DNA from: Acinetobacter phage ZZ1
Direction: 5' to 3' (one strand)
Sequence record: NC_018087.3
Length of the DNA stretch: 64,000 nt
In this document: positions 1-64,000 of the stretch, one piece after another
How the letters are laid out: each line of letters opens with the position of its first letter
Position numbering within the stretch: position 1 is the first letter of the stretch
Made by a program: the position numbers and the translations under genes
The notes under the pieces: model-generated
What the model was told of the DNA's origin: nothing
The model's input: only the letters and a program-made list of their open reading frames with translations
Databases searched by the model: none

Positions 1-1
1 T

Positions 2-682
2 GATCCTGTTGCACAGGCCGGGCTTAAGGCTATTAGTTCCGCTTTAATTGATAAAACAAACGCTTTACAAGAAACTCAAGATCGTATTGTGGCCGCTGGT
101 GCATTTTCGTCTAAAAGCTTTGTTCTTTTAGGGGATGCAACTACAAATGTGGTCGCCAGTGATATTGCGAAAGTTTCACTTGTGCGAGCTTTACCTCTAA
201 TGACAAAGGGCGTAAATGGTGCAAACTCAATTTCAATTTTACCGGATTATGTATCTGCAAAATCTGCTGATGTGATTTTAGTTAATATTGGTACTTATGA
301 TTACTTATTTGATCGGGAATTGGGTACATTGGCTGATGCTAAAGATGGAACAGAAGCTGATACTTTCTATGCAGATGTATATAAATTATTCGCAGATTTA
401 ACAGCTGGCACTTCCCGTGTTTTAACCTGTACTGGATTTAGATCAAAGGGGTTTAAAGATTCAGTTGTTTCTTATCCAAATAATAATGGTGTAAATACTT
501 CATATGATAAGTATGTTTTAGCCGTAACAGAAGTTGCCGATATTTTTGGCATTCCAGTTATTCCAACACACCATGAATTAGGTATTAGCGCTAAAAATAT
601 TGATTTATTCGCAAATTCCGATGGCTTAACAAAATTGGGGATTGATAGATTCTCTATTTTAGTGGCCCAATCATTACGATAA
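2..682 (+). CDS. C-terminal fragment of a protein at the wac (fibritin) position upstream of gene 13; open to the window start
   Basis: Frame is open from nt 2 and stops at 682. Synteny places it immediately before gp13. No T4 foldon-like C-terminus is recognisable. There is a weak SGNH-like GTYDY block. Confidence 0.3.
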   Translation, partial: DPVAQAGLKAISSALIDKTNALQETQDRIVAAGAFSSKSFVLLGDATTNVVASDIAKVSLVRALPLMTKGVNGANSISILPDYVSAKSADVILVNIGTYDYLFDRELGTLADAKDGTEADTFYADVYKLFADLTAGTSRVLTCTGFRSKGFKDSVVSYPNNNGVNTSYDKYVLAVTEVADIFGIPVIPTHHELGISAKNIDLFANSDGLTKLGIDRFSILVAQSLR

Positions 683-685
683 AAT

Positions 686-707
686 AAGGGGCGAAAGCCC
701 CTTTTTG
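686..707 (+). terminator. rho-independent terminator-like hairpin (GGGGC-GAAA-GCCCC followed by T5)
   Basis: GC stem-loop followed by a T run, seen directly. Confidence 0.6.
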
Positions 708-715
708 AGGTTTAT

Positions 716-1597
716 ATGTTTACACAACCAAAAACGCCAAAACAATTAAAAGATGATATATTAATGAGATTGGGTGCGCCTATTATTCAAGTAGAAGTCA
801 CCGAAGCACAAATATATCAATGTATTCAAAGAGCCCTAGAATTATACGGGGAGTATCACTATAATGGATTAAACAAAACATATATTGCTATTCACATTGG
901 AGATGATGATCAATATAAAAATGGTGTTTTCGATTTAAGTGATGAAAATATTTTTGCGGTGTCACAAATTATTCGAGGCAACACAGGATTATTACTAACT
1001 TTAGATGGTAGTGCAACCTATTCGTGGGCATCTGATTTTATTTTAGGAATGGCCGGAGTTAACGGTTGTAATTCTGGTACTCGAGCATTTGGCCCTAATG
1101 GATTTGGGGCAAACTTGAGTTACTACACGACTATTATGCAGTATTGGTCAATATTACAAAATATGTTTAACCCTATTCCTGATTTTTGGTTTAATGACGA
1201 TACTGGCCAATTAAAGCTATCTGGTAATTTTAAAAAGGGTGATTTAATTTTCTTAGAGGTGTGGGTTAAATCATTTGTTGATACAAATTATGCCGTAGGC
1301 TCATATGCAGGTTCTGACCGATATAATAATGCGAATTATAATGTGACTGGATATATTGCAGGTGAATCTCAAGGTACAAAACAAGGTGCCTTTAATAATC
1401 GTTGGGTAAAAGATTATGCAACAGTATTAGTTAAAGAATTAAATGGACAAATTTTAGCTAAACATCAAGGAATGCAGCTAGCCGGTGGTACTACAGTAGA
1501 TGGAGTCAGATTAATTGAGGAAGCTCGGTTAGAAAAAGAGCGATTAATTGATGAATTAGACTCATTGGCAGCACCACCTGGAATTTTAATGGGATAA
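716..1597 (+). CDS. 13: neck protein gp13
   Basis: Strong similarity to T4 gp13 from memory ([57 protein letters not shown]). Size is 293 aa against 309 in T4. Confidence 0.9.
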
Positions 1598-1601
1598 AAA
1601 T

Positions 1602-2375
1602 ATGACTACATTTGATAACCGATTATTCGCTAAATTAGAAAATGGTACTGGTTATAACCAAACTAATGAGGAGTCTGTTTTAAATCCATATGTAAATTTT
1701 TATCAATTCGAAAATGTTCAAACTTTACAAGATGCTCTTGTCGCAGAAAGTATTCAAATGAGAGGCGTTGAATGTTACTATATGCCAAGCCATTTTGTCA
1801 ATAAAGATGAATTATTTGGTGAAGATGTTCAACGTAAGTTTGATAAGGCATGGAAATTTGCAGCATATCTTGATTCGTTTGAAGGATATTCTGGCGCAAA
1901 CACATTCTTTAGCAAATTTGGTATGCAAGTTGAAGATGAAATAACTTTGACTGTAAATCCAAATTTATTTAAATATCAAGTGAATAATCAAGAACCTAAA
2001 GAGGGTGACTTAATTTATTTTAAGATGGACAATTCCTTGTTCGAAATAACATGGGTAGAACCATATAACCCATTTTATCAAGTTGGTACTAATGCAATGC
2101 GTCGCATTACAGCGCAAAAATTCATTTATTCTGGTGAAGAAGTTAAACCCGTATTACAAAGAAATCCAGGTATACATATTCCAGAATTTGATGAACTTGA
2201 TCTTGAACCGGTTAATGCATTAAATGATGTTCATGATATTAAAACACCTCAATACGTTGAAGTAGATCAAATTAATAAAGAAGGTGAAGAAGTTATAGAA
2301 CCTTATGTAGTTATTAACAATAGGGGTATTATGGGCGATGGGTCACCTTTTGATGACGACTTTTTAGACGACTGA
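1602..2375 (+). CDS. 14: neck protein gp14
   Basis: Matches T4 gp14 ([55 protein letters not shown]). 257 aa against 256 in T4. Confidence 0.9.
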
Positions 2376-2410
2376 TAAATATAATTATAGTTTAATTATA
2401 AGGATTTGTA

Positions 2411-3016
2411 GTGGATATCAATATTGAAAACATTTTAAAAACATGGTTGCCTGAAGATATTTGTCAGGAATATATTGATATCTTACACAGACCTATAGTA
2501 GGCAAAACAGAAAAACATCATATCTTACCTAGATCTCTTTTTCCTGAACATATTAAAAATCCTAATAATTTAATTGAATTATCAATTTATGATCATCTTG
2601 AAGCACACGAATGTTTAGCAAAAACAAATGAACATAAAATGATTTTAGCTTTTAATTTTATGTTTACAGCTAATTATAGAAGATATTCTACTTTAACTGA
2701 AGATCAAAAATTAAAAGTAAAGGTAAAAAGAACTAAAGTACGACTTGCAATGTCTGATGTTAAATCAGAACAGGGAAAACTGTACATTGGAGAAAAAAAT
2801 CCTTTTTATGGAAAAACTCATTCTGATGAGACAAAAGCGATAATAAGCTCGCATCATAAAGGCAAAAAATTATCTGCCGATCATATTGCAATTCTTGTTG
2901 CTTGTCATAAAGGTAAACCAAAGCGCAAAGTTAAATGTCCTCATTGTGGTCAATTAATTGCAATACATGCTAAAAACCGACGACACTTTGATAATTGTGC
3001 ATATAAGGAGAATTAA
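2411..3016 (+). CDS. freestanding HNH homing endonuclease (T4 Mob family-like) inserted between genes 14 and 15
   Basis: N-terminal HNH motif (HHILPRSLFP...N..ELSIYDHLEAHE). Central NPFYGK.HS.ETK motif. C-terminal CPHCG zinc finger. Occupies an intergenic slot that T4 does not have. Confidence 0.7.
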   Translation: MDINIENILKTWLPEDICQEYIDILHRPIVGKTEKHHILPRSLFPEHIKNPNNLIELSIYDHLEAHECLAKTNEHKMILAFNFMFTANYRRYSTLTEDQKLKVKVKRTKVRLAMSDVKSEQGKLYIGEKNPFYGKTHSDETKAIISSHHKGKKLSADHIAILVACHKGKPKRKVKCPHCGQLIAIHAKNRRHFDNCAYKEN

Positions 3017-3069
3017 AATTTTTGGTCACTGGTACAACTCCTCTCTCCGTCGCTATTGTGTTTTAATGG

Positions 3070-3840
3070 GTGATTTATTCTCTCATGTACAAAGTAATGC
3101 GTCGGAGAGAAGGTGATAAAATAGAATTAATTAAAGTCCCTATTACATTTGCTTCAAAAGAACGCTTTATTATGAAACTAGATGCAAAAACATCAGTTAA
3201 TAATGGAGATGGTTCTATGGCAAAAGTGGAAACAATTTTGCCAAGAATGTGCTTAAGCTTGGTAGATTTAGTATATAACCCAACATATAAAACAAATATA
3301 ACAAACAGAACTATCAGGAATCCTGCGAGTAAAACCTCATTAATTTCGCAATATAATCCGGTTCCGGTTAAAATGATTTTTGAGTTAAGTGTTTACACTC
3401 GACATCAGGATGATATGTTTCAAATTATTGAACAAATATGGCCATATTTTCAACCACATTTTTCAACCCAAATGAAAGAATTGCATGGCAATGATATTAC
3501 ATTTGATAGAAATATCAGAGTTACAATGCAGTCGGTGGCCTTAGATAATCAATTAGAAACAGACAAAACTACACGACGCCGATTGGAAACTGCTTTTATA
3601 TTTGAAGTTAATGGGTGGTTATACCCACCTGTTGCTGAAATTGCTGGTGAAATTCGTACAATTTATATTGATCTTTTTGCAAATGAAAAAGAGTTAAATG
3701 CCTCAGGACGCTTTGAATCGGTTGACACTCAAGTATCGCCAGAAGATATAGATTATAATGATTGGGACGGTAATCTTATACAGTCAGTTTCGGCCAATGT
3801 TCCTATTCCTGTTGCACCTGAACCACCTCACCCAAGGTAG
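3070..3840 (+). CDS. 15: tail sheath stabiliser / tail completion gp15 (ORF as tracked; conserved N-terminal codons lie upstream in another frame, see findings)
   Basis: Matches T4 gp15 (VPIT.ASKE.F.MKL, ILPR..L.LVD, SQYNP.P.KMI.ELS..TR..DDMFQI.EQI.PYFQPHF, FEVNGW.YPPV, PEPP.PR). Confidence 0.85.
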
Positions 3841-3845
3841 ATGTT

Positions 3846-4330
3846 ATGAGTAATACCCAAAATTTTTTAGATCAAATTATGGACTTCACCGACCTACCCG
3901 GGGTTGGCGGTGAAGAACTGGTTGTTTATAAACCATTGGAATTAACTGATGTTGAATCTAATCCTCAAGATCGAACTATTGATTTAAATGAAGATTATGC
4001 CAAAGTTCGCAAAACATTAGATCATCAACAACAAATGCTTTTTGATGCAGCCAAAGTTATGCTGGAAACGGCAAAAAATGCAGATTCTCCTAGACATATG
4101 GAAGTATTTGCAACCTTGATGGGTCAAATGACTACAACATCAAAAGAAATTCTTAAACTTCATAAAGAAATGAAAGACATTACAAGTGAAAATGTCTCAA
4201 CCCAAAACCCAGGGGATAATTCTGGTGTAAATATACAAAACGCGCAAGTATTTGTCGGGGGTCCTACTGAACTTATGGATAAACTCGGTGATGCTTTTGA
4301 AACTAAAAACCTTAATGTGGTAGACGAACA

Positions 4331-4334
<4 letters not shown>
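3846..4334 (+). CDS. 16: terminase small subunit gp16
   Basis: Near-identical blocks to T4 gp16 ([40 protein letters not shown]). 162 aa against 164 in T4. Confidence 0.9.
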
Positions 4335-6620
<2,286 letters not shown>

Positions 6621-6646
6621 TTGAAAAAGAAATAACAGGAGTCGAA

Positions 6647-8626
6647 ATGGCTTTATTATCTCCAGGTATTGAGTTAAAAGAAAATACCACTCAAAGCACA
6701 GTTGTGCAAAATGCAACAGGCCGTGCCGCAATGGCAGGTAAATTTCAGTGGGGCCCAGCTTTCCAGGTAATTCAAGTTACAAATGAAGTTGAACTTGTTG
6801 ATTTATTTGGTCAGCCTGATAATGCAACCGCTGATTATTTTATGAGCGCTGCAAACTTTTTACAATATGGTAATGACTTGCGTTTAGTCCGTGTTGTAAA
6901 TGAAGACTCGGCCAAAAACTCTAGCCCTATTGCAGGTCATTTAAAAACAACTATTACTGCGTCAGGTAGTAACTATGCTGTAAATGACAAAGTTATTATT
7001 AAGTACAATACAACAACTATTGAAGATGCTGGCGTTGTAACTGCGGTTGATAAAGACGGCAAAATCTTAAAAATCTTTGTACCTTCTGAAAAAATCATTG
7101 CATATGCAAAATCAATCGGTCAATATCCTGCATTAAGTGATTCATGGACTGCAGAAGTTGTTTCAGTTGCCTCTGGTATTTCTGGTGCAATTAATGTGGA
7201 TTCTATTGAAACTGATTCTGGTATCTTATTAACTGATCCAGAAAATGCAGACGAAAAAATTACATCAGTTGCATTCCAAGCTAAACTTGCTGCGTATGCT
7301 ATGCCTGGTGTTGTTGCATTATATCCAGGTTCAACTGGCGATCAATTAGAAGTAGAAATTGTATCTAAAGAAACTTATGATAAAGGTACTGCAGTCCCTT
7401 TAACCATTTATCCTAATGGTGGTTCACGTACATCTTTAGCTAAAGCAATTTTCGGTTATGGCCCACAAAATGATAATGAATATGCATTTATTGTTCGTCG
7501 TAATGGTGAAGTTGTAGAATCATATGTTCTTTCAACTGAGCGCGGTGCAAAAGATATGTATGGAAGCAATATTTTCTTAGATGATTATTTTGCACGGGGT
7601 TCAAGTAACTATATTTTTGCAACAGCACAAGGATTCCCTAAAGGTTTTTCAGGTATCATTCGTTTATCTGGTGGTATTTCAGCTAATGATGCAGTTACAG
7701 CTGGCGATCTTATGCAAGGTTGGGATAAATTTGCAGATTCAGAAGCACTACATGTCAATTTAATGATTGCCGGTTCTTGTGCGGGTGAAGATGCAGAAGT
7801 TGCATCAACCGTTCAAAAACATGTTGTTGCTCTTGCTGATGAACGTATGGATTGTTTGGCCCTTATCAGCCCACCCCGTGAAACTATTGTAAATATCGGC
7901 TTAACTCGCGCTGTTGATAATTTGATTGCATGGCGTGAAGGTACTGGTGCATACGAAGCGGCTAATATGAATATTAGTTCAACTTATGCATTTATCGATG
8001 GTAACTACAAATACCAATATGACAAATATAATGATGTAAACCGTTGGGTTCCATTGGCTGCTGATATTGCAGGTCTTTGTGCCCGCACTGATGATATCTC
8101 TCAACCTTGGATGTCACCAGCCGGTTATGTCCGTGGTCAAATTCTTAATTGCATTAAACTTGCTATTGAGCCTCGTAAAGCACAGCGTGATAGATTATAT
8201 CAAGATTCTATTAACCCAGTTATTGGTGCTCAAGGCGGCGATGGTTTCTTACTTTTTGGTGATAAAACAGCAACTAAAGTTCCATCTCCATTTGACCGTG
8301 TAAACGTACGCCGTTTATTCAATATGCTTAAAAAGAATATTGGTGACGCATCTAAATTCCGTTTATTCGAAATTAATGACGCATTTACTCGTAGTTCATT
8401 CCGGATGGAAACAACTGCGTACTTAGCGGGTATTAAATCGCTTGGTGGTGTATACGATTTCCGAGTAGTATGTGATGAGACAAATAATACTCCGGCGGTT
8501 ATTGATCGCAATGAATTTGTTGCTACATTCTATATTAAACCGGCGCGTGCAATTAACTTCATTCAATTGAACTTTGTTGCTACTGCAACAGGTGCTGATT
8601 TTGATGAAATCATTGGTCGTCAATAA
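6647..8626 (+). CDS. 18: tail sheath protein gp18
   Basis: 659 aa, the same length as T4 gp18. Sits immediately after terL and before the tube gene, with a late promoter upstream. Confidence 0.9.
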   Translation: MALLSPGIELKENTTQSTVVQNATGRAAMAGKFQWGPAFQVIQVTNEVELVDLFGQPDNATADYFMSAANFLQYGNDLRLVRVVNEDSAKNSSPIAGHLKTTITASGSNYAVNDKVIIKYNTTTIEDAGVVTAVDKDGKILKIFVPSEKIIAYAKSIGQYPALSDSWTAEVVSVASGISGAINVDSIETDSGILLTDPENADEKITSVAFQAKLAAYAMPGVVALYPGSTGDQLEVEIVSKETYDKGTAVPLTIYPNGGSRTSLAKAIFGYGPQNDNEYAFIVRRNGEVVESYVLSTERGAKDMYGSNIFLDDYFARGSSNYIFATAQGFPKGFSGIIRLSGGISANDAVTAGDLMQGWDKFADSEALHVNLMIAGSCAGEDAEVASTVQKHVVALADERMDCLALISPPRETIVNIGLTRAVDNLIAWREGTGAYEAANMNISSTYAFIDGNYKYQYDKYNDVNRWVPLAADIAGLCARTDDISQPWMSPAGYVRGQILNCIKLAIEPRKAQRDRLYQDSINPVIGAQGGDGFLLFGDKTATKVPSPFDRVNVRRLFNMLKKNIGDASKFRLFEINDAFTRSSFRMETTAYLAGIKSLGGVYDFRVVCDETNNTPAVIDRNEFVATFYIKPARAINFIQLNFVATATGADFDEIIGRQ

Positions 8627-8631
8627 TAAAA

Positions 8632-8646
8632 TGGGCCTTCGGGCCC
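8632..8646 (+). other. GC stem-loop (GGGCC-TTCG-GGGCCC) between genes 18 and 19
   Basis: Inverted repeat seen directly; no T tract follows it. Confidence 0.4.
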
Positions 8647-8667
8647 TAATAAATTAAGGATAAAATA

Positions 8668-9159
8668 ATGGAAATTACTGATATTCTCCGAGCATTTGAA
8701 TCAGGCGACTTTGCCCGTCCTAACCTGTTTCAATTAGAAATTCCTTATTTAGGTAAGAATTTCACATTTAAAGCAAAAGCTACAGCAATGCCACCAGGCC
8801 AAGTCGATAAAATTGCTATTGGCTTTATGAACCGTAAATTTAATATCGGTGGTGATCGTACATTTGACGATTGGAGTTGTACAATTTACAATGATGACGC
8901 ACATGATACTCGTCAACAAATTTTAGATTGGCAAGCATTAGTCCATGGCCAAGGTGCTGAAATTACAGGTTCTACTCCCGCTGAGTATAAGAAAACTGCT
9001 ATTATTCGTCAATATGGCCGTGATGGTAAAACTATTACCAAAGAACATACCATTTATGGATTATGGCCGACTTTGGTTGGTGAAGTGGCACTAGACTGGG
9101 ATACAAATTCGGAAGTAGAAACATTTGAGTGTACATTTGCACTTGATTACTGGATTTAA
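8668..9159 (+). CDS. 19: tail tube protein gp19
   Basis: 163 aa, identical in length to T4 gp19, in the conserved position after the sheath gene. Confidence 0.85.
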   Translation: MEITDILRAFESGDFARPNLFQLEIPYLGKNFTFKAKATAMPPGQVDKIAIGFMNRKFNIGGDRTFDDWSCTIYNDDAHDTRQQILDWQALVHGQGAEITGSTPAEYKKTAIIRQYGRDGKTITKEHTIYGLWPTLVGEVALDWDTNSEVETFECTFALDYWI

Positions 9160-9167
9160 TTTGCGAA

Positions 9168-9203
9168 ATCCGATTGATATAAATAATTCTATATCAATCG
9201 GAT
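9168..9203 (+). promoter_or_regulatory. 14-bp perfect inverted repeat (AATCCGATTGATAT / ATATCAATCGGATT) enclosing the late promoter TATAAATA (9178..9185) upstream of gene 20
   Basis: Inverted repeat and TATAAATA seen directly; the gp20 ATG is at 9218. Confidence 0.5.
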
Positions 9204-9217
9204 TCAGTCTGTAGGAG

Positions 9218-10780
9218 ATGAGTATGCTAGCGGATAGTGATTTGAAAATGTTCGCATTCTGGCACAAAGTTGACGACACAGAATACGACAAAATTATTAA
9301 CGATAAAGCAGAATCTATTACTGCCCCAAAGTTTGATGACGGTGCGACAGAAGTTGATTCGCAAGATATTGCATATAATGGTGTATTCCAAAAACTTTAT
9401 GGTAGTCAGGACCCAACGGCAACATCCACACGCGAATTAATCAATACTTATCGCAGTTTATTAAATAATTATGAAGTTGATAATGCTGTACAAGAAATTG
9501 TTTCAGATGCAATTGTATATGAAGAGGGTTTTGATGTAGTTTCAATTGATTTGGATCAAACCGCTTTTACCGAAAATATTAGAAATTTAATTTCAGATGA
9601 ATTTAATTCTGTTTTAAATATGTTAAATTTTCAACGCAAAGGTTCTGATCATTTTAAACGTTGGTACGTCGATTCTCGTGTATTTTTTCATAAAATTATC
9701 AACCCAAATAGGCCAAAAGATGGAATTATTGAACTTCGTCGATTAGATCCACGTAATGTTCAATTCGTCCGTGAACTTGACACCAAAATGGAAAATGGTG
9801 TTAAAGTTGTAAAAGGTTATCGCGAATATTTTTTATATGATACAGAATTAGAATCATATCAATGCGGTCATCAACATTTTGCAGCTGGTACAAAAATTAA
9901 AATTCCATATTCTGCTATGGTTTATGCCCATTCGGGATTAGTAGACTGTTGTGGTAAAAATATTATCGGATATTTACATAGAGCAGTAAAACCGGCAAAT
10001 CAATTAAAATTGCTTGAAGACGCAATGATGATTTACCGTATTACACGTGCTCCAGACCGTCGTGTTTTTTATATTGATACCGGTAATATGCCTGCTCGTA
10101 AAGCTGCACAACATATGCAGCATATTATGAATTCACATAGAAATAGAATTTCATATGATGCAAGAACGGGTAAAGTAAAAAATCAAGCCAATATGATGGC
10201 CTTAACTGAGGATTATTGGCTACAACGACGTGATGGTAAAGCTGTCACAGAAGTTGAAACATTACCAGGTATGACCGGAATGAATGAAATGGATGACATT
10301 TTATATTTCCGTAAAGCACTTTATATGGCGCTTAGAGTACCATTATCACGTATTCCTGATGAACAAACACAAAATGTGTTTGATATGTCAACGGCTATTT
10401 CAAGAGATGAATTATCATTTGATAAGTTTATTTCGGAATTACAACATAAATTTGAGGAAATTTTCCTCAGTCCGTTAAAAAGTAATCTTTTACTTAAACG
10501 CGTAATTACAGAAGATGAGTGGGAAGCAGAACTAAATAATATTAAGATTGTGTTCCACAAAAATTCATACTTTTCAGAAATGAAAACGATTGAAATAACG
10601 GAACGCCGCGTTAATGTTTTAAGTTTAATGGAACCTTATATTGGAAAGTATATTTCTAACCATACTGCCATGAAAGACTTCTTGCAAATGTCAGACGAAG
10701 ACATCGCAGCCGAACGAAAGCTCATTGATGAAGAGCTATCAGACAAAATATTTAACCCACCAGAACCAGAGGAAATCTAA
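9218..10780 (+). CDS. 20: portal vertex protein gp20
   Basis: 520 aa against 524 in T4. Conserved position between gene 19 and the prohead core genes. Confidence 0.9.
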
Positions 10781-11031
10781 TGAGCGATATTATCCAAGCC
10801 ATTAATTCCAACGACCTTGTAAAATTTAAGCGATGCTTTGCTGAAGCTATGAAGGAAAAAGTTGGAAAAATCTTAAAAGAAGAACAACTTGCTATTGCCA
10901 AAAGCATCATGGTTGAAGGCGAATATGTTGTTGAATCAGAAGAAGACGCTATCGAAGATGAAGACGATGGCTCTAATGATGCAGACAATGATGATAAAAA
11001 GAAAAAGAATCATAAAAAAGACGAGGACTAA
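10780..11031 (+). CDS. 67: prohead core protein gp67 (acidic C-terminus)
   Basis: 83-aa protein with an extremely acidic tail, sitting between portal and gp68 as in T4. Confidence 0.7.
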
Positions 11032-11033
11032 AA

Positions 11034-11459
11034 ATGCAACTTATTGTTGAGAACGAATTAGTTTTTGATGATGTAGTTAATTTTTTGCCAGAAGCTGAAC
11101 AACGATTTAAGGATTTATCTGCTGTATTTTCACATGAAGAAATTCAACGTATCGTCGAAAATATGGTAGATAAAACACCTATTATGGCAATTGCATTAGG
11201 TTCACTTGTTGAATCTATGCCATTAAATGAATTTATGGTTAAGCATGTTAGTTCTAAAGGTGAATTAACTCGCACCAAAGACCGTAAAACTCGTCAGCGT
11301 CTTGCATTTCAAACTACAGGTTTATCTAAATCAGCTCGCCGCCAAATCGCTCGCAAAGCTGTTAAAACCAAAAAAGCTAATCCAAATGATCAAATTCGTG
11401 CCCAAAAGAAAATTAAAAAGGCAAAACTTAAACGTAAATCAATGTATGGATTAGACTAA
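11034..11459 (+). CDS. 68: prohead core protein gp68
   Basis: 141 aa, the same as T4 gp68, with a basic C-terminus; supported by synteny. Confidence 0.7.
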
Positions 11460-12103
11460 TGACCGAAGAAATGCTACTTATTGAGCATTGGGGTCAACCA
11501 GCAACCGTTAATGATGTTACACCGACGATGATTAGCGAATCAGCTAATGGTAAATTAAAACCGGGATTATATATCGAAGGTGTATTTCTTCAAGCAGAAG
11601 TAGTTAATAGAAATAAGCGTCTTTATCCAAAACGTATTCTTGAAACTGCTGTTGATAAGTACATTAAAGAACAGGTTGTTACAATGCAGGCTTTGGGTGA
11701 ATTAAATCATCCTGCTCGAGCCCATGTTGATCCAATGCAAGCTGCCATTATCATTGAAGATATGTGGTGGGAAGGTAATAATGTTATGGGCCGCGCTCGT
11801 ATTATTGAGGGTGATAATGGTCCAGGTGATAAACTTGCTGCAAATATTAGAGCAGGCTGGATTCCAGGAGTATCTAGTCGAGGTTTAGGGTCAATTAAAA
11901 GTTCCGGCCGAGGTTATAATATTGTACAAGAAGGTTTCCGTTTAACAGTGGGTGTAGATGCTGTTTGGGGCCCAAGTGCACCTGATGCCTTTGTTACACC
12001 AAAACAAATTACTGAGAGTGTAGAACCAGCTGAAGAACCGGTTAAAAGTTCAAGTGCTGATTCAGCTTTTAAAACCTTAATTGGCAACTTAAAAGCATTA
12101 TAA
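11459..12103 (+). CDS. 21: prohead core protease gp21
   Basis: Very high similarity to T4 gp21 (LKPGLYIEG.F.QAEVVNRNKRLYPKRILE, QALGELNHP.RA.VDPMQAAIIIEDMWW.GN.V.GRAR.IEGD.GPGDKLAANIRAGWIPGVSSRGLGS). Confidence 0.95.
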   Translation: MTEEMLLIEHWGQPATVNDVTPTMISESANGKLKPGLYIEGVFLQAEVVNRNKRLYPKRILETAVDKYIKEQVVTMQALGELNHPARAHVDPMQAAIIIEDMWWEGNNVMGRARIIEGDNGPGDKLAANIRAGWIPGVSSRGLGSIKSSGRGYNIVQEGFRLTVGVDAVWGPSAPDAFVTPKQITESVEPAEEPVKSSSADSAFKTLIGNLKAL

Positions 12104-12106
12104 ATA
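12099..12106 (+). promoter_or_regulatory. late promoter TATAAATA upstream of gene 22
   Basis: Exact motif 27 nt upstream of the ATG at 12133. Confidence 0.5.
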
Positions 12107-12132
12107 AAAGTATATTAAAACAGGACACCAAA

Positions 12133-12969
12133 ATGCTGAAAGAACAATTACTCAATGAAGCGAAAACTATTACCGCTTCTGTAGAATTAGACGGTATTTT
12201 TGAATCAGTTGAACTTTCACCAGAAACTCAAGAAAGCTTCAAAACAGTATTCGAACAAGCCGTTAAGAAAAACGCTGTTGATTTGGCTGAAAAGCATATT
12301 TTAGATATTGCTGAAAAAGCTGAAGAAAAATTAGAAGAAGCTACTTTAGCTGCAACTACTAAGCTTGAAGAAAAAATGTTAGCAATCGCAGACAAATTCT
12401 TTGAACATACTGCTGCAGATTGGCTCGCTGAAAATAAAGTCGAAGTCCATCGTGGAATCAAAGCTGATTTATTTGAATCTATGTTTGGTGGTTTAAAAGC
12501 ATTGTTTGTTGAGCATAATGTTGAACTTCCTGCAGAATCTGTTGATGTTGTTGCAGAAATGGAAGAAGAACTCCAAGAAACAAAAAATGAAACTTCTAAA
12601 TTATTTGATACTTTAACAGAAACACAAAGTGAATTAAGTGAATTAAAACGCACAGTCGCTGTTGATAAAGCGGTTGCGGATTTAACAGAATCACAAAAAG
12701 AAAAAGTTCATAACTTAATTGAAGGTTTAGATTATAGCGATACTTTTGATGTTAAGTTGAATGCAATTGTTGAAATGGCTAAGGGCTCAAAAGAAGCACC
12801 AGTTCTTTCAGAATCAACTCAAAATGAGCCAGTTGCAAATGAACTAAATAAAGTTAATGATGCTGATGCTGCTGGACTTAATTTTGTCGTAGAAGCACAT
12901 GAACCAGCTGAAGAAGCTAAACCAACAACTAATATGAACCGCTACGTTTCTGCGGCGCAAAAGCTTTAA
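12133..12969 (+). CDS. 22: prohead scaffolding core protein gp22
   Basis: 278-aa highly acidic protein, predicted mostly helical, between gp21 and gp23 as in T4 (269 aa there). Confidence 0.8.
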   Translation: MLKEQLLNEAKTITASVELDGIFESVELSPETQESFKTVFEQAVKKNAVDLAEKHILDIAEKAEEKLEEATLAATTKLEEKMLAIADKFFEHTAADWLAENKVEVHRGIKADLFESMFGGLKALFVEHNVELPAESVDVVAEMEEELQETKNETSKLFDTLTETQSELSELKRTVAVDKAVADLTESQKEKVHNLIEGLDYSDTFDVKLNAIVEMAKGSKEAPVLSESTQNEPVANELNKVNDADAAGLNFVVEAHEPAEEAKPTTNMNRYVSAAQKL

Positions 12970-12994
12970 TAAAATTTTTATAGGTACATAACAC

Positions 12995-14575
12995 ATGACT
13001 ACTAAACAAAAATCACAATCTGATCTTATGGTTGAAAACTGGACTCCACTTATTGAAGCTGAAGGCCTTCCAGAAATTTCAAAAGACAAATATAAAATTA
13101 TGGCCCGCATTTTCGAAAATCAAGAAAAAGATTTCGAAACTGGTATTGAATATCGTGACCCAGAAATTGCTAAAGCATTTAGTGGCTTCTTAGCTGAAGC
13201 TGAAGTTGGCGGTGACCATGGTTACGACGCAACAAATATTGCAGCTGGTCAAACTTCTGGTGCAGTGACGCAAATTGCTCCTGCTGTTATGGGTATGGTT
13301 CGTCGTTCACTTCCAAATTTAATCGCATTTGATATTGCTGGTGTTCAACCACTTGACAAACCTACTGGCCAATTCTTTGCAGTTCGTTCTGTTTATGGTG
13401 CTGACCCTCTTGCAGCTGGTGCTAAAGAAGCATTACACCCAATGTTCTCACCTGACACAATGCATTCTGGTCAAGGTGCGGCTGAAGCATTTGAAAACGT
13501 TAAAGCTGGTGATTCATTAGCAATTGGTGACATTAAACGTCATGACTTTGCAGATACTGGCCGTGTTTATATCCAAGCGGTTAAAGCTGTAACTGTTGAC
13601 GCTGGTGCAACTGATGCAGAAAAACTTGATATCGAAGTTAAAAAATTGATGGAAGCTGGTTCTGTTGCTGAAATCGGTGAAGGTATGGCTACTTCTGTTG
13701 CTGAACTTCAAGAAGGTTTCAATGGTTCAACAGGTAATCCTTGGAATGAAATGTCATTCCGTATTGACAAACAATCAGTTGAAGTTAAATCACGTCAATT
13801 AAAAGCACAATACACAATTGAACTTGCTCAAGACTTAAAAGCTGTTCATGGTATGGATGCTGATGCTGAATTAGCTGGTTTACTTGCTACTGAAATTATG
13901 CTTGAAATCAACCGTGAAATCGTTGACTGGATTAACTTCTCTGCTCAAATCGGTAAAACTGGTTGGACACAAGCTCCTGGTTCTAAAGCTGGTGTGTTTG
14001 ATTTCCAAGACCCAGTAGATGTTAAAGGCGCTCGTTGGGCTGGTGAAGCTTACAAAGCACTCTTAATCCAAATCGATAAAGAAGCTTCTGAAATTGCACG
14101 TCAAACAGGTCGTGGTATTGGTAACTTTATCATTGCATCTCGTAACGTTGTAATGGCTCTTGCTCAAGTTGATACTAATGTAACTCCAGCTGCTCAAGGT
14201 CTTGCAAAAGGTCTTAACTACGATACAACTAAAGCAACATTTGCTGGTGTATTAGGTGGCCGTTATAAAGTTTATATCGATCAATATGCTCGCCAAGACT
14301 ACTTCACAGTAGGTTTCAAAGGCGGTAGTGAAATGGATGCTGGTATCTACTACATGCCATATGTTCCATTAACACCATTACGCGGTGCTGATCCTAAGAA
14401 CTTCCAACCTGTGATGGGCTTCAAAACTCGTTATGCAGTTGGTGTGAACCCGTTCGCAAACTCTGCTGAACAAGCTCCTGCTGGTAATAAGCGTATTAGC
14501 AATGGTATGCCTACTATCGAAAATTCTGCAGGTAAAAATGCATACTTCCGTAAGGTATATGTTAAAGGAATTTAA
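12995..14575 (+). CDS. 23: major capsid protein gp23
   Basis: 526 aa against 521 in T4. Conserved position. Paralogous to the downstream gp24 (shared ..V.SR.LKA.YT.EL.QDL.A..G). Confidence 0.95.
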   Translation: MTTKQKSQSDLMVENWTPLIEAEGLPEISKDKYKIMARIFENQEKDFETGIEYRDPEIAKAFSGFLAEAEVGGDHGYDATNIAAGQTSGAVTQIAPAVMGMVRRSLPNLIAFDIAGVQPLDKPTGQFFAVRSVYGADPLAAGAKEALHPMFSPDTMHSGQGAAEAFENVKAGDSLAIGDIKRHDFADTGRVYIQAVKAVTVDAGATDAEKLDIEVKKLMEAGSVAEIGEGMATSVAELQEGFNGSTGNPWNEMSFRIDKQSVEVKSRQLKAQYTIELAQDLKAVHGMDADAELAGLLATEIMLEINREIVDWINFSAQIGKTGWTQAPGSKAGVFDFQDPVDVKGARWAGEAYKALLIQIDKEASEIARQTGRGIGNFIIASRNVVMALAQVDTNVTPAAQGLAKGLNYDTTKATFAGVLGGRYKVYIDQYARQDYFTVGFKGGSEMDAGIYYMPYVPLTPLRGADPKNFQPVMGFKTRYAVGVNPFANSAEQAPAGNKRISNGMPTIENSAGKNAYFRKVYVKGI

Positions 14576-14597
14576 TCGATACGATTAACCTGAAATT

Positions 14598-14627
14598 AAA
14601 AAGGAGCCATGCGGCTCCTTTTATTTT
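14598..14627 (+). terminator. rho-independent terminator after gene 23 (GGAGCC-ATGC-GGCTCC followed by T-rich run)
   Basis: Hairpin and T run seen directly. T4 also terminates after gene 23. Confidence 0.7.
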
Positions 14628-14668
14628 ATGTAATATCTAAATATGTTATATAACCTAGGAATAATAAA

Positions 14669-15940
14669 ATGAAACGTATTGACCAACTAATTACAGAGTC
14701 AACAAATACTCAAGCGGATAGTTTGGCTAGACCTGCATTATTATCATTAACACGTGCAACAACAAAATTAATTTATCAAGATTTAGTGGCTTCTCAGCCG
14801 ACAGATCAACCATTGGCAGCATTATACGGTATCAAATATCTAAACCCTAACAAAGAATTAACTTTTCTTACAGGGGCAACTTATGGTGGTCAATATGGCG
14901 TTGGTGATCGCGAATCTATGCCTATTTTATCAAATGCCAATAAAGATTCATTTAAAAAAGGTGATTTATTTATCTTTCAAAATGTAGTTTTTAAAGTTCT
15001 TAAAGATGCCCCATTTGATGGAACAACTGAAACCGAATTATTTGATATTGTATCAGAAGCTAATGCTGCCTCAACAGTTCGTATGGCACCAGAAGCTGCG
15101 GATGTTATGAAATTTGAAACTCATAATGCAGAAATTGCTGAAGCTGGATTTGTTGTAAACAAATGGCAAGCAGAAGTAAAAAGCCGCAAACTAAAGACAG
15201 AATTAACTGTTGAGCTTATCCAGGACATGGAAGCAAATGGATTTAATGCACCAGAAATGATTGAAGATATTCTTGCTACTCAAATGGCAGAAGAAGTTAA
15301 TAAAGATGTAATGCAATCATTAGTTACAGTTTCAAAACGATTTAAAGTTGCAGGCGTTTCGGATAAAGGTGTTTTAGACTTATCGACAGTAGGTAGTTCT
15401 GTTGAACAAGCTCGAAATTTATATCGTTATATCTGTGAAATGAATGCATCTATTCAACGTCAAACATCGTATTCTGCAACATATGTTGTTGCCACGTCTC
15501 GTGTTGCGGCTTTATTAGCTTCATCAGGTTGGATGAATCAACAAGATGACCAACCCGATGCAGCATATGGTACATTATTAAACGGATTACATGTATATTG
15601 TGACAATAATAGTCCAGTAGAATATGTTATTGTTGGTGTTAAAGATACTTATGGTTCTGACGAAATGATCGGTTCATTATTTTATGCACCTTATACCGAA
15701 GGTCTTAGTCCTGAAGCCGACCCGACAGACCATGTAGGGGCATATACTGTTATTAATGACGCATCATCATTACAACCAAAAATTGCATTATTATTACGAT
15801 ATGCACTTTGTGTAAATCCGTATACAATGGGATTAGATGATTCTGAAGCACGAGTTATTGACGCTTCAGATATGGATCAATTTGCAGGTCAAAGTGATAT
15901 GTCTGTATTACTTGGTGTTAAATTGCCAAAACTTGTGTAA
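14669..15940 (+). CDS. 24: head vertex protein gp24
   Basis: 423 aa against 427 in T4. Paralog of gp23, in the conserved position. Confidence 0.9.
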   Translation: MKRIDQLITESTNTQADSLARPALLSLTRATTKLIYQDLVASQPTDQPLAALYGIKYLNPNKELTFLTGATYGGQYGVGDRESMPILSNANKDSFKKGDLFIFQNVVFKVLKDAPFDGTTETELFDIVSEANAASTVRMAPEAADVMKFETHNAEIAEAGFVVNKWQAEVKSRKLKTELTVELIQDMEANGFNAPEMIEDILATQMAEEVNKDVMQSLVTVSKRFKVAGVSDKGVLDLSTVGSSVEQARNLYRYICEMNASIQRQTSYSATYVVATSRVAALLASSGWMNQQDDQPDAAYGTLLNGLHVYCDNNSPVEYVIVGVKDTYGSDEMIGSLFYAPYTEGLSPEADPTDHVGAYTVINDASSLQPKIALLLRYALCVNPYTMGLDDSEARVIDASDMDQFAGQSDMSVLLGVKLPKLV

Positions 15941-15945
15941 TAAAT

Positions 15946-15961
15946 CGGGGCTTTAGCCCCA
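15946..15961 (+). other. GC stem-loop (GGGGC-TTTA-GCCCC) after gene 24
   Basis: Hairpin seen directly, flanked by A5; not a canonical terminator on either strand. Confidence 0.35.
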
Positions 15962-15974
15962 AAAAGGAAATTAA

Positions 15975-16295
15975 ATGCGCTTTACTATAAATTTTACTAT
16001 TAAACCAGATTTCAAATTTAATGATTTAATTTTGAAATCTTTTAAAGATCGTGATTCTACTGAATCAATTAAAGAATATAAAGAGTTTTTACATTTAACA
16101 TATGGTTATGAAGAAGAAAATTTACATGAAACTTTTTTGGGAATGAATTGGTTTCCATATAAAGCTATATTAACACTTATAGAAAGTGCTGCCAAGGCAA
16201 CTGAGTATAAGGATATCACTGGATTAGTATTATATCCACGCGGGGTTAATGACAATGCTGGTTCTTTTAGAATCACTAGGTTTATTCCTATTTAA
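15975..16295 (+). CDS. hypothetical protein (106 aa)
   Basis: ORF in the slot T4 gives to rnlB/24.x; I recognise no similarity. Confidence 0.3.
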   Translation: MRFTINFTIKPDFKFNDLILKSFKDRDSTESIKEYKEFLHLTYGYEEENLHETFLGMNWFPYKAILTLIESAAKATEYKDITGLVLYPRGVNDNAGSFRITRFIPI

Positions 16296-16608
16296 TAGCG
16301 GAATGTTCAAAGCCGTGTATGAACGCGATGGTTGGGGTTCCGGTATTAATATATTATATGAGAATTTTGAAATTATAAAAGAAAAACCTTCTATAGAATT
16401 TTATCAAGAAATTATGTCGTTATTAATAGTAAAACCCAATATCCCTGATACATTTGAACGTATCCTACCGCCAATTGAACAACATGCTGAAAAATTTAAT
16501 AGTATTTTAAATTCTGTAAAATATGAGTTAAGGCAACAAGCAAAAAATCAAGAATCTATAAATGGTATTTCCATTCTTTTAAATGGGGGTATCAGAATTA
16601 ATTACTGA
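16249..16608 (+). CDS. hypothetical protein (119 aa), overlaps the previous ORF by 47 nt in another frame
   Basis: ORF only. Confidence 0.3.
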   Translation: MTMLVLLESLGLFLFNSGMFKAVYERDGWGSGINILYENFEIIKEKPSIEFYQEIMSLLIVKPNIPDTFERILPPIEQHAEKFNSILNSVKYELRQQAKNQESINGISILLNGGIRINY

Positions 16609-16720
16609 TGAAATTGTAGCATGGTTACAATTATCAGGGTTTAATACAGCAATAAAAGCACCAAGAGAAGCTTCTCTTGGTGACCAGTATTGGTCAATCA
16701 ATTTTTAAAACCTTTAAGGT

Positions 16721-16750
16721 CAAAAAAGCCGCTCAATTGAGCGGCTTTTT
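16721..16750. terminator. bidirectional terminator (A6, palindrome AGCCGCTCAATTGAGCGGCT, T5) between the convergent + ORFs and hoc
   Basis: Perfect palindrome flanked by A and T runs. Confidence 0.7.
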
Positions 16751-16751
16751 A

Positions 16752-17870
16752 TTAATAAATGATACCAACTTCAAATGCAGATCGATGAATAATTCGACCA
16801 TTACGAGATTCTTGAACATCAACTTCAGGGAAGTCTTCTAACATTTTTGCAAGAACCGCTAAATGGCAGTAATAGGGCGAATCCTCTTTTGTAGCGGATT
16901 TCCAATCTTTACCTTCTTTGGTTAATTTTTCGATGGCATCCATTACCCACCATCCAGTCCAAATATACGCAGAATTACGTTGTGGCAAAGGATGAACATA
17001 TACTAATGGGCATTCTTCAGGAACTTCAATTGTTTTAACTGAAATAGCCAATTCATTAGAAGTTACGGTAACAGAATCATAATCAGTAGCAGAAACAGCA
17101 ACAGTTAATTTTACAGTTTCAGTGCCAGCTTCCGTAGGTGTTTTTGTTAAAGTATTTCCCGTAGAATTATCAGACCATTTATACTCAACAGTTGCACCTT
17201 CTGGTATCCCATTCACTGCAGATGTTATTGTATATGATTCGCCTAATTTAATAACTGGCGTTTCAGTTGCAATAACAACCGTTGGAGACATAGTTTTATT
17301 TTTAATAGTAATTTGAACAGCATTTGATGTAGCTATGCCATCTTGATAGTTTGGTGCTTTAACGGTAACTTTACAAGTATATGATGTTTGGCTATTTTTA
17401 GCAGCTATAAGTGCAATACTTTTGGTTTTATTTGTGCTAGCACTACCCCAATCATAATCAATAGTAGCACCTTCTGGCGCCCCAGTAACTTCACATGTTA
17501 AAGTATATTGATCGCCAATTGTAACGAGTTCTTTATCCGTAGTAAGAAGAACTGTTAAATTCATAACGTTGTCTTCAACAGTTAAAGTAACAGTGTCTTC
17601 GGCTATTGAATCTTCAGTATCTTGAGCCTTTGTTGTTGCTATTACCTTAACAGAATATGTTCCTGCTTTTGCGGGCTTATACGTCATTGTTGATGCGGTT
17701 GAATCTTGTGCAGCACCATCTACAGTCCAAACATATGTTGTAATAGCATCAGGAATTTCTTCGGTACCACTGACTGTTGCAGTGAATAACTGCGATTTTC
17801 CTGTTGCAATTGATGCAGCGACTGGCGTAATTTTTACTGTTGTTGCCATTATTCTAGGCTCCGTTGTCAT
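16752..17870 (-). CDS. hoc: Hoc-like outer capsid decoration protein with tandem Ig-like repeats
   Basis: 372 aa against 376 in T4 Hoc. Opposite strand to genes 23/24, as in T4. Several ~90-aa beta-rich repeats with Ig-like Y.C/K.V patterns (TYSVKVIAT, YTCKVTVKA, VKLTVAVSA), followed by a distinct C-terminal domain. Confidence 0.55.
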   Translation of the reverse strand: MTTEPRIMATTVKITPVAASIATGKSQLFTATVSGTEEIPDAITTYVWTVDGAAQDSTASTMTYKPAKAGTYSVKVIATTKAQDTEDSIAEDTVTLTVEDNVMNLTVLLTTDKELVTIGDQYTLTCEVTGAPEGATIDYDWGSASTNKTKSIALIAAKNSQTSYTCKVTVKAPNYQDGIATSNAVQITIKNKTMSPTVVIATETPVIKLGESYTITSAVNGIPEGATVEYKWSDNSTGNTLTKTPTEAGTETVKLTVAVSATDYDSVTVTSNELAISVKTIEVPEECPLVYVHPLPQRNSAYIWTGWWVMDAIEKLTKEGKDWKSATKEDSPYYCHLAVLAKMLEDFPEVDVQESRNGRIIHRSAFEVGIIY

Positions 17871-17926
17871 TGTGAATGATTTTTCTAATGTTAGTTCTTG
17901 ATTGACGTAATCAGGATGAGATAATT

Positions 17927-18157
17927 TTATACACCTTTAATTGTGTGTTTACCAGGATGAGTAGCCGGTATAGCTAATTCATTTTCTTTAATAGATTCAA
18001 CAATATTATTATCCAAATACCATATAGGCTTATGGATAGTTAATTCATCGGAATTTTCTATTAAATCAAGTCCAGTTATATTATGTACAGCAGTTAATAA
18101 CTCACCCCAAGGCGATAACTTTATCATTAAGATATACTGGAACTTCCGGTATATCAT
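17927..18157 (-). CDS. hypothetical protein (76 aa)
   Basis: ORF only. Confidence 0.3.
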   Translation of the reverse strand: MIYRKFQYILMIKLSPWGELLTAVHNITGLDLIENSDELTIHKPIWYLDNNIVESIKENELAIPATHPGKHTIKGV

Positions 18158-18228
18158 GCACTATGATTTTACTAAATGCCATTATAACCTCTTATAATGT
18201 GAAATTGGGACCGAGAAGGTCCCATTTG

Positions 18229-18942
18229 TTATGATAACACAACAAAACTTGAATTTCGTGTTTCACGAATACGGACATAACCGTCGCGTTTAATATAATA
18301 AATTAAACTATATATTGTGTCATACCCATATGCATGAGGGAATGACGTTGGATTTGACATCCAATTTGGGTTTTGAACGATCCAATCATAAATCCAAAAC
18401 GGTAAAGTCACATACGAATGTTGACCATGACCAAGCATTAATAATGTTGGAGAAAAGTTTTTAGGTAATGAATCTAAAACACTTTTGCGTTCTTCAAGAG
18501 CATCAGTTAATTTTTCAGTAAAATCTTCAGGTAATGAAGATTGATCAAGAGATGTCATTTGGGGTTGATTAAAAGCTTCTGCTAAATCTTCATGTGTTAA
18601 ACCTTTATCTGGTTTAATCTCTGACTGGTTTTCAATAACTTTAATATCTTCAACAATTGGGGAATCAACTAAAAGTTCAGGTTCTTCTTTAAACTCGCCC
18701 TGTAATGTACCATCAACACTGGCTTGAATCATATCTGCAATTGATATACCTTCATTATCTTCAGGCATTGGCTCATTTGCTAGTTCTTCTAATTGAGCTT
18801 CAATATCAGCAACCATCTTATCAAAAGATTGGTTTTTCTTAACAGTAATATTAAAGGTTTTAGCATATTCAACTAAAGCTACTTTTGATGCTTTTAAATC
18901 TTCAATTTCACGCAATTCATTAATATAATTAACATCTATCAT
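18229..18942 (-). CDS. hypothetical acidic protein at the position of T4 inh (prohead protease inhibitor)
   Basis: 237 aa against 226 for T4 Inh, and the same strand and order (hoc then inh then uvsW). Sequence similarity is not verifiable from memory. Confidence 0.35.
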   Translation of the reverse strand: MIDVNYINELREIEDLKASKVALVEYAKTFNITVKKNQSFDKMVADIEAQLEELANEPMPEDNEGISIADMIQASVDGTLQGEFKEEPELLVDSPIVEDIKVIENQSEIKPDKGLTHEDLAEAFNQPQMTSLDQSSLPEDFTEKLTDALEERKSVLDSLPKNFSPTLLMLGHGQHSYVTLPFWIYDWIVQNPNWMSNPTSFPHAYGYDTIYSLIYYIKRDGYVRIRETRNSSFVVLS

Positions 18943-19011
18943 AAGATTTCCTCTATGAGTTTTATTTTATTTAGCTAAATACATTTATACTTTTATAATG
19001 AGCAATGTGCC

Positions 19012-20514
19012 ATGACTGATATTAAAATTGAATTTTACAATTATAGTCATGTGAGAATTATTGCTAAACAATCGATTTTTAGAGAGCTTCGCGATTATTT
19101 TTCATACTTCGCAGACGGATACCAATTTCATCCAAAATATGTATATGGTGATTGGGACGGAAAAATTAAGCTAATGGAACCAAATGGTTTATTGCCTTTT
19201 GGCCTCGTTAATCAAGTGGTAAAATTCTCACAAAATAATATGATGACTATCAGCATCCATCCGGATGTATCACATATAAATGATCTAGATAAAGAAGTAT
19301 TTATGAATTGGATAGATTCTAAAAAATATTTTTCTGGGCCGGATGAAATTTATCCACATTGGTATCAAATTGAAGCTGTTTACCAATCATTGGTTAATAA
19401 AAGACGTATTTTAAATTTACCTACTTCTGCTGGTAAATCACTTATTCAGGCATTATTGACAAAATATACTTTAGAACACTCCGATCGATCTGTATTAATT
19501 ATTGTACCTACGACCGCATTAGTAACTCAAATGAAAGATGATTTTGTAGATTATCGTTTATTTGAACCAGAAGAAATTGCAGAAGTGCGTTCAGGTTCAA
19601 AAATGAAACATCAACGAGTTGTTGTATCGACTTGGCAAAGTGCTGTTAAAAAACCTGCAGATTGGTTTAATCAATTTGGGATGCTATTACTTGATGAAAT
19701 GCATTTAGCAATTGGAACATCAATTTCTTCTATTATTAAAAAATTAGCATATTGCGAATATAAAATCGGCCTATCAGGTTCATTGCGTGATGGCAAAGCT
19801 AATTTAATGCAATATGTTGGTTTATTTGGAGAAATTTATTGCCCGGTTACTACTAAACAATTAATGGATACGGGACAAGTCTCACAACTTAAAATCAATG
19901 CGTTATTCTTAAAATATCCTGAACGGTTTTCAAATGCTATTGCTTCTTTAGATTATAAAGAGGAAATTAAAGTCATTACAAATTCGGCTAGACGCACACA
20001 GTGGGTGGCCGGCCTTTCTACAAAATTGGCAAGTAGAAATGAAAATGTATTTGTAATGTTTAAGCATGTTGAACATGGTAAACGAATTTATGATGAAATT
20101 AAATCATTAGGCTATGAACATGTTTATTATGTATCTGGTGAAATTTCAACAGAGCAAAGGACATTTTTTAAAAAATTAGCGGAAGAAAATGCAGGTGTAA
20201 TTATTGTTGCATCATATGGTGTATTTTCAACAGGAATTTCAGTTAAAAATTTGCATCATGTAATTTTTGCACATCCCGTAAAATCTAAAGTAATTGTTCT
20301 TCAAACTGTTGGACGGGTACTAAGAAAACACAAGTCTAAGTCTCTTGCACAGATTTGGGACTTGATCGATGATTCATCCATGACTGTTGAGAGTCATGGA
20401 ATGAAGAGACGTAAAAACGTCAACTATGCATTAAAACATGGCATTGAGAGAATTGAGAGATATGGTATCGAACAATTTGATTATGTCATGAAAAATGTGA
20501 ACTTTCTTGAATAA
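19012..20514 (+). CDS. uvsW: UvsW DNA/RNA helicase (SF2)
   Basis: Walker A motif LPTSAGKSL and DEMH box LLLDEMH. 500 aa against 502 in T4. Conserved position. Confidence 0.9.
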   Translation: MTDIKIEFYNYSHVRIIAKQSIFRELRDYFSYFADGYQFHPKYVYGDWDGKIKLMEPNGLLPFGLVNQVVKFSQNNMMTISIHPDVSHINDLDKEVFMNWIDSKKYFSGPDEIYPHWYQIEAVYQSLVNKRRILNLPTSAGKSLIQALLTKYTLEHSDRSVLIIVPTTALVTQMKDDFVDYRLFEPEEIAEVRSGSKMKHQRVVVSTWQSAVKKPADWFNQFGMLLLDEMHLAIGTSISSIIKKLAYCEYKIGLSGSLRDGKANLMQYVGLFGEIYCPVTTKQLMDTGQVSQLKINALFLKYPERFSNAIASLDYKEEIKVITNSARRTQWVAGLSTKLASRNENVFVMFKHVEHGKRIYDEIKSLGYEHVYYVSGEISTEQRTFFKKLAEENAGVIIVASYGVFSTGISVKNLHHVIFAHPVKSKVIVLQTVGRVLRKHKSKSLAQIWDLIDDSSMTVESHGMKRRKNVNYALKHGIERIERYGIEQFDYVMKNVNFLE

Positions 20515-20515
20515 C

Positions 20516-20542
20516 AAAAAGGAGCCGTTAGGCTCCTTTTTT
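20516..20542. terminator. bidirectional terminator (A5, GGAGCC-GTTA-GGCTCC, T6)
   Basis: Seen directly between convergent uvsW (+) and the minus-strand small-ORF block. Confidence 0.75.
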
Positions 20543-20861
20543 ATACATATTCCTTTTCATCAACATAAAATTCAATGTATTTTTCAACATCTTTAGAAGT
20601 TGCATATGCTATTACAACACCGTGCTTAAAGTCAAGTTCTTTGACTAAAAGACGTTCATGCCAAGGATCAACGGCCCAACCAAATGGAAATTTACGATAT
20701 GGACAAACAAAGTGAACATTACGTTCTTCAATTCCGTTAAACATTAAACCGGGTGAACCAACAAATTGAACAACCCAACGTTCAGACGTATTACGTACTG
20801 TTGGTACGTCACATGTTAATTTTGTAGTTTCTGCACGAAATGAATTAACTTTGTTTGTCAT
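20541..20861 (-). CDS. hypothetical protein (106 aa)
   Basis: ORF only. Confidence 0.4.
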   Translation of the reverse strand: MTNKVNSFRAETTKLTCDVPTVRNTSERWVVQFVGSPGLMFNGIEERNVHFVCPYRKFPFGWAVDPWHERLLVKELDFKHGVVIAYATSKDVEKYIEFYVDEKEYV

Positions 20862-20884
20862 ATCAATTTTCTCACTTTTAAAAT

Positions 20885-21175
20885 TTAGGAAAGTTGTTCA
20901 TCACATTCTTCGCAGACTGTCATTTCTGCAATTTGATTGTGAACACGTGTATCAGGAGAGCACCAACAATCACAGTTTTCACACAAGAATGTGTATGTTT
21001 CTAAGGTGTCATTGTAAATTACAGAGTCTCGTAAATCTGTATCAAGCCCTAACTCTGTCAAAACACGTTTATGTGTTCGACCAAAGTCATCACTACAACC
21101 TTCAAGTTCATCACGAATTTGTTCAAATTGTTCTTCAGTTGGTTGAATTAGATTTTCCATCATGTGCCTCATCAA
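20885..21175 (-). CDS. hypothetical Cys-rich, probably zinc-binding protein (96 aa)
   Basis: CENCDCWC ... VCEECDE cysteine clusters. Confidence 0.4.
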   Translation of the reverse strand: MMRHMMENLIQPTEEQFEQIRDELEGCSDDFGRTHKRVLTELGLDTDLRDSVIYNDTLETYTFLCENCDCWCSPDTRVHNQIAEMTVCEECDEQLS

Positions 21176-21362
21176 TAGCTTCTAATAAAGTGCTCAACTT
21201 ATTTGTGCTTAAAGTTGTATGGCCATTTAATGACGGATGACCTTCATATGTTACCATTTTAGATGTGCACCCACATGCGCATGGTGTAAGAAGAGTTAGA
21301 ATTTGATATCCGCGGTAAAACAATTCACCTGTCGGTGAAACTTTCATTGTAACTGTACGCAT
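21135..21362 (-). CDS. hypothetical protein (75 aa; contains CACGC)
   Basis: ORF overlapping the downstream gene by 41 nt. Confidence 0.3.
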   Translation of the reverse strand: MRTVTMKVSPTGELFYRGYQILTLLTPCACGCTSKMVTYEGHPSLNGHTTLSTNKLSTLLEAIDEAHDGKSNSTN

Positions 21363-21433
21363 TTTAACTCCGGTACATTTAGTCGATAGAAGAATAATAT
21401 CATCATTTAATTAAGATGTAAACCTTCAAATAT

Positions 21434-21462
21434 GAAAAAGCCACAATTAAGTGGCTTTCTTT
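21434..21462 (-). terminator. terminator hairpin (AGCCAC-AATTAA-GTGGCT) with T-rich flanks
   Basis: Seen directly. Confidence 0.5.
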
Positions 21463-21626
21463 TTAACATCTGTATTTTTACAGCATGGTACGAAATGTGA
21501 AATGTATACACCCTGATCATGACAAGGACAATCACAGTGTTTAAGTTCTTCTTGAATACGGGCATTGCGCTTTTTGAAAAATACAGGCGCAATTATTGAT
21601 AAGATTTGAACTACTGGAATAGCCAT
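21447..21626 (-). CDS. hypothetical small membrane/Cys-rich protein (59 aa, MAIPVVQILSIIAPVFF...HCDCPCHD...VPCCKN), below the ORF-track size cut-off
   Basis: Its stop lies inside the terminator hairpin at 21439..21456. Its ATG overlaps the stop of the upstream small ORF as TAATG. It is more plausible than the tracked 21407..21592 ORF, which reads through the terminator. Confidence 0.35.
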   Translation of the reverse strand: MAIPVVQILSIIAPVFFKKRNARIQEELKHCDCPCHDQGVYISHFVPCCKNTDVKKKAT

Positions 21627-21796
21627 TATAATAACAACTCCGTTTCAGCTAAAATATTATCTTGCTCGCTTTCAGAAAAAGGCATTTCAGTTACATGTTG
21701 ATAACAATGGCCAGGATGAACCGGACCATACTCGGTTTCAATTACTAATGCATCGTCAATTGGGGCCTTACACACGGCACAAATACGTTGCTCCAT
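21626..21796 (-). CDS. hypothetical zinc-ribbon-like protein (56 aa, MEQRICAVCKAP...HPGHCYQH)
   Basis: Hand-translated; CxxC ... HxxHC pattern; below the track cut-off. Confidence 0.35.
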   Translation of the reverse strand: MEQRICAVCKAPIDDALVIETEYGPVHPGHCYQHVTEMPFSESEQDNILAETELLL

Positions 21797-22018
21797 ATTA
21801 TTCTCCTAATTAAGCACCGATGGTGCTGTGGCTACGCCACAAAATATTATTTATAAAATTATTTCCTTTATATATTAGATAAATTAGATACGCTTCTATA
21901 TTCTATCCCCTAGATATATCCCAATGGCGCAGCCCGCATTATACAAGTATGTTATCATAAAATAAAAGAAAAGCAAATTAATGCTATATAAATAGCATTC
22001 TGACTGATCGGAAATTGA

Positions 22019-22414
22019 TCAACGTCCAGCGCCAGATAATTGTAATTTCAATTGTTCTAGTGTATCAGGATTATCTAGGATACTGAATAAGACTGTTACG
22101 ATAATCGCATTGGCATCATATTGTGCTTGCACATCAACTGAAAGTCTAACAACCCTTGGTTCATATCGTCTAATTGCCGATGTAATACTTTTTTCAATAG
22201 TATTGGCTGTTAAAGGTGTCATATTTTCAAATAAGCTATCACCAATATCACATCCGAATTCTGGATCAAATGGTTTCGATCCTTTAGGTGTAGTAATAAT
22301 TCCAACTAAAGAATTTTTAACCGCTCGGGCCCCGACTGAAGATGACATGTCTCTATTCCATGCCATCTTCATATCGGGTGATATGTCTTTATACATATCA
22401 TTAATATTTTGCAT
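22019..22414 (-). CDS. 25: baseplate wedge subunit gp25
   Basis: Strong match to T4 gp25 (MKM.WN.D.S.S.G.R..KNSL.GIITT.KGS.PFDPEFGCD..D.LFENMTPLTA.T.E..I.SA.R.YEPR, DNPD..EQ.KLQL). 131 aa against 132 in T4. Confidence 0.95.
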   Translation of the reverse strand: MQNINDMYKDISPDMKMAWNRDMSSSVGARAVKNSLVGIITTPKGSKPFDPEFGCDIGDSLFENMTPLTANTIEKSITSAIRRYEPRVVRLSVDVQAQYDANAIIVTVLFSILDNPDTLEQLKLQLSGAGR

Positions 22415-23058
22415 TATAAAATCTCCATAAAGCTCTTAAACCCTTTTATAATATGAACATGTGATTTGCCACATGATTTACATTTAATTGGTACGGGTAA
22501 AACCGGTTTTGGTGTCAATAAAATATTTTTAATTTTTTGAAGATGATCTTCTGTTAATAATTCATATAAATCATTTAATTCAGTGTCATTTAAATCTTCA
22601 ATATTAATACGTTCTGTACCAATATAAATTGCCTCTATGCATTCAACAATCATTTTGGTAATATTATCATCAGCCCAAAGCTTTGGCCAACGTAGTTTTA
22701 ATTTAAATTTATCGATTGGATATAATTCTTCAATTGATACATCATTATAATCAATATAAGTATGGCTAACATTTAATTTAACACTTTGTGTATGTCCACA
22801 TTCGCATGTATAATCTTGCTGAACAATATCTTCATGTTCTGATGCTGCTATTAACATAATCAAAATTAATTCGGCTTGATGTTTTTCATTGTGCGTATAC
22901 GATGTATTGTTCATTAAAATATCGGAATATGCTTTTTTCAATAATTCGGAATCTGCATTTAGTTTTGCCAAATTTAATGCAGTATGTTCTCTCAATGTAT
23001 AAGTTTTAGCGTTAACAGATTCGGTATCAAGATTGATCGATAATTTTTTTTCAAACAT
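22414..23058 (-). CDS. 26: baseplate hub subunit gp26
   Basis: 214 aa against 208 in T4. Directly upstream of gp25 on the minus strand and divergent from gene 51, as in T4. Confidence 0.7.
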   Translation of the reverse strand: MFEKKLSINLDTESVNAKTYTLREHTALNLAKLNADSELLKKAYSDILMNNTSYTHNEKHQAELILIMLIAASEHEDIVQQDYTCECGHTQSVKLNVSHTYIDYNDVSIEELYPIDKFKLKLRWPKLWADDNITKMIVECIEAIYIGTERINIEDLNDTELNDLYELLTEDHLQKIKNILLTPKPVLPVPIKCKSCGKSHVHIIKGFKSFMEIL

Positions 23059-23083
23059 GGTAATGTTCTGCCTATAAATGGGT

Positions 23084-23095
23084 ATATATCTCTAT
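23084..23095. promoter_or_regulatory. palindromic TATTTATAAATA: back-to-back late promoters (TATAAATA on + at 23088..23095 for gene 51; on - at 23084..23091 for gene 26)
   Basis: Seen directly in the 67-bp divergent intergenic region. Confidence 0.55.
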
Positions 23096-23125
23096 TTATA
23101 AATATTTTAATAAACGGAGACCTCT

Positions 23126-23880
23126 ATGGCTAATATTATTAGATGTAAATTACCAGACGGCGTTCATCGTTTCAAACCATTTACTGTTGCTGATTACCGT
23201 GACTTTTTACTGGTTAGAAATGATATGGTCAGTAAAGACGAAGAAGAACAAGAAGTTTTGGTGAATGAGCTTGCTGCAGATTATTTTGGTGAATACCCAG
23301 AATCATGGCAGCATTATTTTTTTTTCAAGCCTTTACGGGATCAATTGGTAAAACTAAAATTCCAATTGTATTTGAATGTCCTGTATGCGGCAAAAAAACA
23401 AAGCGATTATTTAATTTGTCTCAGGGACCTTTAGATAACCCTAAAGTACAGTTAAATGACGATACTTATATTTCATTTAAATTTCCAGAAAATTTAGAAG
23501 ACGAACCAAGTCAATTGATATTAAAAAATGTAGATAAAATTGAATATCAAGGTTCTACTTATAATTGGATGGAATTATCGAAAGAAACACAAGATGCAAT
23601 AATTTCAATGATTAATTTTGAAAAGTTTGAAGCTATTGTTAAAATGTTAAAGCCCCTGCATTTTGAAATGAAATTAAAGTGCTGTGAAGAACATACCTTG
23701 GTTTATGATGATTTATGTTCTATTTTTAAATTATTAATAAATCCTGACGAAGTATTTCCATTTTATGAAATTAATCATATCTTAATTAAAAATAATTATG
23801 ATATTAATTCAATTATGGCAATGCTTCCAGCAGAACGTTCAATTGCTTTATCTTTGATTGAAAAGGATAATAAAAAATGA
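23126..23880 (+). CDS. 51: baseplate hub assembly catalyst gp51, split between two frames at a T9 run (23317..23325)
   Basis: ORFs 23126..23434 and 23305..23880 overlap in adjacent frames. The joined length is about 251 aa against 249 for T4 gp51. Conserved position between 26 and 27. Confidence 0.65.
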
Positions 23881-25466
23881 CAGTGCAACAAAAACCAGGA
23901 TATCCTAACGTTAGTATTAAGTTGTATGAAGATTATGATGCTTGGACGGATAATCGATTTGTAGAATTGGCTGCAACATTTACAACATTAACAATGCGTG
24001 ATGGTCTATACGGAAGAAACGAAGGTATCTTGCAATTTTATGATAATAAAAATATGCATATGAAAATGGATGGAGATCAAATTGTTCAGATTTCATTATC
24101 TAATGCAAATTCTAAAGATGTAGTAACTCGATTATATGGTGTTAAAGATAGTTCTGTTTCTGTTGATTCTAAAGGCGATAATATTATTGCGTTTAATTTA
24201 GCACCCTTACATGTTGTTGAAAATGTGTTATTTAGCAGAGCATTTTTTGCTAATGCTACTGAAACTATTCAAACTATGATCGATTCAATTTATCAGAAAC
24301 GTGCCGAGATTAAGCCTAAAGTAGAAGGTATTAACATTTATGTACCTCGTGTTGCTTGGGTTAATGGTATTACTGAATATATGGATTATGTTCGTGAAAT
24401 TGGTATTTCTGTTGATTCGGAAACACATGCCTTTGTTTGGGAAGATATTTCTGGTATTAATATTACTGATTATAAATTTTTAATTGATCAAAAACCTCGC
24501 GTTATGGTTGTCGGGGATCAAAAACAAGTCGGTTCTTATGTTCAGCATATGGAATATGGTCTGGCTTATGATTTTACATGGTTAACTAAAACAAATCGCA
24601 ATATACGCAACCCTTTAACTGATGTTACAATATATTCACATTCATTTAATGATAAAGAAATTCAGCGTATTTCAATTGGAGAAGGTACAAATACTGTTGT
24701 TGTATCTCGTTCTGGTGGATATTCTGAAATGACATATCGTAATGGATATGAAGAGGCCTTTAGATTATTAACAATGGCCCAATATGATGGTTATGCTACA
24801 TGCAAATTAGTTGGTGATTTTACTTTAACGCCTGGTGTCAAATTGAATTTCGGCGATCGTAAAAATCAATTCGCTACTGATTTTTATATTGATGAAGTCG
24901 TACATGTTATTACAAATAATTCATCAGAGACACATTTATACATGTTTACTAATGGTAAAGACTTAGTTCCTGTTGAAATTGAAAAAATTAAAAATGAAAT
25001 CGAAACTATCACACCGCCTTCAGATACAACACAACCAGAAGCGATGGGTGATAAGAAAGGTGCTCAATGGGATTTAGATAAATTGGCCGAAGTTGTCACA
25101 AGAAATGCTCAAGGACGTAAAGCTACTGGTAAATGTGCATTGTATGTTCGTAAGGCATTACAGGCAGCACAATTGCAAAGTTTCTTTGCCGGTGGTTTAG
25201 GAAATGCAAATGAAATGGCTAAACCTCTTGAAAATATGGGCTGGATTGCTGTTGGTCAAAATGTTAAAAACGTTAAAAAAGGCGATATTTCAATATTCAT
25301 GAAAACTAATACCCCATTAGGTTCACAGTATGGACATATTGCGATCTTTAATGGAAGTCAATGGGTGTCAGATTTTATTCAAAATAGTGTACAACCTAAT
25401 TCAAAAGATAACTTAACTTATACAGTTTATAGAGCACGTTATGGTTATAGTGCGGGAGGTAATTAA
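23877..25466 (+). CDS. 27: baseplate hub subunit gp27 with a C-terminal ~135-aa CHAP/NlpC-P60-like extension
   Basis: The first ~390 aa are collinear with T4 gp27 (YPN.S.KL...YDAW..NRFVELAAT.TTLTMRD.LYGRNEG.LQFYD.KN, SEMTYRNGYEEA.RL.TMAQYDGYA, HLYMFTN). The extra C-terminal domain carries a Cys (GKCALYVRKAL) and a GHIAIFNG His motif. Confidence 0.9.
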   Translation: MTVQQKPGYPNVSIKLYEDYDAWTDNRFVELAATFTTLTMRDGLYGRNEGILQFYDNKNMHMKMDGDQIVQISLSNANSKDVVTRLYGVKDSSVSVDSKGDNIIAFNLAPLHVVENVLFSRAFFANATETIQTMIDSIYQKRAEIKPKVEGINIYVPRVAWVNGITEYMDYVREIGISVDSETHAFVWEDISGINITDYKFLIDQKPRVMVVGDQKQVGSYVQHMEYGLAYDFTWLTKTNRNIRNPLTDVTIYSHSFNDKEIQRISIGEGTNTVVVSRSGGYSEMTYRNGYEEAFRLLTMAQYDGYATCKLVGDFTLTPGVKLNFGDRKNQFATDFYIDEVVHVITNNSSETHLYMFTNGKDLVPVEIEKIKNEIETITPPSDTTQPEAMGDKKGAQWDLDKLAEVVTRNAQGRKATGKCALYVRKALQAAQLQSFFAGGLGNANEMAKPLENMGWIAVGQNVKNVKKGDISIFMKTNTPLGSQYGHIAIFNGSQWVSDFIQNSVQPNSKDNLTYTVYRARYGYSAGGN

Positions 25467-26026
25467 TGCAAGGTATTCATTTAAATATTGTACCGGAAAC
25501 TAAACAGCTAAATGTAAACGGTAAAACTATTAAAGTCCCAAAGCTGGGACTTAAGCATAGATTACTTTTAAAGCCAAATGAAAATCATGAAGAGTCAATG
25601 AAAACATTATTAGCTTCTATTGCTCCTAATTTATCCATGGCAGAGCGTGATCTATTAACTATACATTTACTAGCGTATAATGGTAAGATTCCAAATACGG
25701 TCATTAAGGACGGTCATACGTATTCTATTGAAGATGTGTATATATGCCAGAAATTAAAATTCACATATGGTGATTACGAGTTCAAATTTAGATCACCTAC
25801 ATTTGAACTTTTGAAAGGTCCGGCCGATATACTGCTAAGTCAATGTTGTGTATATGTTAAAAAGAATGATGAAAAAATACAAGTGCCTGATTTTATGGAT
25901 TTGCCTCCATTTGTCATTAATTGGGTGGAACAAATTACAAAAACGATTGCTATTGATGGTCCAAACGGACCAATTAAAGGCCTTTATGAATTAGTGGAGT
26001 TATTCGATGGACCAACCAGCTCGTAA
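25466..26026 (+). CDS. 28: baseplate hub distal subunit gp28
   Basis: 186 aa against 177 in T4; synteny 27 then 28 then 29. Confidence 0.7.
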   Translation: MQGIHLNIVPETKQLNVNGKTIKVPKLGLKHRLLLKPNENHEESMKTLLASIAPNLSMAERDLLTIHLLAYNGKIPNTVIKDGHTYSIEDVYICQKLKFTYGDYEFKFRSPTFELLKGPADILLSQCCVYVKKNDEKIQVPDFMDLPPFVINWVEQITKTIAIDGPNGPIKGLYELVELFDGPTSS

Positions 26027-27764
26027 TATTAATAGCTTGCGTAGACAGGCTATTCCTGCCGCAAATGATGAAAACTTATCAGAAACTAGTTCATTACGTC
26101 GCGAAGTGCTTTTGGCCAATCAGACTAAAGCACAACAAATGCAAGCTGAAGCCGCAAATGATGAGGTAACAGAGTCTGAACGCCAAACGGAAGCATCTGA
26201 AACCCAAGTTAAACAAAATATTGATCAAATTGTAAATCAAAAAACTCAAATTGATCAAGGTGCTATAGGTAATTTATCATTATCAGAGATTTCATCTAAT
26301 ACGGGTGAAATGAATATTAAATTAGCCGCTTTAAGCGAACGACTTAAAGAAAAATATGAGGCTGCTAATGATGCTACTGTTGATTTACCGGTTAAGGCCG
26401 AAGAACCTACTACATCAGAAAGTTTAAGTAGTAGAATTTCACCCGAAGACACAAATAACAATGTTATTCCTTCAGTAGTAGCCGATGACCCAAAGCCATC
26501 AAAAGATCTTTTAGAAAGTACCAATGAAGTTAAAGGTGCACCCTCATTAGGGCCGGCTGCAATGATTGTCTCAGGACTTCAAACTTTAACAGGTGCAGTT
26601 AAAACAGGCTTTGCTAAATCCAAATCTGTTAGTGATAAAATTGCGGGTATGCTTTTTAAATATACTGTAACTCAAGCCGTCAATGCTGCTAAAATTGCTT
26701 TGGCTGTATTTGGAATTATCTTAGCGTTAGATTTACTTAAAATGGCATGGAATGCCTGGGGCGAAAAAATAATGGCTAAGTTTGAAGAATGGACTCAAAC
26801 GTTTTCTAAATGGTGGGATAATTTTAAAGAATGGTCTACATATTTTTCTGATATGAAATATGCCTTTGAGGGTATGCAAGGCGATTTAATGGGTATCAGA
26901 AATGCTTGGGAATCTGGCGATTGGCCTGCATTAGCTTCTGCAATTGGCACTGCTTTTGTGGATGGGATAAAAACTTTAAGTGGTATTATGGATCGAGTGA
27001 TAACAAAATTAATCGCTACAATTTTGAATAAACTTGGGTTTAAAGACACTGCAAAATCTATCGAAGCTGAAGGCTTGCAAAGATATCAGAATATGACTAA
27101 TAATAAGTTAGACCCTGAAAATCAGCAAAAACTGGCAGAAGAACAACTTAAACGTGAAAAGAAAGACGGTCTTACTTCTACTCAAAGAGGCGTAACATCA
27201 TTTTTACCAGATTCATGGCGAGAGAAACTCGGTTTTATTACTAAAAATGAGCATTCTCAAATTGAAGCTGAAAAGAAAGACCAGAAGGCTCGACAATCTC
27301 TTAGTAAAGATGATCAAGTTAAAGTGGTTGCTGCTAGTAATGAAGCCAGAGAAGCTGTGGCTAGATTAGAAAATATTGCAGTCAATGCTGATCCAAATAA
27401 TAAAGGCCAAATGGCTACTTTGGATAAATACAGAAAAGAAGCTCAAAATTATATAAATAATCCTGCTTTGTCAAAATCACCTAATGTTAAAGCTGAATTA
27501 CAAAATCAATTAGATCGTTTGACACCAAAACAATCTGTCAAAAATACAGTAACGCCTGAAACATCAACTGCGAGCAAAGACGTTCAAACAGCAAAAAATA
27601 TTCAAATTGCAGAAGCCCAAAAGGCTAAAACAAATGCTGTTCAGAACAATAATACAGCAAATGTTCAGAACAATATTGTTAAATCTAGTCGACAATATAA
27701 TGTTCAAGCCCCTATTACAGGTACTGCGGCACCAGGTATTTTTAAGGCAACAGGTGTAAATTAA
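26007..27764 (+). CDS. 29: baseplate hub subunit / tail length determinant gp29
   Basis: 585 aa against 590 in T4; Gln/Ala-rich and helical; conserved position. Confidence 0.75.
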   Translation: MDQPARNINSLRRQAIPAANDENLSETSSLRREVLLANQTKAQQMQAEAANDEVTESERQTEASETQVKQNIDQIVNQKTQIDQGAIGNLSLSEISSNTGEMNIKLAALSERLKEKYEAANDATVDLPVKAEEPTTSESLSSRISPEDTNNNVIPSVVADDPKPSKDLLESTNEVKGAPSLGPAAMIVSGLQTLTGAVKTGFAKSKSVSDKIAGMLFKYTVTQAVNAAKIALAVFGIILALDLLKMAWNAWGEKIMAKFEEWTQTFSKWWDNFKEWSTYFSDMKYAFEGMQGDLMGIRNAWESGDWPALASAIGTAFVDGIKTLSGIMDRVITKLIATILNKLGFKDTAKSIEAEGLQRYQNMTNNKLDPENQQKLAEEQLKREKKDGLTSTQRGVTSFLPDSWREKLGFITKNEHSQIEAEKKDQKARQSLSKDDQVKVVAASNEAREAVARLENIAVNADPNNKGQMATLDKYRKEAQNYINNPALSKSPNVKAELQNQLDRLTPKQSVKNTVTPETSTASKDVQTAKNIQIAEAQKAKTNAVQNNNTANVQNNIVKSSRQYNVQAPITGTAAPGIFKATGVN

Positions 27765-27774
27765 GGTTAATTAT

Positions 27775-28857
27775 ATGCAAGTTAAAGAGTTAACAAGTGA
27801 CTTTATGGCCAAAGCCGGTAGTATTATTTCTGCCGGGCAAAGTCAAAAGTCGAAAGAAACAAAAACTAAAATTATGACCGCTCAGTTTCCAGCTGAGCGT
27901 GCTGCTAGTGTTGATACAACAAATGCTGCGGAAGTAGGACAAAATTATCAAAATGGCTTACTTTTTACTGCATACGAGTACACATCTAGAACAACACCTG
28001 ATTTAAGATCAATGCGACAACGTGTTCAAAAATCATACAAAGTTTTAGAAAGTACTCAAAAAATACTTTCTGCTGTTGCGGGAGTATCTGGCCAAACTGA
28101 AGGCCGTTCTACAAGTAAAGCACCAGTTGCAAATATTTTAATGCCTAGATCAAAAACAGATTCAGATAATACATCTCATAAATTTAATGATGTTGGAGAA
28201 TCTTTAATCACTCGTGGTAACGGTTCACCGACAGGTATTTTATCTAATATGGCATCAACTGCTGTATTTGGTGCAATTGAATCTGCAACACAAGGCGCAA
28301 TGGCTGATCATGGTGAACAAATCTATAACACATCAAGATCAATGTATGCAGGCGCTGAAAATCGTACTAAAACATATTCTTGGGATTTAACACCAAGAAC
28401 ACCAGAAGATTTAAGCCAAATTTTAAAGATTTATGAAATTTTTAATTATCTGTCATATGGTATGACCGGCAATTCGGCTTTTGCAAAATCAATTAAAGAT
28501 GAAATTGATAATTGGTATAAGAAGACATTTATTAAGCCAATTAATGATGCGACCGGAACAACAACACAGTCAACCGTAATGGAATCAGTTACAAGCTTTT
28601 TATCCAATGTAATTGTTGTTTCAAATCCAACAGTATGGTTTATTCAAAATTTTGGTACGCAATCAAAATATGATGGTCTTGCCGATATTTTTGGACCAGC
28701 CCAGATTTCTAATATTAGATTTGAAAAGACATCTGATGGTAATTTTAATGGGTTGGCCATTGCACCAAATATGCCTTCAACTTTTGTGTTGGAAGTTACA
28801 TTTCGTGAAATTCTTACTCTTAATAGAGCATCATTATATGGTGAGGACGTATTATGA
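27775..28857 (+). CDS. 48: baseplate tail tube cap gp48
   Basis: 360 aa against 364 in T4; conserved position. Confidence 0.75.
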   Translation: MQVKELTSDFMAKAGSIISAGQSQKSKETKTKIMTAQFPAERAASVDTTNAAEVGQNYQNGLLFTAYEYTSRTTPDLRSMRQRVQKSYKVLESTQKILSAVAGVSGQTEGRSTSKAPVANILMPRSKTDSDNTSHKFNDVGESLITRGNGSPTGILSNMASTAVFGAIESATQGAMADHGEQIYNTSRSMYAGAENRTKTYSWDLTPRTPEDLSQILKIYEIFNYLSYGMTGNSAFAKSIKDEIDNWYKKTFIKPINDATGTTTQSTVMESVTSFLSNVIVVSNPTVWFIQNFGTQSKYDGLADIFGPAQISNIRFEKTSDGNFNGLAIAPNMPSTFVLEVTFREILTLNRASLYGEDVL

Positions 28858-29744
28858 AAAATACTGCTATTGCATTTACACTTGATGAATTCAATAATCA
28901 AATTGGTAATTTTGATTTTCAACGTACCAATATGTTTTCTATGCATTTTGCAACTCGTCCAGCATCAAAGTCACAAGAATATCTAGGTACAATTTCACAA
29001 AAATCAAATGATAGCATTATGTCTACTCTTGAGGCTATGGGAGTTACAAACGATAGTATCCAAAATGCAATTGCATCTATAATTACAATAGGTACTCAAA
29101 AGATTGTAAGAAAATCTGGTGTAACTAAAATACTTATGGGTGCAATGACTAATCGTGTTGTTCAGTCTCTTTTAGGTGAATTAAAAGTTGGAACATATTT
29201 GCTTGATTACTTTGATCAAGCATTTCCAACATCAGGTTTAATGGTTCAATCTTGTAAAATACCTGATAACCATTTAAATTATGAAATGGACCGTCAGCAT
29301 AATGCACCCAATATCAAAATTACAGGTCGTGATTTTGAGCCTCTTGTTATAACTTTCCGTATGGATGCGACTGCATCCAACCATCGAGCAATGAATGATT
29401 GGGTAAATGCAGTTGAGGACCCTATTACTGGCCTTAGAGCTTTACCTATTGATGTAGAAGCAGATATCCAGATCAATCTACATAATAGAAAAGGATATCC
29501 TCACACGGCATATATGTTTTCTGGGTGTATTCCAATGATTGTAGGAGGTCCGCAAGTATCATATGAAGATAATAATCAAATTACAACATTTGACGTTACT
29601 TTTGCTTATAGATCAATGCAAGCAGGTGCAGTAGGATTAGAAGCTGCAAGAGCATGGATGGAAGACACAACTATTGATATTTCAAAAGGTCAAGTGAGCC
29701 CCAATATGAATGCAATCCCGCCACAGCAATCAAGATTGCGTTAA
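28854..29744 (+). CDS. 54: baseplate tail tube initiator gp54
   Basis: 296 aa against 320 in T4; conserved position upstream of alt. Confidence 0.75.
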   Translation: MKNTAIAFTLDEFNNQIGNFDFQRTNMFSMHFATRPASKSQEYLGTISQKSNDSIMSTLEAMGVTNDSIQNAIASIITIGTQKIVRKSGVTKILMGAMTNRVVQSLLGELKVGTYLLDYFDQAFPTSGLMVQSCKIPDNHLNYEMDRQHNAPNIKITGRDFEPLVITFRMDATASNHRAMNDWVNAVEDPITGLRALPIDVEADIQINLHNRKGYPHTAYMFSGCIPMIVGGPQVSYEDNNQITTFDVTFAYRSMQAGAVGLEAARAWMEDTTIDISKGQVSPNMNAIPPQQSRLR

Positions 29745-29769
29745 ATAAATTTAAATTGGAGAATATAAA

Positions 29770-30430
29770 ATGTTTGATCTTTTAACAGAAACTCAATTAA
29801 ATGAAATTTTTGATGCGGATACACCAGGTGTCGTGTATCCTGTTGAAAATCTAACACCTAATGCAAAAGTACCACAAATGTTACATATGAAAGTACCGGG
29901 CACTAATGATTTAATTATTAGATTGACTCATTTGGATACAATAGGTACTCGTGTAAAAGCTGTGCAGCCAAATGATAAAACAGTTCAAGTCTTTTTAATG
30001 TCATTATCAGATAAGGGCAATATTACTGATTTTAGAGGTGGTTTAGGTACTGATCCAGTTGGTGCAATTAATACAATGTTTGCAACTGTAATGGATATTT
30101 CTAAAAAATATCACTTCGAATCGGTTTTATTCAGATTCACTAGAACAAAAATGAAAGGTAAATCTGAACAGGCTAAACGTGTTTTATCTCGTTTAATTAA
30201 GCAAAGATCAGGAGGACGATATACTACTTTAGAAGAAGTAACTCGATCGGAATCCAAAAAGTTTGATTTCGCTTTGGCTATAAAGAAAAATTCTGATTTA
30301 TTAGATGATATTGCTTCTTCTGCTAAGGGATATCAAAAAGTTGAAACTAAAGCCGGTATTACATATATTAATGACAACACTGGTAATCAAGTAACTAAAG
30401 CTGAAGTTGTCGCTGATGTATTAACATCCC
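29770..30430 (+). repeat. direct repeat copy A of the Alt N-terminal domain (about 220 codons); copy B is 31917..32580
   Basis: The two proteins are about 70% identical over ~200 aa (LTHLDT.GTRVKAVQP.DKTVQVFLMSLS.KGNITDFRGGLGTDPVGAINT). Confidence 0.8.
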
Positions 30431-31857
30431 AATCTGCTAAAATTACAGATCAACAAATTGCAGCAAAATCTAAAATTTCCAGACGAGCAGCATTTGATGC
30501 AATGTATAATGTCGGAACAGAATTTTCAGCTAAACGTAATGAAACTAATGAAGCGACATTCCAAGAGTTAAAAAATACTGTTCCTATTACGCCTGCAACT
30601 CGTCCGGAATCAATAGTTTTTAGACATATTGCAAATAAAATTAAATATAAAAGTTATGCAGATTCTTTGCGTAATTGGAACCCAAAAGAAGTTAAGTACG
30701 GTCCTGGTAATTTAAATGCAGAAACATTCTTAAGCATGATGGCCGATGTTTTTAAAACCACACCTGCGAACATTTTTAAATTGTTTCAAGAACATGTCGA
30801 TGCATTTGCTGATATTGTTGAGCAGACGGACCCACGAGATACAAATGCAACTGTCGTTAAAATTGCAAATTATTTTTCATCTGGTAGATTTGCAGAATTA
30901 GATTTTGATGATAGACAAACATTAATCAAAGGCGCTGTATACACTTTTATTCATTACATTTCAAATGATATAAGAGAAGCTTATAGTGATTATACAATAG
31001 GTGAAATTTCAGCAGAAACCAAATATACTGATGAAGATATTAAAGCTATTCAGTCATATACTGGCAATCGATATGTAGAAATGAACGACTTTTTGACTGG
31101 CAGTCGTCCAAATATTAGTCCTGCGACATTGGCTGAAATTAAAACATTAGATAATATTTTTGTGAATAAAGGTGATACTTTACCAAAAGGCACTAAAGTT
31201 TACCGCGGGATGTCAATGAAGGTTCCGCAACTTAAAACGGTTGTAGAATCAAAAATTATGTATTTTGCTAATATTGTATCCACATCATTACTGCCTGTAA
31301 TTTATAACGGGGCCTTTGCTGCAGTACATCCTACAATTGATAATGCGTCTACTGACATTACAAATTTAGATACAATTGAAGATGTATTGGGTTCAAAATT
31401 GTATACTCCAGACGATGCATATGATTATAAACGTCATGGCGAAATTGGTAAAACTATTTCATTAGGTATGGTTATTTCAGGTGTTGATAAAATTAACTGT
31501 ATTGTTCCCGGGAATGTTTCATCATATTCTCACGAGTGCGAAGTTATGTTACCTCGCGGTACAGCAATGCGAATTATAAAGTTTATGGCGCCACCTGAAG
31601 ATTCTGATGGTTGGGCTGCAACCGGTCTTATGTACTTAGATATAATTGAGCCTGATCAACTTACAGAATCAATGGAATTTATTGATGGAGATAAATTCTT
31701 AGCCGAAGGCGTTTTAGAACCTATCTCATTTAGTAATATGTTTAATACTAGACATAAAATATTAACCGAGTCATTAACACCAGATAATGAAATGTCTAAA
31801 GATTTATTATTAAGCTGTATTAATATGAATCAAGTTCCAGATAGATTTATGCGTTAA
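29770..31857 (+). CDS. alt: Alt ADP-ribosyltransferase (capsid-packaged, injected with DNA in T4)
   Basis: 695 aa against 682 for T4 Alt. Shares N-terminal LTHLDT..TRVKAVQP blocks and KISRRA, and the R-S-E ART motifs: YTGNRY, LPKGTKVYRG (Arg), YFANIVSTS (STS), ECEVMLPRGT (catalytic Glu). The C-terminus EPDQLTESMEFIDGDKFLAEG matches the T4 Alt C-terminus. Confidence 0.85.
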   Translation: MFDLLTETQLNEIFDADTPGVVYPVENLTPNAKVPQMLHMKVPGTNDLIIRLTHLDTIGTRVKAVQPNDKTVQVFLMSLSDKGNITDFRGGLGTDPVGAINTMFATVMDISKKYHFESVLFRFTRTKMKGKSEQAKRVLSRLIKQRSGGRYTTLEEVTRSESKKFDFALAIKKNSDLLDDIASSAKGYQKVETKAGITYINDNTGNQVTKAEVVADVLTSQSAKITDQQIAAKSKISRRAAFDAMYNVGTEFSAKRNETNEATFQELKNTVPITPATRPESIVFRHIANKIKYKSYADSLRNWNPKEVKYGPGNLNAETFLSMMADVFKTTPANIFKLFQEHVDAFADIVEQTDPRDTNATVVKIANYFSSGRFAELDFDDRQTLIKGAVYTFIHYISNDIREAYSDYTIGEISAETKYTDEDIKAIQSYTGNRYVEMNDFLTGSRPNISPATLAEIKTLDNIFVNKGDTLPKGTKVYRGMSMKVPQLKTVVESKIMYFANIVSTSLLPVIYNGAFAAVHPTIDNASTDITNLDTIEDVLGSKLYTPDDAYDYKRHGEIGKTISLGMVISGVDKINCIVPGNVSSYSHECEVMLPRGTAMRIIKFMAPPEDSDGWAATGLMYLDIIEPDQLTESMEFIDGDKFLAEGVLEPISFSNMFNTRHKILTESLTPDNEMSKDLLLSCINMNQVPDRFMR

Positions 31858-31860
31858 AAG

Positions 31861-31889
31861 AAAGGGCCCTTCATGGGCCCTTTCTTTAT
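31861..31889 (+). terminator. terminator hairpin (AAAGGGCCC-TTCAT-GGGCCCTTT) after alt, overlapped by the late promoter TATAAATA at 31877..31884
   Basis: Seen directly. Confidence 0.6.
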
Positions 31890-31916
31890 AAATAGAATAT
31901 AGCTAGGAGAAATAAC

Positions 31917-32606
31917 ATGTTATTAGAAAATATGACAATTGATCAATTAAACGAAGTTTTTGACGCCGATAATTTGGGTACAATTTATCCCGTTCAAGAT
32001 TTAACCCCAAAGGCAAAAGTACCTCAAATGCTTCATATTAAAGTGCCTGGTACTAATGATCTATTAGTTCGATTAACTCATTTGGATACTGTTGGGACTC
32101 GTGTAAAAGCAGTTCAACCTGGTGATAAAACCGTTCAAGTGTTTTTAATGTCACTATCTGAAAAAGGAAATATTACAGACTTTCGTGGTGGTTTAGGTAC
32201 CGATCCAGTTGGTGCAATTAATACTATTTTTACAACCGTTTTAGATATTTCTAAAAAATTTAGATTTGATTCCGTATTATTCCGTATCCCTAAAAATAAA
32301 ATGAAAGGTCAAGAACGTGCGGTACAACGAGTTCTTTCAAGATTAATTAAAAATCGTTCAGGTGGTCGTTTCACAACATTAGATGAAATTGAACGCGATG
32401 AATCAAAGAAATTTAGTTTTGTAATGGCGTATCGTAAAAATTCAGATGTTTTAGATCAAGTCCCATTATCGGATAATATTGAAAAAGTTGAGACTAAGGC
32501 AGGTGATACTTTTATTGATAAAGATACTGGAAAGCAAGTTTCTAAGGCAGAGGCGGTGGCTTCCGAAATTGTTAAAAAAGCTGAAAAGATTACAACAAAA
32601 ATGTAA
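31917..32606 (+). CDS. Alt paralog, N-terminal domain ORF (229 aa); upstream half of a frameshifted alt-like gene
   Basis: About 70% identical to the Alt N-terminus. Ends with KITTKM* where Alt continues. The downstream frame continues the homology. Confidence 0.75.
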   Translation: MLLENMTIDQLNEVFDADNLGTIYPVQDLTPKAKVPQMLHIKVPGTNDLLVRLTHLDTVGTRVKAVQPGDKTVQVFLMSLSEKGNITDFRGGLGTDPVGAINTIFTTVLDISKKFRFDSVLFRIPKNKMKGQERAVQRVLSRLIKNRSGGRFTTLDEIERDESKKFSFVMAYRKNSDVLDQVPLSDNIEKVETKAGDTFIDKDTGKQVSKAEAVASEIVKKAEKITTKM

Positions 32607-34066
32607 TTTCAAAAACTAAAGTAAGTAAGCAAGCTTTAATCGCAGCCCTTTATGGTGAAATCGAAACTATTAAAATGAGTACCGCTGCTCTTGAAGTTTT
32701 TAATGATTTACAATCAACAGCAGAACCTTTATCATCAAAAGGTGTAGAACTTTCAAAAGGCGTTTCTATGGCTGAAAGTTCAATGAAGAATAGTTTAACT
32801 ACTTTATCATATAATCTTGAGCGAGTTTCTCAAGTTGGCCGTGATCAACGTTTTGTGAATCACCCTGCGACTAATTTGGTAACTCATGTTGAGTATCAAT
32901 TAGCAAGCAATATTGGTTGGCCGATGGCTGAAGCGGAATCATTTGGTCGCTATCTATTGGGTCGAATTTCAGATGTTTTACGTAAAGCAAAACCGCTTCA
33001 ATTAAATAATGCATTTAAAGATATCGCAACGGCTGCCTTAGAACATGAAGGATTTAGAAAATTAACTCTTGCACAACGTTTAGATGTTATTGCACCTATT
33101 GTGACTTATATTATTTATGATACATCAGAAGATATGTCTAGAGTTGTTTCACGATCGCCTAATTTGTATGGCACTGCAAAATGGTCTCAGGCTCAAGCAG
33201 AAGTTGTTAAAAATTATTGTGATACGTCATATGACTTAATTAATGGTTTCTTGCGAGGTATTAATAACCCAGGTTCGCCTAAACGTCTGTATGAATTGGT
33301 TGAAACTATGGACTCAGTATTTGAAGAGCATGGGATTCGTCTTAAGAAAGGCACATTATTATACCGTGGCCAAAAATTAACAAAGCAAGATTTTGTTAAA
33401 ACTATGGAAAATAAAATGTTCTATTTCCGAAATTATGTTTCCACTTCAATGACTCCAATCATTTATGGTATATCGCAATTTGGTGAAGGTAGTATTGCTG
33501 CAATGTTAGCTGATAATCCAACTAACGCAGATACGCATACACCTGAAGAAATTGTTCAATCTGCTCAAGGTGAAGTTTCACCTCAAGATGAACTTATGAA
33601 TATGACATATTATGGTGAGCGTGAAGTTCCAAGTATTTCATATATTATTTCGGGTGCGGATAAACTTAAAGTGATTATCCCAGGTTCATTAGCCGAATAT
33701 TATGATGAACAGGAAGTTATTCTTCCTCGAGGTACAGTCATTAAGTATAATACTGTAATAGGTGGAAACCTTGATAAAACTGCCGATGGTTCTGCTCTAT
33801 TAAAAAATATTATAGTTGAAGCCGAAGTTTTAGATCCATCTTTATTAAAAGAATCTGTTGTTTATGATGGCGATCTTTTCATGGAAACAGGTGAAATGGT
33901 TGCAGTTGATTTAATTACAGAAGATGTGGCAGAAGTTACGGAATCACCATCTAATTCCTTTTCAGCACAATTCCGTAAACCAAGATTCGAAAATGAGTCT
34001 AATGAAATTTTACAAGCTTTATCTGCAATAGCATTTAAAAATATTAAACCTAAATTTATTAGCTAA
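32585..34066 (+). CDS. Alt paralog, ADP-ribosyltransferase domain portion (frame open from 32585; first ATG at 32675), continuing the 31917 ORF after a -1 frame change at ACAAAAATG (~32600)
   Basis: The upstream-open frame encodes ISKTKVSKQALIAALYG, matching Alt's IAAKSKISRRAAFDAMYN. ART motifs are present: YRGQKL (Arg), YFRNYVSTS (STS), EQEVILPRGT (Glu). Confidence 0.75.
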   Translation, partial: KDYNKNVISKTKVSKQALIAALYGEIETIKMSTAALEVFNDLQSTAEPLSSKGVELSKGVSMAESSMKNSLTTLSYNLERVSQVGRDQRFVNHPATNLVTHVEYQLASNIGWPMAEAESFGRYLLGRISDVLRKAKPLQLNNAFKDIATAALEHEGFRKLTLAQRLDVIAPIVTYIIYDTSEDMSRVVSRSPNLYGTAKWSQAQAEVVKNYCDTSYDLINGFLRGINNPGSPKRLYELVETMDSVFEEHGIRLKKGTLLYRGQKLTKQDFVKTMENKMFYFRNYVSTSMTPIIYGISQFGEGSIAAMLADNPTNADTHTPEEIVQSAQGEVSPQDELMNMTYYGEREVPSISYIISGADKLKVIIPGSLAEYYDEQEVILPRGTVIKYNTVIGGNLDKTADGSALLKNIIVEAEVLDPSLLKESVVYDGDLFMETGEMVAVDLITEDVAEVTESPSNSFSAQFRKPRFENESNEILQALSAIAFKNIKPKFIS

Positions 34067-34096
34067 AGAAAAGGGAGCCTTATGGCTCCCTTTCTT
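34066..34096. terminator. bidirectional terminator (AAGGGAGCC-TTAT-GGCTCCCTT) between the convergent alt-paralog and ligase operons
   Basis: Seen directly. Confidence 0.7.
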
Positions 34097-34301
34097 ATAC
34101 AATATGTAAAATCCGATGGACCATAGTATGGCCTAAATCTTCATTTTTAATTAAATTTTTTGCAAATTTATCTCGTTGTTCCAATGATTCAAAATTTAAT
34201 TGTGTAACAGCCACACTAGTTGACACTGTAGTGTTATTGGTTACACCTGTTCGTATTATTTTGGCATGAACTTCTAAAATTGCTGTACACATTTTACTCA
34301 C
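34095..34301 (-). CDS. hypothetical protein (68 aa)
   Basis: ORF downstream of ligase, overlapping it by 8 nt. Confidence 0.25.
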   Translation of the reverse strand: MSKMCTAILEVHAKIIRTGVTNNTTVSTSVAVTQLNFESLEQRDKFAKNLIKNEDLGHTMVHRILHIV

Positions 34302-35802
34302 CTATTACATTCATTGCATCAGGGAATACATCTACAAGGGTATTTGTATCGGTTTTATCTCGGCGAAGTTTAAGAATAATTGGTAAGAATAAACTCACAT
34401 GATCTTTACGACCTTCTGCAGTAATCCATCCATTGCATTTAATTTCAGCAATAGTTCCAATTAATTCTTCAGACATTACCATTAGTTTTGTGCGATTTAG
34501 TTCATCTAATTCATCAAATGGGATGTCAATCCATTCGCCTTTAACTTTAATGGCATTTGTATCTGTAAACCCTGAACCACATTTAACTCGGATTAAATTA
34601 TCATCAGATAGTAATAAAACAGCGCCAACTTTAGATGGGTCTTTAGAATATTCAACTACACCGACAATACGCAAATCGATTGTAATTTCTTCTTTAAACT
34701 TAACTTGGTTTTTAGATCGTTTGTTTTCCCAAAGACCAAATGTATTTTTAAGAATAATACCTTCAAGGCCTTGCTCAACATATGATTTATAGATTTCACG
34801 AGCTTCATCTACATTATTAACAATTGTACTTTCAATTAAAATAACACGACGAGATTTATGAGCTAACTCGGTTAATTGCTGGAATCTGACCGAATATTCT
34901 AAAGACTTTTCGCCATCATAAATTACTTTTAACGGCACTAAATCCCATACTTGGAAGCTCATTGATGCGGCTTCTTGTTTACTAATTGTGCCTTTAAGAG
35001 ATTTATTTGCGATACCATTTGATTCAGAACGTAATGCAACAACAGCTTTACTTTCTTTATCTGATACAACTTGGGCGGTGCCTGTGACTTCTTCGTTATC
35101 CATCATCCACTCGATACCAACAGCTTGATTACCAGTATCTTTTGAAGCAAAGTAAACCAATTCACCATCAACCATACATGGTCCATGTACTTCACGGAAA
35201 GCTCGGGTCATTGAGATTAAATCGGATTTTAAAATATCCAAGCCGAGATATTCATTACCGGCGCGTGAAAATAATTTTACATCTTCAAGATTATCTCCGC
35301 GGATTTCAGCAAAACAGCGTGCACCATCTGCTTTTAATTGTGCATATGCTGGATATTTAATTTCAGCCAATGCTTTCGCAGACATAGAAGACGCAAGCAT
35401 TTGAGGTTGTTTTGGAATTAAACCTTTCCAAACTTTGTTTGCAATTGTGGCACCAGCCCCAATATCTAAATCACGTGCAATGACACGTTCAACTACAATT
35501 GCGTCTGCTTCCGGTAAAGAGCTTAGACAATCTGCTAACATTGCAATAGCCGCATTTCCTGTTACTTGACGTGTTGCAATTACTTGTTCTAAAATATTAA
35601 GAACATCGTCTAAACTACGTTCGGTATCTGATCCTTGTACATCATAAAATGGAATTTTCTTAATACCGTATTGTAGACGAGGATGGTACGCCATACGGAA
35701 TACACGCTTAAAAATATCATTTTTCGCATATTCTTTAATAATTTCTTGCTTTTGATTTGTCGAATCTGTTGCAGCAATTTCATTTAAAATATCTAAAATC
35801 AT
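34294..35802 (-). CDS. 30: ATP-dependent DNA ligase gp30
   Basis: KxDG adenylation motif (AQLKADGARC). 502 aa against 487 in T4. Conserved position next to alt. Confidence 0.9.
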   Translation of the reverse strand: MILDILNEIAATDSTNQKQEIIKEYAKNDIFKRVFRMAYHPRLQYGIKKIPFYDVQGSDTERSLDDVLNILEQVIATRQVTGNAAIAMLADCLSSLPEADAIVVERVIARDLDIGAGATIANKVWKGLIPKQPQMLASSMSAKALAEIKYPAYAQLKADGARCFAEIRGDNLEDVKLFSRAGNEYLGLDILKSDLISMTRAFREVHGPCMVDGELVYFASKDTGNQAVGIEWMMDNEEVTGTAQVVSDKESKAVVALRSESNGIANKSLKGTISKQEAASMSFQVWDLVPLKVIYDGEKSLEYSVRFQQLTELAHKSRRVILIESTIVNNVDEAREIYKSYVEQGLEGIILKNTFGLWENKRSKNQVKFKEEITIDLRIVGVVEYSKDPSKVGAVLLLSDDNLIRVKCGSGFTDTNAIKVKGEWIDIPFDELDELNRTKLMVMSEELIGTIAEIKCNGWITAEGRKDHVSLFLPIILKLRRDKTDTNTLVDVFPDAMNVIGE

Positions 35803-35861
35803 TTAGAACTCCAAGTTAATAGGGACATATACATTTTAACATATAAATTTGTACAGCAAGA

Positions 35862-36524
35862 TTAAAAAGTTTTTTCTGCATATTCTTGAATAGGAAGAAC
35901 TCTCGATAGGTAATGCAATCGTACTTCATTTAAGTCTTTAGCAGTATAATGTGGGACTGGACATTCAGGTCTTGGTCCACGTTGAATATAATAACGCGGT
36001 ACATCAGGCAACACGCGCGAAGCAGACTCGATATTAGAGCATACATCATCAATAAACATGACAATATTTTCATATTTAAAACGCACACGTTTTAAGATTT
36101 GGTCTTTACTTTCACCAAAATTACAAACAAAAATATCTTTAAATGCACCCGGAAATAATGCATTTAAGTTAAACATACGGTTCATAACGGTATCTTTGTC
36201 TGTACCTAATGCTGTAACTGCAACAAAATCCCAATGTTCCTTCATTGTATTAATCATCTCAAGGGCATCTTGATATGGAGACAAATACTTAATAAAATTA
36301 GATTTATTGTAATCTTCCATAAAAATTTTGGCAATAGCCGGATCACATCCGAACAATTCTGCAGGAGACATAAATTCTTCGGTTAAAATACATTTAAGTG
36401 CATTGTCTGTATTTAAAGCATGTTTGGTCAAATAATACGGTAGACCAGATTGCCATTTTACACATACACCGTCAATATCAATTGCAATTACAGGTCGCTT
36501 ACTTTCATTACGAATAAAATTCAT
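35862..36524 (-). CDS. HAD-superfamily hydrolase, probable 5'(3')-deoxyribonucleotidase-like
   Basis: N-terminal DxDGV motif (IAIDIDGVCVKW) typical of the HAD/NT5C family. 220 aa, in a T4 30.x slot. Confidence 0.5.
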   Translation of the reverse strand: MNFIRNESKRPVIAIDIDGVCVKWQSGLPYYLTKHALNTDNALKCILTEEFMSPAELFGCDPAIAKIFMEDYNKSNFIKYLSPYQDALEMINTMKEHWDFVAVTALGTDKDTVMNRMFNLNALFPGAFKDIFVCNFGESKDQILKRVRFKYENIVMFIDDVCSNIESASRVLPDVPRYYIQRGPRPECPVPHYTAKDLNEVRLHYLSRVLPIQEYAEKTF

Positions 36525-36529
36525 TTCAA

Positions 36530-37021
36530 TTATCCAAATTTCTTAATTAAAAATTCTGCATACTTTTCACGGATGCGTGTTAAATTACCCACAAATTCTT
36601 CAATTGTGAGAATTGTATCATATGGATCGGTTTTACCAATAGAATGCTTTAGTTCCTTACCTAAAGAATCATACAAAGCCTTTTGGTATTTTTCATTCTG
36701 AGCAAAACAACACATAAACCCGCGCTTTAATAGTTCTTGATAAAAATCAGAATGCCTATTAAATGGTTGCCCTTTCCAATATAAAGTTTGACCTTTAATC
36801 GGACGAATACCTCCAGAGGTTTTAGCCTGGATTCCATGCATTGCAAAGATTTCTTTTTGTCTTTTCGGATTACTCTCGCGAAGACCTTGTAAAAATCCTT
36901 CTGTCGAACCAAAGTACATATTATCCATTATAAATGGATTTGCAGTTAAATTACTCAATTGCCCGGCTGGACCAGACAATCGAAAGTAAATGTCAATACA
37001 ATCAGACATATGAAAGTCCAC
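36530..37021 (-). CDS. NADAR (YbiA-like, DUF1768) domain protein
   Basis: IYFRLSGPAGQLSNL...F.....YF.STEGFLQGLR follows the YbiA N-terminal pattern (FY...G.LSNF ... EHYFQA.KF). 163 aa. Confidence 0.5.
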   Translation of the reverse strand: MDFHMSDCIDIYFRLSGPAGQLSNLTANPFIMDNMYFGSTEGFLQGLRESNPKRQKEIFAMHGIQAKTSGGIRPIKGQTLYWKGQPFNRHSDFYQELLKRGFMCCFAQNEKYQKALYDSLGKELKHSIGKTDPYDTILTIEEFVGNLTRIREKYAEFLIKKFG

Positions 37022-37067
37022 TTGTTGAAATTTGATTTATTATATAACAAGTGAAATACAATGTAAA

Positions 37068-37104
37068 TAAAAAGGCCTCAATTATTTGAGGCCTTTTTAT
37101 TTTA
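37068..37104. terminator. bidirectional terminator (AAAGGCCTCAA-TTAT-TTGAGGCCTTT flanked by A/T runs)
   Basis: 11-bp stem seen directly. Confidence 0.7.
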
Positions 37105-37404
37105 TTTAAAGTATTTTAGATCGCCAGAATAAACTGACATATACTGTGCTTTGTTCGCACTTTTGTCATATTCATTTATCTGAAAATCAGATCCTTTCTT
37201 TTGAACAAATCGAAGTGTAGTTTTAGATGCTTCCAAAATTACAATATCTTTAAATTCTTTACCGGCTTTATTGACACCATGATCACCTGGTTTACGATCA
37301 GCATTGGCATCAATCAAGTCATATTCTACTTGTTTAAGGGTTGAAGAATAGCCTTCATTTAATTGAAATTTAGATTCTTCTGCGATTTGGCTAAACGGTT
37401 TCAT
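37102..37404 (-). CDS. hypothetical protein (100 aa)
   Basis: ORF only. Confidence 0.35.
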   Translation of the reverse strand: MKPFSQIAEESKFQLNEGYSSTLKQVEYDLIDANADRKPGDHGVNKAGKEFKDIVILEASKTTLRFVQKKGSDFQINEYDKSANKAQYMSVYSGDLKYFK

Positions 37405-37405
37405 G

Positions 37406-37729
37406 TTACTTTCCTTGATTTAAAAATTTTGCGCTTGATAGTGGGATATGGATTGAATTCCAAAGGTCTCTGTACATTTCTACAGATTCAATATGATATT
37501 CATTTTCAGCACCCTCTTTATGAGAATATTGAAATATGCGAGCATTATTTTGAAGAATAACACTACCTTCTAAAACCGTACCATCGAACTTAAGTGCATT
37601 AGATCCAATTGCCCTATTTGCATTTGTAGCAACAAATTGATAATCTTTTGGTCCTAATTCGCGAGGCGTGTATAATTCATGAGGATATCCGGCATCACGG
37701 GCATCCTCAAATAAGTGTTTGTATTTCAT
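37406..37729 (-). CDS. hypothetical protein (107 aa)
   Basis: ORF only. Confidence 0.35.
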   Translation of the reverse strand: MKYKHLFEDARDAGYPHELYTPRELGPKDYQFVATNANRAIGSNALKFDGTVLEGSVILQNNARIFQYSHKEGAENEYHIESVEMYRDLWNSIHIPLSSAKFLNQGK

Positions 37730-37730
37730 A

Positions 37731-37979
37731 TTATTTCAGCGTTACAATAATGTGCCGAACTGATTTATGAGCACGTGAACAAAGACGTTTAGCATATTTA
37801 ATTTCATCTAATTGAACAAGTTCATCATGTAATGCTTTTTGTGCAGGATTTAAATGCTTAAAATATTGCAAAAAGTGCAGCATTGATGAACTTACATCAA
37901 TAATAGAACCGTAATTATCGTGGCCTCTTGACCAAGCTGTACGCTGAATATTTAGAATATGTTGAATTTCTTGTTCCAT
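37731..37979 (-). CDS. hypothetical 82-aa protein at the T4 rIII position
   Basis: Exactly 82 aa like T4 rIII, and immediately downstream of gene 31 in transcription order. I cannot verify the sequence similarity. Confidence 0.3.
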   Translation of the reverse strand: MEQEIQHILNIQRTAWSRGHDNYGSIIDVSSSMLHFLQYFKHLNPAQKALHDELVQLDEIKYAKRLCSRAHKSVRHIIVTLK

Positions 37980-38021
37980 TTCTTTTACTCTATAAAGTTA
38001 TTTTATAGTAGTATTTATAAT

Positions 38022-38042
38022 AGAAAAAGGGCCCGAAGGCCC
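38022..38042 (-). terminator. terminator after gene 31 on the minus strand (GGGCC-CGAA-GGCCC followed by TTTTTCT on minus)
   Basis: Seen directly. Confidence 0.55.
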
Positions 38043-38047
38043 CTTAA

Positions 38048-38380
38048 TTAATTATTTGATACACAAGCAATATTACGATAATGACATGTGATGTATTTTT
38101 CATCTCGATCTTTTTCTTTAACATTACCATATGCTACATCGGGATGTGGTACATTTAATTTATCCCCTAATGGGAATGGGCAACCGTCGCCAATTTCAAA
38201 TAATCCTTTTGGAACATTAGGGCCAATTTTAAACACTTCGCAAATTTTAGGTACTTCACCTTGTTCGCGAACACCAATGACCAAATCTGGAACTACATCT
38301 GAAAAAATTTCAGTACCAGCTGAACGCGCTACCGCTTTTAATACAACATATTCGCCTAATGCAACAATTTCTTTTGACAT
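38048..38380 (-). CDS. 31: co-chaperonin gp31 (GroES-like, for capsid protein folding)
   Basis: 110 aa against 111 in T4. GroES-like beta pattern (VVLKAV...SG..IF...). Conserved position between rIII and cd. Confidence 0.75.
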   Translation of the reverse strand: MSKEIVALGEYVVLKAVARSAGTEIFSDVVPDLVIGVREQGEVPKICEVFKIGPNVPKGLFEIGDGCPFPLGDKLNVPHPDVAYGNVKEKDRDEKYITCHYRNIACVSNN

Positions 38381-38383
38381 AAT

Positions 38384-38713
38384 TTACCCTTCAATTTTAG
38401 ATTGAGCTTGTTTTAAGATTTCATCTTTATTTAGTCCACCAAATCCAATTAAATCATCAAAAGAGAATGAACGCCATCCATCTTTAATATCATATACCGG
38501 CAATGATGTAGTAGATTCTTTACGAATAGAACCATCTGATTTAGGTGGTGGATTCATATACTTTTCATAAAGTTCTTGATCAATTAGACCCGGATCACGT
38601 GTTGCTGATAACACACGAATAGAACCATCTTTCTTTTTAAAAACAACTTCATGAATACCTAAAGATAGTTTTAGTTTTAGGTATTCGCGTAAAACAATAT
38701 TGGAATCAGACAT
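38384..38713 (-). CDS. hypothetical protein (109 aa; 31.1 position)
   Basis: ORF; synteny. Confidence 0.4.
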   Translation of the reverse strand: MSDSNIVLREYLKLKLSLGIHEVVFKKKDGSIRVLSATRDPGLIDQELYEKYMNPPPKSDGSIRKESTTSLPVYDIKDGWRSFSFDDLIGFGGLNKDEILKQAQSKIEG

Positions 38714-39261
38714 TATTCGCCTCCGAAATTAACAATATTTTCCCAATTCAAATTTTTAAGTTGGACTTTACTGATTTGGTGGACTTGGACACCGGCATCT
38801 GTGAGAATTTTTTCCCACCCTGGTTGATTTCGATCATAGCTCTCTGAGTAGACCAATTGTTTAATACCACTGTTGGCAATAGCTTTTGCGCAATCAGGAC
38901 ACGGGCTAAGAGTGACGTACATTGTCGCACCTTCAATCGCTGTACCATTCTTAGCTGCATATAAGATTGCATTAAGTTCTGCATGGATTTCATTTGCCTT
39001 GCTCCAGGCACTGTGTAATTCACGACACTCACGTTTAAGAGCGGTTTGGTTGGTATGAGGAGGCACCGGATTGTATCTGTTAACGGTCCATCCTTCTTGT
39101 TCGGCATGATCACAGCAATTTACTCCTCCGGCCGGTGAGCCGTTATATCCAGTCGAAATAATACGACCATTTTTTGCAATAACGGCGCCAACTTTCCAAG
39201 ATACACATTTAGATTCTTGTGACACAAGATATGCAATTTGCATTAATGATGTTGATTTCAT
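38713..39261 (-). CDS. cd: dCMP deaminase
   Basis: Zinc-binding CCDHAE and PCPDC motifs of cytidine/dCMP deaminases. 182 aa against 193 in T4. Confidence 0.9.
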   Translation of the reverse strand: MKSTSLMQIAYLVSQESKCVSWKVGAVIAKNGRIISTGYNGSPAGGVNCCDHAEQEGWTVNRYNPVPPHTNQTALKRECRELHSAWSKANEIHAELNAILYAAKNGTAIEGATMYVTLSPCPDCAKAIANSGIKQLVYSESYDRNQPGWEKILTDAGVQVHQISKVQLKNLNWENIVNFGGE

Positions 39262-39287
39262 ATCATTTACCTCTAAAGTATAACTTA

Positions 39288-39821
39288 TTATAGCGCAACA
39301 ACTTCCGAGCGTATGATAGTTGCTTTACCTTTTTTATGATGAAGTAATTCTTTAATTGCTTCAATTTTATTAACATGTATAACTAACCAAGTTTCTTCAT
39401 ACCCATAATTATTTTCACAAATAAGACGATATTGCTCGGCTAAACCAAAATGACGAAGCATACGGGCGTTGTAATCTTTAAAATGGCCTTGCATTAAATC
39501 AAGTGGATCGACCCATTTAACAAGACCTGTTTCAGATTCTGCTACTTCTTGTCGAGGCACAGTATAATCGATTACTGCTAAAAATGTTGATACTTCCCAT
39601 TCACTTGAATTATCACATTCAACAAATCGATCGCTATTTACCAAATTAACGGTATAACCAGTCTCTTCTAATGTTTCTCGAATGGCACATTCTTCTGGAG
39701 TTTCACCAGGGTCTGCTTTGCCCCCTGGTAATCCAAAATCGTTATGATCATTTTTCCGAGAAACTCCTAAAATTTTATTTGTTTTAGGATCAATAATTAA
39801 TGTACAAGCTGAATATCGCAT
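39288..39821 (-). CDS. nudE: Nudix hydrolase (NudE-like)
   Basis: Nudix box GGKADPGETPEECAIRETLEETGY. Confidence 0.85.
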   Translation of the reverse strand: MRYSACTLIIDPKTNKILGVSRKNDHNDFGLPGGKADPGETPEECAIRETLEETGYTVNLVNSDRFVECDNSSEWEVSTFLAVIDYTVPRQEVAESETGLVKWVDPLDLMQGHFKDYNARMLRHFGLAEQYRLICENNYGYEETWLVIHVNKIEAIKELLHHKKGKATIIRSEVVAL

Positions 39822-39822
39822 A

Positions 39823-40134
39823 TTACCACCAAATTGTTATCGTGTCATCGCTGAAATTTGAGCTATTTTCACAAGTACATCCAACGGCTCGCATATTTTT
39901 AATAAATTCATTTCTAAATTTAACTTGTGGACAATCTGCACCACCGGCTCTTGAACCCACTTTTGCCAAAATAGTACATTTTGTTGATGTGCCAATTGTT
40001 AATGACGAAAACCCTAACATCGCTTTATGTTCAATTTCTTTAAAAACCAGTTGGGTTAGATAAATTAAACGTTTATGCGCATCGGCAGGCGTGGATAACC
40101 GACTTAGACTTTTTGCTTCTTGAATTAACATCAA
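39823..40134 (-). CDS. hypothetical protein (103 aa)
   Basis: ORF only. Confidence 0.35.
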   Translation of the reverse strand: MMLIQEAKSLSRLSTPADAHKRLIYLTQLVFKEIEHKAMLGFSSLTIGTSTKCTILAKVGSRAGGADCPQVKFRNEFIKNMRAVGCTCENSSNFSDDTITIWW

Positions 40135-41048
40135 AACTCTCCAAAATTACATTGTAAACATGGTACACCGATACGGCGCCACATTTCACAAACTCTGTCG
40201 CGGTCATCAAAGGCGCATTCAACATTATAATGTGGTGCAATTTCATCCCAAAAGATTTCTTCTTTAACAATGTCATCCGCTCGAGTATCATGCCACTTAC
40301 GCATTAATAAACGATCTGCGGGAATACCATTTTTATTCAACCATGTTGCTGTTAGATTTTGATATTCAATATGATCATCTGCGTGACCTGCATTGCGGCC
40401 TGATACGCAAATAATCAAATAACCCTTTTCTTTGTACATTTTAAGAATATTTGCAACAAAATCATTGACAGTATCATCAATTAATTTTGGATAATCAAAT
40501 GCATGACGATGATCATTATTGGCTAAAGTGCCATCTAAGTCAAAGATAACCGCTTTTGGTTTAGACTCATCAGGAATATAATCAAATTGTTTACCTGAAA
40601 ATTGCTGCATTTTTAAGAACATGTCGCGCAAGACTTGCTTAGGAACCGCTTTATTTCCACGCACATTATTACGCTTTTCTAATTCAATCCAAGGTACATA
40701 AAAAGGTTCCAATGTAAACTCATATGTATTTTTTGGAAACATTGCAGCAACATCATCAACAATAGCTTTATACGTTGATCGTGTATCAAAATTTAAGTTT
40801 GTATCTGCAATAATAATTGTCTCGGTAGACTGATTTGTCAAAGCAAATTTAAGAGACTCTTTAACTGCATTTGTAACAATATTTTCAGTTACACGTGAAT
40901 ACTTATATTGACCACCACCTTTTAACATAGTACGAAGATCATCACGATTTAATACAATTGTATTTTTATTTTTGGCAGCATATTCCGCAGCCCAAGTTGA
41001 TTTACCCGATCCAGGTGCACCGACTGTTAAAATTACATGTTTACGCAT
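40131..41048 (-). CDS. pseT: polynucleotide 5'-kinase / 3'-phosphatase
   Basis: N-terminal P-loop GAPGSGKST and C-terminal HAD phosphatase motif VIFDLDGTL. 305 aa against 301 in T4. Confidence 0.9.
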   Translation of the reverse strand: MRKHVILTVGAPGSGKSTWAAEYAAKNKNTIVLNRDDLRTMLKGGGQYKYSRVTENIVTNAVKESLKFALTNQSTETIIIADTNLNFDTRSTYKAIVDDVAAMFPKNTYEFTLEPFYVPWIELEKRNNVRGNKAVPKQVLRDMFLKMQQFSGKQFDYIPDESKPKAVIFDLDGTLANNDHRHAFDYPKLIDDTVNDFVANILKMYKEKGYLIICVSGRNAGHADDHIEYQNLTATWLNKNGIPADRLLMRKWHDTRADDIVKEEIFWDEIAPHYNVECAFDDRDRVCEMWRRIGVPCLQCNFGEF

Positions 41049-41049
41049 T

Positions 41050-41241
41050 TTATTTTCTCACACAACTATATTTGGCTTTACTTACAAATTTTTTGGTGTT
41101 TTCATCTTTAAGTTGCTCGCCTGCAACTAGACATACATTTGGATTTCTGAATCCATCGATGGTAATAGTATGAACCTCGTCTGAAAACCAACCAAACATT
41201 GTAATAGTAACAATTAATGTATACATTTTTATTTCCCACAC
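41050..41241 (-). CDS. hypothetical small membrane protein (63 aa)
   Basis: Hydrophobic N-terminal segment. Confidence 0.3.
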   Translation of the reverse strand: MWEIKMYTLIVTITMFGWFSDEVHTITIDGFRNPNVCLVAGEQLKDENTKKFVSKAKYSCVRK

Positions 41242-41717
41242 AATAAATCGATTAACTCCGCTGCTTCTTCAAGGTCTAACCCATCAAATAAAATATGACG
41301 TTTGCATGTAGTTGATTTGGCTTTATCTTTACCTGAAGCAATAAGCATTTCATCGAATGTCGCTTCTTTATGTAAAATACCCATACGAATTTTTGGAGAT
41401 GTACCACAAATAATGTATACTTTGCAACCATTAATTAATACGTTAGGTTGAGTTTCATTAATAAAAACTTCACCATTTTTGATACGATTTTCAAAGAAAC
41501 GTTTCGCTTCACGAATATGATCATCTTTTGCTAAAGAAGCTGCTAATTTTTTACGTTCTGCTACATCAGCTAAAGTTTGACGTTTTAATACAAGTTTACG
41601 TAAATCTGCAAAAGTCCCAACACGTTTACCGTTTTTAAGTACACTATACCAATCCTTTGAATCTCCGAACATTTCAACTAAAACTTCTGGAGTCAATGTA
41701 TACACAGTATGTTTCAT
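41229..41717 (-). CDS. hypothetical protein (162 aa)
   Basis: ORF only. Confidence 0.4.
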   Translation of the reverse strand: MKHTVYTLTPEVLVEMFGDSKDWYSVLKNGKRVGTFADLRKLVLKRQTLADVAERKKLAASLAKDDHIREAKRFFENRIKNGEVFINETQPNVLINGCKVYIICGTSPKIRMGILHKEATFDEMLIASGKDKAKSTTCKRHILFDGLDLEEAAELIDLLCGK

Positions 41718-41737
41718 TTTATTTTCCTCATGTGTTT

Positions 41738-41776
41738 AAAAAGAATAAACCCATTATGCACAAGTCATAATGGGTT
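41738..41776 (-). terminator. terminator: 11-bp stem AACCCATTATG/CATAATGGGTT, followed on the minus strand by TATTCTTTTT
   Basis: Seen directly. Confidence 0.6.
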
Positions 41777-41788
41777 GTAAACATTAAT

Positions 41789-42022
41789 TTATTCATGTGT
41801 TCGAAAAATATTCAAAGTTCTTTCAAAATTACGTAGAGTAGTTGACTTTACTTGAATAACTTTAACTTTACCGGGCTTAACACTATTGCTTAAATTATAA
41901 ATTTCAGTTTGTTGTACAAATATTTTAACTTCTAATTTCATTAGCTCTGTACTAAGACTTTTAACTTTATACATTAGAAAACATATACACAAAAAACATA
42001 TAATAAGCAATAGTGTTACCAT
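41789..42022 (-). CDS. hypothetical small membrane protein (77 aa)
   Basis: N-terminal TM helix (LLLIICFLCICFLMY). Confidence 0.35.
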   Translation of the reverse strand: MVTLLLIICFLCICFLMYKVKSLSTELMKLEVKIFVQQTEIYNLSNSVKPGKVKVIQVKSTTLRNFERTLNIFRTHE

Positions 42023-42024
42023 TT

Positions 42025-43176
42025 TTATTCATCCACAATATTTGTTCTGTACTCAGGTGGTACAAAGCGGCCAAAATTTTTCAGAAATACTTTATTGATT
42101 TCTTTAACCATATCTTCAATAGAAATTTTACCGGTGTATAATAACATAGAAACACCAAAAAGTTCAAACATATTTAAATTTTTAAAGTATGTTTGGGCAT
42201 CTATGGCATAATCTTTCCGCTCTACTCCTTTATGGCTATCATGGAAACGGGTTAATTCAGTAATAGCCGTGTTTAAATAAGTGAAAAATATATTTTCAAA
42301 TTTTTCAATTTTGGCTTTAGATAGTTCATCATCAAACAATGATTTAATATCATCTGAACCACCTTCAACAACTACTTGAAATAAACCCTCATTATTGTTT
42401 AATGTGTCTTTGACTCGATGTAAATTTGAATACCATGCAGTTTTAAGTTTAAATTGAAGACCTGATTTCATTACAAATACATAGCCTTCTGTATTTTGCA
42501 TTGATCTAATTTCTTCAATGACTTCATCAGGATCACCCTGTGGAATTATTGCATCCACTAAAAATGGTCGCAATGCAGCATCAGCTTGAATTTCTCGATA
42601 CGGTACATACTCGCCAGTTTCATTATTACGGATATTTAATAAAATTAAAGCTCGTTCTGGATAAGCAATAACAATTCGATTATTAGGTGCAACATATTCA
42701 AAATTACATGTATAACCAGCTTCAGCTAATTCTAAAACACGGGCTCTTAAATGTTTATATTGAATAGCCCACAATAAGTTTGTAGCCTCAATCGCTTGCG
42801 TAGACGTAATACTGGCCTTTGATTTTAAGTATAAATCACCTTTATCAATGTAAGATGAAACCAATGAACCATCTACTTTATCCATACCATACTCAATTGT
42901 AGATAAATCTAAATCTGTAGTAAATGGATTTTCATTTAAGTTAAAAAATTTCTCCATTGGTCTTGACATAATACGAACTGGAGTTTCATCATCCATTTCG
43001 AACATAATGCCTCGACATTCTAATGCATCGGGTTTTAACCAATCACTATAACTTGCATAATGGTATGTAAAGATGCGAACTTTTGTACCTTGAATAGTTG
43101 TAAAATCTTTATAGAAAAAATTAGTAAAATTACCCGGCACAATTAAGGCCATTAAATTGTTGTATAATTCTTGCAT
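42025..43176 (-). CDS. rnlA: RNA ligase 1 (RnlA, gp63; also tail fibre attachment catalyst in T4)
   Basis: Close match to T4 Rnl1 (MQEL.NNLM.L..., YASYSDWL.PDALECRGIMFEMD, MEKFFNLNENPFT). KxDG nucleotidyltransferase motif (MDKVDGSL). Confidence 0.9.
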   Translation of the reverse strand: MQELYNNLMALIVPGNFTNFFYKDFTTIQGTKVRIFTYHYASYSDWLKPDALECRGIMFEMDDETPVRIMSRPMEKFFNLNENPFTTDLDLSTIEYGMDKVDGSLVSSYIDKGDLYLKSKASITSTQAIEATNLLWAIQYKHLRARVLELAEAGYTCNFEYVAPNNRIVIAYPERALILLNIRNNETGEYVPYREIQADAALRPFLVDAIIPQGDPDEVIEEIRSMQNTEGYVFVMKSGLQFKLKTAWYSNLHRVKDTLNNNEGLFQVVVEGGSDDIKSLFDDELSKAKIEKFENIFFTYLNTAITELTRFHDSHKGVERKDYAIDAQTYFKNLNMFELFGVSMLLYTGKISIEDMVKEINKVFLKNFGRFVPPEYRTNIVDE

Positions 43177-43185
43177 GACAACTCC

Positions 43186-43216
43186 AAAATAAAGGGGCGA
43201 AAAGCCCCTTTTTATT
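43186..43216. terminator. bidirectional terminator (GGGGC-GAAAA-GCCCC with A/T-run flanks) between nrdB and rnlA
   Basis: Seen directly. Confidence 0.65.
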
Positions 43217-44348
43217 AACGTTTTAAGTATTTACGACGGAATTCAGCAATTATATTTGAATCCACATCATTGTCAATTTGATTAATCAAGTAAGAACTTA
43301 ATTCAGCCTCTTGCTTTGCAACTTGTACCGAAGATGCCATTAAGTATTTGTTTACCCAAGGCAAAGGGTGTGATTTAGGTCGTTCAATTGGGCAACGCAA
43401 CCCAACGTTATTCATTGATGGTACTAATTGGTAATCAATAAAGTCCCAAACAAGTTCAACGGTTAAACCATCTGGACACCCATTGCGATAAACATATTGA
43501 GCCCATGCACGTTCTTGATCACGAACATCCATAAACATAGATTCAGCTTCTTCTTTACATTCAAGTGCAATTTCGCGCCATTCTGTGCCGTCAATACCTT
43601 TGTTCATTTGTTGAATGATATAACGAGTGCCTTGGTGATGAAGGTTTTCGTCTCGTGCAATAAATTGCATGATTTTCATGTTACCTTCCATGATTTTCAT
43701 GTTTTCAAAGAAGTTCCACGTCGAGATGAAAGACACATAAAAACGAATTGCTTCTAATGCATTAATTGCATGTAAACATAAGTACAATGCTTTCTTTAAT
43801 TCACGGAATTGTTCAGGAGTATCAACGCCGCGAATTTTATCAGCTTGCCACAAAATAGTTTGTTGACGTAAAGCATCATAGCGTTCACAGATTGCGGTGG
43901 CTCGAGCCATAATTTCTTTATTTGCAACTACGCCATCAAAAATTTTAGATGGGTCAGAATATAAGTTACGAATAATATGTGTGTATGACCGAGAGTGAAT
44001 AGTTTCAGAGAACGTCCACGTGACCAACCAAGTTTCAAGTGCAATATCAGAACAAATATCACCAAGGGCTAAAATTGGAGCTCGGCCTTGTACAGAGTCC
44101 ATTAGAATTTGATAACCAAGATTATTTGTAAAAACTTCTTGCATTGCTTCGTTTAATTTCTTAAACTGGCCGACATCCGTTGAAAGGTTTACTTCCTCAG
44201 GTCTCCAAAACTGCGCTAATTGATTTGTAGTTAAATCTTCAAACTTTTGATGCTTTACTTCTTCATAACGTGCCACACCAGTAGGCTCACCAAAAAACAT
44301 TGGCTGTAACATATGATTGGCTAATTGATTAAAAACTGTGTTGCTCAT
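43215..44348 (-). CDS. nrdB: ribonucleotide reductase class Ia beta subunit
   Basis: Di-iron/tyrosyl radical motifs (FSETIHSRSYTHII, EAIRFYVSF). 377 aa, continuous with no intron. Confidence 0.95.
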   Translation of the reverse strand: MSNTVFNQLANHMLQPMFFGEPTGVARYEEVKHQKFEDLTTNQLAQFWRPEEVNLSTDVGQFKKLNEAMQEVFTNNLGYQILMDSVQGRAPILALGDICSDIALETWLVTWTFSETIHSRSYTHIIRNLYSDPSKIFDGVVANKEIMARATAICERYDALRQQTILWQADKIRGVDTPEQFRELKKALYLCLHAINALEAIRFYVSFISTWNFFENMKIMEGNMKIMQFIARDENLHHQGTRYIIQQMNKGIDGTEWREIALECKEEAESMFMDVRDQERAWAQYVYRNGCPDGLTVELVWDFIDYQLVPSMNNVGLRCPIERPKSHPLPWVNKYLMASSVQVAKQEAELSSYLINQIDNDVDSNIIAEFRRKYLKR

Positions 44349-44365
44349 TTAAAATTCCTATGTAG

Positions 44366-44383
44366 TGAGGCCCGAAGGCCTCA
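44366..44383 (-). other. intercistronic GC stem-loop (GAGGCC-CGAA-GGCCTC) between nrdA and nrdB
   Basis: Seen directly. Confidence 0.4.
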
Positions 44384-44402
44384 ATTTAAATCTATTGTAT
44401 CA

Positions 44403-46814
44403 TTAAAGTTTGCAAGCATCGCAATCCGCTTCTGATGCATCATCTACGCCTGACCCATCATCCGTATTGTGATAATACATATTCTTGTTACCAAAATAGA
44501 AACAGAACAACATATCATCCATCATTTGCGACATAGGAACTTTACCATTTTCATATGAATTTGGTACATAATACGTGTTAATTGAAATGGCTTGGTCGGT
44601 CCACTTTTGTTCAATAGCCATTTGAGTTAAATAACCCTTATTGCCATTGCGTGCGGCAGATTCCCATGCAAAATCATAGAACATCTGATTTACTTCATAG
44701 TTAGGAACCATTTGGTTAAACGAACCATCTTTGGATTGTTTATAAGTTACAGGCTTAAGAGGTTTTTCAATACCATTTGTTGAATTGGATACTTGAGAAG
44801 ATGATTCACAAGGCATTTGGGCAGATAACGTTACATTACGCATACCAAATTCTTTAAGATCAATTCGTAATGCTTCCCAATTCAATACGTAGTTTGGCGG
44901 AACCAATTCATCAACATTTTTACAATACCAATCGATCGGTAATTCACCACGGCCATATTTGGTTTTCCAAAGTTGTGGCGAAGGACCTTTCTCTTTGGCT
45001 AACTCAATCGATGCTTTGATGAGAGCATATTGTAGACGTTCAAACAATTCATGAGTAAGCTCATTACCATCTTCATATGATGCTGCTTGTGATGCTAACC
45101 AGGCAGCAAAGTTAGTAACACCAATACCTAATGAACGGTATTCTTTTGCTTTTAATGCATTTTTATGAGGATAATCTTGATAATCAAGTAAGTTATCCAA
45201 GGCGCGTACCATTACCATACCGATGCGATTTACTTCATCCTGGTTCTTCCAATCAAAGTTGTCAAGTACCCAAGCAGATAGTGTACATAATGCAATTTCA
45301 CCGAGGTCTTCTTGAACATTAAACGCATACTCATTTTCAGTAGGTTCATATTCATTTGATACACGCTTAAACAAATCTTCTACGGTTGGCAATACAACTT
45401 GATTTGTTCCATAAGTTTCAATGAATTTAACAATATCACCTTTTGCAACGGCAAGGCGTTGATCTTTATATGTACCTAATGCAACAGTATGCAGGGCGAT
45501 TTCTGCACATAAGTTAGACATTTTAACGGGTGCAATTGTACGAATCCATGGGCCAAAATTATTGATATTATCCACATGTGATGGGTATAAACGAGCAGTA
45601 TTTGCACGTTCTGTCATGAATAAACCCATAAACAACTCGGTTGCTTTAATACGTTTTTTACGTACAAACGGGTCCTTTTCTAAATTTTCATATAATTCAC
45701 GGAACAGATTTTCATCTCGGAAGAATGCATCATAAAGTTTACCCTCTAGTACATCCGGGCTAAACAATGTAACATAATCATCCATTAAATAGCGTTCAAT
45801 CATTAAATTGTTTAATTGAATACCATAATCCATATGACGAATACGGTTTTCTTCAATGCCCTTATTGTTCTTAAGAACCATAAGGTTTTCACATTCTAAA
45901 TGCCAAATAGGCCAGTACGCAGTAGCAGAACCTTTACGAATACCACCTTGAGAACATGAATGGACCGCTGCATTTTTAAGTTTCCAAAATGGTGTTACAC
46001 CAGTGTGTTTAACTTCACCTGGACCAATTTTAGACCCTTCGGCACGGATTGCACCACCGCCGATACCAATACCAGCACGTTTAGAAACATATTTTACAAT
46101 AGCTGATGTACTTTCAGTAATTGAATCTAGGCTATCGCCGGTTTCAATTAAAACACATGAACTAAATTGACGAGTTGGGGTACGAACACCGGCAAGAATA
46201 GGAGTAGGTAAACTAACTTGTTTTAATGATGTTGCATCATAAAAATCTTTTACGTATTGAATACGTTTATCTAAAGGCTCATCTTGATGTAAACACATAC
46301 CAATGAGTATAAACATAAATTGTGGTGTTTCATAAATTTTACCAGAAGATCGATCTTTTACAAGATACTTATCTTTAACTTGCATCGCACCTGCATATGT
46401 AAAATTAAAATCACGGTCATGATCGATAATTGAATTTAAACTATCATAGTCTGCTTTAGACCACTTTGTTAAAAGTTCTTTATCATATACACCCTGTTCT
46501 ACACCAGATTTAACATGATCATATAAATGGGGTGGATCAAATTGACCAAATACTTCTTTACGAAGACCAAACATTGCTAGATTTGATGCGACATATTGAT
46601 AATCTGCGGATTCGACTTGAATGGAATCGGCTGCAACTTTAACAATAGCCCGTTGAATTTCAGTTGTGGTCATTTCATCTTTAAAGAATACTTGTGCCCG
46701 TTCATAAAGTTCATACGGATTAATTGTCGTACCTTCGACAGACCATTCTAAAACTTGAATAATTTTTGCAGGGTCAAACTCTTGTGCAATACCTGAACTT
46801 TTGATTACTTTCAT
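44403..46814 (-). CDS. nrdA: ribonucleotide reductase class Ia alpha subunit
   Basis: N-terminal ATP-cone, active-site NLCAEI, and a C-terminal Cys pair. 803 aa. Confidence 0.95.
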   Translation of the reverse strand: MKVIKSSGIAQEFDPAKIIQVLEWSVEGTTINPYELYERAQVFFKDEMTTTEIQRAIVKVAADSIQVESADYQYVASNLAMFGLRKEVFGQFDPPHLYDHVKSGVEQGVYDKELLTKWSKADYDSLNSIIDHDRDFNFTYAGAMQVKDKYLVKDRSSGKIYETPQFMFILIGMCLHQDEPLDKRIQYVKDFYDATSLKQVSLPTPILAGVRTPTRQFSSCVLIETGDSLDSITESTSAIVKYVSKRAGIGIGGGAIRAEGSKIGPGEVKHTGVTPFWKLKNAAVHSCSQGGIRKGSATAYWPIWHLECENLMVLKNNKGIEENRIRHMDYGIQLNNLMIERYLMDDYVTLFSPDVLEGKLYDAFFRDENLFRELYENLEKDPFVRKKRIKATELFMGLFMTERANTARLYPSHVDNINNFGPWIRTIAPVKMSNLCAEIALHTVALGTYKDQRLAVAKGDIVKFIETYGTNQVVLPTVEDLFKRVSNEYEPTENEYAFNVQEDLGEIALCTLSAWVLDNFDWKNQDEVNRIGMVMVRALDNLLDYQDYPHKNALKAKEYRSLGIGVTNFAAWLASQAASYEDGNELTHELFERLQYALIKASIELAKEKGPSPQLWKTKYGRGELPIDWYCKNVDELVPPNYVLNWEALRIDLKEFGMRNVTLSAQMPCESSSQVSNSTNGIEKPLKPVTYKQSKDGSFNQMVPNYEVNQMFYDFAWESAARNGNKGYLTQMAIEQKWTDQAISINTYYVPNSYENGKVPMSQMMDDMLFCFYFGNKNMYYHNTDDGSGVDDASEADCDACKL

Positions 46815-47140
46815 AAATCCTCTATACTAAATTCGTCTTTAAAAATTCTGTTAACTACCTTAGCAATTATATCACCATGACATGCGCGAGGCGCACAAGT
46901 GCAACCTAAACGTTGCCCACGGAGCACTTCTAAATGATCAATAGTAATAACACCAGATTTGACCTGGTTAATAAAATAGTCTTTAAATAGGGGAATTGCT
47001 TTATCACCATATTCTTCTACAGTGAAGGGATTTCCCCAAATTGTCCCGCGCTGAATATTCACATCGAAGTCGGATTTGTATTTATTAACAACTCGGCAGA
47101 CCTCATTGGCCCGCCATAGTCTCACAGATCGATCTATCAT
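46811..47140 (-). CDS. DUF4326-like protein (WGNPF ... CTCxPxxCHGD motif)
   Basis: TIWGNPF and LGCTCAPRACHGDII conserved blocks. Confidence 0.45.
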   Translation of the reverse strand: MIDRSVRLWRANEVCRVVNKYKSDFDVNIQRGTIWGNPFTVEEYGDKAIPLFKDYFINQVKSGVITIDHLEVLRGQRLGCTCAPRACHGDIIAKVVNRIFKDEFSIEDL

Positions 47141-47346
47141 TTTTTAGATTCAAGTTTTGTCTTTGCATCAGAATATTCTAATGCAAAGTAAATTACTAAA
47201 GCCCAAGCAAAAACAGCAGAAGCAAAAAATGGATCATTTGACACTAGATATGCCAAAGCACCAAAACCTCCTGCAGCCGGAATACCAAAACACCAGAATT
47301 CAGTCATTAATACTAAAATTGGAATTATTGCTTTAAACTTATTCAT
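47137..47346 (-). CDS. hypothetical small membrane protein (69 aa, two TM segments)
   Basis: Hydrophobic profile; coupled between td and the DUF4326 gene. Confidence 0.4.
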   Translation of the reverse strand: MNKFKAIIPILVLMTEFWCFGIPAAGGFGALAYLVSNDPFFASAVFAWALVIYFALEYSDAKTKLESKK

Positions 47347-48278
47347 TACGCTGACATCGGCATCGGAATTGCAGGATGATGCAAGTAATTAATCAATTTA
47401 AAATCTGCTGGAGTTGCCTTTTCAAAATCTTCCAAAGTACGTAATTCTGGATTAATCCAAAGTTTTGGTAAATCATATGGTACACGAGTTAATTGCTCTT
47501 TAATGCCATCGATTTGGTTTAAGTAAATGTGTGTATTACCAAATTGACCAACTAATTCACCAGGTTGCTTATTTAAAATACGACAGAAAATATGTGTTAA
47601 AACAGCATAAGACGCAATATCAAACGGCATTCCAAGCGGAACATCTACACTTCGCATTTTAAACAATAAACTAAGTTTATCGCCTTGAATATTAATCTGG
47701 AATCCAGTATGACAAGGTGGTAAGATAGGTTTATCAACACTTAACTCTGTGCCTTGTGGACCAGTTGGATTTTCCCAAGTTAATTGTGGATTGTATGCTT
47801 CTACCAATAACCGACGTGAAGTTGGATTTGCTTGAGCTTCTTTAATTACAGCTTTTACCTGGTCCAAACGAGGTAAAAATACAAGATCACCATCGGCATC
47901 ACGAACTGCATTTAAACCAAATCCACGCCATTGTGTACCATAAATTAAACCACAATACCCATCAGTGTATCCAAGTTCTGTACCTTGTTTTTCATAGTTT
48001 GCGTCCCAAATCGTTTTCTTTTCAGGATTATAACGATGCTCTTCACCATGTGTAATTGCACGCAATTCATTTAAATCTGTTGAACCTCGAAGGAACCACA
48101 ATAATTCTGCAACTACAGATTTAAATGCTAATTTTTTAGTTGTTACTGCCGGAAACCCTTTTGATAAATCAAATTTTAGTTGTTCACCAAATGTAGCTAA
48201 AGTGCCGACACCTGTACGATCATCACCTTTATAACCATTTTCAAGTACATGTTTTAATAAATCATTATAGTTACGCAT
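47346..48278 (-). CDS. td: thymidylate synthase
   Basis: ThyA motifs (TRRLLVEAYNP, LPPCHTGFQ, DVPLGMPFDIASYA). 310 aa, uninterrupted with no intron. Confidence 0.95.
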   Translation of the reverse strand: MRNYNDLLKHVLENGYKGDDRTGVGTLATFGEQLKFDLSKGFPAVTTKKLAFKSVVAELLWFLRGSTDLNELRAITHGEEHRYNPEKKTIWDANYEKQGTELGYTDGYCGLIYGTQWRGFGLNAVRDADGDLVFLPRLDQVKAVIKEAQANPTSRRLLVEAYNPQLTWENPTGPQGTELSVDKPILPPCHTGFQINIQGDKLSLLFKMRSVDVPLGMPFDIASYAVLTHIFCRILNKQPGELVGQFGNTHIYLNQIDGIKEQLTRVPYDLPKLWINPELRTLEDFEKATPADFKLINYLHHPAIPMPMSA

Positions 48279-48319
48279 ATTAAACTCTCAGTTAAGGATA
48301 ATTAAATTATACCGTGAAA

Positions 48320-48841
48320 TTACAGTGAGCGAATAGTTTCTACAAGTTGAATACCCGGCGAAATATTCCAAAAATTAATATCTTGAATCATGCCAAATGT
48401 TTGACATGCAATTAAAAAATCTTTACTTAAATGTTGGGTAATCTCTTTTGTAGGCTTTAATACTAATTGAGATTCATAAACAATATTCGCATAAGGTAAT
48501 GCAATCTTAAGTAATTCTGCGCCACCGATTATTGAATAAGTTTCAAGTTCATCTTTTGACCATTCTTCTAAACGATCATAGATATGATCAATATTCGCAT
48601 ATCTATATGCTTTGCTGCCATCTTTAGTTTTAGGGGCAGTTCTACTAAAATTACATGCAACAATATGATCACGATCGGGTAATAAACCAGGCAAAGACAT
48701 AAATGTTTTTGCGCCCATTACTAATTTTGTATTAGTAGTCCACTTTTTAAAATTTTTAAAGTCTTGACTAATGTGTGGCCAGGGCATACCATCATGAGAA
48801 CCAAATGCAGTGCCGCAATGCGCAAATACAAGTTGAATCAT
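48320..48841 (-). CDS. frd: dihydrofolate reductase
   Basis: MIQLVFAHCGTAFGSHDGMPWP N-terminal DHFR signature. 173 aa. Confidence 0.85.
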   Translation of the reverse strand: MIQLVFAHCGTAFGSHDGMPWPHISQDFKNFKKWTTNTKLVMGAKTFMSLPGLLPDRDHIVACNFSRTAPKTKDGSKAYRYANIDHIYDRLEEWSKDELETYSIIGGAELLKIALPYANIVYESQLVLKPTKEITQHLSKDFLIACQTFGMIQDINFWNISPGIQLVETIRSL

Positions 48842-49224
48842 TTTAAATATCCTTTTTGTTCAAAATATGTTTCCGGTTCATTTTTACAAGAAATTTTATA
48901 ATGCCAAATATTATGCACACGCACACGTGTAATTTTATATCGATCATGCATTTCATGGCCTTTCAAATCAAAACAATATTTTAAAGCCATACAAATAAGA
49001 ACACGCTTAGGCATAATTTTCAAAATAATTTTACTAAGAAAATCTAATTTGTAACCCATCGCATTAAAAATTTCAATAATCCAATCTCGGCTTAAACGCG
49101 CAAATGTTTCACGTTCTGCTGAATTTTTTAACTGTTGTGCGCGGTTTAAAAACTCTTGACGTTGTTGCTCTTTAGTATCACTAACTAACTTTGCAATTGC
49201 ATCTAAATGCTTTTCTGTTTTCAT
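48838..49224 (-). CDS. hypothetical protein (frd.1-like position)
   Basis: ORF; synteny. Confidence 0.4.
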   Translation of the reverse strand: MKTEKHLDAIAKLVSDTKEQQRQEFLNRAQQLKNSAERETFARLSRDWIIEIFNAMGYKLDFLSKIILKIMPKRVLICMALKYCFDLKGHEMHDRYKITRVRVHNIWHYKISCKNEPETYFEQKGYLK

Positions 49225-49550
49225 TTCAATTTCTCCATAAATTTTAGAGTTGCATCTTTATCAAATTTTGTAAAAGACTTAACTTTTACAAAGGGCTGTT
49301 TTTCTCGACGTAACATAACTTCATGATTTGATACCCGATGCAACACCCAATCATCTTCAATTTCATAAACCACAAGATAATCATATCGATTAGGTTTAAA
49401 TTTGGAATTATTAAAATTTCCATCTTTAACCCGTTTTAAAAATTCTATTGTATCAGTAAACCATTTAAAGCGACTTTGCCATGCAAAAGGTTGAAATTCT
49501 GATACCTTATTGAATTCATCTTCACACATTAAACGATATAAAGTAATCAC
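49221..49550 (-). CDS. hypothetical protein (frd.2-like position)
   Basis: ORF; synteny. Confidence 0.4.
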   Translation of the reverse strand: MITLYRLMCEDEFNKVSEFQPFAWQSRFKWFTDTIEFLKRVKDGNFNNSKFKPNRYDYLVVYEIEDDWVLHRVSNHEVMLRREKQPFVKVKSFTKFDKDATLKFMEKLK

Positions 49551-50035
49551 TTAGATGTACTCAAATTTGTAACCAAATAATTTTCCAAATGCCCTAAATT
49601 TTGACGTAATGATTGTGCTACATTAAGAGCTTGTTGAATTTCGTCTCGACTTTTACTCTCTAATGAAGATGTTACCAACTTGGTTAACTTTTCATTATTT
49701 TTTGCAATTGCAGCAGTCAGACGAAGTTCTATTGGCGGAAGCTTATCACCAATTAAACGTAAATTTTCATTTAGAATATCATAACTATTAAAGAAACACC
49801 ACATACCAAAAATATCAATATCTATAGTATACACAGCTTTTGTTTCAATGTCTTTAATCATTGTTACGCCAACCGTAATTCCATTACGGTCATTTACTTC
49901 AAGCACTTCAAATTTAGCACCAGGGACAAATGCTGGAACATAATGACTTATAGCCGCATTGGATGCTGTAGTATGATTCCAACGATCTAATACTTCATAA
50001 ATTTCGCCTACACGAATTTGTGGGTAATTACTCAT
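49547..50035 (-). CDS. hypothetical protein (frd.3-like position)
   Basis: ORF; synteny. Confidence 0.4.
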   Translation of the reverse strand: MSNYPQIRVGEIYEVLDRWNHTTASNAAISHYVPAFVPGAKFEVLEVNDRNGITVGVTMIKDIETKAVYTIDIDIFGMWCFFNSYDILNENLRLIGDKLPPIELRLTAAIAKNNEKLTKLVTSSLESKSRDEIQQALNVAQSLRQNLGHLENYLVTNLSTSK

Positions 50036-50092
50036 ATATCATGCACTCTTTAAAGTATTTGAAAATTATATCACAACTAAAATAAAAATGGA

Positions 50093-50123
50093 ATAAAAAA
50101 AGAGGACCGAAGTCCTCTTTAAA
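50093..50123 (-). terminator. terminator after gene 32 (AAGAGGAC-CGAA-GTCCTCTT followed by T6 on minus)
   Basis: Seen directly. Confidence 0.7.
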
Positions 50124-50124
50124 A

Positions 50125-51044
50125 TTATAAACCTTTTAACAAGTCATCTAAACCAGGATCAGCAGCCGGAGCAGCTTTAACAGGTTCAGGTGTTGCAGCA
50201 GGTTCTACATCAGTTTGAGCGGTAGCAGTGAAACCAGCCATTTGCTCTTCAAAATTATCAAGTTCATTTGCAATATTATCAGCCTGAGTTGCGGCTTGTG
50301 CTGCTGCACCACCCATAACAGCAGTACCCATAATACGTTTAAATGTTTCTTCATTTTTTTCAAAATATTGAATTGATCTTTTGCAGTTAACACATCAATA
50401 TCAACCATATTATCGATTAATTGTTTTTGATATGCTTCATCTTCAATATTTTGAATCTTAGATTGACCTAAGAATTTACATTCGTCGTAGTTGCTAAAAC
50501 CACCAACTTGCTTAACTTTAAGAATAAAGTTTGCACCTTCGAATGGACATGTTACATCAACAGGAATTTCACCCATATCAGCATTTACTTCAATCATCGC
50601 ATTGATCTTATCCATAACTTTTTGACCAAAACGATATTTAAACACTTGACCTTCATTTTTAGGATTAGCTGGGTCTTTAATAACCAAGATGTTACACCAG
50701 AAAGAAGTTTTGCGTTTAATTTTACCATACAATTGATTGTCTGTATTATATAAATCATTATCAGAAATATATTTACATACAGGGCATGATTCAAAATCGC
50801 CATGAGTAGATGTACAGTTTTCGATATACCATTTACCGTTATTTTTGAAACCGTGGTTTACAAGTTTAACAAATGGGATTGATTCGGGTGTACGACCAGG
50901 CAAGAAACGAATTACAGCAGTACCATTTTTTGCATTGTCTAGCTCAAGTTTCCATTCTTTACCATCGGCTTCATTAAATGAACCTGCACCTTTCATTGCT
51001 TGAAGTTGAGCGGCTAATTGAGCTGGGTCTTTACGTTGAAACAT
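50125..51044 (-). CDS. 32: single-stranded DNA-binding protein gp32, with a frame change at an A7 run (50354..50360): body in ORF 50205..51044, acidic C-terminal tail in ORF 50125..50331
   Basis: N-terminus matches T4 gp32 (MF.RK..A.LAAQ...G..F...D.EWKL.LDNA.NG.AVIRFLP). The tail ending LDDLLKGL matches the T4 gp32 C-terminus LDDLLNDL but is in the -1 frame. Joined length is about 306 aa against 301 in T4. Confidence 0.85.
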
Positions 51045-51160
51045 AATTTATTTTCCTAACAGTTGGTGATACACCTTGGATATTAAACTCACAAAAGCTT
51101 GTGTACCTAAGCTTCAGGAGAGATTTTATTTTATCATTAAGATTTTGAAAAGCATCTTAA

Positions 51161-51168
51161 CAATATTA
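51161..51168 (-). promoter_or_regulatory. late promoter TATAAATA (minus strand) in the gene 32 leader
   Basis: TATTTATA on the plus strand, 117 nt upstream of the gp32 ATG. Confidence 0.4.
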
Positions 51169-51174
51169 TTTATA

Positions 51175-51825
51175 TCAGTATTTTGCAGCCTTTATTGATG
51201 TTTTAAATGCCTCACGGCACTCATCAGCATCAACTATAAACAATAGTCTATAGGCTTTTAATCGTACCGAATAATTCGACCATATGATGTTGTCATATTG
51301 ATCATGCTTTTCAATAATATTCAAAAAGCTATCAAGCATAATAAATGTTTCAAATGAAATTATTCCACTCTGTAAAAGCTTGAATATATAAGACATTTGA
51401 GTTGATTCATTATAACAAAAGATATCGTTAAGCGAGTTTACATTAACTTTCTTTGCAAAATAATAAATGTTTCGAACATCTGCGTCATATCGAGACTTAA
51501 CTTGACGAAGTCTAGCTAAATAAGTCTGATAAAAGTTGACGGCATCTGCATCAGAAATATCGCCAATCCAAGCATCTTGGTTGGCAACCAAATTACTAAT
51601 GAAGATTAAAGACAATTCTTTAAGAGTAAATTTTTTAGACAATTTTTCAAAGAAAAATTTATCTTTCCGTTTGGCGTATGCAGAGTCAGAAACTTTCATA
51701 CGCCAATCGGATTTAATGACATCTCGACGACCATTAAAATGATTTTTCAATTGAAGATACAAGTTATATACACTTTTGCCGTCAATTTGAATGTTATTGT
51801 TTGGAGGCAATAACAATTTAACCAT
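51175..51825 (-). CDS. 59: gp59 helicase loader
   Basis: Matches T4 gp59 (IDGKSVY.LYL..K.H.NG..DVIK..W.M.VSD.AY.KR.DK.FF.KLS.K). 216 aa against 217 in T4. Confidence 0.9.
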   Translation of the reverse strand: MVKLLLPPNNNIQIDGKSVYNLYLQLKNHFNGRRDVIKSDWRMKVSDSAYAKRKDKFFFEKLSKKFTLKELSLIFISNLVANQDAWIGDISDADAVNFYQTYLARLRQVKSRYDADVRNIYYFAKKVNVNSLNDIFCYNESTQMSYIFKLLQSGIISFETFIMLDSFLNIIEKHDQYDNIIWSNYSVRLKAYRLLFIVDADECREAFKTSIKAAKY

Positions 51826-52165
51826 ATAAAAAGTCCAATGTACTATGGGTATTTTGTTTAGTTAAAGAAGGTTTTAAAATATTGTCTTCAATAACCTCAA
51901 GCTTTAATTGCTCAATAACTGCCTCTGGTATATACCGGGCAAATTGCGATTCAGGAATTGATCGTTCTTCCATCCACCAAGTCACAGCTTCAAGCACCGA
52001 TAATCCAGTTGCGACAAGATCATCGATCTCTGCCGCAGTGGTCTGTTTATCATATGCTTCTGCAACTAACTTAGTTGGATTCCCCGTAACCGGGGTTTCT
52101 TCAGTTAGTAAACAATGCATCGTAGGCTTCCAAAGTTTCTTCAGATTCATTTTCAAAAGCTTCAC
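51818..52165 (-). CDS. 33: gp33 late transcription co-activator (true start may be an internal Met)
   Basis: C-terminal match to T4 gp33 (SIPE.QFA..IP...IE.....I..N.L.PS......T.TLDFL). Overlaps dsbA. Confidence 0.8.
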   Translation of the reverse strand: MKLLKMNLKKLWKPTMHCLLTEETPVTGNPTKLVAEAYDKQTTAAEIDDLVATGLSVLEAVTWWMEERSIPESQFARYIPEAVIEQLKLEVIEDNILKPSLTKQNTHSTLDFLYG

Positions 52166-52367
52166 GACTATCTTTATGATACATGCTCAAAAGCTTATTA
52201 AATTGTTTCGGTTCAAACCCAAACTCATCTTGTGCGCGCTTACGAATTTCTTTAATCGCATCATTTGCACCTTCAATAATAGCTTTATGATTAGAACATT
52301 CTTTAATCATTGATTTGATCATGTCGCCATGTGCAGCTTGATTGTATTCAACTTTAGTTTTAGCCAT
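52101..52367 (-). CDS. dsbA: DsbA double-stranded DNA-binding late transcription enhancer
   Basis: 88 aa against 89 in T4. Matches T4 DsbA (MAK...EF..A.HG.......IKE.S.HK..I.G.N..IK.IR.RA.DE.G....FN.LL..YHKD.R..FE.E.EE). Confidence 0.85.
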   Translation of the reverse strand: MAKTKVEYNQAAHGDMIKSMIKECSNHKAIIEGANDAIKEIRKRAQDEFGFEPKQFNKLLSMYHKDSREAFENESEETLEAYDALFTN

Positions 52368-52426
52368 TTCATTTACCTCATTGATTTGGTATGTGTTTAT
52401 TTTAACATTTACTCCCGGAAAGCGTC

Positions 52427-53497
52427 TTAAAACGCATTGATATCCGGGAGTAATTTAGTTAAACCTGATTTTACAAAATAAGAATAAATCTTACCTCGTG
52501 GCGCAGGTGTTGATGTTTTATATGCTTCCAAGATTGCATCTTGGATATCCTGACGGATATAATTAAAATCAATTAAAACACGGTTTTGTGTAAAGCGATG
52601 AAATTGTATTTTTGCAATGCGTTCTGCCATTATTTCAATATCACCATTAAATGATTCAATAGCTTCTTCTGACATACCTTGCAGCATTAAAAGATTTTTT
52701 GCACGTTCAAGACCTTTCTTTTTATCTCTAACTTTATTTTGCACATCTTCTAAGTAAATTTGATAAATTTCATCATCAGTTTTGCCAACACATGCTTTAA
52801 TAAATGCTTCATAAGTCGGAGGCGTACGCTCAATAGATGTATCAGCAGTTAAGAAATAATCGCCTCGTACTTTTGTTGATGCAACACAGTCCTTTTTATC
52901 ACCTTTAATAATTTTTGTTAAACAATCTTCCTCAGGTGAACCTGTTTTATGTTTAACGAATTTCTTTTGAATTGGTGAATATTGATCAACATTTTCAATA
53001 GTATGCAACTGCGTAAAGTCACCATCTGATGAAATAATACGAACTTTATAACCAAGTGAACTGAGATATTTTGATAATACCGCAATACAGTCATCGGCCT
53101 CTGCAAATTTAACATCAATTACATGATAAGGCATATTATCTTTTAACTCTTGAATAACAATATTAAGAGCTTCAAAATATCCTTCCCAGTCAAATGATTC
53201 TTTTTCTTTATCGGCATCGCGTTTAATAGCCCGATTTCGTTTATAATAATCTTGGAATTGTCTGCGCCAATATCCAAACTTCGCATTATCTACTGTAATA
53301 ATAATTTCGGTAAAACCTTCAGCTTTAAATTTTAAAGCATTTACTTTTAAAGTAGATAAAACTAGTTGTCGTACTTTAGGAACAGTAAATTTTTCACCTG
53401 GATCATATGCTACTGCAACAGTTGCTAATGCAATTTGAGACAAGTCAATAAGAGCAGCACCTTTTTCAGGTTCACCCATCATAAAATCTAAACTCAT
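52427..53497 (-). CDS. rnh: RNase H / FEN-family 5'-3' exonuclease
   Basis: Matches T4 RNase H (IDLSQIALAT, GYWRR.F..YYK.NR, WEGYFE, ISSDGDFTQLH, KIYSYFVK.GL.KL). Confidence 0.9.
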   Translation of the reverse strand: MSLDFMMGEPEKGAALIDLSQIALATVAVAYDPGEKFTVPKVRQLVLSTLKVNALKFKAEGFTEIIITVDNAKFGYWRRQFQDYYKRNRAIKRDADKEKESFDWEGYFEALNIVIQELKDNMPYHVIDVKFAEADDCIAVLSKYLSSLGYKVRIISSDGDFTQLHTIENVDQYSPIQKKFVKHKTGSPEEDCLTKIIKGDKKDCVASTKVRGDYFLTADTSIERTPPTYEAFIKACVGKTDDEIYQIYLEDVQNKVRDKKKGLERAKNLLMLQGMSEEAIESFNGDIEIMAERIAKIQFHRFTQNRVLIDFNYIRQDIQDAILEAYKTSTPAPRGKIYSYFVKSGLTKLLPDINAF

Positions 53498-53524
53498 AAT
53501 ATAATCTCTCTAAAAGAAGTTGTA

Positions 53525-53556
53525 CCCATCATATAATATAAATATTAAAAGCATCT
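53525..53556 (-). promoter_or_regulatory. candidate MotA-dependent middle promoter for rnh (ATGCTTTTA box about 12 bp upstream of a TATATT -10) on the minus strand
   Basis: Motif similarity only. Confidence 0.25.
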
Positions 53557-53736
53557 AAATTGCACATTTATGTGCTGGGCGAAGCCCTATATCTATCCCG
53601 GCTTAAATAGTAAAAGCATAGGGGGTAGGGGGTAAACCCATTATAACATTTAGATTTTGTAAAGCAAGTTTACTCAAATTTTAAGTGGTCAAAATACATA
53701 CAGTATAGGTCCACGGAGACGCTTTTTATAAATACA

Positions 53737-53744
53737 AGATATAA
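53737..53744 (+). promoter_or_regulatory. late promoter TATAAATA upstream of gene 34
   Basis: 28 nt upstream of the ATG at 53773. Confidence 0.55.
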
Positions 53745-53772
53745 TATCTTTAATATTAAAGGATAAATTCAA

Positions 53773-56700
53773 ATGGCAGAAATAAAGACAAGTTTCCGTG
53801 CCACATACGGAATTGATGCGGGTGGCGAAAAAGTTATCAATGTCAAAAAAGCAGATAAAACTGTAATGACTGATGGCGTAAACGTTGAATACCTAATTCA
53901 AGAAAACACAACTCAAATGTATGACCCTGAACGCGGCTATCCAAAAGATTTCGCGGTTTTATTTAATGGTCGTTTATGGTATGCAAAACAAGCTACACCA
54001 ACTCCAGCTGGGCCTTTTAATGAAGGTTACTGGTCTCCTGCACGTACTGACCCTAAATGGTATCAAGTCGCGGGTAATCGTACAATGCAAGTTGGTGAAT
54101 ATCTAACTATTGATACTCTTTCAGTTCGTAATCTTGAATTAACATTACCATCAAATGCACAAGAAGGCGATAACATTACTATTCGTGATGTAGGCGGTGA
54201 ACCTGGTTATGCAGATATTTTAATTAAAGCCGGAACTCAATCTATTATAGATAAGGGTGAACGACTTAAAGAAATTAAAATGACAATTCCATTTTCAGAA
54301 TGGACTTTCATTTATGTTAATAAATTATGGACATTGTACAATGGTTCAGAAGCAGATTTAGCAAGAACTCTTAGACCGGCTGATACTCCATATAAAATTC
54401 AATCGGGTGAAACTATTTTACGCTCATATGATAGAGCAAGTCCGATTAAAGTTCAGTTTCCTAAAAATGCTAATAACGGAGACATGATTCACTTTGTTGG
54501 TATGGATGCAGCAACATCAGCCCCGTATTTTCATTTAGAATTAAATTCTTTTGACGCAAATACAAGTATTATTGCACCAAATACGCCAAAAGTTGTATTA
54601 CAACGTTCATTATCTGGTTATTTTATCTATAATGCAACGACTAGAATCTGGATGTTATTTGATTCTGATATGACTGATCGTCTTCGTACAGTTAGTTCAG
54701 ATACAAACCTATTTCCGAATGAAACTGTATCTGTTGTGGGTACATCAAATGCAACTGTACCTGCATTTACACTGACTTTACCTACTCAAGTGTCAGATGG
54801 TGATCAAATTACGGTGGCATTGAATTATATGCGTAAGGGTCAAACAGTTAATATTACGGCTTCGGGACGTGATATGATTTTGACCAATAAAAATCTGACA
54901 CAATTTCCAAAGCGTAAAGACTACCCAGAAGAAGGTAATTGGGTTAATACAAAATCACTTCAATATAATGGTGCTAGTGATTATCCTCCGGTAATTACGT
55001 TTGTATATATTATCATGAATCCAGATCCAGACCCAACCAAATTCCTGGCGCAATGGATGGTTGTTGATAATAATCCTATGATTGAACGCGTTGACCCTAC
55101 TAATCCAGCACGTTTGGGTGTTATAGCTTTAGCAACTCAAAATCAAGCCAATTTAGATAAAGGTCAAATTGCAGCTAACCCAATTGCAAAAGAACTCGCA
55201 ATTACTCCTGAAACATTGGCAAATCGTACTGCTCTTGAAAGTAGACAAGGTATTGCGGCAATTTCAACTAAAGATCAAAACTCTTTGCCTACGGATAGTG
55301 CAGCTTATGATGATTTAACGATTGTTACACCATTAAAGTTGAATCAAAAACAAGCAACAGAAACTATGCGAGGTTTAGCCGAAATTGTAGATGATACTGA
55401 GATAAAGAGTAATACTAATGATACTCATATTATTACACCTAAGAAATTAGATGCTCGTCGCGCGACAGCTTCATTATCTGGTGTGGCAATGTTAGTAGAA
55501 ACAGGTGGTGTTTCAGCAACTGCTCGTAATGCGCCAGGTACTGGTGTTTTTAACTATGCCGATAATGCACGTGTCATTACCCCTACAACATTGCGTGAAT
55601 TTAAAGCAACTGAGACCCAACAGGGTGGTGGTTTCTTAGCAATGGACTCAGAAGTTATCGCAGGTACACCTAATCCAGCTGGTATACCATTATTGGTTAC
55701 CCCTGAACAACTTCATAAAAAGACAGCAACAACAGGCCGTATTGGTTTTGTTCAAACTGCGACCGAAGCTGAAGTTTTAGCCGGAACTGATCCATTGAAA
55801 TATGTTTCGCCATTTACTTTAGCTAAACGTGTTGCTACAGATAGTGCGACTGGTCTTGCTAGATTTGCAAAACAGACTGAGTTTAATGCAGGCACAGCTG
55901 GTTTAATTTCAGACCCTGCTGTAATTAAAACATTCTTTAGTGATGCAACTAGAACCGAGGTGGATAATACTTCAGGACTTACACAAAGTGGAAATTTATG
56001 GACTTCTACAGTGTTTAATATTGTTGCGCCAACTGATAAACAACGAGGTACAGCTAGATTATCTACTCAAGCTGAAGTGAATACTGGTACAGATTATACT
56101 ACTATTGTTACACCTTTAACACTACATAATAAGAAGTCGACTACAACAGCTGAAGGTATTATTCGTGTTGCTAATACAAGTGAAACTGATGCAGGCACTT
56201 CTGTTAATACTGCAGTTTGCCCATTAAACTTAAAGCATATGATTCAAAAACAAGAATCATGGGCTGCAAGTAATACGGTGCGAGGACCAGTATTGTTATC
56301 TGAAGGTGCAATGACTTTTGCTGGAAATGATGTAACAGGTTCAACTGCCGCGTTATTGCCTACATATAAACAAGTTGGATATGCAATATCGCCATATGAA
56401 TTGAATAAAACTTTAATGAATTTCTTGCCAGCTAAAGCTAAAGCCGTTGATTCTGATAAGTTAGATGGATTAGATTCAACTCAATTTATTCGTAGAGATA
56501 TTGCTCAAACAGTTACAGGTTCTTTAACTTTTAATGCGGTTAGCACTTTTAATGCCAATGTTAATTTAATCGGTGCAAATACAACATTAACTGCTGATGG
56601 CGTGGTCCAGGCCAAACAGGGTTTAACTGTAGGTCGTAGTTTTAATGTCACCGTAGTTGATAATACCGGATTAAGTTTAGGTGGTGGCATTCAAACCAAT

Positions 56701-57684
56701 TCAAATAATAGACCAATGTATGGAATGTATGTAGGTCATAAAAATTGGGCGGGTTGTGGTGCACATGGCGCAGTAAATCAAGATTTTGCAATTTATAATA
56801 TTTGTTCCGTTTCTGGTTCTGAAAAACGAGGCTGGGTTTTTCAACGAGGTTTAGTATCCACTGAGCAAGTTAATAATACAAATGTGGCATCAATATCGGT
56901 GTATGGCGAAGCGACGTTTGATGGCTATGTTGATGCTGGCGCGCATTATCGACTTCGTACTATTCCGGTAGTTGATATGGACGCAGGTAAAACAAATATT
57001 AGAATAGGATCTAATTCACAAGCTCTTACGTTAGTATCTAATGCGCCAACTGCAATTGAAGCATCTGATGGAGCGACATTATTAACAACTAATAATTATA
57101 CGACATTAGCTGCACCAACCTTTGTTAAAAAAGCTGGTGATACAATGACTGGTGATTTGTTAATTCAAGCTGCCTCAATTAAAGTTGTTAGACCCGAAAG
57201 TGCTGCAATGGCAACAGCTGCACCAATTGCAGGTAGTTGGAGTTCAAATATTGAAAATCCTGCAATTTATAGTTTGTTTAAGGCTGGGTATAAAGTTCCA
57301 ATTATGGATCCATTAAAACCAACAATTATCTCAGGATATGAAGAATTTGATGGACCTGGTATTTTATCTCAAGTTGGTACGGATAAAACACAAGGTACAT
57401 ATCAAATTTGGGTCCCTAGACCTACTGCAGCCAATGCAACAAAACCAAATCATGCTGCTAATACAATTTGGACACGTGTTTGGAATCCTGTTAAAAATGC
57501 ATGGGAAAGCTGGTCGTATATGTTCACATCAAGTGTAAAACCAACTGCAAGTGATATAGGGGCAATTCCTAATAACGGTTCGGCTTTAAATAACTTAACT
57601 ATTCGCGACTGGATTCAAGTTGGTAATTTGCGCATTTATGCTGATCCATTAACTAAAAATGTCCGCTTTGATTGGATTGAATAA
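53773..57684 (+). CDS. 34: long tail fibre proximal subunit gp34
   Basis: Collinear with T4 gp34 from N-terminus (MAEIK..FRA..G.DAGG.K.INV..AD.TV.TDGVNV.YLIQENT.Q.YDP.RGY.KDF) to C-terminus (IGA.P...A..NLTIRD...GN.RI..DP..K.V.F.W.E). 1303 aa against 1289 in T4. Confidence 0.95.
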   Translation: MAEIKTSFRATYGIDAGGEKVINVKKADKTVMTDGVNVEYLIQENTTQMYDPERGYPKDFAVLFNGRLWYAKQATPTPAGPFNEGYWSPARTDPKWYQVAGNRTMQVGEYLTIDTLSVRNLELTLPSNAQEGDNITIRDVGGEPGYADILIKAGTQSIIDKGERLKEIKMTIPFSEWTFIYVNKLWTLYNGSEADLARTLRPADTPYKIQSGETILRSYDRASPIKVQFPKNANNGDMIHFVGMDAATSAPYFHLELNSFDANTSIIAPNTPKVVLQRSLSGYFIYNATTRIWMLFDSDMTDRLRTVSSDTNLFPNETVSVVGTSNATVPAFTLTLPTQVSDGDQITVALNYMRKGQTVNITASGRDMILTNKNLTQFPKRKDYPEEGNWVNTKSLQYNGASDYPPVITFVYIIMNPDPDPTKFLAQWMVVDNNPMIERVDPTNPARLGVIALATQNQANLDKGQIAANPIAKELAITPETLANRTALESRQGIAAISTKDQNSLPTDSAAYDDLTIVTPLKLNQKQATETMRGLAEIVDDTEIKSNTNDTHIITPKKLDARRATASLSGVAMLVETGGVSATARNAPGTGVFNYADNARVITPTTLREFKATETQQGGGFLAMDSEVIAGTPNPAGIPLLVTPEQLHKKTATTGRIGFVQTATEAEVLAGTDPLKYVSPFTLAKRVATDSATGLARFAKQTEFNAGTAGLISDPAVIKTFFSDATRTEVDNTSGLTQSGNLWTSTVFNIVAPTDKQRGTARLSTQAEVNTGTDYTTIVTPLTLHNKKSTTTAEGIIRVANTSETDAGTSVNTAVCPLNLKHMIQKQESWAASNTVRGPVLLSEGAMTFAGNDVTGSTAALLPTYKQVGYAISPYELNKTLMNFLPAKAKAVDSDKLDGLDSTQFIRRDIAQTVTGSLTFNAVSTFNANVNLIGANTTLTADGVVQAKQGLTVGRSFNVTVVDNTGLSLGGGIQTNSNNRPMYGMYVGHKNWAGCGAHGAVNQDFAIYNICSVSGSEKRGWVFQRGLVSTEQVNNTNVASISVYGEATFDGYVDAGAHYRLRTIPVVDMDAGKTNIRIGSNSQALTLVSNAPTAIEASDGATLLTTNNYTTLAAPTFVKKAGDTMTGDLLIQAASIKVVRPESAAMATAAPIAGSWSSNIENPAIYSLFKAGYKVPIMDPLKPTIISGYEEFDGPGILSQVGTDKTQGTYQIWVPRPTAANATKPNHAANTIWTRVWNPVKNAWESWSYMFTSSVKPTASDIGAIPNNGSALNNLTIRDWIQVGNLRIYADPLTKNVRFDWIE
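54880..56500 (+). repeat. tandem degenerate ~25-30 codon repeats within gp34 (TP..L..R.ATE...G.A.IAT...)
   Basis: Repeated peptide motif seen at least 8 times in the translation; known beta-structure repeats of T4 gp34. Confidence 0.5.
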
Positions 57685-57694
57685 GGAGATTTAA

Positions 57695-59731
57695 ATGGCT
57701 AAAGAGACATTCATTGCCTCATTTGCAAAAGATGTAATTGAGGCGAGTGTCTTTTCAGAAGCTGATGCTGTAGTATATCAGTTTAAAATTGGAGGGGCTA
57801 CGAATTATTCGACCGCTCCTTATCTGAAAAGAAATGATGAAGATTTAACCGGGACGACTTTAAAAGGTTTAAATCTTAGAGGATTTAAAACAGCCAATGG
57901 TATTCCAGAAATTAAATCTTTTGAATTAACGCCAACAGATTCAACAATGAATACTGGATTTACTTCATATATGAATAGTTCAGGTAATCCGTATGTTATT
58001 ATTATGAGTGGACCTGGGCTTAAATCATCGCCTTCTGTTGATACTTGGTTTAAGTCTGTCGGTTCAGTAAATTGGCCAGGCACATTTTTAGCAAATAATT
58101 ATTCATGCGGTTATGTTGGAATTTATAATTCGGCTCGTAAAAAGATTGTGTCTGAAGTTTTATTGTCGACCGATGGTACTGATAAAAATTTAGCAGAACT
58201 ATCAGTAGTTTTTGATGAACTTAATGATATTGGTGCAGTTGGAATGCCCTCTAGAATTGTGTATGATACTGAAGAATATGCAACAATGAACGGGTATGAA
58301 TATAAACGGTTTCCAACAAATAATGCTATTAATAAAATGTCAGATTATGGTTTATTACCAGGGGCTGTTGTAGAATTATCTGCAGATTTATACGCTGATG
58401 CTGTTATGACATCTTCTAATATGAAAACCCGTGTAAATTTACGTTGGTATAATGCATCAAATGCTTTAGTAGATTCATCTACAATATTAGAATCTAACGG
58501 CACTGGCTGGACTTCAATTGGTAAGTATTCTACTGCACCAGCTGCAGCAACTGGGTTTACAGTTGTGGTTTCAAGATTTCCTCGTAATGATGCTGTAACT
58601 GGTAAATCATCTATTAAAAATATTGTTTTGACTGAGACTTCTCGAGATGGTAGTAAGAAGAATGGTAATGCAATTATCGGTATTCACGGTATTAAAGCGG
58701 GTCGTTTTGTTGAACAGCAAACAGCAAATCATTTAATGGATTTAGGTATTTTTACAACAAGCGAAACCAATACTGTTCCAATTGTTGGTATTCGAGAAAA
58801 TAATGGTACCTTTGTTTCAGAAGAAATTGATTTTACTATTGATCAAAAATTACCAACATTTTTATTATTCAAACGAAATTCATCAGGTTCATACCATAGT
58901 GATGGTCTATCAATGAATATGTATGAGGTTGGACCAAATATCCCTAGATTTGATACCGGATATGATACAACTACTCGTAAGGCTTATAATAGGGGATTGT
59001 TGGTTGAAAAACGTGCTACTAATTTGTTAGTTAATAGTAATTTTGATGTACTTGACCCTGTTCCATGGGGTAGCACTAAACCATTTACAACTACACGCAA
59101 TGCAAATGGCACTATTAAAGTTGCAGTAAATACATCAAGTAGATTAGACTTTCAAAATCACCCTACATTGCGTAAATTAAATCTTGCTGCAAATATTGAT
59201 TATACCACATCTCATTATTTGAATGGTAACTATCCAAATAGTTATATGTATTGGTTAAATCCGAATGGTGCAGGTGCTCTTTATTTGGGCACAATTGGTG
59301 ATATAACGCCACTAGCTACAACTAATGCATTAATATCTCGTACTTTTACTACTAGACGATTAACAACGCCTTTAGCTAATGGTGATTTAATGCGAGGGTA
59401 TAATGCCAATGAGGTAACCGATGGTTGGTATAATGTTGGTTATTCACAAGTCGAAGCAGGTTCATACCCTACTTCATGGATTCGTACTCTTGAATCGCCC
59501 GCAACAAGAGAGCCTGATATTTTAATATTAAATGTTGATAATTATACAGGGTCTGTTTTATTAGAATATGAGCGCCAAGACAATAACAAAATAGAGAAAA
59601 AATGGGTTGATTTAACAAATGCCAAACAACCTGACCTATCTGCTTATTTGGATGTTGGTGTATGGATGCGTTCTGTTAAAATGTGTAAATACATATTATC
59701 AGATGCTCAAAAACAAGTGTTTACGGGATAA
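57695..59731 (+). CDS. 35: long tail fibre hinge connector gp35 (enlarged: 678 aa against 372 aa in T4)
   Basis: Position between 34 and 36. Shared blocks with T4 gp35 as far as I can recall them (LKLRGF...G.P.I....LTPT, AVGMPSR..YD, EIHGIKAGRFVE, YILSD.QK.VFTG). Confidence 0.7.
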   Translation: MAKETFIASFAKDVIEASVFSEADAVVYQFKIGGATNYSTAPYLKRNDEDLTGTTLKGLNLRGFKTANGIPEIKSFELTPTDSTMNTGFTSYMNSSGNPYVIIMSGPGLKSSPSVDTWFKSVGSVNWPGTFLANNYSCGYVGIYNSARKKIVSEVLLSTDGTDKNLAELSVVFDELNDIGAVGMPSRIVYDTEEYATMNGYEYKRFPTNNAINKMSDYGLLPGAVVELSADLYADAVMTSSNMKTRVNLRWYNASNALVDSSTILESNGTGWTSIGKYSTAPAAATGFTVVVSRFPRNDAVTGKSSIKNIVLTETSRDGSKKNGNAIIGIHGIKAGRFVEQQTANHLMDLGIFTTSETNTVPIVGIRENNGTFVSEEIDFTIDQKLPTFLLFKRNSSGSYHSDGLSMNMYEVGPNIPRFDTGYDTTTRKAYNRGLLVEKRATNLLVNSNFDVLDPVPWGSTKPFTTTRNANGTIKVAVNTSSRLDFQNHPTLRKLNLAANIDYTTSHYLNGNYPNSYMYWLNPNGAGALYLGTIGDITPLATTNALISRTFTTRRLTTPLANGDLMRGYNANEVTDGWYNVGYSQVEAGSYPTSWIRTLESPATREPDILILNVDNYTGSVLLEYERQDNNKIEKKWVDLTNAKQPDLSAYLDVGVWMRSVKMCKYILSDAQKQVFTG

Positions 59732-59732
59732 A

Positions 59733-59760
59733 GAAAGGGCTTCGGCCCTTTTCTCTTTTT
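59733..59760 (+). terminator. terminator hairpin (AAGGGC-TTCG-GCCCTT followed by T-rich run) after gene 35, abutting the late promoter TATAAATA at 59760..59767
   Basis: Seen directly. Confidence 0.6.
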
Positions 59761-59789
59761 ATAAATATCTTTAAAGAGGATAAATTGAT

Positions 59790-60503
59790 ATGGCAGATTT
59801 AAAAGCCGGTACAACGATTGGCGGGACACTCGTTTGGACTCAAGGTAACTTCCCGTTGTTCCCTACAGGCGACACACTTTTATACAAAACATACAAAGTC
59901 TATTCAGAAAAAGATAAACCCCAAGCTATTGACAATGATTTTGTGTCAAAGGCTGAAGGAGGTACTTATAACTCGACAGTCGTTTTTAATAAAAATATTG
60001 TTTTACGAGCTGCCGGCGGCACATCAGGCAATTTGACATCTATTAATCTTTATGGAGGCCTTGGCGATGGTGCTATGCCAACATATGGCTTTTATGTCGG
60101 AAGTACGGTTGATGAGTCAAACGGAAACCACGGCTCTGTATTTGGTAACTGGGCGGTCTATAACGTTGCAGCAAATGGCGGCTGGATTTTCAGAACACAG
60201 ACAAAGAATGTTGCATCTATTAATACTGAAGGAACCGGCACATTCAACGCAGTTAACATTGACTTAAATCCTACTATAGCGTCACATGCTACACGCAAAG
60301 ACTACGTTGACAATTTAATAAATACCGTTACAAATAACGCAAATAGTAAAGTTTCTAAGACAAATCCTAATGGTGATACAATGGTAGGCCCATTAACTGC
60401 TCCAAACTTTATTTCAACAAAGGTTGCTACTGCGTCAAACCAAGTTCCTCAATTAGGACAAGTTGTTCAACGGGGCGTAATTCTAGATTATGGAACATTT
60501 TAA
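59790..60503 (+). CDS. 36: long tail fibre distal connector gp36
   Basis: MADLK.G.T.GG...W.QGNFPL.P.GD..LYK..K.YSE..KPQA.DNDFVSKA.GGTY... matches T4 gp36. 237 aa against 221 in T4. Confidence 0.9.
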   Translation: MADLKAGTTIGGTLVWTQGNFPLFPTGDTLLYKTYKVYSEKDKPQAIDNDFVSKAEGGTYNSTVVFNKNIVLRAAGGTSGNLTSINLYGGLGDGAMPTYGFYVGSTVDESNGNHGSVFGNWAVYNVAANGGWIFRTQTKNVASINTEGTGTFNAVNIDLNPTIASHATRKDYVDNLINTVTNNANSKVSKTNPNGDTMVGPLTAPNFISTKVATASNQVPQLGQVVQRGVILDYGTF

Positions 60504-60515
60504 GGAAATTATCAG

Positions 60516-63500
60516 ATGGCATTAGATCCAAATATTAACAGAATTAAATTTATGAGATCGAGCACTGCCGGTGCAGTGCCTGCACCGTCTCTATTAGATG
60601 AAGGCGAAATAGCGGTAAACTTAGTTGATCGTACAATATTTTCAAAGAACGGTGCAAATGTAGTAGAACTCGGTTTTGGAAAGGGTGGTACTGTAACAGG
60701 CCCAATCAATGTTACAGGCGGCAATGCAGTATCAGCTTCACAATTCAATGGTGCCTTAAATGGCAACGCTGCAACTGCATCAAGACTTCTTACAGGAAGA
60801 AAAATTAATAATGTAGTTTTTGATGGTACTAAAGATATTACTATCGAAGATTCTACTAAATTATACAAAACCAATGTGCTGACCGCTGCTGGTGATTCTC
60901 GTGTTATTCGTGATGCAGCAACAATTCGTGCATCAGGTACTGCTAAAGGAGCAGTAGTAATTCATTTGCCGAAAAAGGCAAATTCAGATAACACAATGAT
61001 GAAATTGTGCATTCAAGGATTTGATTATGTTGCTGGGCGAGCTACTCAAAGTAACTGGTCTGTAGATATTAGTGGATATAATTACACTGGTGCAGCTTGG
61101 CACTCATACCAAGCAATTTCAACAGGCGGCCCAGCGCCATTCGATACTGTTCGTTGGGGGCAAGCCGACAATCACCAAGTTATTATTTTAGGCGAAGCCG
61201 GTGCATCACCTTCTTCATGGTCATATTACAATATTAGTATTGAGAAAATTTATTTAACTGCTAATAGTGCAGCATCATATGATGATCCTGCTGACCCGAT
61301 TTATATGGCAATTGAAGCCGATATATCTAACTATACAATAAATGCCACTATGCCACTTGAAGGTGTAGCAATGGCTAAACGTTTAGAAATAGGCCGTACA
61401 TTTACTTTCACTGGTGACGCTAGAGGTTCATTGTCATTTGACGGTACTGCAAACGTTGCAACAGCGTTGACAATTAATTCTGCAACTACAGGCCAAGCAG
61501 GTTTAGTTAAATTAAACAATACATTAACTTCTACATCTGTCACAGAAGCGTTAACTGCTGCTCAAGGCAAAGCCCTTCAAGACACCAAAGTCAATAGAAG
61601 TGGAGATACCATTTCAGGACGTTTAGTCGTTACTCAAGGTATTACTACTCCTAGCATTAGTAATGACGTCACCGTACCGATTAGCTTTTTAGGGCCTAGT
61701 GTTAATAATTCAAATGCTGGCGGAATACGAGTAAGAAATCTAGAAGTAAATGGCGCTTATGGGGAAGCGACACGACCATTCGGTATTTTTTCTAAAGATG
61801 GTATTGTTACTGGTGATTCAATGTCATACTCTACATTGGCTGCTCTAGGTACTGGCGATAATATCCCATTTAAAGTAAAAGATACTAATGTTGGAACAAC
61901 ATATGGATTCGTGCCTTTCCTTGGTGGTAGTGTACAATCATCTTCAGGATACAGAACAGTTACATCTATCGGCGTGTATCGCCCAGGACCAAACTGGGCG
62001 GGCTCTGGGATGTATATGGCACTCGGTGGAACTGATAGCGCATCAACTGAAGCGTTTTTATTCAAATTGGGACGAACAATTTCTAGTACAACGGGTCCGG
62101 TTTATCTTGATGGTATTGCTGACTTTTCGAGAAATATTGATGCATCTTCTAGCATGTTTGCAAGTGATGGTACTAGCGGATGGAGAAAATTAGGTACTGC
62201 AACAATTCCGCAGTCTGGTCGAAATGTCACTATTCAACTTTTTGGTGGAATAGGGTTTAATGCAGGAGCTCCATCACAAGCACATCCTACGACTATTGTT
62301 CTGAAATCAGGCAATGGTAACCCAGCATCAATTAACATGGTTGTCAATGTTAATCAAAAGGCTAATATTTTATCTAATGGTGGTTGGACTCCTGGCATCG
62401 GCCCTAGCGCATGTTTTGTTAAATCTACCGATCCTGCTACACCTAATGATTATGACATTTACATTCACACTGGGGGTTATTTGTATGCATCTGTTGTAGT
62501 TATAACAGGTTACCAAACATCTTGGGTGAAGGATTTTCAATATACCGCAGTAGGAGCTAAACCAGATGGTGCAGTCGACGCATATGTGTACAACACATTA
62601 GATTCACTCGACCCTGAAGTGTTTGGCGCAATCACATTTAAAAATTCTGTAGCGACACCTGCAAAAAATACAGAATACACAAAACTGAGCATGATACCTC
62701 CTACTCACACTGGCGGCACATGGCTTCATCGGTTGAATGACACGGTTTCTACTGCAGAATACATCATCAAATATGGGCCGACTCCAGTTCTACGTATGGA
62801 TTCAAGTGGTACAGTTTATACAGCTACTTTACGAAATAGCGGTGCTACACATTTAGGAAATCAAATGGAATTGGGTAATGTCGGTACAGCTAGCCCAGTT
62901 TATATTGATTTTCATTCTGGCGCAAGCGATATCGATTATGACGCCCGTATTATTTCCACTGGCGGAACTACCGCTATAGGAAATGGAGCGTTGTCATATA
63001 TTGCAGCTTCTCATACATTTAATGGCTCAATAGGCGCAGGAATTATTTCTGCTTCTAGTGTTAGTGTATCTACTGGATTAGGTATTGCTAATAGTTCAAA
63101 TACAGTTTTAGCGGGTTTAAGTTTATACGGTGGCGCTCAATCCGGTAAACCAACTTACGGCATTACTTTCACTGGTACTAGTAATGCGGGAACTGGTAGA
63201 CATGGCGATTTGACTAATGCTACATGGGCAGTGTATTTAACTTGTGCCACTGCAGGTGCTGAAAAGCGCGGTTGGATTTTCCAACGAAGTGATAATAACA
63301 CAAATGTTGCATCTATCTCGACTAACGGTGTATTGTCTACTAATGGGAGCATCCAAACATTAAGTGACAACACAATGATCAACGTCGGCAACAACAGCGA
63401 TCTTGCATTAGTTAAAAAGGTCGGTGGAGCGGGATTTATTGGAGTCGGTTCTAACGCAGGATTCGCAGTTAAATGCTCTAACGCGTCATCTGTAGATCCT

Positions 63501-64000
63501 TCTAATACATTTACAAATTTGTTTACAGTAAGTTCGGCAGGTGTTGCTAATGCAGTTGGAGGATTCACTGGTACGTTCAGTGGTACATTCAACGGTACTA
63601 TTAGCGGAACACTTACAGGTTCGCTTAATGGCAATGCATCTACTGCAACCACATTACAAACTGCTCGCGCAATTGGTATTACAGGTTCAGGTGCATCAGG
63701 TTCAGTGCAATTTGATGGATCAGACAACGCTATCATCCCATTAACTGTTGCGACACAAGCCACTGCAACTAACAACACAACAATTGCCACTACAGCATTT
63801 GTTCAAAATGTTAATGTTGCTGAAACTGGCGCATCTGCATACGCAGTACGTTTAAAAACACCGCGATCTTTCCAAATTACTGGTGGCATCACAACAGATG
63901 CAGTATCATTTGACGGACAACAAAACGTTACATTGACCGCATCTAATGTCGATGGTTCTAAAGTTACAGGCAAAGTTCCTGCAGCTGCACAAGCGGATAA
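60516..64000 (+). CDS. 37: long tail fibre distal subunit gp37 (N-terminal ~1161 codons; continues beyond the window)
   Basis: The N-terminus MALDPNINRIKFMRSSTAGAVPAPSLLDEGEIAVNLVDRTIFSKNG matches T4 gp37 ([39 protein letters not shown].K). The frame is open to the window end. Confidence 0.85.
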   Translation, partial: MALDPNINRIKFMRSSTAGAVPAPSLLDEGEIAVNLVDRTIFSKNGANVVELGFGKGGTVTGPINVTGGNAVSASQFNGALNGNAATASRLLTGRKINNVVFDGTKDITIEDSTKLYKTNVLTAAGDSRVIRDAATIRASGTAKGAVVIHLPKKANSDNTMMKLCIQGFDYVAGRATQSNWSVDISGYNYTGAAWHSYQAISTGGPAPFDTVRWGQADNHQVIILGEAGASPSSWSYYNISIEKIYLTANSAASYDDPADPIYMAIEADISNYTINATMPLEGVAMAKRLEIGRTFTFTGDARGSLSFDGTANVATALTINSATTGQAGLVKLNNTLTSTSVTEALTAAQGKALQDTKVNRSGDTISGRLVVTQGITTPSISNDVTVPISFLGPSVNNSNAGGIRVRNLEVNGAYGEATRPFGIFSKDGIVTGDSMSYSTLAALGTGDNIPFKVKDTNVGTTYGFVPFLGGSVQSSSGYRTVTSIGVYRPGPNWAGSGMYMALGGTDSASTEAFLFKLGRTISSTTGPVYLDGIADFSRNIDASSSMFASDGTSGWRKLGTATIPQSGRNVTIQLFGGIGFNAGAPSQAHPTTIVLKSGNGNPASINMVVNVNQKANILSNGGWTPGIGPSACFVKSTDPATPNDYDIYIHTGGYLYASVVVITGYQTSWVKDFQYTAVGAKPDGAVDAYVYNTLDSLDPEVFGAITFKNSVATPAKNTEYTKLSMIPPTHTGGTWLHRLNDTVSTAEYIIKYGPTPVLRMDSSGTVYTATLRNSGATHLGNQMELGNVGTASPVYIDFHSGASDIDYDARIISTGGTTAIGNGALSYIAASHTFNGSIGAGIISASSVSVSTGLGIANSSNTVLAGLSLYGGAQSGKPTYGITFTGTSNAGTGRHGDLTNATWAVYLTCATAGAEKRGWIFQRSDNNTNVASISTNGVLSTNGSIQTLSDNTMINVGNNSDLALVKKVGGAGFIGVGSNAGFAVKCSNASSVDPSNTFTNLFTVSSAGVANAVGGFTGTFSGTFNGTISGTLTGSLNGNASTATTLQTARAIGITGSGASGSVQFDGSDNAIIPLTVATQATATNNTTIATTAFVQNVNVAETGASAYAVRLKTPRSFQITGGITTDAVSFDGQQNVTLTASNVDGSKVTGKVPAAAQAD

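Follow-up and report, generated by a model that had tools for sequence, protein, structure and literature searches.

Results

The gene 51 locus of phage ZZ1

The DNA analyzed here, referred to as the window, is a 64-kb stretch of the Acinetobacter phage ZZ1 genome corresponding to positions 96001..160000 of its revised published version. An ORF map, together with the Pfam assignments of the neighbors, gives the gene order 25, 26 (minus strand), and then 51, 27, 28, and 29. Gene 51 (23126..23880, plus strand), which encodes the baseplate hub assembly catalyst or chaperone gp51, sits between the divergent gene 26 and gene 27, a conserved place in the T4-like baseplate hub cluster. In T4, gp51 is essential and is needed for hub assembly, and it is not present in the virion (PMC3004832). 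In the deposited sequence, the ZZ1 gene is interrupted by a one-base deficit at a run of T residues and is thereby divided between two plus-strand ORFs, at 23126..23434 (102 aa) and 23305..23880 (191 aa), the downstream one lying in the -1 frame of the upstream one. The ORF pair, its 130-nt overlap, and the run of nine T residues (T9) at 23317..23325 had been described in an earlier, sequence-only reading of this DNA, and all of them were confirmed.

The 102-aa ORF is unannotated in the ZZ1 record; its residues 1 to 66 are the true N terminus of gp51, and residues 67 to 102 form an out-of-frame tail. The 191-aa ORF is annotated as CDS203, "gp51 baseplate hub assembly catalyst," and an exact-protein look-up found it identical to AHI44677.1 / YP_009001469.1. 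In the supplement to the ZZ1 paper, CDS202 occupies 118414..119058 and CDS203 (gp51, 191 aa) occupies 119305..119880, the latter being window positions 23305..23880 (PMC4177764). The CDS203 row also carries the RBS/start string TTAATAAACGGAGACCTCTATG, which is found before the ATG at 23126 rather than before the annotated start (23305), so that the published ZZ1 table contradicts itself at this entry (PMC4177764).

The true start of gene 51 is marked by a GGAG Shine-Dalgarno sequence on the plus strand (23116..23119), 6 nt before the ATG at 23126, while no Shine-Dalgarno sequence is visible upstream of the ATG at 23305, inside the true gene. The T4 late-promoter consensus TATAAATA lies at 23097..23104 on the plus strand, and the ATG at 23126 follows 22 nt downstream. 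On the minus strand, an overlapping mirror copy (23093..23100) faces gene 26. Between the divergent genes 26 and 51, TATTTATAAATA (23093..23104) carries TATAAATA on both strands with a 4-nt overlap, an arrangement that would form a compact promoter for late transcription in both directions. Across the window, the motif shows no enrichment (15 found versus 11.8 expected), so that it is its position alone that makes it suggestive as the late promoter of gene 51.

The downstream neighbor, the hub protein gp27 (23877..25466), is 529 aa long, a length shared with W16, Henu6, and the metagenomic and Logan contigs described below. T4 gp27, at about 390 aa, is much shorter. The gp27 genes of phi1_092060, KARL-1, and AB1I1M-1 measure 1584 nt (527 aa), and the ZZ1 supplement lists a 528-aa gp27 for Acj9 (PMC4177764). 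Residues 416 to 491 of ZZ1 gp27 give a C-terminal CHAP-like match (Pfam CHAP, E 4.5e-5; the score of 24.3 bits is slightly below the cut-off, 26), and this C-terminal domain may possibly be a peptidoglycan hydrolase.

The two ORFs join within a T9 run

A -1 join at T_TTT_TTT gives a conceptual gp51 of 251 aa, the size that the sequence-only reading had estimated. The PF12322 (T4_baseplate) profile matches residues 1 to 202 of this product along its whole length (positions 1 to 219 of 219) without interruption at the junction, with a score of 187.7 bits (E 3e-55; curated cut-off, 24.5). Searched separately, the upstream ORF covers profile positions 1 to 72 and the downstream ORF positions 69 to 219; since these matches meet at positions 69 to 72, the reading frames join inside the T run. 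The joined product is identical to W16 gp51 at 249 of 251 residues (99.2%).

The upstream frame reads CAT TAT TTT TTT TTC AAG at the frame break. The T9 run, on the plus strand, contains T_TTT_TTT (23317..23323), and the proposal that this is an X_XXY_YYZ heptamer (U UUU UUU) in the upstream frame is formally correct. Across the junction, the conceptual -1 join reads ...WQHYFFFQAFTGSIGK / HYFFFQAFTGSIGK, and the zero-frame peptide is HYFFFKPLR. Dinucleotide-preserving shuffles of the 64-kb window would be expected to yield 13.2 A/T runs of at least 9; the T9 at 23317..23325 is the only one, and the next-longest run is a single T8.

Near-identical relatives carry an intact gene 51

We compared the region with five independent ZZ1-like assemblies, namely, W16 (Korea), Henu6 (China), a 167-kb scaffold from an ENA metagenome, and two SRA assemblies from Logan; around gene 51, their identity to the window is 97.8 to 99.8%. 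At the site, every one of them has CATTAT-A-TTTTTTT-A-CAAGCC (Y-I-F-L-Q), and gene 51 is continuous in all five, at 756 nt, and encodes an intact 251-aa protein. ZZ1 alone reads CATTAT-TTTTTTTT-CAAGCC, which is one base shorter and has lost both flanking A residues; the change from A-T7-A (9 nt) to T8 (8 nt) corresponds to one deletion plus one A-to-T substitution. Apart from these two T-run changes, no difference separates ZZ1 from the ENA scaffold between 21214 and 26362 (5.1 kb) or from W16 between 22658 and 25500. The probability that two independent events in such a stretch lie no more than 9 nt apart is about 0.003, and this tight clustering indicates either one local event or one local miscall.

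Gapped DNA pattern scans of IMG/VR viral and JGI metagenome contigs found no variant forms of the site, T9 and T10 included. By exact look-up in a collection of 15 billion proteins, both the product of the 102-aa ORF and the joined protein with the F-F-F junction were absent, and the 191-aa protein was found only on ZZ1's own 166,687-bp sequence. The intact relatives themselves contain ATT TTT TTA, a U_UUU_UUA heptamer, ahead of the same predicted hairpin as that described below for ZZ1 (about 1819..1825 in L001, with equivalents in L002, L008, L009, and L011). This heptamer is not conserved in Lazarusvirus and probably reflects no more than AT-rich codons for I, F, and L.

gp51 is continuous throughout the family

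More distant Acinetobacter phages with a DNA identity of about 73% (e.g., KARL-1, Lazarusvirus) read TAT-YTG-TTC-TTA or TAC-ATA-TTT-CTG at the junction, have no T run, and keep the gene continuous. A tblastn search with the joined gp51 matched 1,378 phage records, with at least 80% of gp51 covered in 1,373 of them, and the true gp51 matches in an evenly spaced sample of these records aligned in one frame in 39 of 39 cases. The joined ORF covers the whole PF12322 profile of the T4 gp51/T4_baseplate family (PF12322 plus Gp51_C, PF28602) and can be aligned over its entire length with the gp51 proteins of Tequatrovirus, Mosigvirus, Jiaodavirus, Winklervirus, Tulanevirus, and Pseudotevenvirus, and it shares with the T4 system the gene order 25, 26 (minus strand), 51, 27, 28, 29. 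It departs from the family in one respect, the base missing from the gene in the deposited ZZ1 sequence; every other member examined has a single ORF. In a seven-genus alignment, the junction follows the pattern [Y/F/H/N]-[I/L]-F-[L/I/T]. The conceptual ZZ1 junction, Y-F-F-F, has F at both flanking positions, and ZZ1 is unique in this among the aligned members, all 10 others having I/L at the first and L/I/T at the second.

Signals for recoding

A bulged hairpin is predicted at 23329..23391 (plus strand), starting 5 nt past the heptamer, with a minimum free energy of -20.9 kcal/mol (z score, -2.84; matched in stability by 1 of 200 shuffles). W16, Henu6, L008, and L011, all of which lack the frame break, carry the identical hairpin sequence, and L009 shows three silent changes. 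A consensus fold of the ZZ1-like contig L009 with the three ~73%-identical Acinetobacter phages reached -3.4 kcal/mol and did not reproduce it, and the hairpin is probably incidental. Folding a segment centered on the slippery site gave nothing unusual (z score, +0.79). We looked in the sequence upstream of the T run for a Shine-Dalgarno-like element and saw none, an Rfam search of the site returned no match, and we found no report of a gp51 frameshift in the literature searched. The zero-frame product would consist of 66 gp51 residues followed by 36 out-of-frame residues and cuts PF12322 at about position 70 of 219. As for transcriptional slippage, nine A or T residues in a row are slipped on efficiently in bacteria (PMC5009743), and the sequence-only reading was correct that T9 is a known length for this. 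U7 and A7 are underrepresented in all frames of E. coli genes, plausibly because of slippage (PMC4066793). The ZZ1 run falls in the length range of such sites, about 9 or more, but run and break are not conserved, the relatives having T7 flanked by A residues: none of the five near-identical assemblies and none of the 39 sampled phage records has the frame break and shift site.

Other frame breaks in the ZZ1 record

Comparison of the whole window with W16 and Henu6 revealed nine single-base indels at which both relatives agree against ZZ1. Besides that of gene 51, four of these ZZ1-only indels break conserved genes, those for gp15, Hoc, Alt-2, and gp32, and a run of 9 is absent from all four sites. 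In the gene for the tail sheath stabilizer gp15 (2958..3840), an extra A at 3091 (GTACAAAGT in ZZ1 versus GTACAAGT in both W16 and Henu6; +1 in ZZ1) leaves products of 52 and 256 aa where W16 has 293 aa, and this split is probably another error of the ZZ1 record. The Hoc-like gene (16752..18157) is broken at 17931 (-1 in ZZ1) into 76 and 372 aa and is intact in W16 and Henu6, at 1407 nt (468 aa). The gene for the single-stranded-DNA-binding protein gp32 (50125..51044) has a one-base deletion at 50366 (-1 in ZZ1), giving 279 and 68 aa versus 306 aa in the relatives. ZZ1 gp32 loses its conserved acidic C terminus through this deletion, while the correct downstream frame is 100% identical to that of Henu6, as expected from an error or an extremely recent event. 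Two further ZZ1-only deletions (50055 and 50058) are intergenic, just downstream of gp32. T4 genetics has established gp15 and gp32 as essential, with gp32 required in large amounts.

The second Alt-like ADP-ribosyltransferase gene (Alt-2; 31917..34066) lacks a T at 32597 (-1 in ZZ1), which leaves ORFs of 229 and 463 aa. W16 has one 716-aa ORF here, and the Henu6 gene is split at a different place from that of ZZ1. The Alt-like ORFs of the window, of 695, 229, and 463 aa, have the lengths given for ZZ1 CDS209 to CDS211 (PMC4177764). The ZZ1 paper reads this break as an evolutionary "splitting event" (PMC4177764), which is probably the same kind of artefact. The ZZ1 authors themselves attribute many split genes to assembly errors, and their PCR amendment changed the genome length from 166,682 to 166,687 bp (PMC4177764). 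The CDS table of the revised genome (166,687 bp), which postdates this correction, still contains the gene 51 break.

Elsewhere in the window, there is a terminator-like hairpin at about 20515..20540 (GGAGCC-GTTA-GGCTCC). In W16 and Henu6, its 4-nt loop reads TAAC, an exact inversion that could reflect either flipping of the loop between the identical stems or a strand artefact of assembly.

Discussion

The break in gene 51 is unique to the ZZ1 record, which holds other errors of the same type. Based on these sequence comparisons, we consider that the split is probably an artefact of the deposited sequence (probability of about 0.85), in which a local miscall at A-T7-A would have lost one base. 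Support for this reading comes from the intact gene in the relatives, the clustering of the two changes, and the continuity of gp51 across the family. It is further favored by the other ZZ1-only frame breaks, by the assembly-derived split genes that the ZZ1 authors describe, and by the F at both flanking positions of the junction in the conceptual product, which is unusual for the family. The virion DNA of ZZ1 would then read like that of its relatives at this site. Three observations stand against an artefact. The change has produced a perfect T9, which is both a canonical -1 heptamer and of a length at which slippage is efficient, and a random error need not give that; the predicted hairpin starts 5 nt past the heptamer; and the break outlasted the PCR amendment by the ZZ1 authors.

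Of the two explanations offered by the sequence-only reading, a homopolymer sequencing indel and genuine recoding, the former holds in part. That the record is in error is strongly supported by the five intact relatives, the other ZZ1-only indels, and the authors' own split genes; that it is a simple miscount of the run length is not, since the relatives read A-T7-A and not T10. We also considered a true T10 at the site (Y-F-F-F-Q), which we regard as less likely: besides an undercall, it calls for two A-to-T substitutions within 5 kb that are identical in every other respect, and the family shows F at neither position, which makes it less parsimonious than A-T7-A. Genuine recoding finds no support, as neither the frame break nor T9 occurs in any relative examined, and no Shine-Dalgarno-like stimulator is visible upstream of the site.

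If T9 is instead present in the phage, it could be a recent, stock-specific complex mutation from A-T7-A to T9, with full-length gp51 partly rescued by slippage through an extra U added by RNA polymerase on T9, a ribosomal -1 shift on U_UUU_UUU, or both. Such a mutation is not without appeal. T9 forms an X_XXY_YYZ heptamer in the right frame with a predicted hairpin 5 nt beyond it, runs of nine A or T residues slip efficiently during bacterial transcription (PMC5009743), and the downstream frame is undamaged, with 249 of 251 residues as in W16. Moreover, gp51 is catalytic and, although needed for assembly, absent from the particle (PMC3004832), so a low yield of full-length protein could suffice. 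We nevertheless regard it as unlikely, given that T9 is in no independent sequence, that the viral and metagenome pattern scans were empty, and that, in the protein collection, the 102-aa product is missing and the 191-aa product occurs on the ZZ1 sequence only. Equivalent ZZ1-only breaks, including those in the genes for gp15 and gp32, lack a run of 9, and for gp15 and gp32 it is not plausible that low-level rescue would be enough. The split genes that the ZZ1 authors trace to assembly (PMC4177764) weigh in the same direction.

Two further readings are less probable still. In one of them, gene 51 would be truly split, with separate polypeptides of 102 and 191 aa, or would be a pseudogene. Although the ZZ1 annotation gives only the 191-aa ORF as gp51, we find this very improbable, since the break lies inside a single Pfam domain, neither half is degenerate compared with the intact relatives, and in T4 the protein has been described as essential (PMC3004832). 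Internal restart at 23305 is rejected for want of a visible ribosome-binding site at that ATG and because of the position of the break within the domain. Still less credible is an evolved signal, either a programmed -1 frameshift or programmed transcriptional slippage, that would set gp51 dosage or give two products. The slippery heptamer and the predicted hairpin at canonical spacing recall such systems, and some records call gp51 homologs "tape measure protein assembly chaperone," a class with a conserved -1 frameshift. Yet break and T9 are missing from every relative, including genomes of 99.8% identity, and from the sample of the 1,378 records. Relatives without a break, in which no shift is required, have the hairpin sequence unchanged, the neighboring genus does not conserve it, and neither a visible upstream Shine-Dalgarno-like element nor an Rfam match accompanies it. 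The zero-frame product would be a truncated PF12322 domain (about 70 of 219 positions) with 36 out-of-frame residues. The lack of conservation effectively refutes programmed recoding.

Comparison with documented systems points the same way. Database frame breaks that arise from sequencing or assembly errors in AT-rich or homopolymer stretches resemble the ZZ1 case in that the break is confined to a single record and falls at the longest T tract of the region, in that the flanking kilobases match independent assemblies and similar unique indels lie elsewhere in the record, and in that the authors acknowledge assembly-derived split genes. The ZZ1 change differs from them in not being a pure run-length miscount, a flanking A being read as T to give the perfect T9. 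Corrective slippage on A/T runs of 9, as in Thermus dnaX (T9), Shigella mxiE, and Citrobacter tssM, is similar in having a run at which one additional mRNA base restores the frame; however, those cases are backed by RNA or protein data or by conservation, whereas the ZZ1 T9 is not conserved. The frameshift of the lambda G/GT tail assembly chaperones shares with ZZ1 a -1 heptamer and, through the tape-measure chaperone annotation given to some gp51 proteins, a name. There, the shift extends a complete short product, in an arrangement conserved across phages, and the ORFs lie immediately upstream of the tape-measure gene. In contrast, zero-frame translation in ZZ1 would cut the domain short and add nonsense residues, genes 27 and 28 lie between gene 51 and gene 29, and gene 51 is a single ORF in all relatives.

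If the split is a record artefact, as we propose, the real ZZ1 gene 51 would be a single continuous ORF of 756 nt, from 23126 to the stop codon at 23878..23880, starting behind the late-promoter-like TATAAATA and the GGAG ribosome-binding site. Conventional translation, without recoding, would yield the 251-aa gp51 hub assembly chaperone. Should T9 turn out to be real, it would represent a spontaneous, compensated indel in a morphogenesis gene of a T4-like phage, a modest, single-isolate case of compensatory slippage, a mechanism that is already well documented. The probable artefact matters mainly for curation: in the ZZ1 record, gp51 is cut to 191 aa and the genes for gp15, Hoc, Alt-2, and gp32 are broken, and the species Zedzedvirus zz1 apparently takes its name from ZZ1. 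Mining of phage genomes for recoding signals would flag the T9 site of ZZ1 as a false positive.

Follow-up and report, generated by a model that had tools for sequence, protein, structure and literature searches.

The split second Alt gene of Acinetobacter phage ZZ1 most likely reflects one base missing from the deposited sequence

The 64-kb window, the whole stretch of DNA analysed here, is from Acinetobacter phage ZZ1, as exact protein matches to that phage establish, and holds a locus of two adjacent genes, by homology paralogs of the Alt ADP-ribosyltransferase of T4. The second paralog, alt2, is split in the record by the loss of a single T. Judged by comparison with relatives, alt1 and alt2 are both intact, selected genes in this phage lineage, and the alt2 frameshift most likely stems from a base dropped in error from the deposited ZZ1 sequence and left uncorrected. 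The published account of a unique, evolved 'split Alt' in ZZ1 is very probably wrong.

The tandem Alt locus is ordinary and was documented before, and the alt2 split was entered in GenBank and published in 2012-2014. ZZ1 CDS209, CDS210 and CDS211 are exactly the ORFs of 695, 229 and 463 aa found here, and GenBank labels both alt2 pieces 'putative split RNA polymerase ADP-ribosylase'. The 2014 genome paper described Alt plus a split Alt and interpreted the break as an evolutionary 'splitting event' found in ZZ1 alone (PMC4177764). What sets the present analysis apart from GenBank and that paper is the use of relatives sequenced later, which reduce the split to one missing base private to the ZZ1 record.

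Both paralogs are unambiguously Alt-family ADP-ribosyltransferases by profile and alignment. The first, alt1 (29770..31857, plus strand), is an intact 695-aa ORF that exactly matches AHI44679.1. It aligns with positions 2-673 of the 674 in phrog_802 (Alt-like; E=5e-185), matches PF03496 at E=3.5e-12 and shares 31% identity with T4 Alt over its full length. Its catalytic motifs (31198..31560, plus strand) comprise VYRGM at 31198-31212, the STS motif, which reads VSTS, at 31276-31287, and ECEVMLPRG, containing ExE, at 31534-31560. The first-pass annotation had called this gene an intact Alt with an Arg/STS/Glu triad, and ORF, profile match and motifs all bear that out.

The second paralog spans 31917..34066 (plus strand) and, with one T put back between 32596 and 32597, encodes 716 aa. 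In the deposited sequence it falls into two plus-strand pieces: a 229-aa ORF at 31917-32606 ending in KITTKM and a stop, as first described, which exactly matches AFL47721.1; and a 463-aa ORF at 32675-34066, which exactly matches AFL47720.1. Homology continues in the -1 frame, open from 32585, which reads ...KNVISKTKVSKQALIAALYG, again as first described. The joined length, initially put at about 716 aa, is exactly 716 and equals that of the intact orthologue in phage W16. Restored alt2 aligns with positions 4-673 of the 674 in phrog_802 (E=6.5e-170), matches PF03496 at E=6.9e-13 and is likewise 31% identical to T4 Alt. PF03496 bit scores were 46.5, 43.7 and 48.8 against a cut-off of 23.4, both paralogs scoring above it. 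Aligning the proteins with T4 Alt and searching ART profiles had been proposed as a check, and PF03496 and phrog_802 match both. An NCBIfam search returned no match for the Alt proteins, nor did a PDB sequence search, so that no solved structure of an Alt relative was reachable by sequence.

The active-site residues of alt2 are complete. Its catalytic motifs (33359..33733, plus strand) are LYRGQ at 33359-33373, STS at 33437-33448 in the context YFRNYVSTS, and EQEVILPRG, containing ExE, at 33707-33733; in T4 numbering, R478, S503/T504/S505 and E574/E576 are the same in T4 Alt and in both paralogs. The first-pass annotation was right that the triad is complete but not that it is diverged: the T4 motifs read LYRSQ, YFRNFVSTS and EMEVILPRG, and those of alt2 lie nearer to them than those of alt1 do.

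Both proteins also carry putative processing motifs for the prohead protease gp21. T4 Alt, an injected NAD+:arginine ADP-ribosyltransferase, is packaged in the capsid (PMC9958956; PMC5694885) and is processed by gp21 at ITE-6, with C-terminal processing also reported (PMC5694885). An LNE near residue 10 had been noted as a plausible gp21 site, and it aligns exactly with T4 ITE-6 (PMC5694885) in alt1 (residues 10-12; 29797..29805, plus strand), where the Glu is invariant, and in alt2 (residues 11-13; 31947..31955, plus strand). Candidate C-terminal motifs align with T4 LTE-619, namely LTE in alt1 (residues 631-633; 31660..31668, plus strand), with L617 and E619 invariant, and LKE in alt2 (restored residues 644-646; 33845..33853, plus strand). 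The window encodes a gp21-type protease as well (11459..12103, plus strand; PF03420 Peptidase_S77, E=1.6e-89).

The two paralogs share an N-terminal domain and differ sharply beyond it. The shared domain, first estimated at about 70% identity, is 67% identical (152/226, E=2e-115), compared with 40% over the whole proteins and about 17% in the middle region. In the N-domain dS is about 1.25, dN about 0.25 and dN/dS about 0.2; synonymous divergence is thus near saturation, which indicates an old duplication with a domain conserved by selection. Gene conversion was considered as the source of the 67% identity and rejected on the same near-saturated dS.

The alt2 lesion is a single-base loss private to ZZ1. 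We compared five close relatives: phages W16 and Henu6, two ENA metagenome contigs (ERZ28646472 and ERZ784180) and one Logan contig (SRR33991142). At 32592-32603 the ZZ1 record reads ACAACAAAAATG, and all five relatives read ACAACTAAAA(A/G)TG at the junction. The lost base falls at 32596..32597 (plus strand), where ZZ1 has ACAAC^AAAAATG and 5/5 relatives have ACAACTAAAAATG. An extra A at about 32600 had been named as the sign of a simple intact duplicate; the relatives do have one extra base there, a T rather than an A, which makes alt2 a simple intact duplicate. Four of the five, W16 and the three metagenome/SRA contigs, carry an intact 716-aa alt2. In Henu6 the gene is disrupted at another place, where the sequence has an N and a 43-nt gap. 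That pattern is typical of an assembly problem, and we gave the Henu6 'split' little weight as independent support for decay. The restored ZZ1 protein matches the metagenome version (P0010) residue for residue, and between the restored gene and the ENA copies there are 6 synonymous changes but no non-synonymous ones. Apart from the missing T, the sole ZZ1-private change in alt2 is one synonymous site. Among intact copies dN/dS is 0.03-0.12. Intact relatives, low dN/dS and the identical restored protein argue that selection has kept alt2 functional in this lineage and that the gene is not in decay.

An error in the record probably explains the split. Across ~38-48 kb of DNA with roughly 98% identity, ZZ1 has three more private single-base deletions, which split hoc (at about 17931), gp51 (at about 23318) and gp32 (at about 50366); W16 and Henu6 have each of these genes intact. 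Deletions make up 7/8 of the ZZ1-private single-base indels. Deposited gp32 is 279 aa long against 306 aa in relatives, and gp51 191 aa against 251 aa, the ZZ1 gp51 fragment lacking the first 68 positions of its Pfam profile. Both gp32 and gp51 are essential in T4, so such lesions would not be expected in a viable phage; the private losses in hoc, gp51 and gp32 point to errors in the ZZ1 record, and an error reading covers all four sites. The ZZ1 authors themselves attributed 'many split genes' to assembly errors, and their revision inserted only 5 bases (PMC4177764). Three points count against error. After re-checking split genes by PCR and Sanger sequencing, the authors kept the alt split as real (PMC4177764) and may thereby have confirmed it; the deleted base is a lone T beside an A5 run, outside any long homopolymer, the classic error site; and since Alt is non-essential in T4 (PMC9958956; PMC5694885), a real alt2 knockout would be tolerable. 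The first and last of these also favour a genuine mutation that arose very recently in the ZZ1 isolate or laboratory stock, by which a dispensable second Alt was lost and the phage makes a 229-aa N-domain fragment with little or no ART fragment. The disruption of Henu6 alt2 at a different position can be cited for it too, as can the frameshifted remnant of a duplicated alt N-terminus in T4, which implies that tandem copies get lost. Yet the equally private losses in gp32 and gp51 should not be tolerated, the Henu6 lesion has the assembly-problem pattern, and ZZ1 alt2 has no downstream decay, so we consider a recent mutation possible but unlikely.

Two older readings of the split, both raised in the first-pass annotation, fare worse against the relatives. 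A long-term decaying duplicate, a pseudogene on its way to loss, would agree with the split as deposited and with the T4 alt.-1/alt.-2 precedent, but alt2 is intact in four independent assemblies, its intact copies are under the constraint given above, its catalytic and processing motifs are all retained, and after repair it differs from the metagenome copy at no non-synonymous site and has a single synonymous change of its own; decay is very improbable. Programmed -1 ribosomal frameshifting, or other recoding, at ACA-AAA-ATG could in principle join the ORFs, whose frames overlap by 22 nt: one tRNA-Lys could re-pair from AAA 32598-32600 to AAA 32597-32599 and give the wild-type product KITTKNVIS. 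Recoding at ACAAAAATG is nonetheless scarcely credible, as the two-frame arrangement occurs in 0/5 relatives and the junction is single-frame in all five. The zero frame, ACA-ACA-AAA-ATG-TAA, has no canonical X-XXY-YYZ slippery heptamer and would allow a single-tRNA slip only, and the 93 nt downstream fold no better than shuffles (z=+0.58). The A run in alt2 is too short for transcriptional slippage. We also entertained, as a long shot, a case in which the missing T is real, the 229-aa N-domain with its LNE is made late and packaged without an enzyme, and rare -1 tRNA-Lys slippage (C-AAA-AAT) yields a little full-length wild-type protein; if true, the split Alt2 would be a natural leaky frameshift dosing an injected effector. 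The remaining suggestion of that annotation, two injected ARTs, fits the lineage best, given intact alt2 in four assemblies and purifying selection.

Comparison with known systems places the locus within T4-like phages. Besides the sequence identity, end-to-end phrog_802 alignment, PF03496 domain with R/STS/ExE and aligned N-terminal (I/L)-x-E and C-terminal L-x-E gp21 motifs, the ZZ1 paralogs share with T4 alt the neighbours gp48, gp54 and DNA ligase and a late-promoter motif. They differ in that ZZ1, whose host is Acinetobacter, has two full-length tandem copies, and in orientation: T4 alt is co-directional with ligase, whereas the ZZ1 alts run with the baseplate genes and converge on ligase (PMC4177764). 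Two adjacent Alt-like genes are also annotated in JS98 (alta/altb), Bp7, Ac42, vB_EcoM_005 and many Tequatroviruses (PMC4177764), and our tblastn search gave matches at 1815 places in 1220 phage records. Unlike these other tandem alts, the ZZ1-type pair combines a conserved N-domain (67%) with a very divergent middle, and a pair at such a level of identity is specific to the Zedzedvirus lineage. T4 alt.-1/alt.-2 resembles alt2 as a frameshifted, tandem second Alt N-terminal domain just downstream of alt, its residues 1-62 (58% identity) and 56-117 (61% identity) lying in two frames (E=2e-36). There the rest, including the ART domain, is gone, a case of true long-term decay, whereas ZZ1 retains the complete gene, which in all other respects is the same as in functional relatives. 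Nothing relevant on Alt or virion proteomics was found in the KARL-1 and DLP1/DLP2 papers.

Flanking signals suggest that alt2 has its own late promoter. A terminator-like hairpin between the genes (31857..31887, plus strand; stem AAAGAAAGGGCCC-TTCAT-GGGCCCTTTCTTT) folds at dG -23.7 kcal/mol, and in direct folding 0/200 shuffles did as well (z=-6.1). The consensus terminator scan skipped it because the stem takes up the T-run, a technical miss. An exact T4-type late-promoter motif, TATAAATA, follows at 31887..31894 (plus strand), 22 nt upstream of the alt2 ATG and invariant in W16 and Henu6, with AGGAG downstream of it in a motif scan (31905-31909, plus strand). The terminator and exact late promoter first reported before alt2 are thus both present. 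The motif is not enriched in the AT-rich window (15 found versus 11.8 expected), and since this is near chance its count is unusable as promoter evidence; the weight of the inferred promoter comes from position and conservation in relatives. A second terminator-like hairpin, conserved in relatives, lies after alt2 between convergent genes (34066..34096; -20.3 kcal/mol, z=-5.7).

By analogy with T4, the two Alts would be packaged effectors. We propose that alt1 is probably co-transcribed with the upstream late baseplate genes and that alt2, placed behind the strong hairpin, may be expressed from its TATAAATA motif. Both proteins would be incorporated into the prohead core and cut by the ZZ1 gp21 homologue after the N-terminal LNE and the C-terminal L-x-E, then injected with the DNA to ADP-ribosylate host proteins through the R-S-ExE active site. 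Packaging, cleavage and enzyme activity are attributed to the ZZ1 Alts from this homology. The shared N-terminal domain would be their common module, and the divergent middle and ART regions suggest different targets for alt1 and alt2.

The consequences of the finding lie more with the record than with the locus. The Zedzedvirus zz1 reference record seems to have lost a base, and with it the reading frame, in at least four genes (hoc, gp51, alt2 and gp32), and the truncated products are passed on to protein databases. Pairs of tandem Alt genes are common among T4-like phages, and the locus itself carries little biological weight. The lineage does encode two full-length Alts with a conserved N-module, conserved protease motifs and diverged middles, and the ZZ1 pair would be a reasonable one in which to ask which part directs packaging and which selects targets in Acinetobacter.

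Two consecutive Alt-type genes lie in this part of the phage ZZ1 genome, and the one unusual feature of the locus, a frameshift in the second gene, is private to the ZZ1 record and most probably an artefact. The first paralog, alt1, is an intact 695-aa ORF (29770–31857, + strand). The second, alt2, is deposited on the same strand as a 229-aa N-part (31917–32606), ending in KITTKM and a stop, and a 463-aa C-part (32675–34066). The -1 frame is open from 32585, reads KNVISKTKVSKQALIAALYG... and runs into the 463-aa ORF. The three ORFs are bounded upstream by the baseplate genes gp48/gp54 and downstream by a DNA ligase gene that converges on them. Exact protein look-up traced all three products to the 166,687-bp genome of Acinetobacter phage ZZ1, with alt1 matching AHI44679.1 ('Alt-like RNA polymerase ADP-ribosyltransferase') and the alt2 pieces matching AFL47721.1 and AFL47720.1 ('putative split RNA polymerase ADP-ribosylase'). 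The genome paper describes CDS209 (695 aa), CDS210 (229 aa) and CDS211 (463 aa) as Alt and an Alt after 'an even splitting event', and points to duplicated Alt genes in Ac42, JS98 and Bp7 (PMC4177764). Every sequence statement of the first-pass annotation was borne out; because GenBank and the genome paper cover the same proteins, its finding was already on record. The locus is ordinary, previously annotated and published.

Comparison with relatives located the break in alt2 at a single base. GenBank holds two near-identical phages, W16 and Henu6. In W16, 98.7% identical, alt2 is one unbroken 716-aa ORF, and alignment shows ZZ1 to be short of one T, with ACAAC-AAAAATG in place of ACAACTAAAAATG in relatives. 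Three more independent assemblies (ENA ERZ28646472, ENA ERZ784180 and Logan SRR33991142) likewise have the T and encode the 716-aa protein in one piece. Henu6 retains the T as well; its alt2 is 'split' elsewhere, at an N and a 43-nt gap (7463–7506 of the Henu6 region, L002), which points to an assembly problem and not to a second independent inactivation.

The first-pass annotation had left open a decaying duplicate or a recoding event, and neither reading is supported. Intact alt2 copies have a dN/dS of 0.03–0.12, and once the T is restored all six differences between ZZ1 alt2 and the ENA copies are synonymous, which argues that alt2 is a selected and putatively working gene in the ZZ1 lineage. 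Apart from the missing T, its only ZZ1-private change is one synonymous site, and comparison of the restored gene with relatives found no decay downstream of the break. Given these results and the intact relatives, long-term decay of alt2 is highly improbable. Programmed recoding at the junction is similarly far-fetched: the two-frame layout is not conserved in relatives, the zero frame ACA-ACA-AAA-ATG-TAA lacks a tandem slippery heptamer and the RNA downstream is unstructured.

Other base losses in the record bear on whether the missing T is error or mutation. Across 38–48 kb of ~98% identical DNA compared between the window and W16 and Henu6, ZZ1 has three further private single-base deletions, each splitting a gene intact in both relatives. 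One, at ~17931, divides the Hoc-like head decoration gene hoc (- strand; ORFs 16752–17870 and 17927–18157), an intact 468-aa ORF in W16 and Henu6. Another, beside a T run at ~23318, divides the baseplate hub assembly catalyst gp51 (+ strand; ORFs 23126–23434 and 23305–23880), leaving a deposited protein of 191 aa versus 251 aa in relatives and without Pfam profile positions 1–68. The third, at ~50366, cuts off the acidic C-terminal part of the single-stranded DNA-binding protein gp32 (- strand; ORFs 50205–51044 and 50125–50331), deposited as 279 aa with a nonsense tail versus 306 aa in W16, Henu6 and metagenome copies. Since T4 requires both gp32 and gp51, a viable phage is not expected to carry such lesions, and the gp32 truncation is unlikely to be real. 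Seven of eight ZZ1-private one-base indels are deletions. The ZZ1 authors reported many spurious split genes in their first assembly, and their revision added only five bases (PMC4177764). It is doubtful that the alt2 loss arose recently in this isolate as a genuine mutation that knocked out a dispensable gene; base drops left over in the record are the likely single explanation for all four sites (hoc, gp51, alt2 and gp32).

The assignment of both paralogs as Alt ADP-ribosyltransferases is sound. Both score above the PF03496 gathering threshold, match PHROG 802 ('Alt-like RNA polymerase ADP-ribosyltransferase') end to end and align with T4 Alt at 31% identity. The catalytic Arg, S-T-S and E-x-E are invariant across the three proteins, and the alt2 motifs (LYRGQ, YFRNYVSTS and EQEVILPRG) are nearer to those of T4 than the alt1 motifs are. 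T4 Alt is non-essential, occupies the prohead core at ~40 copies and is trimmed by gp21 (PMC9958956), with cuts after ITE-6 and LTE-619 located by mass spectrometry (PMC5694885). LNE-12 and LTE-633 of alt1, and LNE-13 and LKE-646 of alt2, align with these two sites with invariant Glu and Leu columns. The earlier proposal of LNE as a putative gp21 site thus holds, and the processing idea would reach a second, C-terminal candidate site. With the family matches, the aligned cleavage sites and a gp21-type protease gene in the window (11459–12103; Peptidase_S77, E=1.6e-89), the idea that both putative Alts are packaged, processed effectors is well founded by homology.

The first-pass annotation also proposed an independent late promoter for alt2. 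A 13-bp hairpin between the genes (31857–31887; -23.7 kcal/mol, z=-6.1 by folding) abuts an exact TATAAATA at 31887–31894, followed by AGGAG and the alt2 ATG, and these elements are kept in relatives. TATAAATA occurs in the window no more often than chance predicts, so the promoter call relies on position. Motif search and folding found neither TATAAATA nor a hairpin upstream of alt1, which is probably transcribed by read-through from the late baseplate operon. The intergenic palindrome is flipped whole between Henu6 (GGGTCC-TTCAT-GGGCCC) and W16 (GGGCCC-ATGAA-GGACCC), exact reverse complements, and a second hairpin (20519–20540) has a flipped loop in ZZ1 (GGAGCC-GTTA-GGCTCC) versus W16 and Henu6 (GGAGCC-TAAC-GGCTCC). 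Among these strains, terminator-like palindromes seem to undergo loop inversion repeatedly.

The pair is old and unevenly diverged. Over their first 226 residues the 695-aa and 229-aa proteins share 67% identity (E=2e-115); identity is 40% for the whole proteins, ~26% for the part beyond the N-domain and ~17% for the middle third. Near-saturated N-domain dS (~1.25) with dN of 0.25 indicates an old duplication whose N-domain was maintained by selection, and rules out gene conversion as the source of the likeness. One may reasonably infer that a common packaging/ejection module is fused to target-facing parts that have diverged. Between ZZ1 and W16, synonymous divergence is ~50-fold higher in alt1 than in alt2 (pS 0.097 vs 0.002), which suggests allele exchange at alt1 through recombination. 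Early genes downstream of ligase (37003–40130) are mosaic, with 90–96% identity to W16 and Henu6 and some unalignable segments.

T4 carries a comparable relic. Directly after alt, alt.-1 and alt.-2 (3541–3929 of the T4 region, L003) are what is left of a duplicated Alt N-terminus broken by a frameshift, matching residues 1–62 and 56–117 in two different frames (E=2e-36; 58–61% identity) and starting MELITELFD like alt itself. The Alt family thus has a long history of tandem alt copies that are later disrupted.

Follow-up and report, generated by a model that had tools for sequence, protein, structure and literature searches.

Acinetobacter phage ZZ1 carries an ortholog of the T4 anti-DarT factor AdfN in its conserved early gene block, probably outside any dedicated ADP-ribose-processing module

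The product of T4 gene 30.3 was renamed AdfN (anti-DarT factor NADAR) by Johannesman et al. (Nat Commun 2025; PMC11825919). It strips guanine-linked ADP-ribose from DNA and is both necessary and sufficient for resistance to DarTG1 (PMC11825919), and its activity in vitro has been described (PMC11125620). Both its DNA glycohydrolase activity on guanine-ADP-ribose and its ability to overcome DarTG1 were shown in 2024-25. Removal of guanine-linked ADP-ribose from DNA, together with a need for the gene on DarTG1 hosts, has been shown only for T4 AdfN, AdfN-Bas32, and AdfN-Bas60. T4 AdfN is fully active only in T-even infection, an additional phage factor being needed, and RB69 AdfN is weakened by the loss of its C-terminal helix (PMC11825919). 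In HIDEN-SEQ, a published transposon screen of T4 in Escherichia coli under DarTG1 (essential genes are not scorable), exactly two genes of the genome were conditionally essential, i.e., 30.3 (log2FC, -7.25) and its upstream neighbor 30.4. Genes 30.2 (-0.12), nudE (-0.03), pseT (0.01), and alt (-0.01) were neutral; rnlA (0.00, on very low counts) is not counted among the neutral genes.

The window (i.e., the 64,000 nucleotides of sequence record NC_018087.3 analyzed here) comes from the T4-like Acinetobacter phage ZZ1 and contains its conserved early gene block of the T4 type. A synteny comparison showed that the order of the block (alt / 30 - 30.2 - 30.3 ... rIII - 31 - 31.1 - cd ... pseT - alc - rnlA) matches that of T4 and Henu6 (Table 1). 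The original prediction had named NADAR, Nudix, and HAD open reading frames in this region and read them, next to Alt-like ARTs and together with pnk and rnlA, as a clustered counter-defense toolkit. The three frames are present at the predicted coordinates, all on the minus strand, with family assignments far above chance level, and the presence of pnk and rnlA was likewise confirmed; what had been observed stands, and its interpretation is partly supported. The Alt-like genes lie on the strand opposite to the ligase gene and converge on it, which places them outside the early operon of the NADAR, HAD, and Nudix genes. Their product lengths of 695, 229, and 463 aa correspond to ZZ1 CDS209-211 (PMC4177764), and PF03496 is matched by the open reading frames at 29770-31857 and 32675-34066 (the 695-aa and 463-aa products). 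For the small open reading frame between pseT and the Nudix gene, a homology search detected no homolog.

Table 1. Annotated features of the ZZ1 early gene block (positions in the window)
Feature	Position	Strand	Evidence or context
Three Alt-like genes	29770..34066	+	Full-length gene (695 aa) and split pair (229 and 463 aa)
ATP-dependent DNA ligase (gene 30)	34294..35802	-	Follows the HAD gene; gene order shared with Henu6 and T4
HAD-superfamily phosphatase (predicted), T4 gp30.2 ortholog	35862..36524	-	Directly downstream of the NADAR gene
NADAR-fold predicted ADP-ribosylglycohydrolase, T4 gp30.3/AdfN ortholog (ZZ1p0215, 159 aa)	36530..37009	-	PF08010
Candidate sigma-70-like promoter, TTTACA-17-TATAAT	37039..37067	-	Consensus match only, 11/12; 30 nt ahead of the NADAR start codon
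Terminator-like hairpin, 17-bp stem	37065..37102	-	Ends the upstream transcription unit directly before the putative NADAR promoter
rIII	37731..37979	-	phrog_1457/phrog_931 cited for rIII and gp31; unrelated gene between NADAR and Nudix
gp31 co-chaperonin	38048..38380	-	phrog_1457/phrog_931 cited for rIII and gp31; unrelated gene between NADAR and Nudix
dCMP deaminase (cd)	38713..39261	-	PF00383, E=8e-27
MutT-like Nudix hydrolase (predicted), ~50-aa C-terminal extension	39288..39821	-	PF00293
Small open reading frame, ~102 aa from ATG 40131	39823..40134	-	Between pseT and Nudix; exchangeable cd-pseT cassette
Polynucleotide kinase/3'-phosphatase (pseT, pnk)	40131..41048	-	PF25109, E=1e-52, and PF13671
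rnlA	42025..43176		Presence confirmed

The NADAR product is 100% identical to ZZ1p0215, and its start is most likely ATG 37009, as in ZZ1p0215, rather than the GTG at 37021 that had been predicted. The family assignment itself was borne out. Pfam PF08010 (Phage_30_3) is matched at E=5e-38 with 130 bits (cutoff, 36) over profile positions 3 to 138 of 138, and T4 gp30.3, which occupies the identical place in the gene order, is 39% identical over 148 aa (E=4e-31). In a Foldseek search of the PDB, the AlphaFold2 model (pLDDT, 96) found the anticipated YbiA-like fold, with matches to E. coli YbiA (2b3w; E=7e-5; prob, 1.00; TM, 0.64) and the Phytophthora NADAR (PnNADAR) with ADP-ribose (8bau) at prob 0.98; these two are the sole credible neighbors, the remaining matches having a prob of <=0.04. 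A match to the Pfam NADAR profile had also been expected, but a search with PF08719 gave no direct match even at E<=1; this profile is matched by 13 of 39 relatives (best, 8.5e-6). The family profile of the ZZ1 protein gave no match at E<=1 among PDB sequences, and the tie to NADAR runs only through PF08010, the fold level, and the relatives. The catalytic glutamate E37 (T4 E36; PnNADAR E43) is invariant in the alignment of the 39 relatives, and so is H122 in the last-strand motif KHSIGK, the histidine of the phage clade that replaces Glu/Asp; the criterion of last-strand His versus Glu (YbiA) or Asp (DarG1) is taken from PMC11125620 and PMC11543638. The position of the ADP-ribose-contacting lysine T4 K43 is held by R44; 28 of the 39 relatives have Lys in this column and the other 11 have Arg. 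The Arg is a conservative change that occurs naturally. The C-terminal helix is present (helices at residues 136-149 and 151-158 of the model), and the alignment with T4 gp30.3 extends to T4 residue 150 of 152. The ZZ1 gene is an ortholog of T4 30.3 with the NADAR fold and the catalytic residues.

The likeness to T4 AdfN comprises PF08010, near full-length identity, the place upstream of 30.2 and gene 30, equal size, the lack of an N-terminal extension, the catalytic Glu, the clade-specific His, and the C-terminal helix. The differences are the host genus (Acinetobacter), the Arg at the K43 position, and the gene's own terminator-like hairpin and candidate promoter directly upstream; a search beside the ZZ1 gene for 30.4 or 30.1 found no homolog. 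With DarG1, the DarT1-associated NADAR antitoxin of the BC4488 family (Schuller et al., Mol Cell 2023; PMC11543638), the ZZ1 protein shares the NADAR fold and, as a predicted reaction, the hydrolysis of guanine-N-linked ADP-ribose on DNA. In contrast, DarG1 bears Asp at the position of the phage-clade His, carries an N-terminal extension, and is encoded alongside DarT1, whereas the ZZ1 protein is an orphan without a toxin partner. YbiA and the Phytophthora NADAR are the closest solved structures; they are 15 to 18% identical, and the catalytic residue in their last strand is Glu, not His. As a housekeeping enzyme, YbiA acts as an N-glycosidase on riboflavin intermediates, and it gives no protection from DarT1 in cells (PMC11125620).

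We consider it probable that ZZ1 encodes an AdfN ortholog that counters DarTG1 and that no dedicated ADP-ribose module surrounds it. By analogy with the T4 AdfN literature, from which both the enzyme activity and the role in ZZ1 are drawn, a DarT1-type toxin of the host would attach ADP-ribose to guanine bases of the phage DNA. The free-standing ZZ1 NADAR would most likely act early in infection and cleave the N-glycosidic bond that joins ADP-ribose to the base; a replicable template would thereby be regained and DarTG1-type abortive infection defeated. Acinetobacter baumannii has been stated to carry DarTG1 (PMC11543638). Since full activity of T4 AdfN is limited to T-even infection, its activity in an Acinetobacter phage should not be assumed. 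The identity of only 39% to T4 AdfN and the Arg at the K43 position likewise count against this reading. The original prediction that the NADAR gene may be an anti-DarTG factor agrees with this reading. Because the ZZ1 gene is the positional and sequence ortholog of T4 30.3, that suggestion was right but already published; an anti-DarT role of NADAR is existing knowledge from T4 AdfN, not a discovery.

The gap between the NADAR stop codon and the HAD gene start is 5 nt, and the HAD gene probably shares the candidate promoter of the NADAR gene. Across the region, the total number of promoter-like matches was not above the shuffled expectation. Between the NADAR and Nudix genes lie rIII, gp31, a 31.1-like gene, the dCMP deaminase gene, and at least two terminator-like hairpins, and the Nudix gene is outside the NADAR transcription unit.

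The HAD product has a Rossmannoid core with a cap and all four catalytic motifs I-IV (DxD, S/T, K, DD), in agreement with the predicted superfamily. The narrower label of nucleotidase was not established, since Pfam NT5C (5'(3')-deoxyribonucleotidase) scores 14.7 bits, under its cutoff of 24.8. The product is 49% identical to T4 gp30.2 over the HAD core and is encoded at the same place, immediately downstream of 30.3; unlike the ZZ1 protein (220 aa), T4 gp30.2 (278 aa) has a C-terminal extension of ~60 aa. T4 30.2 is non-essential and, being neutral in the screen, is dispensable for DarTG1 resistance in T4.

The third product was correctly named a Nudix hydrolase (PF00293; E=4e-18; 66 bits; cutoff, 21.1). 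It has a complete Nudix box, G34-x5-E40-x7-R48-E49-x2-E52-E53-x-G55 followed by Y56, in accordance with the consensus GX5EX7REUXEEXGU with Thr in the first U position. The best NCBIfam match is MutT (TIGR00586; E=2e-9; full-length), with 37 bits against a cutoff of 98. The NCBIfam models of ADP-ribose families all scored far under their cutoffs (NudE, 20.7 against 169 bits; TIGR00052 YffH/AdpP, 19.9 against 79.55 bits). A conserved Pro ~16 residues after the Nudix box, a marker attributed to Dunn et al. in 1999, reportedly distinguishes ADP-ribose pyrophosphatases; at residues 71-73, the ZZ1 protein has N-S-S, without this Pro. An assignment as ADP-ribose pyrophosphatase (NudE, YffH/AdpP, or NudF) was rejected on the subfamily models and this marker. 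As NCBIfam scores are all far below the cutoffs, no substrate can be assigned. The suggested likeness to NudE did not hold either. T4 NudE.1 (gene e.1) is said, after Xu et al. in 2002, to be an FAD/ADP-ribose/Ap3A hydrolase. The ZZ1 protein was rejected as its ortholog; the two have in common only the 28-residue box of the Nudix superfamily (E=0.004) and differ in PHROG family (1198 and 1185) and genomic position, and a search of the window found no NudE.1 ortholog. The gene lies in a separate exchangeable (i.e., swap-prone) cassette between cd and pseT, and its sequence characterizes the product as a predicted MutT-like pyrophosphohydrolase without any tie to ADP-ribose or NADAR.

The three genes might nevertheless form a linked disposal pathway, in which NADAR frees ADP-ribose, the Nudix enzyme yields AMP and ribose-5-phosphate, and the HAD enzyme dephosphorylates the products, acting in counter-defense alongside the Alt ARTs, pnk, and rnlA. 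The chemistry is plausible, the three folds lie inside 4 kb, and the HAD gene closely follows the NADAR gene; moreover, Iyer et al. [quoted passage not shown] We regard this pathway as very improbable, its case being already weakened by the intervening unrelated genes and hairpins, the Nudix family assignment, and the inherited T4 synteny. Among 80 other viral loci with a gp30.3-family NADAR, HAD was found within 10 kb in 9 and a related Nudix in 8, and of 82 loci that carry a related Nudix, only 1 had NADAR or HAD nearby; members of the three families were not found fused to one another. The neutrality of T4 30.2, nudE, pseT, and alt in the DarTG1 screen also speaks against the pathway, but this result, obtained with T4 in E. 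coli and a non-orthologous Nudix, has no direct bearing on the ZZ1 Nudix. Neither co-transcription of the three genes nor conserved co-location across independent phage lineages, the marks of a dedicated module, was found. NADAR, HAD, and Nudix are most likely not a dedicated ADP-ribose-processing module but neighbors because the ancestral T4 gene order was inherited.

For the Nudix gene, an independent counter-defense or housekeeping role unrelated to NADAR has slightly less than an even chance. It could act on the nucleotide pool (as MutT or a dCTP/dNTP pyrophosphatase) and supply the dCMP deaminase, or an RNA 5'-end/NAD-cap pyrophosphohydrolase acting with Pnk and Rnl. The top family likeness to MutT, followed more weakly by YtkD/RppH-type RNA pyrophosphohydrolases, is consistent with these options, as are the abutment on cd on one side, the tight packing with pseT on the other, a relative directly upstream of a dCMP deaminase gene in an unrelated 273-kb phage contig, and a DNA ligase or RnlA within 6 kb in 11/82 related loci. 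However, the NCBIfam scores are below cutoff and the neighborhood associations are weak, with cd nearby in 3/82 loci. It is unlikely that the main target of the ZZ1 NADAR is something other than DarT1-modified DNA, such as soluble ADP-ribose-derived immune signals or ADP-ribose set on nucleic acids by the phage's own Alt/Mod, or that the protein binds and blocks an ADP-ribose-dependent defense non-enzymatically. Three Alt-like genes adjoin in ZZ1; a study cited in PMC11825919 is reported there to have found another phage NADAR acting against Retron-Eco1 without catalysis, and NADARs are reported to reverse cytidine ADP-ribosylation as well (PMC12945103). On the other hand, all phage NADARs tested to date remove guanine-ADPr from DNA and counter DarTG1, the loss of T4 30.3 has no phenotype in the absence of DarTG1, and the invariance of the catalytic Glu and His argues for an enzyme over a binder.

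Across cultured T4-like phages, gp30.2 and gp30.3 occur in nearly identical sets of ~1,450 to 1,500 phages, and their genes stand side by side in most of the T4-like loci examined; this co-occurrence and adjacency leaves room for a link between the two that is not visible under DarTG1.

The three open reading frames of the original prediction (i.e., those encoding a NADAR-like protein, a Nudix hydrolase, and a HAD nucleotidase) lie where they had been placed, and profile searches and structural modeling bear out all three family assignments. ZZ1 is a T4-like phage of the family Straboviridae; among the genomes of the phage collection, that of Henu6 (Zedzedvirus zz1) comes closest, with 93.6% identity across part of the region. 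The Alt-like genes (one full-length gene and a split pair) are oriented oppositely to T4 alt, and the ADP-ribosyltransferase domain was found in the first (695 aa) and third (463 aa) products, so that within the split pair it is confined to the C-terminal piece. The lengths of these products equal those of ZZ1 CDS209 to CDS211, a gene set that had been reported with the ZZ1 genome (PMC4177764).

Features of the ligase-to-rnlA region of ZZ1 and of its left flank
Feature	Position	Strand	Remark
Three Alt-like genes (695, 229, and 463 aa)	29770-34066	+	Converge on ligase
DNA ligase (gene 30)	ORF block 34.3-43.2 kb	-	
220-aa ORF (HAD)	35862-36524	-	
163/159-aa ORF (NADAR)	36530-37009	-	
Sigma-70-like promoter candidate	37067-37039	-	TTTACA-17-TATAAT, 11/12 consensus match
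Terminator-like hairpin	37102-37065	-	17-bp stem, just upstream of NADAR
Two small ORFs	Between NADAR and rIII	-	
rIII, then gp31 co-chaperonin		-	
31.1-like WYL_2 protein	38384-38713	-	Pfam WYL_2 PF10902, E = 1e-10
dCMP deaminase (cd)	Before Nudix gene	-	
Nudix gene	39288-39821	-	PF00293
103-aa ORF	39823-40134	-	
Polynucleotide kinase (pseT), Alc, RNA ligase 1	End of 34.3-43.2 kb block	-	

The proposal of a clustered ADP-ribose-processing toolkit formed by the three enzymes is not supported; the grouping is an artefact of a gene order that was inherited. T4 shows the identical order alt - 30 - 30.2 - 30.3 ... rIII - 31 - 31.1 - cd ... pseT - alc - rnlA and has no Nudix gene in the corresponding region. 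In ZZ1, rIII, gp31, cd, the 31.1-like gene, and two or more terminator-like hairpins lie between NADAR and the Nudix gene. We surveyed 80 IMG/VR loci with a gp30.3-type NADAR gene, many of them on contigs of 100 to 545 kb; a 30.2-type HAD gene was located within 10 kb in 9 loci and a related Nudix gene in 8, nearly all from T4-like phages. None of the 293 retrieved homologues was a HAD-NADAR, NADAR-Nudix, or HAD-Nudix fusion. The neutrality of the T4 neighbor genes in a transposon screen (see below) also argues against a joint function.

The NADAR ORF itself stands, with its start likely to be the ATG at 37009, as in the ZZ1 annotation, rather than the predicted GTG at 37021; translation from this ATG gives a protein of 159 aa that agrees with ZZ1p0215 throughout (100% identity). 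This protein matched the Pfam family PF08010 (Phage_30_3; E = 5e-38) and shares 39% of its residues with T4 gp30.3 (E = 4e-31), the gene for which occupies the same slot in the same gene order. The expected match to the Pfam NADAR family (PF08719) was not obtained directly for the ZZ1 protein, but 13 of its 39 relatives matched that family. An AlphaFold2 model built on 39 relatives (pLDDT 96) had Escherichia coli YbiA as its top PDB neighbor (E = 7e-5; probability, 1.00), in agreement with the predicted YbiA-like nature, and a Phytophthora NADAR protein with ADP-ribose also matched (probability, 0.98); these are the only credible neighbors, the remaining structural matches having probabilities of 0.04 or less. 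The link to PDB structures was recovered by fold comparison only and not by sequence searches (single-sequence search, a chance match at E = 0.5; family-profile search, nothing at E ≤ 1). NCBIfam gave no match for the NADAR or HAD protein, and the PADLOC defense models gave no meaningful match for NADAR (E = 0.046), HAD, or T4 AdfN. Residues E37 (E36 in T4) and H122 are present in the ZZ1 protein and invariant across the family, the position of T4 K43 is occupied by Arg (likewise in 11 of the 39 relatives), and the C-terminal helix is intact in both model and alignment.

The suggestion that the NADAR protein could be an anti-DarT factor was right, and this role of phage NADAR proteins is already published for the T4 orthologue, gp30.3, which was renamed AdfN in 2025 (PMC11825919). 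AdfN is the mapped determinant of resistance of T-even phages to the host defense system DarTG1: its deletion sensitizes T4, RB69 is rescued when AdfN is expressed ectopically, the purified protein strips ADP-ribose from DarT1-modified DNA, and it is weakened by E36A, K43A, or loss of the C-terminal helix (PMC11825919). The T4 protein acts in full only during T-even infection, and an extra phage factor is thought to be needed (PMC11825919). In an independent study, the T4 protein de-ADP-ribosylated guanine specifically in vitro (PMC11125620), and the literature of 2023-24 already treats the phage gp30.3 group as an established NADAR clade, marked by a last-strand His where YbiA has Glu and DarG1 has Asp (PMC11125620; PMC11543638). 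Homologues of AdfN occur across the T4 superfamily, in which context the ZZ1 genome paper is cited (PMC11825919). Since DarTG1 has been reported in Acinetobacter baumannii (PMC11543638) and the defense hotspots of this species include DarTG, a matching host defense exists, and by analogy with AdfN the ZZ1 protein would counteract it. An intact ZZ1 copy with its catalytic residues is thus relevant to phage-therapy candidates against A. baumannii. Many uncultivated IMG/VR contigs (L013 to L082; 100 to 545 kb) also carry gp30.3-type NADAR proteins that are 37 to 46% identical to that of ZZ1, with none of the T4-type neighbors detectable within 10 kb; the clade thus extends much more widely than the T4-like phages.

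In the published HIDEN-SEQ transposon data for T4 grown on a host with DarTG1 (sheet 'resampling_Control_vs_DarTG1'), two genes were significant genome-wide, i.e., 30.3 (log2FC, -7.25; adjusted p, 0) and 30.4, which lies upstream of it (T4 locus L002, 8766-8972; log2FC, -1.79; adjusted p, 0.014). Since 30.4 overlaps the start of 30.3, its depletion is probably a polar effect on 30.3; a real helper role of 30.4 under DarTG1 is the other reading of this score, with polarity the simpler one. ZZ1 lacks both 30.4 and 30.1, no homologue of either being found in the window. Insertions were neutral in 30.2 (log2FC, -0.12; p = 0.61), nudE (-0.03), pseT (0.01), alt (-0.01), modA (0.11), and modB (0.13); rnlA showed no change, its insertion counts being insufficient for scoring under either condition, and screens of this type cannot score essential genes.

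A sequence identity of 49% (E = 4e-63), a shared gene position, and the assignment to phrog_420 mark the HAD protein as the orthologue of T4 gp30.2. The T4-family gp30.2 proteins have no Pfam family, and a PDB sequence search with the ZZ1 protein returned only chance kinase matches (E of about 0.05); the modeled fold and the motifs identify them as bona fide HAD phosphatases. The structural neighbors of the ZZ1 protein include dehalogenases, sugar phosphatases, pyrophosphatase, and deoxyribonucleotidase-like proteins, with indistinguishable scores. The adjacency of the two genes, a possible shared promoter, and their almost coinciding occurrence among cultured phages (1,437 against 1,508 records, with the same genus profile) make gp30.2 a candidate for the T-even factor that would potentiate AdfN. 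The neutral 30.2 insertions render this unlikely, as does the lack of a gp30.2-type HAD gene at most NADAR loci; in several T4-like loci, NADAR is directly beside the ligase gene with no 30.2 between them. A weaker and likewise improbable variant of the reading given below for the Nudix cassette is that a co-transcribed gp30.2 assists AdfN in Acinetobacter phages, though dispensable in T4.

The Nudix protein (PF00293, E = 4e-18; complete Nudix box) has its best full-length likeness in NCBIfam to MutT (37 bits; cut-off, 98), and ADP-ribose pyrophosphatase models scored 20 bits (cut-offs, 80 to 169). Orthology to T4 NudE.1 is ruled out, since the common part is the 28-residue Nudix box (E = 0.004) and the PHROGs differ; the window contains no NudE.1 orthologue. 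Without a T4 orthologue of the ZZ1 Nudix gene, the T4 screen is silent on it. Its relatives (E ≤ 1e-3) were confined to 101 phage records; 63 of these are from Acinetobacter phages, and among the matches listed the latter adjoin pseT. On the two flanks (34000-37003 and 40130-43500), the identity between ZZ1 and Henu6 is about 95%, but the cd-pseT interval is replaced whole between them (ZZ1, 39293-40129; Henu6 locus L001, 9354-10212). A Nudix gene is present in either version (44% amino acid identity), and unrelated ORFs of about 100 aa lie on opposite sides of it. The break points, located exactly at gene borders, suggest that the interval is swapped as a cassette between Acinetobacter phages. 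We consider it improbable that the cassette Nudix is a fast-evolving counter-defense enzyme destroying an immune signal or cap derived from NAD or ADP-ribose in Acinetobacter; if it were, it would protect ZZ1 from NAD-based immunity at a second level that does not depend on AdfN. The protein also matched the PADLOC candidate-system model PDC-S07 (E = 1e-11). Neighbors across 82 related Nudix loci were DNA ligase (7), RnlA (6), cd (3), NADAR (1), and a 30.2-type HAD (1). On a 273-kb Logan contig (L087, 5001-5901; SRR28248369), the gene for a Nudix relative is immediately followed by a dCMP deaminase gene, with which it overlaps, so that the Nudix-cd adjacency recurs in an unrelated large phage; an RNA 2'-phosphotransferase gene (PF01885) is 4 kb away.

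The 31.1-like product, whose WYL_2 domain is an Sm-like SH3 barrel, has a further match to a PHROG that bears the annotation tail fibre protein. No Pfam, PHROG, or NCBIfam match below E = 0.05 was found for the 103-aa ORF or for a 100-aa ORF (37102-37404), most of which, together with the terminator/promoter pair upstream of NADAR, falls within a second segment without a close Henu6 match (37004-37441). The hairpin and the promoter candidate share three bases, forming a compact stop/restart junction directly 5' of NADAR; both are consensus matches, and promoter-like motifs in the region are not above the shuffled expectation. With HAD starting 5 nt past the NADAR stop, NADAR, HAD, and probably the ligase gene look like one transcription unit restarting at this junction, which would let NADAR and HAD be expressed early on their own.
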